Below are positions 1 through 32,735 of a stretch of 32,735 nucleotides of DNA, piece after piece. The notes under the pieces are model-generated. The model was not told the DNA's origin. It saw only the letters and a list, made by a program, of their open reading frames with translations, and ran no database searches. The translations under genes were made by a program, and so were the position numbers. Each line of letters begins with the position of its first letter. Position 1 is the first letter of the stretch. The DNA comes from Chloroflexota bacterium. Lineage in GTDB: Bacteria > Chloroflexota > Chloroflexia > QHBQ01. Location: positions 62,001 through 94,735 of the forward strand of contig JAYUUN010000090.1 of the NCBI GenBank assembly GCA_043754535.1. Reading direction: 5' to 3'.

Positions 1-865
1 CGTCAAGGTTGACAACGCGGCTGCGGGCGAAGGATTGTTGCAGCAGGCGGTTGTAGCCACTGCTGTCACCCGCCTGCAAGGCCGCCACCATGCGCTCAAA
101 GTCAGTGGCGGCTAGCGGCCAGGTGACAGCGAAGTGGCCGCCTGCCACCCGCAGCGTGGTGCTAACTCGCAGAATATCAGCGGTAGGATAGTAGGCACGT
201 AGGGCAGCCCAGCCGTCGAGCAGTTGTTGCAGTTGCGCCCGGTCGAGGTTGAGCGAGGCGCGGGGCATCACCACCTCGGCAGCACCATCCGCCGCCACTA
301 CGCCGCTGACCAGGTAGCCGCGCTCGGCCAATCGGTTGCGGATCGCGGCCACGTTGGGCTGGAAGAAGGCGTTAACTTCGCTCACTGCCAGCACCTCCGC
401 GCCAAGCATCATCTTCAGCTTGCCGTCGAAAACTTGCATTTGGGTAGCAACCACCAGCGCGTTCCAGGCTGCGCCCCGGTTGGGGTTCGCCAGCATTGCT
501 GTCCAGGCAGCAGTCGGCAACAGGCAGATCACCGTGTAGCGGCTATCATAGACCAGTTGCACGTTCAGGCGGGCGGGGGCGTAGACCAACGCAAGGGTGG
601 CAAAGGCACGGTAGAGTTGGGTGGAGACTGCCACTGAGGTGAAGCTGCGGTCGGCGATCTTCAACTGCACCACCCCAGTCAAGCTGCCATCTGGCTCGAC
701 CAATAGGCTACTATCATTGACGCTGTAGCCATAGGCTGCCAGTTGGCTCCGCACCTGCTCACTGGCAGCCTGCGTGGTCTGCGCTGCGGCGGGCGCAGGG
801 AGCAACAGCAGGACTAGCACCAGGCTAAGGTGGAAGCGGCTCATCTTCAGTTTGGGCTGGCACAT
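1..865 (-). CDS. Secreted hypothetical protein, 3' end truncated by the window edge; apparent internal domain duplication
   Basis: Translated by hand (absent from the ORF track because there is no stop in the window): MCQPKLKMSRFHLSLVLVLLLLPAPAAAQTTQ..., open to position 1. Signal-peptide-like N-terminus and a GAGG RBS. Alternative ATG at 844. Confidence 0.75.
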   Translation of the reverse strand, partial: MCQPKLKMSRFHLSLVLVLLLLPAPAAAQTTQAASEQVRSQLAAYGYSVNDSSLLVEPDGSLTGVVQLKIADRSFTSVAVSTQLYRAFATLALVYAPARLNVQLVYDSRYTVICLLPTAAWTAMLANPNRGAAWNALVVATQMQVFDGKLKMMLGAEVLAVSEVNAFFQPNVAAIRNRLAERGYLVSGVVAADGAAEVVMPRASLNLDRAQLQQLLDGWAALRAYYPTADILRVSTTLRVAGGHFAVTWPLAATDFERMVAALQAGDSSGYNRLLQQSFARSRVVNLD

Positions 866-897
866 AGCAGACCTCGTGGGCGAATCGGCCCGCCCTG

Positions 898-906
898 ATT
901 ATATCA
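898..906 (-). promoter_or_regulatory. Extended -10 promoter (TGaTATAAT) for the 1..865 gene
   Basis: Minus strand reads GTGATATAAT just after the stop of the upstream gene. Confidence 0.5.
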
Positions 907-912
907 CGTCGG

Positions 913-1689
913 CTAGATCAACCGCTCGGCCACCTGCAAGACGATCCCCTGCTCCGCAGCCATCTCCAACAGCCCTGCGTGCAACGCGCCTGCCAAACTC
1001 TCTAGCTGGGCTATGTCGGTCAGGTCGCCGCTCTCGAATATGCTGACGAACGCAGCATAGCCTTCGGGTTGCAGCGGCAGGGTTAGCGACAGAGGCACCG
1101 CTCTGGCCCGGCTGGGGTAGTAAACCCTATTTGCCAGGCCAACGATCCGCACGGCATCCCAGACTAGCGTCCAGGCTGCCCAGCGGCTGAAGTTGTCATC
1201 GCCACGCAACCTCGCGTTGCGAAACTTGGCCCAGTGTTCGAGGTACTCGCCGACGATAGCCTCGCGCAGAGCTTCGGTCAACACCTCCACTGGGATGTTG
1301 GCCGCGATCTCCTCAAGGTACAACCAGTAGCCGGTCGGGTCGTAGAGCGGCAGTACGCCGATGAACTGCCCACCCCGGAGCGGCCAATCAATATCCACCT
1401 CATAGACCTTTGCCAACAGGTCGTCGGGGGTGACGAAGTTGACTTCGTTCTTCCAGCCCTCGAAGTAGTATTCTAGATTGCGCGGCTCTACCGCCTCGTG
1501 CAGAACGACGACGATCTCCAGGTCAGAGTACGGCTCATCGGTCTCGCGGGCGGTAGAACCATAGACCCCGACGGCGATCACGTTCGCCCCGTGTCGCTCC
1601 ACCACGTTCTGCGTAATGGCGTGGGCGCGGGCAATACGTTGCTCGTGGCTTGCAGTAGCTGGGAAGTCAGAAGGGAGAGTGTTCATCAT
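913..1689 (-). CDS. Kanamycin nucleotidyltransferase / ANT(4')-I (AadD/KNTase) family homologue, ~258 aa
   Basis: Collinear motifs with ANT(4')-Ia recalled from memory: AVGVYGSTARETDEPYSDLE, WKNEVNF, DWPLRGGQF, LPLYDPTGY, KFRNARLRG, SGDLTD. Real start is the MM at 1689/1686 after AAGGAG; the 333-aa track ORF is over-extended. Confidence 0.88.
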   Translation of the reverse strand: MMNTLPSDFPATASHEQRIARAHAITQNVVERHGANVIAVGVYGSTARETDEPYSDLEIVVVLHEAVEPRNLEYYFEGWKNEVNFVTPDDLLAKVYEVDIDWPLRGGQFIGVLPLYDPTGYWLYLEEIAANIPVEVLTEALREAIVGEYLEHWAKFRNARLRGDDNFSRWAAWTLVWDAVRIVGLANRVYYPSRARAVPLSLTLPLQPEGYAAFVSIFESGDLTDIAQLESLAGALHAGLLEMAAEQGIVLQVAERLI

Positions 1690-2191
1690 GCTCCTTCGCC
1701 AGCCAGTGCTGGATCGCCGCCACAAACTCAGCCTCATGCTCGAACGAGTTGGCAGCCACCAGCGGCCAGAGTGGGCGGCCCCCTGCCCAGGCGAAGTAGG
1801 CCGGATCGGTAAGGGCGGCAGCGGGCAGGGCGCGCACTGCCGCCAGGGCTGCCAGGTAAGCAGCCCTGTAATCGGCCAGCACTTCAGGCAGCGGGCGGCT
1901 CTGGTGCAGGGCATACCACTCGGCGTTCATCGCATCCATCTCAGCCCAAGTTCTACCGGGAGCGGGTAGCTCTGGCTGCTCCCCATTCAGCGCGCTGGTC
2001 AACCAGTAGACTTGCAAGCGGTGCCATTCGGCCAGGTGCGCCAGGCAGCCCTTGACCGACCAGCCAGAGTACACGCCCGACGCGCTCAGCTGCTCCTCGT
2101 CCAACCCACTGATCAGCAGCTCCAACGCCGCGTGTTCGAGGCTGATTTTCTCCAACATGGTCGCCCGCTCAAGTGGCGGCTCGTTGCTCAT
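1667..2191 (-). CDS. ClbS/DfsB (DUF1706)/DinB-superfamily four-helix-bundle protein, 174 aa
   Basis: WSVKGCLAHLAEWH, PAPGRTWAEMDAMN and ANSFEH motifs. ATG at 2191 with AGGAGG RBS. Stop overlaps the start of the nucleotidyltransferase gene. Confidence 0.8.
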   Translation of the reverse strand: MSNEPPLERATMLEKISLEHAALELLISGLDEEQLSASGVYSGWSVKGCLAHLAEWHRLQVYWLTSALNGEQPELPAPGRTWAEMDAMNAEWYALHQSRPLPEVLADYRAAYLAALAAVRALPAAALTDPAYFAWAGGRPLWPLVAANSFEHEAEFVAAIQHWLAKEHDEHSPF

Positions 2192-2254
2192 CGTCGACCC
2201 TCCTGCTTTGCTCTCCCCTATAATACCACGAAGTAGGCAGGCAAGTTCAAGCCC

Positions 2255-2283
2255 TTGACAGCAGGTCGCAGGTGGGGTATAAA
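2255..2283 (+). promoter_or_regulatory. Sigma70 promoter TTGACA-17-TATAAA; cobW-like transcript probably leaderless
   Basis: The -10 element ends 7 nt before ATG 2291 and there is no clear SD. Confidence 0.65.
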
Positions 2284-2290
2284 GTAGGTT

Positions 2291-3511
2291 ATGGACAACC
2301 CCTCGGAAGCAAAGATACCGATCTACGTCGTTGCGGGCTTCCTCGGCAGCGGCAAGACGACGTTGCTGGAGCGGCTGCTGGCTTACGCAGTGGCTCACGA
2401 CCTCAACCCCGGCGTGTTGGTCAACGACTTTGGCACGATCAACATTGATGCGGCTCAGTTGCGGGCGCGGGGGCTGGCTATCGCCGAACTGAGCGGCGGC
2501 TGCATCTGCTGCACCAATGCCAGCCAGTTGCCGCCCGCCGTCAAACGGCTAATCCGCAACGGCTCACGGGCGATCCTGGTGGAGACCAGTGGGCTGGCGA
2601 ACCCACTCGATCTGCTCGACCAGCTAACCATGCCCTGGTTGCTGCCCCAGGTGCAGATTCGTGGTGTGGTCAACCTGGTGGATGCCGCGCATTGGTTCGG
2701 CCTGCCCGCCGACGCAGAAGCTCTCGCCCGCCAGCAGGTGCAGATCGCCGACCTGCTGATCGTCAACAAGCAAGACCTGACCAGCCCTGCCACCCTCGAT
2801 CTCCTCTGTGCCGACCTTCGCACGCTCAACCCCACTGCCCTACAAGTCGTTACCAGCCAGGCTGCGCTCGACCCTGCCCGCGTCTACCGCCTCGAACACA
2901 GCGCGCAAGCAGGCGAGCAGACAGAGCGCATCCACCACAACGCTCGCATCGCCAGTTGCAATGTGCGACTGCCTGCTGCCCTCGACCGCGACTGCTTCGC
3001 CGCCTTCGCTGCTGGGCTGGGGCGCAACGTGTTGCGGGCGAAGGGGCTGGTGCAGATCGCGGGGATGCCAATGACTGCGATCTGGCAGTATCTACCCGGC
3101 CAGCACGAGATCATCCCCTTTGACATAGCGGAGAGCGGGCTACTGGGCAATGTTGCCGTCTTCATCGGTGAGGGGCTGGACGCGACGGAGTTGGAGCGGC
3201 AGGTAGCAGTATGCGCGGCCCAGGATTTATGCCGCCCGCTTGTTCACCTTGCCAATTGCTGCCTGATCCAGCGGCTTGACGATCATTTCGTCTATGTTGA
3301 CGTGTGGTGGGCGGCTGGCGGCCCAAACGATGCACTCGGCCACGTCAGTGGGCGAGAGTGGGGTCAGGCCAGCATAGACGTTCTTCGCTCGTTCCTCGTC
3401 GCCGCGATAGCGCACCACGCTGAACTCTGTCTCCACCAGCCCTGGGTCAATCGAAGTGACGCGCACGCCCTTGCCCAGCATCTCCAGCCGCAAGGTCTGG
3501 CTGATAGCTAG
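2291..3511 (+). CDS. CobW/COG0523 family G3E metallochaperone GTPase; homology ends at ~3225 and the remainder overlaps the SDR
   Basis: GFLGSGKTT, VNDFG, GGCICC, ETSGLANP, NKQD and a CobW_C domain (VLRAKGLV...VFIG). Confidence 0.9.
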   Translation: MDNPSEAKIPIYVVAGFLGSGKTTLLERLLAYAVAHDLNPGVLVNDFGTINIDAAQLRARGLAIAELSGGCICCTNASQLPPAVKRLIRNGSRAILVETSGLANPLDLLDQLTMPWLLPQVQIRGVVNLVDAAHWFGLPADAEALARQQVQIADLLIVNKQDLTSPATLDLLCADLRTLNPTALQVVTSQAALDPARVYRLEHSAQAGEQTERIHHNARIASCNVRLPAALDRDCFAAFAAGLGRNVLRAKGLVQIAGMPMTAIWQYLPGQHEIIPFDIAESGLLGNVAVFIGEGLDATELERQVAVCAAQDLCRPLVHLANCCLIQRLDDHFVYVDVWWAAGGPNDALGHVSGREWGQASIDVLRSFLVAAIAHHAELCLHQPWVNRSDAHALAQHLQPQGLADS

Positions 3512-4009
3512 CTCAGCGTGCTTGCTGGCGGCATAAACGCTGCCGCCCTCGTACACCCCATGCCCAGCGACGCTGCCGAGGCTGATCACGTGGCCGCTAC
3601 CCTGGGCCACCAGCAGCGGCAACACCTCCGCTGTAACGTTGAGCAGGCCCAACACATTGGTCTCCAGCATCTCCCGCCAGGCGGCTAGCTTGTCAGCTGC
3701 GGCCTCGGCGATCTGGTGGGTGCCACGGGCCAACCCTGCGTTGTTGACCAGGATATCCAGACGGCCAAGCTGCTGCACCGCCGCCTGGACGAACTCGCTC
3801 ACCGAAGCGTGGTCGGTCACGTCTAGCGGGGCGGCGTAGACCAGCCCGCCCGCAGCCTGCAATTCTGCCGCCAGTTGGTCGATCCGCTCAGCCCGCCGCG
3901 CCCCAATAGCCAAAGCACAACCCTCAGCAGCGAAGGCCCGCGCCGTTGCCTCGCCAATACCGCTGCTCGCCCCCGTTACCATTACTACCTTGCCTTGCAA
4001 GCTACTCAT
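3227..4009 (-). CDS. Classical short-chain dehydrogenase/reductase (YdfG-like, probably NADP-dependent)
   Basis: TGASSGIG, GARR, NNAG, catalytic YAASK, PGLVETEF. GAGGA RBS. Confidence 0.93.
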   Translation of the reverse strand: MSSLQGKVVMVTGASSGIGEATARAFAAEGCALAIGARRAERIDQLAAELQAAGGLVYAAPLDVTDHASVSEFVQAAVQQLGRLDILVNNAGLARGTHQIAEAAADKLAAWREMLETNVLGLLNVTAEVLPLLVAQGSGHVISLGSVAGHGVYEGGSVYAASKHAELAISQTLRLEMLGKGVRVTSIDPGLVETEFSVVRYRGDEERAKNVYAGLTPLSPTDVAECIVWAASRPPHVNIDEMIVKPLDQAAIGKVNKRAA

Positions 4010-4043
4010 CTACAATCCTCCTTTTGGCGTATGCTTTGTAGCT

Positions 4044-4117
4044 ATCATAACCGGGGCAGTCTGCAACTGTCAAGGCACAGCTCTTGCCTTGACAATCCGC
4101 AAGATCAGAGTTATTAT
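4044..4117. promoter_or_regulatory. Back-to-back sigma70 promoters for the SDR (-) and the cyclase (+)
   Basis: Minus: TTGACA(4073-4068)-18-TATGAT(4049-4044). Plus: TTGACA(4089-4094)-17-TATTAT(4112-4117). The two -35 boxes lie in the inverted repeat TGTCAAGGCA-N7-TGCCTTGACA. Confidence 0.65.
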
Positions 4118-4146
4118 AGAGTAGACAAATAGATTGGTGGTAGATT

Positions 4147-6024
4147 TTGGCGGCAAATGCAGGTAAGCAGACACAGTTGCTGGCGAAGGCGCGGGTGGCT
4201 ATGCCGCTGCACGAGTTCTGGCTAGCCCTCAGCAACACTGGGCGGCTCAACCCCTACGTGGGTATCCCAGCGATCAAGTTCACCCCTGTGCCTGGGCCGG
4301 GCGGTACTACCGCTTATCTCAATGCCCGCGCCCGCTACTTGGGCGTGCCAGTGGTCTGGCGCGAGATGCCGTTCGAGTGGCAGGAAGACGACTTCTTCCT
4401 GGTCGAGCGGCAGATGACTGGGTTGGCAGGGATGTTCTTCGGCAACCTGGTTAGCGGGGCGCGAATGCGAACGGTAGGCGAGAACGAAACCCAGGTGGAG
4501 ATGTTTGGCACCTCGGACACGCGCAACCCACTTGGTCGCCTGCTCTACAAACTGATCGTCGGCAAGCAGTTTCTTGGCGCAATTAGCAAAGCGTGTCGCA
4601 CTATCGAGAAGAACTACCACCAGCTAGCGGAGATGGCTTATACCCTCCCTCCACCAGAGAAGCCTCAGGTCAACCGCCGTCAGCTATTTGCCCTCTGTGC
4701 CAACCTGCGCGAGAGCAACACCACAGAGGAGATAGTTACCCTCCTGCGCCGCCACCTCGCTAGCGCACCCGACGACGAAGTAGTGTTGATGCGCGCTTTC
4801 GTGCTAGCCGACAAGTGGCAGCAGCCGCGAAAGGCTGTCCTGCGTGCCTGCCTCAAGGCTAGCCGCCTGGGGTTGCTGGACGCAACCTGGGAGGTGATGT
4901 GTCCAAATTGCCGGGTCAGCAAAGGCAGCTTTGCCAGTCTGCGTGACCTTAAGCCGACGGCGCACTGCGACACCTGCAACATCCGCTACGACGTGAACTT
5001 CGACCAGTACGTGGAGTTGCGCTTTACGGTCAGCGAAGCGGTTCGCAAGACTACAGACAACACCTACTGCATCGGCGGCCCCTACGTCACCCCGCACATC
5101 GTCGCGCAGAGCCGCATCACGGCGAGAGCGCAAGCGGCGGTGGCTATCAACCTGCCCGCCGGTCGCTACCGCTTGCGCCTGCGTCAGGCCAGTGGCTGGC
5201 TGACCCTCATCCTCGCACCCGACGGCCAGCCTACCGCCGACCTCGTGCTTGAGGGTCAACCCCTGGGCGGCGAACTGAGGCTGCAACCGCAGAGCAGCCT
5301 GAGCCTGCACAACCAGGGCAGCGAAGATGTGCTGCTGATCATCGAACAGGAGGCTTGGGAGAACCAGGCAACCAGCGCAGCCCTGGTTACTGCTTTGCAG
5401 GAGTTCCGTAACCTGTTCTCCTCCGAAGTCCTTTCGCCCGGCACCAACATTGCAGTACGCAATCTAACTTTCCTGTTCACCGACCTGAAGAACTCCACCG
5501 CCCTCTACGAGCGGGTAGGGGATTCGCCTGCCTATGCCCGCGTCCGTGACCACTTCACCTTGCTGACCGATGCGGTGGCCCAACACAGCGGCGCACTGGT
5601 TAAGACGATGGGCGATGCAGTGATGGCCGTCTTTAGCGAGGCGCAGGGCGCAGTAGCCGCTGGGCTAGAAATTCAGGCGGCGATCAACGACTTCAACACG
5701 CAGCATCCACAGGGCGAGCCACTCTGCGTCAAGGTTTCGTTGCACAGCGGTCCCTGTCTGGCGGTCAACGCCAACGAAACGCTTGACTACTTCGGCACCA
5801 CGGTGAACACCGCCGCCCGCCTACAAGCTCTCAGCCAGGGTGGGGATATGATAGTCAGTGGCAGTGTCTACGCCGATGAGCAGGCCTACGACCTGCTAAC
5901 CCCCTACCCAACCGAGCAGGAGACCACCAGCCTAAAGGGTATCGCGCTGCCGATCCAGTTCTACCGCCTCGACCTCAGCAAGATTCGTAAGCCGAGCAGC
6001 GAACTGCTAGTCGCTGGTGGCTAG
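4147..6024 (+). CDS. Class III adenylate cyclase with SRPBCC-like N-terminus and DUF5939-type CxxC region
   Basis: FTDLKNST, VKTMGDAVMA, DYFGTTVNTAARLQ, with K/D specificity residues pointing to ATP. CPNC and CDTC motifs. Start uncertain (TTG 4147 or ATG 4201). Confidence 0.88.
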   Translation: MAANAGKQTQLLAKARVAMPLHEFWLALSNTGRLNPYVGIPAIKFTPVPGPGGTTAYLNARARYLGVPVVWREMPFEWQEDDFFLVERQMTGLAGMFFGNLVSGARMRTVGENETQVEMFGTSDTRNPLGRLLYKLIVGKQFLGAISKACRTIEKNYHQLAEMAYTLPPPEKPQVNRRQLFALCANLRESNTTEEIVTLLRRHLASAPDDEVVLMRAFVLADKWQQPRKAVLRACLKASRLGLLDATWEVMCPNCRVSKGSFASLRDLKPTAHCDTCNIRYDVNFDQYVELRFTVSEAVRKTTDNTYCIGGPYVTPHIVAQSRITARAQAAVAINLPAGRYRLRLRQASGWLTLILAPDGQPTADLVLEGQPLGGELRLQPQSSLSLHNQGSEDVLLIIEQEAWENQATSAALVTALQEFRNLFSSEVLSPGTNIAVRNLTFLFTDLKNSTALYERVGDSPAYARVRDHFTLLTDAVAQHSGALVKTMGDAVMAVFSEAQGAVAAGLEIQAAINDFNTQHPQGEPLCVKVSLHSGPCLAVNANETLDYFGTTVNTAARLQALSQGGDMIVSGSVYADEQAYDLLTPYPTEQETTSLKGIALPIQFYRLDLSKIRKPSSELLVAGG

Positions 6025-6123
6025 AGTAAGCGGCCCACTACCCGACCCAAGTAGCCAGCCGCAGCCTAGACCAGTAGCAACTAGCCTGGCTCGCTATCAG
6101 GCAGGTGCAGCCGCTAGCAGCTA

Positions 6124-6573
6124 TCAGGCAGTGCGGTCGTGGTAGCTGTGATCGTCCAGAAACGACGTAATGCAGGCAGTCAGCCCCTCACGAACAGCCC
6201 GAAAGGCGGGTAGCTTTGTATCATCGCCACCCACAACACTGGCCGGATCAGCAAAGCTCCAATGTAGCCGCTCAGTTGGCCCAGGGAAGTAGGGACAGTT
6301 GTCACGGGCGTTGTCACAGACAGTGATCACGTAGTCGAACGCCTGGCCCAACAAGCTGTCTACCTGCTTTGGCTGCTGCTGGCTAATATCGATGCCAACC
6401 TCAGCCATAACCTGGACGGCGTAAGGGTTGATGTGGTTGGCTGGCGCACTGCCTGCACTCTGCACCACCACGCTAGTTCTACCTATAGTGCGAAACAAGC
6501 CCTCAGCCATCTGGCTACGAGCCGAGTTGCCAGTACATAGTACCAGCACGTGGATCACCTTGTCTGCTTGCAC
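6124..6573 (-). CDS. arsC: Thioredoxin-type arsenate reductase (LMW-PTP fold), 149 aa
   Basis: P-loop CTGNSARSQMAEG, redox pair VITVCDNARDNCP, HWSFADP. GTG start at 6573 after AAAGGAGG. Confidence 0.9.
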   Translation of the reverse strand: MQADKVIHVLVLCTGNSARSQMAEGLFRTIGRTSVVVQSAGSAPANHINPYAVQVMAEVGIDISQQQPKQVDSLLGQAFDYVITVCDNARDNCPYFPGPTERLHWSFADPASVVGGDDTKLPAFRAVREGLTACITSFLDDHSYHDRTA

Positions 6574-6633
6574 ACCATGCCTCCTTTGGGTAGGCAGGGC
6601 CGCCCGTCGGCAGCCCCACCCCTGGTTGGTCAA

Positions 6634-6723
6634 CTAGCAGCAGGTCTTGCTACCACCACAGCAACTCTCGTCGTCGCAGCACTTGTCGTCCTTGTCACAG
6701 CAGATTGCGTTGATCATTGTCAT
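6634..6723 (-). CDS. 29-aa cysteine-rich mini-protein MTMINAICCDKDDKCCDDESCCGGSKTCC (metallothionein-like)
   Basis: Translated by hand. Perfect RBS AAAGGAGGTGA before ATG-ACA-ATG, four CC pairs, co-oriented between arsR and arsC. Confidence 0.8.
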   Translation of the reverse strand: MTMINAICCDKDDKCCDDESCCGGSKTCC

Positions 6724-6774
6724 TCACCTCCTTTCGGCTTAAGATCGGTCGCTAATTTGTCCCTGCTCCGGAAG

Positions 6775-6792
6775 CATTGACAAACTTCGATG
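6775..6792. promoter_or_regulatory. Putative ArsR operator 2 (CATTGACAAACTTCGATG)
   Basis: Imperfect palindrome, 17/18 identical to the inverted copy at 7262-7279. Confidence 0.7.
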
Positions 6793-6834
6793 TATATGGC
6801 TTAAAAGATTGCCCTCTGGGGGCGCGGAGCGAAA

Positions 6835-7242
6835 TTAGGTGCGTTCGGCCAGTGCCAGCGGTATGAAGCTGGCGGTCTGCTGCTCTGCTGGGCTGAAGAT
6901 CGTCGCCAGCATTGTCTGTAGCTCGGCCAGCCGCTCCCGATTGAGGCTATAATAAGACCAGATGCCTTCGCGGTTACCAAAGACCAGACCAGCCTCGCGC
7001 AGAATAGCCAGGTGGTGGGAGATGGTTGGCTGCCCCTTGTCGAACTGAGCAGTCACGTCACAGACGCAAACTGGCTCCTGGTTGTTCGCCAGCATATTGA
7101 GGATGCCCAGGCGGGTCGGGTCAGCCAGCGCATTCAGGATGGCAGCATATTGCTGACTAGTGGAGGCGTTGATCACTGGTGGATTGGCTACAGTGCAGCA
7201 GGCAGTGGGGCGATTGCGCGGGTTGTTCTTACGTTCACTCAT
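6835..7242 (-). CDS. arsR: ArsR/SmtB family metalloregulatory repressor, 135 aa
   Basis: ALADPTRLGIL, VCVCD, QPTISHHLAILREAGLV, YYSL, plus an N-terminal CC. ATG at 7242. Confidence 0.92.
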   Translation of the reverse strand: MSERKNNPRNRPTACCTVANPPVINASTSQQYAAILNALADPTRLGILNMLANNQEPVCVCDVTAQFDKGQPTISHHLAILREAGLVFGNREGIWSYYSLNRERLAELQTMLATIFSPAEQQTASFIPLALAERT

Positions 7243-7248
7243 GTCCCT

Positions 7249-7279
7249 ATCATAACACACTCATCGAAGTTTGTCAATA
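7249..7279 (-). promoter_or_regulatory. arsR promoter TTGACA-17-TATGAT overlapped by ArsR operator 1 (7262-7279); leaderless
   Basis: Minus strand reads TATTGACAAACTTCGATGAGTGTGTTATGATAGGGAC-ATG. Confidence 0.78.
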
Positions 7280-7289
7280 GGTTAGCCGC

Positions 7290-7318
7290 AAAAAAGCCTC
7301 TCTGCGCTTGAGAGAGGC
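7290..7318 (-). terminator. Rho-independent terminator after the PAP2 gene
   Basis: GCCTCTCT-caagcgc-AGAGAGGC followed by TTTTTT on the minus strand. Confidence 0.75.
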
Positions 7319-7331
7319 CCATTGCCAGCGA

Positions 7332-7973
7332 TTAAAAGCGCGAGAGGACGAGCAGAGCGACGCTAAAACCAACCGCTACACCACAGATCACCTGGGCTGG
7401 AGTGTGCGCCCGCATAGCTATGCGCGCCCAGCCAACCAGCGGGATCAGCAGGAGGACAGGCACGGCGTAAGGGCCGAGCAGCCAGAGGGTAGTAATCACG
7501 GCACTGGTTGTGGCAGCGGCATGGAAGCTAATCTTCCAAAAGATCGTCACCCCAGCCAGCAGCACTGTGGTCAGCAGGGTACCGTAGACGAGCTTGAGCA
7601 TGGTCGTTTCTGTGCCGCTAAAACTGAGCAGTAGGAGGGTAACGATAGCACTGAGCAGCGAGACGAATAGGGGCTTGGCTCGCTGATTACGTTGCGAGAT
7701 GTGCAGGTCGCTGATCGTCCCGCGCTGTACCTGTGCAACAATATAGGTGGCTGGCACCACCACCAGCCCCACCAGGGCAAGTAGCAGGTGGAAGAAGCCG
7801 AGGCTGAGTGACTGTTCACGCAGGGCTGCCACAAAAAGTAGCGGGACGGCAACTACCAGGGGGTTGATTAGGTTCGAGACGTGGCGGGCCAAAAGCGGCG
7901 GGGCGGCTGGTCTGGTCACTACTAGAGCTGCTACCCTTACCTTCGCCCTGGTGTCCTTGCTTATCTGGTCCAA
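7332..7973 (-). CDS. PAP2-like (phosphoesterase PA-phosphatase related) membrane protein
   Basis: About 6 hydrophobic helices, WKISFH and WARIAMRAHTPAQV motifs. Start probably TTG 7973 after GAGGAG (track start 8036). Confidence 0.75.
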   Translation of the reverse strand: MDQISKDTRAKVRVAALVVTRPAAPPLLARHVSNLINPLVVAVPLLFVAALREQSLSLGFFHLLLALVGLVVVPATYIVAQVQRGTISDLHISQRNQRAKPLFVSLLSAIVTLLLLSFSGTETTMLKLVYGTLLTTVLLAGVTIFWKISFHAAATTSAVITTLWLLGPYAVPVLLLIPLVGWARIAMRAHTPAQVICGVAVGFSVALLVLSRF

Positions 7974-8036
7974 AATGCGCTCCTCTCCAATTTGCCAACT
8001 ACCAATATAGTACAATATGCCCTTCAGCTCAGCCAC

Positions 8037-8062
8037 AAAAAATCAGCCTGCGAACAGGCTGA
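8037..8062 (-). terminator. Rho-independent terminator downstream of the acidic protein gene
   Basis: TCAGCCTG-TTCG-CAGGCTGA-TTTTTT. Confidence 0.8.
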
Positions 8063-8207
8063 CAGCGATCACGATGCCGAGGCAAGAGCCAACGGAGCGG
8101 AGTAGGGCTAGAGAGATCAGCAACAAGGCTACAGCGGTGGTTAATGGTCTGCATTGCTACTTCCTCCAAGACTGGGTTGGGCGGAGAGGATGTAGCGCAC
8201 AAGGAAG

Positions 8208-8474
8208 CTAGGCCACTTCTTCCTCGTCCAACTCATCATCTTCTTCCTCGTCGAGGTCTTCGTCATCATCCTCATCATCGAGGTCGTCTTCGTCATCATC
8301 AAGGTCTTCGTCATCATCCTCATCATCGAGGTCGTCTTCGTCATCATCATCTTCGTCGTCTTCGAGGTCGTCGTCTTCGTCGAGGTCTTCGAGGTCTTCG
8401 TCAGCCAACTCCTCATCGGCGAAGCTAACAGGTTGCAGAATCTCCTCGGTCTCCAGTACGGTAGCAGTGGTCAT
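8208..8474 (-). CDS. 88-aa poly-Asp/Glu low-complexity protein
   Basis: AAGGAGG RBS before ATG 8474, its own strong promoter and terminator. 60/88 residues are D/E and there is no K, R or H. Confidence 0.75.
   Translation of the reverse strand: MTTATVLETEEILQPVSFADEELADEDLEDLDEDDDLEDDEDDDDEDDLDDEDDDEDLDDDEDDLDDEDDDEDLDEEEDDELDEEEVA
8254..8349. repeat. Perfect 2 x 48-bp tandem duplication within the acidic ORF
   Basis: 8254-8301 is identical to 8302-8349 and in frame (16 aa). Confidence 0.9.
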
Positions 8475-8544
8475 TACAACCTCCTTGAGTTTTGGGCGGC
8501 TTATTGCCGTTCTGGGGCCATCGCGTTCCGACGCGCCCAAAAGC

Positions 8545-8573
8545 ATTATAGCACGCTCACCCAGTGCTGTAAA
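8545..8573 (-). promoter_or_regulatory. Sigma70 promoter TTTACA-17-TATAAT with extended -10 TG
   Basis: Minus strand reads TTTACAGCACTGGGTGAGCGTGCTATAAT. Confidence 0.75.
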
Positions 8574-8608
8574 CAAGCAGTTTGCCACTTGCCAACCGCC
8601 GGAGCGGG

Positions 8609-8758
8609 GGGCAGCGGGCGTGGAGGACACGCCCGCTACCCAAATTGCAGAGGATGTTTGTGGGGAGGTAGAGGGGTTGGTCGGAGATGTGGCTGTTGCC
8701 AGCGTTAGTCAATTGTAAAGGTCAGCCAATGCTTCTTGCGGAAGCACCAACTGACCTT
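8609..8758 (-). ncRNA. Candidate structured small RNA downstream of the Pho-box array
   Basis: Two long hairpins (8718-8758 and 8609-8641) flank a C-rich single strand. No ORF with an RBS. Confidence 0.35.
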
Positions 8759-8823
8759 ATTCTAACCGTCCTATATTAAGTGGCGGTTAATTGTGGGTTA
8801 AGATAGGTTTAACGTCTGTTTAA
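8759..8823 (-). promoter_or_regulatory. Pho-box-like array (five TTAA units, 11-bp period) plus -10 TAGAAT
   Basis: TTAAAC-N5-TTAAAC-N5-TTAACC-N5-TTAACC-N5-TTAATA-N9-TAGAAT, adjacent to phoR/pstS-like genes. Confidence 0.7.
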
Positions 8824-10520
8824 CGTTCGTCAGTAGCAGTAGGGCGGGGGCGGCCCTGCTCTGCTGGCGTATCGGTCGGCGGGGCTGGTGTGTCGGTTGG
8901 CAGTGGGGTGCTGGTCAATGTCGCGGGCGGGGCTGTATTGGTTGGTAGGGCTGTGTTGGTTGGTAGAGGCGTGCTGGTTGCTACGTTCGTGTTCGTTGCT
9001 GCGGGCGCGCTGGTTGGCAGGGGCGTGTTTGCGGCGGGGGGCGTACTGGTTGCAGACAGGGAGGCGGGTGTGTTGGTTGCAGGCAGCGGAGTGTTAGTTG
9101 CAGTGGGCTGCACTGTAAGCGTCGGGCTGGCGGTGGCTGTCAATGTGCCAGCTGCAGTAAGGGTGCCAGCGGCTGTGAGCGTGCGCGTGCCTGTGATAGT
9201 GCCACTGAAGGCCGCAGTAAGGGTGATCGTGATTGTGCCGCTGATCGTGGGTGGCAACGAAGGGGTGATCGTCGGCTGAAAGCCCGCACCATAGATCGCG
9301 CCGCCATTGACGTTGAGTTGTTGCAGCAAACTATTCGCCCGGCTGAGGATGAAGGCTGGCAGCGGCACGTATTGCTGGTTAAGGTTCACTGCCTGCCCAG
9401 GGCCGAGCATCCAGCGCACTGCATTGACCAGGGCTATCGCCTTGTCCGCCTGCGGCTGGTCGCGGTAGAGCAGTACCCAGCTTAGACCGACGATGGGGTA
9501 GGCATTGTCGCCCGCCATGTTGCTGAGGTCAACCTCCAGGTTGTTTGGCACGCTTTGCAGGGCAGCGAGGGCGGCCTGTACATTCTCCAGGCTGGGAGTA
9601 GTGAACAGGCCCGCCTTGTTCTCCACGTCACCGTAGGGAATGTTGGCCTGGGTTGCGTCAGCCAGCGAGAGGTAGCCCACGCTGTACTGCACATCACGCA
9701 AGCTGCTGATCATTGCGTCGCCATCGCGCACCGCCAACCCGCCACTGAAGTTGGGCTGCGGGCTGGCTCCGTAGCGGTTGGCCCAGGTGCGGTTGGTGCC
9801 GCTCAGGTAACTGCTGAGGATGAAGCTGGCTCCGCTGTAACCCTTCTCATGCAGCATCTTGATTGGCTTGTTGGGCAGTTCGACCCCAGGGTTGTCGCCA
9901 CTGATCGCCAGGTCGTTCCAGCGCACTATGCTGCCACTGAAGATGCCCGCTAGCGTGCTAGCCGAGAAGCGCAGCCTGCTGGTGAGGGTGGGAAGGTTGT
10001 AGCCAATCACCAGAGGCACTGCCGCCACTGGCACCTGCTGGATTACGCCACCGGTGCCGGTCAATGGCGGGCGTGTGGTGGCGGTCAGCGGCACTGCGGT
10101 GCTGCTCAAGACGAGGCTGCTGGCTGCCAGTAGGGTCTGTCCAGGCAGGGGGGCTTCGCTAACCGCGAAATCTGCTGCCCCTGTCTGCAACTGCCTGATC
10201 CCTTCGCCCACGTCGCTGGCATAGTAAGTGAGTTCGAGCTTGTAGTCAGTGCGGAGGCGGTTAGCGTAGGCGGTGTAGAGGGGGGCAGGCAAGCGGCTGC
10301 CCACCCCGTTCAGCTTGCTTGCCCCCCCGCTGATCAGCACGAACGGCTTGCTAGGGGTGACGGTCTGCTGGCTGGCTGGCGGTGTGCGCGGCACCAAAGT
10401 AGACTGGTTGTTGGGGACGTAGGTTGCCTTTGGTGGCGGGGGCAGCAGGTCGCAGGCGGCCAGGCTGGTCAGCAGCAGGACGAGCGACAGCATGGTGAGC
10501 AGGTTGACTGGTCTACGCAA
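8820..10520 (-). CDS. PstS-fold substrate-binding lipoprotein with degenerate phosphate site and long Pro/Thr/Ala C-terminal tail, 566 aa
   Basis: TTG start after GGAG gives MRRPVNLLTMLSLVLLLTSLAA|C (lipobox). PstS motifs PAPLY, DFAVSEAPL, IFSGSIVRWND, NPGVELP, AYPIVG. Confidence 0.85.
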   Translation of the reverse strand: MRRPVNLLTMLSLVLLLTSLAACDLLPPPPKATYVPNNQSTLVPRTPPASQQTVTPSKPFVLISGGASKLNGVGSRLPAPLYTAYANRLRTDYKLELTYYASDVGEGIRQLQTGAADFAVSEAPLPGQTLLAASSLVLSSTAVPLTATTRPPLTGTGGVIQQVPVAAVPLVIGYNLPTLTSRLRFSASTLAGIFSGSIVRWNDLAISGDNPGVELPNKPIKMLHEKGYSGASFILSSYLSGTNRTWANRYGASPQPNFSGGLAVRDGDAMISSLRDVQYSVGYLSLADATQANIPYGDVENKAGLFTTPSLENVQAALAALQSVPNNLEVDLSNMAGDNAYPIVGLSWVLLYRDQPQADKAIALVNAVRWMLGPGQAVNLNQQYVPLPAFILSRANSLLQQLNVNGGAIYGAGFQPTITPSLPPTISGTITITLTAAFSGTITGTRTLTAAGTLTAAGTLTATASPTLTVQPTATNTPLPATNTPASLSATSTPPAANTPLPTSAPAATNTNVATSTPLPTNTALPTNTAPPATLTSTPLPTDTPAPPTDTPAEQGRPRPTATDER

Positions 10521-10533
10521 AGTGGCTCTCCAA

Positions 10534-11769
10534 TCAAGTGTACATCTGTTCAAGCTGGTAGTCGGTGATCCCTTCGCGGGCAAGAGGCATGGTAAAGTGG
10601 AAGGTCGCACCAGCATCATCTTCGCTCTCGGCCCAGATGCGACCGCCCTGCCCCTCAACGATGTGGCGGGCGATTGCCAGCCCCAGGCCGGTGCCGCTCG
10701 CCACCTTCGTCTGGTCGAGCAAGGCACTACGGGCGCGGTCAACCTTGTAGAAGCGTTCGAAGACACGCTCCAAATCTTCCTGCGGGATACCAATGCCTGT
10801 GTCGGTCACGCTCACTTCCGCGAACTGGTCGTCGGCCACCCGCGCCTGGATCGTAATCTGACCACCAGGCGCAGTGAACTTGATCGCGTTCTGCACCAGG
10901 TTGCCCATCACCTGACTGAGGCGCGGCTCGTCAGCCAGCACGGTTAGCCTTGCGGGTATCGGCTCCAATACCAGGCGCAGGTCGAGTCGGGCGGCCTGTT
11001 CGTTGAAACGGCCCACTGCGGTGGCTAGCGTCTGGGCAAGGGGCAGTGGCTTTGGCTCAATCGGGGTCTGGCCCGCTTCAATACGCGCCAAGTCGAGCAG
11101 TTCGCTGACCAGGTGGGTCAGTGCGTCCAACTCCTGGTTCGCCTTGTCGAGGAAGTGGCGGGCAGAGACAATGTCATCCTCCATCTCGCCGTCTGCCGTC
11201 TCCACCAGCAGCTTGGCGGTCGCCAGCGGGGTGCGAAACTCGTGGCTGACATTGGCAACGAAATCGCGGCGCACTCGCTCTACCCGCCGCATCTCCGTGA
11301 CATCTTCCAGCACAATCAGGCCGCCAAGCGGCTGGCCCGGCTCAACCTCCAGGGCGCAGGCACTGACCTTCAAGTAGCGGTGGTTGTATGGTATGTCCAG
11401 CGCATAAAGTACCATACCCGCCGAGCCGAGCAGGGCAGTACGCAGGGCCGCATCCAGTTCGTAGTCGCGGGCAACCTCGATCAGGGAGCGACCGAGCAGG
11501 CGGCGAGGGTTGCGGTCAAGGTTGAGCATCGTTGCCGCTGCCTGATTGTAGCGGCGTACCGCAGTGCGGCTGTCGGTGACGATCACCCCGACTGGCAAGC
11601 TGTTGGCGATGTTGCGTAGTTCGTCGCGCTCCCGCTGGCAATCATCATCCAGCGGGGTGGTGACTGATGTAGTCACCACCACTGGGGCAAGCGGTCTGCG
11701 CCAGCCGACGTAGGCCGCGACGAGGGCGGCAAGCAGGGAGAGGAGCAGGAGCCAATCCAACAGCGACAT
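10534..11769 (-). CDS. phoR: PhoR-like sensor histidine kinase (1 TM, PAS, HisKA, HATPase), 411 aa
   Basis: RRDFVANVSHEFRTPL, NLVQNAIKF, DTGIGI, FERFYKVDRARS, GTGLGLAI. ATG at 11769. Confidence 0.82.
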   Translation of the reverse strand: MSLLDWLLLLSLLAALVAAYVGWRRPLAPVVVTTSVTTPLDDDCQRERDELRNIANSLPVGVIVTDSRTAVRRYNQAAATMLNLDRNPRRLLGRSLIEVARDYELDAALRTALLGSAGMVLYALDIPYNHRYLKVSACALEVEPGQPLGGLIVLEDVTEMRRVERVRRDFVANVSHEFRTPLATAKLLVETADGEMEDDIVSARHFLDKANQELDALTHLVSELLDLARIEAGQTPIEPKPLPLAQTLATAVGRFNEQAARLDLRLVLEPIPARLTVLADEPRLSQVMGNLVQNAIKFTAPGGQITIQARVADDQFAEVSVTDTGIGIPQEDLERVFERFYKVDRARSALLDQTKVASGTGLGLAIARHIVEGQGGRIWAESEDDAGATFHFTMPLAREGITDYQLEQMYT

Positions 11770-11913
11770 GGTTGAGCCTTCTGTGCTATAATCAAACATG
11801 ATCAGACGGCAAATTGTAGCACAAGGGCGCGTTCGATAGCAAGCAATTGGCGATAAAGCAACATGGCGGGTGGATAGCAACGGGCTGGCTGGCGACGCAA
11901 GGAGGCAACACCG

Positions 11914-12618
11914 ATGGCGACGGATACGGGCAAGCGGAGCATGGTGCAACAGGTTATCACCCAGGAGCGAGCGGCCCTACCCTTGCGCTTTGACTTCTCG
12001 CATTGGGGTTGGAAGTGGCTCTACCTGGCCGCCTTTCTGCTCGACCTCGGCCTGCTAGTCGTCCTGATGTTGGCGGGCAGCCAGCCGTTGGTTGAGGCCC
12101 TCGGCAAGGTACCCTGGGTGCTATGGTGGTTCTCGATGATCGGGGCGATGATCGTGCTGACGGGTATCCTGATTTGGGAGGATGGCTACCTGCACCGCCA
12201 GCCACGCCCGCTCTTTCTCGGCGTGTTCTACGTGCTAGGGTCAGTCTGGTTGTTTGTCTACTACTTGCTCTGCGCCAAGCCAGCCGACCACCGCCCGGTG
12301 CAAGAGTTCACCGCTGCCCGCAATATCGCTGCTGGCACCGCCGCCGTGATGCTCGTCCTCACCATCTACACCGCCTTCAGCAGCCCCTTCAGCGCGATGT
12401 TCGCCAACTTTGATCGCTACCCCGGCAACATCTACTATGTATTGGACACCTTCTTCCTCATCTTTTTCAGCACCCCTCTACTTTGGGCTGATGCACGGCG
12501 GCGTGGTATCGCCGCGCCCTGGCTCTACACTCTGCTACTCTGGCTGTTGGGGCCGTTTGGCTGGTGGTACTGGTTCTGGCAGCGACCAGCACTGCTGCTA
12601 GTCGGGGTGGCTGGGTAG
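11914..12618 (+). CDS. Multi-pass membrane protein of unknown function with two similar halves (DUF2834/DUF1475-like)
   Basis: AAGGAGG RBS. Hydrophobic helices with a repeated pattern (LIWEDG...VLGSVWLFVYY and LLWADARRRG...LLGPFGWWYW). Confidence 0.65.
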   Translation: MATDTGKRSMVQQVITQERAALPLRFDFSHWGWKWLYLAAFLLDLGLLVVLMLAGSQPLVEALGKVPWVLWWFSMIGAMIVLTGILIWEDGYLHRQPRPLFLGVFYVLGSVWLFVYYLLCAKPADHRPVQEFTAARNIAAGTAAVMLVLTIYTAFSSPFSAMFANFDRYPGNIYYVLDTFFLIFFSTPLLWADARRRGIAAPWLYTLLLWLLGPFGWWYWFWQRPALLLVGVAG

Positions 12619-12642
12619 TACCAATTAGCTACTCTCGCGGGC

Positions 12643-12671
12643 TTGCCTCCTGGCAGACAAGTGGCTAAAAT
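12643..12671 (+). promoter_or_regulatory. Sigma70-like promoter TTGCCT-17-TAAAAT for the secreted-protein operon
   Basis: Correct spacing, about 50 nt upstream of the GGAGG-preceded ATG 12721. Confidence 0.5.
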
Positions 12672-12720
12672 GTGTGTACTGGATCAAGGTTGATCGATAG
12701 CGCAGCTTACTGGAGGTATC

Positions 12721-14301
12721 ATGCCAAGCCGCAATACTCGTCTTCTTCCTCTGTTTACCCTGCTCACCCTACTTGCCCTGGGCCTACCACAGGTGCAGGC
12801 CCAGGCCAGCCCCAACCCCGCCGCCGTCAGTAGCAGGCGCGTCCTTGCCTTCTACTATCTTTGGTACGAGACGAGTGACTGGGCGAAGCCGCTGAGCGCG
12901 AACCCTGCTGCCAGCTACTCCTCTGGCGACCGCGCCACTATCGAGCGGCAGGTGAATGAGGCGAAGGCAGCAGGCATAGATACCCTGGTCGCCAACTGGT
13001 GGGGGCAGGATGGCAGGGTAGACCCGCGCTTCGGCACGCTGCTGGAAGTGGCGGCGGCGAAGGGGGTTACAGTCGCCTGCCTCTACGAGGTGGGCATGGG
13101 TGGGCCGGGCAATGCAGCCAGTAATCTCGCCTACCTGCGCGACACCTATCAGTCCTCGGCGGCTTACCTGAAGGAGGGTGGCAAGGCGGTCGTCTTCTTC
13201 TACGGGCAGGCAGCAGCAGGTGAAGCGGGGACGTGGGGAGCGATCCGCCAGCAGGTTGACCCACAGAGCAGCCAACTTTGGATCGCTGAGGGCGACAAGG
13301 GACAGACCACCCGCTGGCTGGGCGTGTTCAACGGCCTCTACCCCTTCAGTGCCAACTACTGGGCTGGGCCAACCCGTGACGGCTTTGCCCGCGAGGATGG
13401 CCGAATGCGCGACGCGGTCAAACGAGAGGGGGAGGACAGGCTGTTCGTTGCCGCCGTGCAGCCGGGCTACGACGACACGCGCATGACAGACCGCAGCCGC
13501 CACTACCGCAACGAGCGTAACGGTGGCGAATACTTCAGGGCCAGCTTCGGCGGGGCGATTGACGCAAACCCCGACTGGATCGTGGTCGCCACCTACAATG
13601 AGTGGTTCGAGGGAACCCAGATCGAGCCAGACAGCAGAGAGGGTCGCCTCTACCTGGAGATCAGCGGACAGTACGCCGCCCAGTACAAGGGGGTTGCCCC
13701 ACCGCCAGTGCCACCAGCCCCACCTACCAACCCACCAGCGATCCCCCCACTCAACGGCTGTAGTGGCAGGCTGTTCAGCGAGACCAACCATTGCCTGACT
13801 GGCTACTTCAAGAGCTATTGGGAGAAGAACGGCGGCCTGGCCCAGTTTGGCTTCCCGATCACCGATGCAACCAACGAGGTGAATCGCACTGACGGTCACA
13901 CCTACCGCACCCAGTGGTTTGAGCGCGCCCGCTTCGAGGAACACCCAGAGTACGGTGATGGCACTGTACTGCTCGGCTTCCTGGGTCGGGACGCAGCAGA
14001 GCGTAGCGGGGTTGCCCGCACGGCCCCCTTCCAACCAACCAGCGGCAAGGGCGGGGCTGACTTCTATCCCCAAAGCGGCCACAACCTTGGCAGTGGCTTC
14101 CGCGAATACTGGCGCGCAAATGGCAGCCTCAATATGTACGGCTACCCGATCAGCGAGGAGTTTGTAGAGACCCTGGGCGGCAAACCTTTCATCGTGCAAT
14201 ACTTTGAGCGCGCTCGCTTCGAGTTGCACATGGAGAACGCTGGCACCCCTTACGTGATCCTGCTCGGCGCACTTGGCAATCTACTACACACCACACCTTA
14301 A
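12721..14301 (+). CDS. Secreted GH99/GH71-like glycoside hydrolase with Pro linker and two Chloroflexota-type C-terminal repeats
   Basis: Signal peptide, AFYYLWYE, YSSGD, AGID...WWG, catalytic YNEWFEGTQIEP, then GGLAQFGFPI...FERARFE repeats. Confidence 0.85.
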   Translation: MPSRNTRLLPLFTLLTLLALGLPQVQAQASPNPAAVSSRRVLAFYYLWYETSDWAKPLSANPAASYSSGDRATIERQVNEAKAAGIDTLVANWWGQDGRVDPRFGTLLEVAAAKGVTVACLYEVGMGGPGNAASNLAYLRDTYQSSAAYLKEGGKAVVFFYGQAAAGEAGTWGAIRQQVDPQSSQLWIAEGDKGQTTRWLGVFNGLYPFSANYWAGPTRDGFAREDGRMRDAVKREGEDRLFVAAVQPGYDDTRMTDRSRHYRNERNGGEYFRASFGGAIDANPDWIVVATYNEWFEGTQIEPDSREGRLYLEISGQYAAQYKGVAPPPVPPAPPTNPPAIPPLNGCSGRLFSETNHCLTGYFKSYWEKNGGLAQFGFPITDATNEVNRTDGHTYRTQWFERARFEEHPEYGDGTVLLGFLGRDAAERSGVARTAPFQPTSGKGGADFYPQSGHNLGSGFREYWRANGSLNMYGYPISEEFVETLGGKPFIVQYFERARFELHMENAGTPYVILLGALGNLLHTTP

Positions 14302-14322
14302 CGGTAAGGGGGTTGCAACGAT

Positions 14323-16389
14323 ATGTGGAGGAGAATGGCCGTTGGCTTGCTGGCTGCTGCCCTGCTGATCGGCTACGGGCTGGTAGCGCAGAGGCAGACA
14401 AGTGGCAACACCCTGGCTGCGCCCACCGCGATCACTGCCAATCTCGTGGTTAGCACCAGCACCTATCTGGCGGGAGCGGGGGTAGATGCGGGCGCGGCGG
14501 TGGAAGTCGCCCCCGACCGCACCCTGGTTTACGCGGGCAAGCTGACGGCGGGGGTCAATTTCGGCCTCACCCCGATCAGCCTGCTGAATGGTGGCAGCGG
14601 CGCACTGCTTCGCCTCAACGCGGCTGGCACGGCAGTGCTGGCGGTGACGCGCATTGGCGGCAGCGTAGACGACATGGATCTCGACCATGCTGGTGGGGCG
14701 ATTGCTGTCGTCGGTGACTTTGGTCTCGCCTACCTCAACCCCGCCGCCAGCGAACTGCTCTGGACCAGGCCGCTCGGCTCTGGCACAAAGCGGGTAGCGG
14801 TGGCTAACGGCGGCAAGGTAATAGCCCTGGCGGGCAAGACCCTCTCCGTCTACGATCCCGGCGGCAACCTGCTCGGCCAGTGGACGCTGCCCAACAGCCG
14901 CGTGAACGACGTGGCGATTGACGCGGCCAGCGCATCGGTCTATGTCGCGGGCGACGACAACAAGACGCTGCCCAGCAACCTGCCAGTGCGCGTCGTCTAC
15001 CTCTACAGCTACAGCTTCGCTGGCACCAGCAAGTGGGCGAACTACGACTGGCCGGGGTCGCAACTGGCGGGCAACGCGGCGGACACCAAGTACCCCTACC
15101 TCAACATCGGGCGCGACGGCTACCTCTACCTGGCGGCTTCGGCTGATGGCGGCAACAATATGCTCCGTAGCGACCCGCATAGCCTCAGCCAACCGGCCCC
15201 AGTGGTCGGCTTCGACAACTACAACCAGACTTCTAACACCAGTGGGGCGATCAACCTCGGCTTCTACGCCCGCTACGATGCGGCAGACGGCACGATCCGC
15301 AAGGCGCAGTTTGTGCTTACCCGCAAGGACGATGGGCGCGGCAACTCCTTCAACCCGCTCGCCATTGCCGCCGACGAACTGGGCAATGTATATGTCGGCG
15401 GGCAGGCGGCCTACAAGCTGGCAGCACGGGATGGGCAGCAAATCGACGGCCAGACCCTTGCAGTCTACAGCGGCTATGAAGCCAGCGTGCTGATTGTGCG
15501 CCCCGACTTTACCGCCCCACGCCTGCTTTGGACAAGCTGGACGGGGCCAGGAGCCAACCACAACTCGCTGGTCAACGGGGTGGCAGCGGGGCGGGGCATC
15601 GCAGCGATGGCGGCCAACAGCAGCGGCGGCACCCTACTTACCGCCAACGCTCTGCAAGCGGCAGGCAGCAATCCCAGCAGCACCAACCCCGACGGCTTTC
15701 TCGCCGTCTGGCAGGCGCAGGCACCAGCCCTCGGCCCCGCCGACTTCTACGACGTGCCAACCGACTCGCTTTGGTACAGCTACGTCCACTATCTGGCTCA
15801 GAACGGCATCGTCAACGGCACCAGCCCCGGCTACTTCTCGCCCAACGCCAACACCACGCGTGGTCAGTTCGCCAAGATGGTCAGCCTCGGCTTTGCCCTG
15901 CCTGCCTACACGCCGACTGCGCCCAGCTTCCACGACGTAGCGGCAAGCAGCATCTTCTACCCCTACATCGAGGCGGCAGTCCAGGCTGGGATAGTCGGCG
16001 GCTACAGCCAGGACGCGCAGTGCGGCGGCCCTGGTACTGCCCCCTGCTATCTGCCCAACACCAGCATCAGCCGGGTGCAGGTGGTGATCATCACCGTCAG
16101 GGCGAAGGGCTGGCCGCTGATCACCCCCGGCGCAGCCAGCTTCCGCGATCTTCCTCCCAGCTACCAGTTCTATCGTGAAGTGGAGACCGCAGTGCAGCGT
16201 GGGGTGATCAACGGCTACACCCAGGAGGCACCATGCGGTGGGGCTGGCACTGCTCCCTGCTTCCTGCCCAACAACCCCTCCACGCGCGGTCAACTGAGCA
16301 AGGTACTCTATCTGGCGATCACCGCCCCGACTGCTGCCGCTGCTGAAGCAAAACCCAGTCCGCAGTCTACTATGGAGGTAAATTACTAA
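14323..16389 (+). CDS. Secreted beta-propeller protein with three C-terminal S-layer homology (SLH) domains
   Basis: Signal peptide, beta-rich blades, SLH units (FYDVP...GIVNG...FSPNANTTRGQ; FHDV...SRVQ; FRDL...TRGQ). Confidence 0.82.
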   Translation: MWRRMAVGLLAAALLIGYGLVAQRQTSGNTLAAPTAITANLVVSTSTYLAGAGVDAGAAVEVAPDRTLVYAGKLTAGVNFGLTPISLLNGGSGALLRLNAAGTAVLAVTRIGGSVDDMDLDHAGGAIAVVGDFGLAYLNPAASELLWTRPLGSGTKRVAVANGGKVIALAGKTLSVYDPGGNLLGQWTLPNSRVNDVAIDAASASVYVAGDDNKTLPSNLPVRVVYLYSYSFAGTSKWANYDWPGSQLAGNAADTKYPYLNIGRDGYLYLAASADGGNNMLRSDPHSLSQPAPVVGFDNYNQTSNTSGAINLGFYARYDAADGTIRKAQFVLTRKDDGRGNSFNPLAIAADELGNVYVGGQAAYKLAARDGQQIDGQTLAVYSGYEASVLIVRPDFTAPRLLWTSWTGPGANHNSLVNGVAAGRGIAAMAANSSGGTLLTANALQAAGSNPSSTNPDGFLAVWQAQAPALGPADFYDVPTDSLWYSYVHYLAQNGIVNGTSPGYFSPNANTTRGQFAKMVSLGFALPAYTPTAPSFHDVAASSIFYPYIEAAVQAGIVGGYSQDAQCGGPGTAPCYLPNTSISRVQVVIITVRAKGWPLITPGAASFRDLPPSYQFYREVETAVQRGVINGYTQEAPCGGAGTAPCFLPNNPSTRGQLSKVLYLAITAPTAAAAEAKPSPQSTMEVNY

Positions 16390-16404
16390 CAGAGGAGGCT
16401 CTCC

Positions 16405-17880
16405 TTGCGCCAGACCACCCGCCTGCTGATCGCCCTCGTCCTGCTACTGACCACCTTCGCCAGCGTACAGGCACAGGATGCCAGCCAAACCTCCCCCCAG
16501 ACCGGCAAGACAGTGCGCGGTCGCTTCCTAAGCTACTGGCAGCAGCACGGCGGCCTGGCCCAGCAGGGCTTCCCCATCTCCAACGAGTTTAGCGAGCGCA
16601 GCGACCTGGACGGCAAAAGCTACCTGGTACAATACTTCGAGCGGGCCGTCTTCGAGTACCACCCGGAGAACGCTGGCACCGCCTACGAGATATTGCTCTC
16701 GCAACTCGGCACCTTCCAGTACGGCAAGAAGTACGCGGGCGGCGCACCCAGCCAGCAGGTCAGTGCGACCAACCCTACCGTCGTTAGAGAGACGGGCAAG
16801 ACCCTGGGCGGCAAGTTCCACACCTACTGGGGGACGCATGGTGGCCTGGCCCAGCAAGGCTTCCCCATCTCCAACGAGTTTAGCGAACGCAGCGACCTGG
16901 ACGGCAAAAGCTACCTGGTACAATACTTTGAGCGGGCCGTCTTCGAGTACCACCCGGAGAATGCTGGCACGGAGTACGAGGTGCTGCTCTCGCAACTTGG
17001 CACCTTCCAGTACCGCAAGCGGTATGCGGCAGGCGAGCCAGCGGGGGACAAGCCTCTACAACTAGGGTCGGCCCGATTGCTGGGGCTGGATATGCGGGCG
17101 GGGCCGGAGGAGGGTTGGGCAGTGGGCGACGGCGGGATTGTCCTGCACTATAGCGGCGGCAAGTGGCTGCAATCTCCCTCCCCAACTGGCCGCACCCTCT
17201 ACGCCGTCTCGCTGCCCTGGGCGGTTGGTGAAGGAGGGATCATCCTGAAGTACGACGGTTCTAGCTGGCAGCAGGCCGCCAGCCCGACGGGGGAGACGTT
17301 GCGGGCGGTAGCGATTAGCGGGGATGAGGGCTGGGCGGTGGGGGGCAGCACTATCCTACACTACAGCGGCGGCAAGTGGCAGATTGCGGCGCGCCTGGCT
17401 GCCGACGACTTGCGTGGGGTTGCCGCCCAGGGGGCAGCAGGGCTAGCGGTCGGTAGCACTGCCAGTGGTGAAGTAGCAACGCGCGCCCTGCAACTGGGCA
17501 GCAAAATCGTGCCGCTGGCAGTGCCAGCCCGCCAGGCTCTCTATGCGGTCAGTTATGCCAGCAACCCCGCCGCCAGCCCCAAAGCTAGAGCGGTCGGCGA
17601 GGGCGGCACCGCGCTTAGCTTCGATGGTTCTAGCTGGCAGCCCGAAGCCACCCCCACTGCTGAAGACTTGAACGGCATCTACTTCGGCGAAGGTGGCACC
17701 TGGGCGGTCGGCAATGCTGGCACCATCTTGCAGCGCAACGATAAAGGCTGGATCGCGGTCGCCAGCCCCACCCAGGCTACCCTCAGCAGCGTGGTGATGC
17801 TCAACGCGGGGGAGGGCTGGGCGGTCGGCTACGGCACGATCCTACACTACCAGAATGGCAAGTGGAGCAAGTATCCGTAG
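16405..17880 (+). CDS. Secreted protein with two Chloroflexota-type repeats and a Ycf48/BNR-like beta-propeller
   Basis: TTG start after GAGGAGG, signal peptide, duplicated HGGLAQQGFPIS...YFERAVFEYHPEN, repeated WAVG..G.ILHY.G..W blades. Confidence 0.8.
   Translation: MRQTTRLLIALVLLLTTFASVQAQDASQTSPQTGKTVRGRFLSYWQQHGGLAQQGFPISNEFSERSDLDGKSYLVQYFERAVFEYHPENAGTAYEILLSQLGTFQYGKKYAGGAPSQQVSATNPTVVRETGKTLGGKFHTYWGTHGGLAQQGFPISNEFSERSDLDGKSYLVQYFERAVFEYHPENAGTEYEVLLSQLGTFQYRKRYAAGEPAGDKPLQLGSARLLGLDMRAGPEEGWAVGDGGIVLHYSGGKWLQSPSPTGRTLYAVSLPWAVGEGGIILKYDGSSWQQAASPTGETLRAVAISGDEGWAVGGSTILHYSGGKWQIAARLAADDLRGVAAQGAAGLAVGSTASGEVATRALQLGSKIVPLAVPARQALYAVSYASNPAASPKARAVGEGGTALSFDGSSWQPEATPTAEDLNGIYFGEGGTWAVGNAGTILQRNDKGWIAVASPTQATLSSVVMLNAGEGWAVGYGTILHYQNGKWSKYP
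16549..17013 (+). repeat. Near-identical 174-bp intragenic direct repeat (16549-16722 and 16840-17013)
   Basis: The copies are 291 nt apart and differ mostly at synonymous third positions. Confidence 0.85.
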
Positions 17881-18000
17881 CCTCTACCCCACCCGTTCTA
17901 TCCGTTGCCCCAAATAGTTGGCTGTGCCGCACCTGCTCTGAAACTTTCGGCTCCCAGCAGTTGTAATTTAGTGGCACAATCAGCGATTGGAGGGTGAGCA

Positions 18001-19104
18001 GTGGCAACTATGCAGGATAGTCCCCATCTAGGAGAGGAGAGCCAGCCCGGTGGCCCGATCAGCGACAGGCGGAGCATCATTCACACCCAGGATTTGGGCA
18101 AGGCGTATGGTGAACAGCGGGCGGTAGACGGGGTTAGCTTCGACGTACAAGAGGGTGAAATATTTGGCTTCCTTGGCCCCAATGGGGCAGGCAAGTCTAC
18201 TACGATTAAGATGCTGATTACCCTGGTCAAGCCAACCAGCGGCAGCGCGACCGTCGTCGGCTACGATCTTGTGCAGCAGACCAATGAAATCCGCAAGGTA
18301 ATCGGCTACGTGGCGCAGGAGATCGGGGTGGATGGGCGGGCTAGTGGACGTGAGAACCTCGAATTGCAGGGCCACCTCTACAACATGGACACCCCCACGA
18401 TCCGACGACGAATCGACGAACTGCTGACCCTGGTTGACCTGACTAAGGAGGCGAACAAGCTCGCTGGCACCTACTCTGGCGGGATGCGGAAGCGGCTAGA
18501 CATCGCCACCGGGCTGATCCACTCGCCCCGTGTGCTTTTCCTGGACGAGCCAACTACCGGCCTCGACCCGCAGACCCGCGCCAACCTGTGGGACTACATT
18601 CGGCGGCTGAACAAGGAGCAGGGCATTACCATCTTCCTCACTACCCATTATCTGGAAGAAGCTGACCGCCTCTGCGACCGCATTGCGATCATCGATCACG
18701 GCAAAATCAAAGCGATCAACACCCCCAGCTACCTCAAGGAGCAGGTCAGTGGCGATGTGGTGAACATTACCTTCGACCGTCCCGAACTGCCCACCGACGA
18801 CAGCCGCCGCGAGACGGCCCGCACCGTCCTCAGCCAGCAAACCTGGGTGCGTGATATCCAGACTGCCGACCGAGGTGGCCTCAACGTCTATGTGGAAGCG
18901 GGCAACCAGGCCATGCCAGAGATCATCCGCCTGCTCGACCAGCACAGCATCCCCGTCGTCACCATCGCCCTCAGTCGCCCCAGCCTGGACGACGTGTTCC
19001 TCAAGTACACGGGCCGCCAGATGCGCGACGAGGCCGACCAGCAAATTAAGATGAACCCCTGGGGTGGCCCACGCCGTATGGGTGGCCGCCCCGGCGGACG
19101 CTAG
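18001..19104 (+). CDS. ABC exporter ATP-binding subunit (DrrA-like)
   Basis: GPNGAGKS, YSGGMRKRL, LFLDEPTTGLD, TTHY, PSLDDVFL. Start is GTG 18001 or ATG 18010. Confidence 0.93.
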   Translation: MATMQDSPHLGEESQPGGPISDRRSIIHTQDLGKAYGEQRAVDGVSFDVQEGEIFGFLGPNGAGKSTTIKMLITLVKPTSGSATVVGYDLVQQTNEIRKVIGYVAQEIGVDGRASGRENLELQGHLYNMDTPTIRRRIDELLTLVDLTKEANKLAGTYSGGMRKRLDIATGLIHSPRVLFLDEPTTGLDPQTRANLWDYIRRLNKEQGITIFLTTHYLEEADRLCDRIAIIDHGKIKAINTPSYLKEQVSGDVVNITFDRPELPTDDSRRETARTVLSQQTWVRDIQTADRGGLNVYVEAGNQAMPEIIRLLDQHSIPVVTIALSRPSLDDVFLKYTGRQMRDEADQQIKMNPWGGPRRMGGRPGGR

Positions 19105-19132
19105 CCAGCAAAGTTGACAGGAGGATTTAGCC

Positions 19133-19939
19133 GTGAACGTGATCAAGAATACCTACTACCTGACCATGCGTAACATCAAGGCCCAGTTGCGCGTACCAGT
19201 CTTCCTCCTCTTTGGCCTGGCCCAGCCGATCCTTTGGCTGGTACTGTTCAGCCAGTTGTTCCAGAACCAGGTGAAGATGATGGGTCAATTGGCGGCGCAG
19301 AGTGGTGGAGCCAACCCTTATGGCACCAACAGCTTCCTTGACTTCTTCGTGCCAGCGATCATCTTGCAGAACGTCCTCTTTGGCGCAGCCTGGAGCGGCA
19401 CCCTGCTGATCAACGACATGGATAGCGGAGTGCTAGACAAGATGCTGGCTACCCCAGTCAGCCGCGTAGCTATCGTGCTGGCTCGCATCCTCGGCTCGGT
19501 AGTGACGCTGCTGATGCAGATCGTCGTGCTGCTACTGGTTGCCCTGATCATGGGCTTCCGTATGCAGTCGGCCCTGGCCGCCGTGCTGATCGCCTTCGCT
19601 GTTGCCCTGCTATTTGGTATGGGCATCGCAGGCCTCAGCAACCTGGTCGCCATCCTCACCCGGCGCAGCGAGGCGGTAATGTCGGTCAGCACCTTCATCA
19701 CCATGCCGCTATTCATGCTGTCTAGTTCGTTCCTTCCCCTGGCCCTGATTGGCGGCTGGGTGGAGACCGTCGCCAAGTTCAACCCCCTCTACTGGGGGGT
19801 GGAGGCAGTGCGCCAGCCAGTGCTGAACGCCAACGTGGATTGGGGGACGGTGGGCATTGCCTTCGCCATCCTCGGCGTGATAGCGGTCGTCTTTGTCACC
19901 CTGGCAACCAACGCCTTCCGGGTGCGCACTGCCGTTTAG
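19133..19939 (+). CDS. ABC-2 type exporter permease (DrrB-like)
   Basis: Six TM segments, LDKMLATPVSR, NPLYWGVEAVR. AGGAGG RBS. Confidence 0.92.
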   Translation: MNVIKNTYYLTMRNIKAQLRVPVFLLFGLAQPILWLVLFSQLFQNQVKMMGQLAAQSGGANPYGTNSFLDFFVPAIILQNVLFGAAWSGTLLINDMDSGVLDKMLATPVSRVAIVLARILGSVVTLLMQIVVLLLVALIMGFRMQSALAAVLIAFAVALLFGMGIAGLSNLVAILTRRSEAVMSVSTFITMPLFMLSSSFLPLALIGGWVETVAKFNPLYWGVEAVRQPVLNANVDWGTVGIAFAILGVIAVVFVTLATNAFRVRTAV

Positions 19940-19961
19940 CCCACCCTATGTCAACAGACCA

Positions 19962-19987
19962 GGGCTGGAACATAGTAGTTCCAGCCC
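19962..19987. terminator. Hairpin between the convergent permease and response-regulator genes
   Basis: GGGCTGGAAC-atagta-GTTCCAGCCC, with only a weak U-tract. Confidence 0.5.
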
Positions 19988-20004
19988 CTTGCTGTGATCC
20001 TCGG

Positions 20005-20652
20005 CTACTGCTCAACCAGCCCGTGCTTGACGGCGTAGAGGGCAGCCTGGGTGCGGTCGGCGAGCTTGAGCTTCTGCAAGACCGCGCCAACGTGGCTCTT
20101 GACCGTCGTCTCGCTGATGTTCATGGTAAGGGCGATCTCCTTGTTCGAGTTGCCCGTGGCGATCAGCAGCAAGACTTGCCGCTCGCGCTCGGTCAGGCTC
20201 TCCTCTGGGGCCGGTTCGTTGCGCTGGGCTGTCGCCTTGAGCAAGGCCTGGGCCGCATCTGGGTGCATCTGGGGGCGACCTGCCACAGCCTCGTGGATTG
20301 CGCGGCCCAGTTCGGCGGCCTTCAGGTTCTTTAGCAGGTAGCCATTCGCCCCCGCCCGCACCGCCTCCAACACCCGTTTGTCGTCAATAAAGGTAGTTAG
20401 CACCAGCACCACAGTCTGAGGCAGCCGCCGCTTGATCTCGGCAGTGGCGGCAATGCCGTCCATCTCTGGCATTACGATATCCATCAACACCAGGTCAGGT
20501 CGCAGGGCGATTGCCTTGTTGACCGCCTCACGCCCATTCTCTGCCTCGCCTACCAGTTCAAAGTCTGGCTGGGTGAGCAGAAAGAGCTTCAGGCCTTCGC
20601 GCACGACCTCGTGATCGTCTACTAGCAGAATACGTTTCTTCAACTGAGTCAT
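20005..20652 (-). CDS. NarL/LuxR family response regulator
   Basis: LLVDDHEVVREG, LMDIVMP, GYLLK, LTERERQVL, SNKEIA, TVKSHV. Upstream TTGACA-17-GAAAAT at 20710-20682. Confidence 0.95.
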   Translation of the reverse strand: MTQLKKRILLVDDHEVVREGLKLFLLTQPDFELVGEAENGREAVNKAIALRPDLVLMDIVMPEMDGIAATAEIKRRLPQTVVLVLTTFIDDKRVLEAVRAGANGYLLKNLKAAELGRAIHEAVAGRPQMHPDAAQALLKATAQRNEPAPEESLTERERQVLLLIATGNSNKEIALTMNISETTVKSHVGAVLQKLKLADRTQAALYAVKHGLVEQ

Positions 20653-20900
20653 CTTTAGTGAGCATCCTCCCGCTAACCCCGATTTTCGCGCATCTTGGCT
20701 CGTTTGTCAAGCGGGTCGAGCAATTCTGTAGAGCTGTTGCGGATTTCTCCATGCGTAGAGGCATCCAGTGGCTCGCTCTGCCTGCAACCAATTGGCTACA
20801 ATATAGCTTTGCCTGAGCAATCTACTGCTGTGTGGAGGCAGCGAAGCCATGACGCTAGCTAACCAAATTGCGCCCGACTGTGCAACGCTGGCTACCGCGC

Positions 20901-20916
20901 TCCTACCAAAGTAGGA
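20901..20916. promoter_or_regulatory. Palindrome TCCTAC-N4-GTAGGA, candidate NarL-family binding site
   Basis: Lies between the divergent regulators, upstream of a TATAAT (20963-20968) that lacks a good -35. Confidence 0.4.
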
Positions 20917-21031
20917 CAGCCAGCTAGCCATAAGGTTGAAGCGACCTGACGGGTAGACAGAGTATAATGGTAGCTAGCCACCCAGCTGGGGGCCAAAGAA
21001 CAGAATGGAAGATAAAGGAAGCCGAAAACTG

Positions 21032-21397
21032 ATGAGTGATACTATGCGCCTGATCATCGCTGACGGCAACGAGGCGGTACGCAGCAGCCTGGCCGGGCTG
21101 TTGGCCCAACTTGGTGGGGTGGAGGTGGTTGGGCAAGCCGCCAGCCGCAGTGAGTTGAGCCACCTCCTGGCCCGCCAGCAAGCAGAGATCGTCTTGCTCG
21201 ATTATGGGCTAGCGGGGGCTGAGACAGGCTGCCTGATACGTTCGCTAAGGGCAGCAGGTTGCAAAGTGCTGCTCCTTAGCCTTGACCAGGGTGGGGATGC
21301 GCATCGCCTGAGCCGTGAGTCCGGAGCCAACTCGTTGCTGGCAAAAGCAAGCGGCGTGGAGGGTCTACTGCGCGCCCTACACGAGCTTGGCTGCTGA
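21032..21397 (+). CDS. Single-domain (REC-only) response regulator
   Basis: LIIADGN, VLLD (phospho-acceptor), LLLS, LLAK. Start uncertain (21005, 21032 or 21044). Confidence 0.8.
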   Translation: MSDTMRLIIADGNEAVRSSLAGLLAQLGGVEVVGQAASRSELSHLLARQQAEIVLLDYGLAGAETGCLIRSLRAAGCKVLLLSLDQGGDAHRLSRESGANSLLAKASGVEGLLRALHELGC

Positions 21398-21857
21398 CAT
21401 AGACTATCTCTGGCACAAGCACAATAGAAGGTAGGGCTTTTGTTATACTTTAGCAGTGCGCTTGGATTCTCAACCTTCCCTGTATAAAGTACAGCCATAT
21501 GGTCAAAAGAGGGTAGCTCTAAACCAGATTTAGTCAATTAGTGGAAGAATAGAGACGACCGAGGTGCAGCAGATTGCACCTTCGCTTTTTGCAACAAAAT
21601 CAGCTTGCCAGCACCATACTCACGGCTTCTAGTACGGTTGGGGCGATAGAATTGCTAATGGCAATCGGCTACTATGCGCGGCATCGGCAGGTTGCCAAAG
21701 TAGCGATATCATCTGCCACGCTTTAGGATAAGCAGCCATCGCTTACTGCCAGCCACTTATTAGCCTGCTTAAGTCTGGCACATAGCAGCCGATTCTAAGC
21801 GACTTCTAATGATCAAAATTAGGGATGGTGGTGCTGAATGCGGTTTATGCTAGCAGG

Positions 21858-21886
21858 TTGACAAAAAGAGAATAGTGGTGTAAACT
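21858..21886 (+). promoter_or_regulatory. Sigma70 promoter TTGACA-17-TAAACT for the XRE-TPR gene
   Basis: Exact spacing, about 65 nt upstream of ATG 21953. Confidence 0.7.
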
Positions 21887-21952
21887 AAAACAGAGGAACG
21901 GGGGTGTCGTTTAGTTTCCACAATAACGATTGATTGAAGGAAGGAACTTAGA

Positions 21953-23332
21953 ATGGCAGATAATACCAGACCGATCGGTGCCAACACCGCCGCCCGCAGA
22001 GCGTTGACCGGCAAGTTGCAGAGCAACCCTATTGGAGAGCGCATCAAAACCCTACGCCGCCAGAAGGCAATGACCCAGACCGCCCTGGCCCAGGGTACCT
22101 TCTCGCCCAGCTATCTCAGCGCAGTGGAGAGTGGGCGGATCAAGCCCTCGCTCAGTGCGCTCTCGATCCTCTCCGACCGCCTCGAAGTGGCCCTCTCCAC
22201 CCTGATCGGGGAGAACGGTGACGCGCTCAGTAGCAGTGGCGCACGCAACGCCAGTGCCGAGGAAATGGAGCGGCAGGACATCGCGCTTGCCCAGGCCGAG
22301 GCCGCCCTTGAGGGTGGCAATCTCGCCAACGCCCAGCGGCTGCTTGGCGACCTGGCGGGCAAGCAGGTCTCGCCGACCCTCGCCCCACGCTATGGCTACC
22401 TGCAAGGCTGGGCCAGCCTCGTTGCTGGCGACCTCGACCAGGCGGAGGAGCAACTGCGGGCTGCGCTCAACCAGGCCGGGCAGTCGGAGTCTCCCGAACT
22501 GACCCCCCGCCTACACAACCTGCTCGGTCAACTCTACCAGCAGAAGGGTGACACCAGCAAGGCTCTCAGTTCCTTCCTCAAGGCGCAGCAGGATGTAGAG
22601 GGTGGCAAGGTGAAGGAGGGCAGCTTCCGCCTGGCACTGCTCGGCCACACCGCTGATGCTTATGTCAGCCTCGGCAATAGTGGGCAGGCAATCAATCTCT
22701 ACCGTGAGGCTCTCGGTGAGGGTGATGAGGGACAGGATGCGGCCAGCGACAGCTTCAGCCTGAGCGAGGAGTACCTCAAGACCAACAACTATCGGCTGGC
22801 TCGTCAGGCTGCTCAGCGCAGCTTGCATCTCTACGAGAACCGTTCGCAGGAACGCCAGCGCGGAAGGCTGACGGGGATGTATGGCATGATGCTGCTCGAC
22901 AGCGACAACCTCGACCAGGCCGAGCAGCAACTAAAGCGCGCCACCGATCTGCTCACTACGGCGGGCGACAACGACGGACTGGCGTTGGCCCACGCGAATA
23001 TGGCTCGCCTTGCACTCGCCAGGGGCGACAAGCAGGCCGCTGGCAAAGCAGCAGCCCAGGCAGAGCAACTGGCGGGTGAAGCTGGCGACCCCCGCATCCT
23101 CGGCCAAATCCTCAGCGTGACTGGGCAGATTGCTGAGCAGAGCGGTGATACTGCTGCCGCTGATGCCGCCTTCAAGCGCAGTCTCAGCCTGTTGGAGCAG
23201 GCCGGGGCGGGCGACCTGGTGGGTAAGGTCTCCTTCAGCTACGGCCAGACGCTGCTAGCCCGCAACGACTCAGCCAACGCCGCTTCCTACTTGCAGAAGG
23301 CTTACCTGGCTGCGGGCCGCCGCTTCAACTAG
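21953..23332 (+). CDS. XRE-family HTH + tetratricopeptide-repeat transcriptional regulator (RRNPP-like architecture)
   Basis: IGERIKTLRRQKAMTQTALA...SPSYLSAVESGRIKPS followed by helical TPR units. Confidence 0.88.
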   Translation: MADNTRPIGANTAARRALTGKLQSNPIGERIKTLRRQKAMTQTALAQGTFSPSYLSAVESGRIKPSLSALSILSDRLEVALSTLIGENGDALSSSGARNASAEEMERQDIALAQAEAALEGGNLANAQRLLGDLAGKQVSPTLAPRYGYLQGWASLVAGDLDQAEEQLRAALNQAGQSESPELTPRLHNLLGQLYQQKGDTSKALSSFLKAQQDVEGGKVKEGSFRLALLGHTADAYVSLGNSGQAINLYREALGEGDEGQDAASDSFSLSEEYLKTNNYRLARQAAQRSLHLYENRSQERQRGRLTGMYGMMLLDSDNLDQAEQQLKRATDLLTTAGDNDGLALAHANMARLALARGDKQAAGKAAAQAEQLAGEAGDPRILGQILSVTGQIAEQSGDTAAADAAFKRSLSLLEQAGAGDLVGKVSFSYGQTLLARNDSANAASYLQKAYLAAGRRFN

Positions 23333-23362
23333 CCAACCGCTAGCCAACCACATACAACTCGT

Positions 23363-23397
23363 ACCCCCCTGCTGCAATGCGGCAAGGGGGTTTCTTT
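23363..23397 (+). terminator. Rho-independent terminator after the XRE-TPR gene
   Basis: CCCCCtGCTGC...GCGGCaaGGGGG hairpin followed by TTTCTTT. Confidence 0.65.
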
Positions 23398-23429
23398 GGC
23401 ATAAACTGCCCAACTTCGCGGCCCTTGCT

Positions 23430-23594
23430 TCAGTGCAGGCGGCGTGCGCCGTCAGCGAGCAGGTAGTGCGCTGCTAGACCAATCACGATCACCAGGAAGG
23501 CAAGCGAGGCCAGCCAGTGCAGGAACCACAATGCGACCATGATTGTAGCCACCGCCACCAGCAAGCCCCGCAGGGTTATGCCATTGTCCCACAT
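23430..23594 (-). CDS. 54-aa small membrane protein
   Basis: AAAGGAG RBS before ATG 23594. MWDNGITLRGLLVAVATIMVALWFLHWLASLAFLVIVIGLAAHYLL is one long hydrophobic stretch. Confidence 0.65.
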   Translation of the reverse strand: MWDNGITLRGLLVAVATIMVALWFLHWLASLAFLVIVIGLAAHYLLADGARRLH

Positions 23595-23667
23595 CGTTAC
23601 TGCTCCTTTTGCCTGGCAACCCACCGCCCCACCTGAAAGTCAGCGGGGCGGGTTTAGCCACGGCTGC

Positions 23668-26600
23668 TTAGCGGACGGTGAACTGGCCGCCATCACTGTG
23701 GCCGAACACGTCGGGGTAGTAGAGTAGCTCGACGTGAGCGGGCAGGTTCATGTACTGGCCGGGGGTAGTCGCCCTGGCGTAGTATTCGTAGACGTAGGTG
23801 CCGGGCGACAGGTAGCTGGCGAACAGTACCGTGCGGTCGTCGCGCATCTCTACGTTGTCGAACGGCCCCCACCGCCACCATCGCCAGCCGTAACCATAAT
23901 CCTCCGTCGGCATACCCGCTGGGTCGGCTACCTGCTGACCGCTGGGGTTCTGCGACCGCTCGGTGAACGAGGTTGTGTTCAGGGTGCCATTCACCCCTTC
24001 CAGGCCCGCTGGCAGGGGGTCGGTGACGAGCAGGTAGTAGGAGGTCTCCGGGGCAACGATGATCAGGCGCACCTTAACCAAATCGCCTGCTTTGGTGCTG
24101 GTGATTGGGCTGCTGCTCTCCACCCCGTTCGTCACCTGGTAGTAGCTACGGTTAATAGCCAATCCTTCGCTGCGTGCCTTGATCCCTTCGCCTGGCACGT
24201 AGTAGCGTAGCGATACCTGATAGTACATCTTGCCCTTGTCGCCCTGGCGGTTGAACTTGAGGTTGCCGAGGGTATTCTGCGGCATCCCGCTGACGGGCAG
24301 GCGCAGGGTAGTGGTTTGGGTCAGGTTGCTGCTGTTCGCTACTCCGTTGCCGAGTGGCTGGTCGAAGGCGGTCACGTTCCAACTGTAGTCGGCTAGCAGT
24401 TCCTTGCTTTCGGCGATGTAGTGGGCGAGGGCGATCAGGCTGATCGAGGTCTCTATCGTAGTCAGCCAATGGCCGTCGCGCTGGGCGGTCATCAGCCAAC
24501 GCACCGTCTTCGGCACTAGGGGGTCGCTGGGGCTGACCGCAATCAGCGCATCCAGGGCGAGGGCGGTTGCACGGTTGTCGGTCGCCATCGACCAGTAGTC
24601 GACCGCGTCTTCCTCCCAGTGCGCGGTTGTGCTGCTCTGCCGTGCGCTGGCTAGCAGGGTGTCTAGCACCTGCTTGGCGGCAACGGGCTGGCCGAGCCTC
24701 TGCAAGGCCATCGCGAGCCACGCCCGCGCATGGTTGCTCATCCGCGCCGATTGTTGCACCAGTAGGGTCGCTTCGCTGCTCAGCGAACCGCTCTGCTGGG
24801 TAGCCTGGGCCAGCACATAGACGGTGTAGGCCCGCATATTGAGGTTATAAACTTCGTCGTAGTCGCGATTGCTCTGCTCCTTGCTGAAGCGTTGCAGCCG
24901 CTCAATGCCCCGTTGCAGCATACTGGCTGGCACGTTGTAGCCAGCATCGCGGGCTGCTACCAGCCCCTGCACGACATAAGCGGTGTTCCACCAGCTTGAG
25001 GGGCCGCGCTCCCACCAGTCCCAACCGCCATCCCCCTGTTGCAGGTCGGCTAGCCGCTTGAACGACTTGTCGAGGATGGTCGGTAGTTCCTTGCTGAAGG
25101 GGGTGGTGCGCCCCTGCTCGCGGTAGGCTTTTTCTAGCACCACTAGTGGTAGGAAGCGGCTGGTGGTCTGTTCGCTGCACTCGTAGGGGTAGATTTCGAG
25201 GTAGCGCACCCCGTCTGCCGTCGCTGCTGCCAGCGAGGGTGAGACCTGCACGACGAGTTCGCCAAGCAGAGGATTGAGGCTGTACGGTAGGAAGATCGCT
25301 TCATCTGCACTGCCGTTGACTTCGCCGCTGGTGGCGACTGCTTCTGGGGCAGCGAAGGGCTTGACCGGCAGGCTCATCTCCACTGCATCTTCATAGTAAT
25401 TGCCGCTGCTGGTGTGTACCCAGTAGCGCAGCCCTGCGGTATCGCCCTTACCGACGGTGCCGAGCCAACCAACGAGTTGCTCCTCGCCAGCCGCGACAGT
25501 CACCGTCTGGCTGGTTGGCCCAGTAATGGTTAGCGCACCACTGGTGACCAGGCTAGCTTCGAGGGTCAGCGGGCCACCAGTGTAGTTGTGGATGATCGCC
25601 TGGGGGCGGGGGCTATCGCCAGTGGTGAGGAAGCGCGGATGCACAGGGCGCAGCAGCAACGGTTGGGTGACGGTGACCACGGTGCTACCCGCCCCAGCCC
25701 GCGTGTTCGCGTCGATGCCCTGGGTGGTCAATCGCCAGGTGGTCAGGTTGTCTGGGAAAGGGATGGCTATGGTGGCAGTGCCGTCTGCGCCAGTTGTCAC
25801 GCTGCCGCGCCAGTAGGCAGTATCGCGGAAGTCGGTTCGTACCTTCTGCGGCGCACTGGGCTGGGCGGCCTTCTGCTCGATTACGCCCGCGTTAGCGGTC
25901 GTGGGAGCAGCACTGCTTGCCACTCTGTCACGAGGTAGGCTGCTTTCCCCGTCCAGCGAGACACTATTCGCGGAATACATCTCATTAACGTAGCCACCCT
26001 CCAGGCCAAAGCTGGAGCCAGTCTGCACCGACACCCCGCGCTCGGCCCAATAGGTGGCGAATAGGTTGGTGGCGTTGTCGGCTTGCAAGGCGTAGATCGC
26101 CTCGTCTACTACAGCTAGAGCGAAGTCGCCTTGTACTGGGCGGCCCGCGCTGTCCTTCGTGCGGAGGGTGACGCTGACCGTGCTGCCGGGCAGGTAGGGT
26201 GACTGACCCTGCGGCTCCAGGCTGACGGTTAGCTTGCGTGGGGCAGTATTGAGGCTGAGATTGAGATAGCCAGAGCGCAAGCTGGCCTGCCGCCTATCCT
26301 GCGGACTGCCAACAGCAGGTGCGGCCACGCCGATGATCGTCAGGTTGAGGTAGACGTTGGGCAGGTCACCGTCTTCTAGCGGCACCTCGATAGTCGGCGC
26401 GCCCCCTTGCAGGCTGATCACCCGATAACGCTTGAGGTGGCCCCGCTCGATGGTCAGCAAAGCAGTGGCCTGGGTGTAGGGCGAGGTGATCAGGATGCGG
26501 GCGGTGTCACCGACGTTGTACTGCGGCTTGTCGGCCACCAGCTTGACCGCGTTCTCGTTGTCAAACCGCCAGGGGATGTAGTCGTAGCCGCTGCTGGCGA

Positions 26601-29600
26601 CCCACAACTGCACCCGCGTGTGGATCGTGTTGCCCCGTGTGTCGCGGCTCTCGGCTTGCACGCTGTAGTCACCGGCCTGCTGCGCCGTAAAGTAATAGCT
26701 GGCCCGGCCCTGCGCGTCGCTGCTGACGGTGGCCGTGCCAGCCTCGTTCTCGACCAGCCGATACTGCTCGTTGCTACCGTAGGTGGGTGCCACCCACTCA
26801 CGGCGGATGAAGGTCAGCTTGACGCTGGCGTTGGGGTGCAGGCTACCGTCGGCGTTGACCGTTCGCACAGTAATCGTGGTTGGCTGTTTGGCGGTGGCAA
26901 TATACTCGGCGCGCAGGCCAACGTAGAACTGACCCTGATGCACGATGGTGGTGGTGTTGGCGGCCACGGTCTGGTTGCTCAAGTCCTGCACCTGGCCCTC
27001 GATCAGCACGCTCTGGCTGCCTGCCGTGGTGCTAACGTACTGGGTGACATCCACCGTGGCGTAGCCTGCTTTGTCGCTGCGGGTCTGGAAGCTGCTAGTT
27101 TGCGGCTGCTCGCTCGGCTGGGGGAGGCCATAGCGATCAGTGGCGTAGTAGCTGTAGTAGGGCGGCTGTTCGCCAAAACTGTAGCTCTCACCGCTAATCG
27201 GGTCGCTCCAACCGAAGTAGTAGGGGCTGGTTTGCAGGTTGATCGTCGTCGTCACGTTACTGAGCGGGCCACCGAAGTAGTAACTGGTCTGCACCGTAGC
27301 GGTGATCGGGTCGCCCTTGATCGAACTCTCCTTCGCGGATACATCTACTTTGAAGTCGGGCTTCCGGTACTCCTGCACGCTAAAACTGGCATTGGTGTCG
27401 AAGATACCGTCACTACCAGTGTTGACATCCAGGCTGTAGCTGCCAACCGGCGCATCGCTGGGTAGGCTGAACTGGCCGTTGGTGGTGCCAAGTTGTGAGA
27501 TGCTAGTGGTGCCAGTATAGATCACGCGCTCACCATTGTTGGTGCGGGCTGTGACCCGCACCGTTGCCAGCTTGGCAGCAAGCGGCAGGCTGTAGCTTGC
27601 GTCATCGTCGGCGCGGAAGACAGCACGGTAGTAGACAACCTGGCTGGGACGGTAAATCGGGCGGTCAGTGTAGGCCGCTGACCGCTGTTGGCTGCTGCCA
27701 GAGGCATAGGACGCGTTCAGCCCAGCGTTCCGATTGCTGCTGACGAAAGCGACATCACCCTGCTGCGCCCCGATAACGACCAGGATGCTCCCCTCGGCAG
27801 CCGCGGCTAGCTTGAGGCGCACGGTACCATCGGCACCGGTGGTAACACTCTGGCTGACGGCGGCCAACTTGAACGGCCACTGCTCCACGCGCAGAGCATA
27901 GTTTGCCTTCGGCTTGCCATTGGCGAGGTCAACCGCCCAGACCAGCAAATCCCTGCCCTCGCGCTTGGTGACCAGCCCAGTGCGGCCAACGACAAGGACA
28001 GCCGCGCCTTGCAGGGGGTATTGGCTTGCGTAGGGGTTGGCAGCGGAGACCCGCACGAAGTAGTAGCCGACGGGTAGGCGGTCACCCTGCCCATCCAGGC
28101 TGAGGGGCAGATAGTTGATGCTAGCCTTGCTCACGCTCTTTGTCACCGCCGCCGTCCAGGTGCGTTTGAGCGTGCCTGGGTAGACAGGGGTTGGTTGATA
28201 CTCGCGGGTGGGCTGCAAGGCTTCCCGCAAGTCGGCTTCGCTGAATTGGTAGAGTTCGAGCTGCACCTTGTCGAGGTTGACCGCATCCACACGCAGGCGG
28301 GCGGGATTGTCGGCAAGGAGCGGCTGCCATTGGCCGCCCTTTACCTCCAGGCTGGCGGGCAGCGGCCCAATCTGCACTTGCCACTCGGCGGACGCAACAT
28401 CGAAGCCCCACTTGTCCTTCAACCCCGCCTTGAGGCTGAAGCGGTAGGTGGTGTCCGCCAGCAAGCGCAGGCCGCTGCTGTAAACGGTGGTGCCAGCAGA
28501 GTCGATCTCCAGCCTGCCAAGATAGCCCTCTGGCTTTGGCTCAACCGTCAGGTAGGAAGAAACATCCTGGCTCGGCTTGAGCGGGTTGTTGAAGGTGAAG
28601 CTGAAGCTGTCACTGGGCTGGGGCTGGCCGTTATCGTTACTGGGGTAGTGCGCCGAGACGCGGGTAGCGGTGGTGGAGAAGAACGAAAAGCCAGCGGTGG
28701 GTTGCTCAAGCTGCACGCTGGTCCCAGTGGCAGCCTTGACCGCACCGAAGCTGGCGCGATAGCCCTGGCTAAACTTGAGCAGGTTGGTGGGCGTAAAGAC
28801 GAAGCTACTGCCCTCATCGTTCCAGGCGAAGCGGCCAGCCACGCGCTGCTCACCCTGCAAGGTGAAGGCTTGCTCGACCGAGGGGCGATCCATCGGCTGG
28901 TTGAAGCTGACGCTGATTACGCCATCCAGCGGCACGGTGTAACCTTGCGGCGCGAAGCTGGTGATCGCGGGGCGGATCGTGCTAAAGCTAAAGCTGCTAG
29001 CCTGGGCCAAAGGAACGCCGCTGTAGTCGGGCCAACCTGCCTTGACGCTGATCACATAGTCGGTGGCGGGGGCGAAGCCGCTATCGGCTCGGAAGCCAAC
29101 CGCCGCCGTCCCCAGCCAGACCCAGCGGCCAGTCACCGCCGGGCTGATCGTCAGCCACTGGCTGGCATCTGGCTGATTGTCCAAGGCAGTCAGTGGGATC
29201 ATTGGGCGGCTGAAGCTAAGGCTAACCAGCACATTGATCGGCACCTCCTTTGTCCCCGCGCTAGGCAGCGTGCGAAGGATGGTGGGTGGGGCTGCGGTGA
29301 GGAAGCGGGCGACTAGCGGCGCAGCCAGTACCTTCCCTCCTACGGTGCGCGCCGCCGCTGCCACGTTGACTGTATAGACTGTGCTGGCCCGCAAGGGTTG
29401 GGCGGGGGTAAAGAGCAGCGTGTCGCCCTGCCAGGCGTAGCTACCAGGGGCGGCAGGGTTGAGGCTGAAGGCCGCCTGCGCCGACTGCTGATCCATAGGC
29501 TCCGAGAAGGTGACGGCCAGCGGTGCTGCCCCACTGATGTCGCCTGCCCGCATACCCACCCCAGCGGTTAGGCCCAGGACGTGGGGGCCAGCGATCACCA

Positions 29601-29931
29601 GGCCTGGCTCAGGGGTGAAGGTGGCTGCCCCATCGGGCAACTGCGCCCGCACTGTCGCCAGAGGGCCAGCGGTCGGGCTAGCAGCCAGTGGCGTGGCAGT
29701 AAGCAACAACGCCACGGCAGTAGGGCTGGCTGGCTCTATTGTGCGGCTGACGGTTGGTAGTATAGCAACCACGGTAGCGGTAGGGGTGGCATTGCCTGCG
29801 AAGGGTGAGAGGGGACTGGCAGCCCAACCGACCAGCGCAACGATCAGCACGAGGGCTGCGCCAGCGGCAAACGGCAAGCGTGGATGAGCGGGAGGAGGGT
29901 TGCCCGGTGTGCTGGTCTGACTATCGTTCAT
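23668..29931 (-). CDS. Alpha-2-macroglobulin family protein with N-terminal TM anchor and several Big_5-type Ig domains, 2087 aa
   Basis: TDRPIYRP, EYRKPDF, LAVVDEA, RTDFRDTAYW, PDNLTTWR, thioester YPYECSEQTTSR, DPLPAGLE, C-terminal YYPDVFG. Ig repeats with FSEPMD/FSRPM/FNQPMD. Confidence 0.95.
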   Translation of the reverse strand: MNDSQTSTPGNPPPAHPRLPFAAGAALVLIVALVGWAASPLSPFAGNATPTATVVAILPTVSRTIEPASPTAVALLLTATPLAASPTAGPLATVRAQLPDGAATFTPEPGLVIAGPHVLGLTAGVGMRAGDISGAAPLAVTFSEPMDQQSAQAAFSLNPAAPGSYAWQGDTLLFTPAQPLRASTVYTVNVAAAARTVGGKVLAAPLVARFLTAAPPTILRTLPSAGTKEVPINVLVSLSFSRPMIPLTALDNQPDASQWLTISPAVTGRWVWLGTAAVGFRADSGFAPATDYVISVKAGWPDYSGVPLAQASSFSFSTIRPAITSFAPQGYTVPLDGVISVSFNQPMDRPSVEQAFTLQGEQRVAGRFAWNDEGSSFVFTPTNLLKFSQGYRASFGAVKAATGTSVQLEQPTAGFSFFSTTATRVSAHYPSNDNGQPQPSDSFSFTFNNPLKPSQDVSSYLTVEPKPEGYLGRLEIDSAGTTVYSSGLRLLADTTYRFSLKAGLKDKWGFDVASAEWQVQIGPLPASLEVKGGQWQPLLADNPARLRVDAVNLDKVQLELYQFSEADLREALQPTREYQPTPVYPGTLKRTWTAAVTKSVSKASINYLPLSLDGQGDRLPVGYYFVRVSAANPYASQYPLQGAAVLVVGRTGLVTKREGRDLLVWAVDLANGKPKANYALRVEQWPFKLAAVSQSVTTGADGTVRLKLAAAAEGSILVVIGAQQGDVAFVSSNRNAGLNASYASGSSQQRSAAYTDRPIYRPSQVVYYRAVFRADDDASYSLPLAAKLATVRVTARTNNGERVIYTGTTSISQLGTTNGQFSLPSDAPVGSYSLDVNTGSDGIFDTNASFSVQEYRKPDFKVDVSAKESSIKGDPITATVQTSYYFGGPLSNVTTTINLQTSPYYFGWSDPISGESYSFGEQPPYYSYYATDRYGLPQPSEQPQTSSFQTRSDKAGYATVDVTQYVSTTAGSQSVLIEGQVQDLSNQTVAANTTTIVHQGQFYVGLRAEYIATAKQPTTITVRTVNADGSLHPNASVKLTFIRREWVAPTYGSNEQYRLVENEAGTATVSSDAQGRASYYFTAQQAGDYSVQAESRDTRGNTIHTRVQLWVASSGYDYIPWRFDNENAVKLVADKPQYNVGDTARILITSPYTQATALLTIERGHLKRYRVISLQGGAPTIEVPLEDGDLPNVYLNLTIIGVAAPAVGSPQDRRQASLRSGYLNLSLNTAPRKLTVSLEPQGQSPYLPGSTVSVTLRTKDSAGRPVQGDFALAVVDEAIYALQADNATNLFATYWAERGVSVQTGSSFGLEGGYVNEMYSANSVSLDGESSLPRDRVASSAAPTTANAGVIEQKAAQPSAPQKVRTDFRDTAYWRGSVTTGADGTATIAIPFPDNLTTWRLTTQGIDANTRAGAGSTVVTVTQPLLLRPVHPRFLTTGDSPRPQAIIHNYTGGPLTLEASLVTSGALTITGPTSQTVTVAAGEEQLVGWLGTVGKGDTAGLRYWVHTSSGNYYEDAVEMSLPVKPFAAPEAVATSGEVNGSADEAIFLPYSLNPLLGELVVQVSPSLAAATADGVRYLEIYPYECSEQTTSRFLPLVVLEKAYREQGRTTPFSKELPTILDKSFKRLADLQQGDGGWDWWERGPSSWWNTAYVVQGLVAARDAGYNVPASMLQRGIERLQRFSKEQSNRDYDEVYNLNMRAYTVYVLAQATQQSGSLSSEATLLVQQSARMSNHARAWLAMALQRLGQPVAAKQVLDTLLASARQSSTTAHWEEDAVDYWSMATDNRATALALDALIAVSPSDPLVPKTVRWLMTAQRDGHWLTTIETSISLIALAHYIAESKELLADYSWNVTAFDQPLGNGVANSSNLTQTTTLRLPVSGMPQNTLGNLKFNRQGDKGKMYYQVSLRYYVPGEGIKARSEGLAINRSYYQVTNGVESSSPITSTKAGDLVKVRLIIVAPETSYYLLVTDPLPAGLEGVNGTLNTTSFTERSQNPSGQQVADPAGMPTEDYGYGWRWWRWGPFDNVEMRDDRTVLFASYLSPGTYVYEYYARATTPGQYMNLPAHVELLYYPDVFGHSDGGQFTVR

Positions 29932-30196
29932 TGATTTGAGCCTTTCCTAAGTCAAGTAGTTCACAACAGATGCTAGCAGCAAGCGGCTGCTTTGTCAATC
30001 CAGACGACGGCGCGGGCCAAAAAGTTCCCATAGAAGGAGCTTGCTATGTTGTGATACAATACGTTCAACTAAAACGTGGCACAACCTGCCCCTAGTACGA
30101 GGGGAAGTGGTTTTCAGGTCAAGATTTAGCGAGAGGCGGGCAGCCACCTCATGAAGCGCGTAGTGCAGAGTAGCGATTAGTGAAGAAGGTGAGATT

Positions 30197-31408
30197 ATGC
30201 AAGACCAGGCCAGTGACAACAAGCGGCTAAGTCGCCGCACGTTCCTGCGTGGCGGTGGGCTGCTGCTGGGAGCAGCGGCAGTAGCCCCGCTGCTCGGCCC
30301 AGCGGAGGTAATGGCCGCTAGCACGAAGGGTATGACCGCCGCCGCCAGCACGAAGGGTATGAGGGCAGGGCCGCAAATCGGGCTGCTGCTGCCACACTCG
30401 ACCCTCTACCCTACCCTCGGCTCAGAGTTCCGCCTGGGGCTACAACAGGGCTTCGTCGCCGCTGGGGTGCAACCGAAGCAGGTAGCAGTGGCAACCATCG
30501 GCGGTCAGGGCGGCACCTACGGTAGGGCCAAGAGCCTGCTCGAAGGGGGGGCTGAAGTGCTGGTCGGCTGGCTGACCCCGGCGATGGCCGACCGCCTCGG
30601 CGACCTCTGTCAGCAGCACGGCGCGAGCCTGCTAGCCGTCAGCCTCGGTGAGAATCTAGCGACGAAGCAGCAGCACCCGACCGTGCTGCTGCACAGCCTG
30701 CAAGAGTGGCAGGCGAGTTGGGCATTGGGTACCTGGGCAGCGCAGAACGTGGGCAGACGGGTGCTGATCGCCGCTGCGAACTATGAGGCCGCCTATGACA
30801 GCGTAGCCGCCTTCCAAGAGGGCGTTATCGCGGGGGGTGGCACGATAGCCGAGCGGGTGATCACGCATGGCTCGCAAGAGCAGCCCGACCTTGACCAACT
30901 GCTCCAGCGCATCACCGCTAGCCGCCCCGACGCTGTGTACGCCGCATATAGCGGCCAGCCCGCCACCAACTTCCTACGCGCATACGACAGCATGGGTAAG
31001 GGGCGGCCCACCCTGCTCTGCAATCCCACGCTGGCCGAAATCGCCCCGGCTGGCAGCTATAGTGCCACTGCCTGGCCCACCTCCGACAGCGCGGCCAGCC
31101 AGCAATTCGTGGCTGCCTGCCAGCAAGCGGGGCTGCGCCCCAGCCGCATTGCGCTGCTCGGCTATGAGGCCGCCAGTCTGTTGAGCGCGGCGGCTAGCAG
31201 CGGGGTACCCCTCGGTCAGGCCCGCTGTGAAGGGCCACGCGGTAGCCTCGCCCTCGACCATGCCAGCCAAAGCAGTAGCGCGTCATTCTACTTGCGCCAG
31301 GCTCATGCAAGCGACCGCGAGACCCTACGTGGCCCCAGCCTCGAAGCGGCCAGCGGTCTGCGGATGGCGATCCAGAGCGGTCTGCTTGAAGCCTATCTTA
31401 GTATCTAG
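30197..31408 (+). CDS. Tat-exported periplasmic-binding-protein type 1 (LivJ-like) substrate-binding protein
   Basis: SRRTFLRG twin-arginine signal, IGLLLP, PDAVYAAYSG, LLGYEAA. Short ASTKGM duplication near the signal end. Confidence 0.82.
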   Translation: MQDQASDNKRLSRRTFLRGGGLLLGAAAVAPLLGPAEVMAASTKGMTAAASTKGMRAGPQIGLLLPHSTLYPTLGSEFRLGLQQGFVAAGVQPKQVAVATIGGQGGTYGRAKSLLEGGAEVLVGWLTPAMADRLGDLCQQHGASLLAVSLGENLATKQQHPTVLLHSLQEWQASWALGTWAAQNVGRRVLIAAANYEAAYDSVAAFQEGVIAGGGTIAERVITHGSQEQPDLDQLLQRITASRPDAVYAAYSGQPATNFLRAYDSMGKGRPTLLCNPTLAEIAPAGSYSATAWPTSDSAASQQFVAACQQAGLRPSRIALLGYEAASLLSAAASSGVPLGQARCEGPRGSLALDHASQSSSASFYLRQAHASDRETLRGPSLEAASGLRMAIQSGLLEAYLSI

Positions 31409-31422
31409 CAAGGAGTTCACCC

Positions 31423-32511
31423 ATGTCAGACCCTTTCATTGGCGAGATCAAGATGTTCGCCTTCGACTTCCTCCCGAACGGCTGGCGGTTCTGCGATGGG
31501 CAGTTGCTGTCGATCAGCCAGAACACGGCTCTCTTTTCTCTGCTTGGCACCAACTATGGTGGCGATGGGCGCACCACCTTCGCCCTGCCCGACCTGCGTA
31601 GTCGCGCTCCTCTCCACTACGGCCAGGGGCTGGGCCTCAGTGCCTACAGCCTCGGTCAGACGGGCGGCGAAGAAAGTCACACCCTGACCAGCAACGAGAT
31701 GCCTAGCCACAGCCACACCGTGCAGGCCAACAGCGGCAATGGTACCAGCACCACGCCAACCAGCAACTACTGGGCAGCATCGTCACAAGGTAACAACCTC
31801 TACTCGGCCAGTGCCGACAGCCTGATGAATGCTGGGGCCATCGCCAATGTCGGCGGCCAGGCCCACGAGAACCGCCAGCCTTTGCTGGCCCTCAACTACT
31901 CCATTGCCATGCAAGGTATCTATCCCTCGCGCAGTGCAGCCCCGACTGCTGCCCCCGCTGACCGCCCCCAAAATGCTACGCCCTACCTGGGCGAGATCAT
32001 CATGTTCGGCAGCAACTTCGCCCCGGCGGGCTGGGCGTTCTGCAACGGGCAGCTACTCGCCATCTCGCAGAACGATGCTCTTTTCTCCCTGCTCGGCACC
32101 ACCTACGGGGGCGATGGACAGAGTACCTTTGCCCTGCCCGACCTGCGCTCGCGTACTGCGGTTCACCGTGGGCAGGGGCCGGGCCTCAGCAGCTACATCA
32201 TCGGCCAGGCGTTGGGGGTGGAGCAGGTGACGCTGAGCAACAACCAGTTGCCTAGCCACAGCCACGCCGCCCGCGCTCAGTCCGCAGCAGGAGAGAGCAA
32301 GCTACCAACCGGCAACTACTGGGCGCAGAGCACGAACGGTGACCTGCACTACAAGGATAGTGCAAGTCAGAGCCTCGCTGCTGCCAGCATCTCCACCGCC
32401 AGCGGCGGCAGCCAGCCGCACCAGAACATCCAACCCTACCTGGCGACCAACTTTGTAATCGCGGTAGAGGGTATTTATCCCTCGCCAGGACTAGCTGAAG
32501 GAGGCAACTAA
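31423..32511 (+). CDS. Tandem fusion of two phage tail-collar / MdpB-like (microcystin-dependent protein) units
   Basis: Two copies of P[FY][IL]GEI.MF...W..C.GQLL.ISQN.ALFSLLGT.YGGDG..TFALPDLR...H.N.QP.LA...IA..GIYPS joined by an Ala/Pro linker. Confidence 0.9.
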   Translation: MSDPFIGEIKMFAFDFLPNGWRFCDGQLLSISQNTALFSLLGTNYGGDGRTTFALPDLRSRAPLHYGQGLGLSAYSLGQTGGEESHTLTSNEMPSHSHTVQANSGNGTSTTPTSNYWAASSQGNNLYSASADSLMNAGAIANVGGQAHENRQPLLALNYSIAMQGIYPSRSAAPTAAPADRPQNATPYLGEIIMFGSNFAPAGWAFCNGQLLAISQNDALFSLLGTTYGGDGQSTFALPDLRSRTAVHRGQGPGLSSYIIGQALGVEQVTLSNNQLPSHSHAARAQSAAGESKLPTGNYWAQSTNGDLHYKDSASQSLAAASISTASGGSQPHQNIQPYLATNFVIAVEGIYPSPGLAEGGN

Positions 32512-32735
32512 TGTCCGAGCCTTTCCTGGGTGAGATTCGCATCCTCCCATACAACTTTGCGCCACGGGGTTGGGCGCAGTGCGATGGGCAGCTACTGGCA
32601 ATCAGTCAGAACACGGCCTTGTTCTCCCTACTCGGCACCTACTATGGTGGCGATGGGCGCACCAACTTCGCCCTGCCCGACTTCCGCAGCAGTGTCCCTC
32701 TGCACTTCGGCCAGGGGCCAGGCCTCACCGACTAC
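32511..32735 (+). CDS. Third tail-collar / MdpB-like protein, truncated by the window edge
   Basis: Translated by hand: MSEPFLGEIRILPYNFAPRGWAQCDGQLLAISQNTALFSLLGTYYGGDGRTNFALPDF. TAATG overlap with the previous gene and an AAGGAGG RBS. Confidence 0.9.
   Translation, partial: MSEPFLGEIRILPYNFAPRGWAQCDGQLLAISQNTALFSLLGTYYGGDGRTNFALPDFRSSVPLHFGQGPGLTDY

Follow-up and report, generated by a model that had tools for sequence, protein, structure and literature searches.

Bacterial arsenic defence has been described as reduction, efflux and methylation, and a gene-encoded arsenite sink is absent from the reviews that we searched. In the SmtB–SmtA system the metallothionein gene smtA is divergent from smtB, while phytochelatins, in which an acidic residue stands beside Cys, are made enzymatically and are not gene-encoded. 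BmtA/SmtA metallothioneins are about 50–70 residues long and have His ligands (PMC12193353); cysteine-rich metallothionein binds As(III) (PMC11590777). The As(III) site of the repressor CgArsR consists of two N-terminal Cys and one Cys of a C-(V/A)-C motif (PMC11672702), and according to a 2018 review an aquaglyceroporin and ArsC alone can confer arsenate resistance (PMC6205960).

The gene described here encodes a Cys-rich micropeptide (6634..6717, minus strand) and lies in the window, the whole 32,735-nt stretch of Chloroflexota DNA that we analysed. Judged from its sequence and from those of its relatives, the gene is real, conserved and unannotated, and belongs to an undescribed peptide family in an ArsR regulon; the function deduced for its product is probable. 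The minus-strand translation of 6634–6723 is MTMINAICCDKDDKCCDDESCCGGSKTCC followed by a stop, with eight Cys in four CC pairs, spacers of 5, 4 and 5 residues and a final CC next to the stop codon; the first-pass annotation, which named no strand, had described the pairs and their spacing exactly so. Its 29-residue product with a perfect ribosome-binding site holds in part: the Shine–Dalgarno (SD) sequence AAAGGAGGTGA (6724..6734, minus strand) is present, but it touches the first ATG (6723) with zero spacer, the second ATG (6717, codon 3) being 6 nt downstream. Because initiation needs some spacing between SD and ATG, translation probably begins at ATG 6717 and would yield 27 residues. Upstream of the homologues in three other genomes (G002, G004 and G044) AAAGGAGGTG is also found. 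The peptide has 8 Cys in 27 residues, no His and no aromatic residue, and thus the attributes of the functional class of metallothioneins, being small, very rich in Cys, poor in aromatics and gene-encoded; on direct reading, the window peptide shows neither a signal peptide nor a leader, however short. In the 3.87-Mb genome, three of the 1761 SD-led ORFs of 12–45 residues reach a threshold of at least 5 Cys and 20% Cys, and this ORF alone has four CC pairs. Moreover, the ORF reads identically in contigs of four public sequencing runs, which belong to four studies (this DNA may itself stem from one of them); with every base in agreement, the ORF is not an assembly artefact.

The gene order, all on the minus strand, is arsR (7242–6835, PF01022), the peptide ORF and an arsC-like gene (6573–6124, PF01451), the ORF lying 60 nt upstream of arsC; the family matches of both flanks bear out the earlier placement of the ORF inside an arsR–arsC module. 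The ORF had also been placed directly behind an ArsR-type operator. There is indeed an operator upstream, between arsR and the peptide gene (O2, 6776..6792, an imperfect palindrome ATYGA-N6-TCRAT that is putatively bound by ArsR), but the 43 nt between O2 and the AGGAGG core of the peptide SD make "directly" slightly loose. The 3.87-Mb genome has just two exact copies of the 17-bp sequence ATTGACAAACTTCGATG, one at 6776–6792 and one, inverted, at 7262–7278, where it forms operator O1 and overlies the −35 box of arsR. The arsR promoter (7249..7278, minus strand; TTGACA-17-TATGAT, with an extended −10) is thus overlapped by O1, and no consensus promoter was found on the coding strand between arsR and the peptide gene. 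A terminator-like hairpin with a T run (7297..7315, minus strand), recognized by its match to consensus, would close the upstream PAP2 gene and insulate the module. Immediately 3′ of the peptide stop stands a 13-bp GC-rich stem–loop (6592..6621, minus strand), of marginal stability by itself (z −1.65; 12 of 200 shuffles equally stable); it carries two changes in a genome of the same genus (G001), both of which preserve pairing, and a strong stem–loop follows the stop in most homologues. It is likely to be an mRNA-stabilizing or partial-termination element. The fold of the peptide–arsC junction, in turn, was not stabler than shuffles (z −1.22).

The arsC-like gene (6124..6573, minus strand) has its own SD (6587–6580) and encodes, from GTG 6573, an ArsC-like arsenate reductase of 149 residues with the LMW-PTP fold. 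Its product matches the arsenate reductases 8P5N and 1JL3 in the PDB, with the CX5R loop and the distal Cys pair that mark thioredoxin-coupled ArsC aligned, and scores 122.9 bits with its best NCBIfam model, TIGR02691, below the cut-off of 174.3. Most of the Chloroflexia ars loci inspected (L001–L030) have one operator before arsR and another just behind it; the second precedes arsM, acr3 or the peptide gene and is possibly a natural second block against read-through. Elsewhere in the window are a 140-residue ORF with a long Asp/Glu run and no Pfam match (8208–8630, minus strand), in a region also present in G001, and four genes that are not linked to the peptide gene, encoding a KNTase-like nucleotidyltransferase (913–1914), a CobW metal-chaperone GTPase (2291–3511), a bacterial alpha-2-macroglobulin (23668–29931) and a protein with two phage tail-collar domains (31423–32511).

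The repressor (6835..7242, minus strand; 135 residues) matches PF01022 and scores above the cut-off of NF033788. Its best PDB match is CgArsR (6J0E, E 2.7e-15), with the N-terminal CC aligned, and it has C-V-C in alpha3; with both site elements present it is, by its residues, of the As(III)-sensing CgArsR type, and the claim of a repressor of the As(III) type stands. When the 25 nearest ArsRs are read by eye, 19 have the C-V-C element (16 with an N-terminal CC, 3 with C-I-C), and the other six have CC or CCC together with a C-terminal CC. The host genome also has a second ArsR (L031:3519-4950, on contig G000:C126), 55% identical, with C-V-C and no N-terminal CC, which heads trxB; an operator with one mismatch is found at this arsR–trxB pair, which may supply the reductant of ArsC.

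In G001 the peptide gene is unchanged (0 of 84 nt differ), while arsR differs at 25 of 405 nt and arsC at 30 of 447 nt, together 55 of 852 (6.5%), so that conservation of the peptide gene relative to its flanking genes has P of about 0.004 under a uniform rate. The sole difference in the 29-codon ORF is in the codon between the two ATGs. We inspected the ars loci of the 30 best ArsR matches among 61 relatives and found an SD-led Cys-rich ORF of 19–28 residues in 11 of the 30, a lower bound, several loci being short or ending at a contig edge, and a count that draws on three unpublished genomes, one with a CPCP-type positive (G034) and two among the 19 negatives (G007 and G015). Its patchy occurrence, in 11 of 30 loci, implies that the peptide is dispensable. 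The four-CC type occurs in five genomes, the host (G000), G001, G002 (MRVYADNCCSDNCCDDNCCGDKRCC), G004 and G044 (MYDSCCDDGCCGGCCPPCC), and so reaches a second genus (G002 and G004) and another family (G044); an identical peptide, in the same layout, is present in L076, a record titled Chloroflexia bacterium. The second type, with CPCP or CxC runs, is found in 6 of the 30 loci, directly behind arsM. In G002 and G004 the order is arsR–operator–arsM–arsC–operators–peptide; hence, the peptide ORF is not an arsM remnant and is not always upstream of arsC. A lack of conserved ORF or Cys pattern in relatives would have spoken against the first-pass proposal of a minimal ArsR-regulated chelator; the relatives do not refute it, and it is supported in part.

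Several further features of these loci were seen. The CPCP..CxCDDGCC type (22–28 residues; L012:2785-2865, L014:448-534, L025:435-512, L028:419-502, L143:2787-2855 and L190, at about 1492–1418 on the minus strand) and the four-CC type have a CDD-x-CC end in common. The N-termini of ArsM (L035:2317-2430 and others) have an Asp/Gly-rich CC-x3-8-CC segment similar to the free peptide. In G004, but not in G002, an inverted-repeat element some 200 nt long intervenes between operators and peptide gene (L036:3480-3730); behind the peptide gene of G004 there is an ORF of 115 residues (L036:2935-3282, minus strand) with IACSL and RVCCPF motifs and no Pfam or NCBIfam match. Behind the peptide gene of G044 (L020:1-1350) and of a Thermobaculum record (L067:1972-3772) come a small membrane-protein-like ORF, a gene for a phosphate transporter of the PiT family, and arsC. 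A partial second copy of the peptide segment, with a hairpin, lies about 600 nt downstream of the first in L070 (3281-3491), a locus with no arsR.

Wider searches extend the family to two phyla, Chloroflexota and Actinomycetota, with named records from Thermobaculum, Anaerolineales, Gaiellaceae and Actinomycetes. A motif scan for an SD followed by CC[DE]D-x1-2-CCG, a pattern that leaves operator and neighbours outside, gave 58 matches (21 in the genome collection and 37 in metagenomes), of which 33 are in-frame SD-led ORFs of 15–29 residues with 25 distinct sequences; near-identical metagenome matches are included, so that these counts are not of independent events and overstate independence. 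ArsR is present in the locus of 28 of the 33 ORFs and of none of the 25 other matches, and an exact operator lies within 200 nt upstream of 24 of the 33, again against 0 of 25. The five ORFs without ArsR are in L069, L070, L078, L115 and L123, and L115 and L123 have less than 150 nt of upstream sequence. Within the fetched flanks of the 33 loci, the neighbours include ArsC in 18, ArsM in 4 and Acr3 in none. Actinobacterial loci have the peptide gene and arsR(-arsC) in divergent orientation, on either side of two operators. A test that takes no account of cysteine, with operator plus SD as the pattern, was run on 151 genomes from the class to which a Gaiellaceae genome belongs and gave 22 distinct sites: 7 of the 11 that are linked to ArsR, one of them in the seed genome (6 of 10 without it), lead into peptides of 13–20 residues with 5–7 Cys (for example, MSCCEGGCGCGCGCC and MSGECCKPGSDCCSGDDCC), versus 0 of the 11 unlinked sites. 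The remaining four ArsR-linked sites lead into arsC-like genes, arsR or arsM. In 201 Chloroflexia genomes the same test gave 17 sites, five with a Cys-rich peptide, four already known and one new. The new copy (G011, L190) is solitary: no ars gene lies within 1.5 kb of it, and it has its own TTGACA..TATAAT promoter and two operators, which suggests that the peptide itself is likely to be the regulated product. A looser three-CC pattern was set aside, since off-frame CTG repeats made it match 232 of 301 genomes of the class. An HMM built from 20 peptides recovered 3 of its 5 source genomes and none of 301 genomes of the phylum; as it missed G000 itself, its blank is uninformative on range.

What the family keeps is its composition. 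The 23 distinct peptides counted (L078 and L123, kept among the 33, were left out as probable chance or atypical matches) have 31% Cys, 19% Asp, 19% Gly and 0.4% His. Spacers and N-terminus vary, with 2–4 CC pairs or CxC runs, and TGC and TGT are both in use as Cys codons; thus the 4 × CC motif of the first-pass annotation with its 5/4/5 spacing, exact here, is not a signature of the family. A composition that is kept while spacing varies is as expected for a chelator. No known family was matched, in keeping with the earlier statement that the Cys pattern is unlike those of known bacterial metallothioneins: in Pfam neither the peptide nor any of 10 homologues matched a family with E up to 1, a search of low power with such short queries; NCBIfam gave none for the peptide; a PDB sequence search had no match at E 10; and PF02069 was found in none of five genomes, with the Synechococcus control positive. 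Exact matches of nine peptides were absent from a collection of 15 billion proteins, an outcome that depends on the choice of start, and a 32-residue CPCP-type relative scored at best 0.79 (unnamed) and 0.76 (Metallothio_5) in the ESM Atlas, too low to count as matches. The literature searched has no description of ArsR-controlled Cys micropeptides, although an earlier mention is possible, for example in small-protein catalogues or supplements.

We consider it probable, if well short of certain, that the product is an arsenite-induced, metallothionein-like chelator of As(III), with the eight Cys as ligands. This is because the ORF is conserved and linked to ArsR and its operator, the ArsR is of the As(III) type, ArsC and ArsM are neighbours and no usual pump was found. 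ArsR would occupy O1 and O2 and be released by As(III); the arsR promoter would then drive arsR, the peptide gene and arsC, with O2 as a second block, and the strong SD and the 3′ stem–loop would yield far more peptide than ArsC. As ArsC reduces arsenate to arsenite, the peptide, presumably cytoplasmic and unstructured, may take up as many as about two As(III) per eight Cys in three-thiolate sites, a figure that we infer from the coordination in ArsR and from the binding of As to metallothionein. Bound arsenite could so be buffered during a slow exit via GlpF or, in relatives, its methylation by ArsM. Counting against the chelator are the cost of stoichiometric sequestration, the presence of GlpF together with the aquaglyceroporin/ArsC route to resistance, and the acidic residues and CC pairs, which would equally suit Cd, Zn, Cu or Hg. 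In addition, the words metallothionein and peptide are not used in the accessible sections of the 2018 review of ars genes (PMC6205960).

The prominence of ArsC and ArsM, the commonest neighbours after ArsR, would also suit a shuttle or thiol partner, that is, a minimal ArsD-like carrier from ArsC to ArsM or to a channel, or a redox donor for ArsC or ArsM. The C-terminal CC-x5-CC-stop has the spacing of Cys112-113/Cys119-120 in E. coli ArsD (PMC4562236), the ArsM N-termini in these genomes bear similar CC..CC segments, and the CPCP-type peptide stands directly behind arsM in its six loci. However, the chaperone site of ArsD is Cys12/13/18 in a folded domain, none of the five family genomes G000–G004 has an ArsD match, the peptides have no conserved non-Cys surface for a partner, and the would-be partners vary, some copies having ArsR only or standing alone. 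A shuttle seems unlikely to us for these reasons. Quite unlikely, too, is a general metallothionein for soft metals (Cd, Zn, Cu or Hg), or a thiol buffer, whose induction only accompanies that of arsenic genes. The repressors belong to arsenic-sensing types, the genes regulated along with the peptide are arsC, arsM and arsN1, and His, a Zn ligand in SmtA and PmtA (PMC12193353), makes up only 0.4% of residues, even though the family has 31% Cys and many Asp, its Actinomycetota copies are divergent from the repressor gene, like smtA from smtB, and a CobW metal-chaperone gene lies 3 kb away in the window.

The position of the ORF, 60 nt before arsC, raises the prospect of a cysteine-sensing leader peptide whose translation controls arsC, in the manner of mycobacterial polycysteine attenuators; for attenuation a pair of adjacent Cys codons can be enough (bioRxiv 10.1101/834739), and one predicted fold pairs the arsC SD (MFE frequency only 0.0016), although in the local fold the SD is free. 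Yet the mycobacterial attenuators are leaderless first genes of cysteine-metabolism operons, whereas the window ORF is SD-led and the genes downstream are not related to cysteine. In addition, the ORF comes last, after arsM–arsC, in G002 and G004, is divergent from arsR–arsC in Actinomycetota and has a convergent gene behind it in L075 and L089; divergent, last or stand-alone copies argue against a leader peptide, which we regard as very improbable. For a RiPP precursor, for example of an arsenic-containing or thioether peptide, one could point to a short Cys-rich ORF with a strong SD and a 3′ hairpin, and to ArsM, a methyltransferase whose gene is close by in 4 of the 33 loci. No radical SAM, YcaO, lanthipeptide, peptidase or peptide-exporter family was found among 39 neighbouring ORFs from 13 loci, however, and none adjoins the peptide gene in the window; the N-terminal segment, of 1–13 residues and unconserved, is too short for a leader. 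With neither leader nor modifying enzyme in these loci, membership among RiPP precursors was rejected, and we give the idea hardly any credence. Least credible of all is an ORF that arose by chance or was left behind when arsM was deleted. Although arsM occupies this position in relatives and the N-termini of ArsM bear CC..CC, G002 and G004 have both an intact arsM and the peptide gene, and the ORF is fully conserved in G001 and recurs across phyla.

If the product is the As(III) chelator that we favour, a further and more tentative idea is that widespread poly-Cys peptides of 13–29 residues form a pump-independent means of arsenic resistance, a sink for the arsenite made by ArsC that replaces Acr3/ArsB where these are lacking; we regard it as doubtful. 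In the host genome, which is 89% complete, so that a pump may be missing from the assembly, acr3, arsB, arsP, arsK, arsJ, arsD and arsM were not found, and the aquaglyceroporin GlpF is encoded in a glycerol operon without the operator. acr3 was found in none of 19 peptide-bearing genomes tested (0 of 12 Chloroflexia and 0 of 7 actinobacterial); the acr3 tallies draw in part on the unpublished genomes G034, G007 and G015. Against comparison groups that include genomes not checked for the peptide, this is 0 of 12 versus 12 of 49 in Chloroflexia (p 0.10, not significant) and 0 of 7 versus 67 of 144 in the actinobacterial class sample (p 0.018, becoming 0.58 on even-numbered genomes only, a rough stand-in for lineage). 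The anticorrelation is thus a lead only, and its actinobacterial part appears confounded by lineage. G002 and G044 encode ArsB-like permeases whose scores fall short of the curated cut-off; with no operator within 1.5 kb either, these were not counted as ars pumps, which they could nevertheless be.

Were this so, the peptides would rank as the smallest metallothioneins of bacteria and as the first dedicated to arsenic. Should they bind As(III), ars operons would hold a component too short for gene callers, soil and sediment bacteria might retain arsenic instead of exporting it, and a very small natural As-binding module would be at hand for biosensing or bioremediation.

Among known systems, SmtB–SmtA/BmtA (PF02069; also BxmR–BmtA and AzuR–NmtA) resembles the family in having a small Cys-rich product under an ArsR/SmtB-family repressor, with sequestration as presumed function. 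In contrast to SmtA, which has 56 residues and binds Zn via Cys and His, the family has 13–29 residues, is nearly free of His, has CC pairs and no PF02069 match, and is linked to repressors of the As(III) type and to ars genes; with 27 residues, half the size, no His and no such match, the window peptide was rejected as a member of BmtA/SmtA. MymT of Mycobacterium tuberculosis is likewise a small Cys-rich metallothionein of an actinobacterium; it is larger, with a different Cys pattern, and serves copper detoxification outside any ars context, whereas our peptide has no family match. ArsD (PF06953) is also an ars-operon product with vicinal Cys pairs, among them a C-terminal CC-x5-CC, but it is a folded protein of about 120 residues that serves ArsAB through its Cys12/13/18 chaperone site; membership was rejected, there being no Pfam match and only the C-terminal CC-x5-CC spacing in common. 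The polycysteine attenuators of mycobacteria are, like the peptide genes, unannotated short ORFs with consecutive Cys codons; they are leaderless, come first in cysteine-metabolism operons and act in cis, whereas the family is SD-led and variable in position and orientation, and membership was rejected on SD, variable position and downstream genes that are not cysteine-related. Finally, the family recalls phytochelatins and eukaryotic metallothioneins, poly-thiol peptides that sequester As(III); unlike phytochelatins, it is bacterial, ribosomally made and placed under an ArsR operator.
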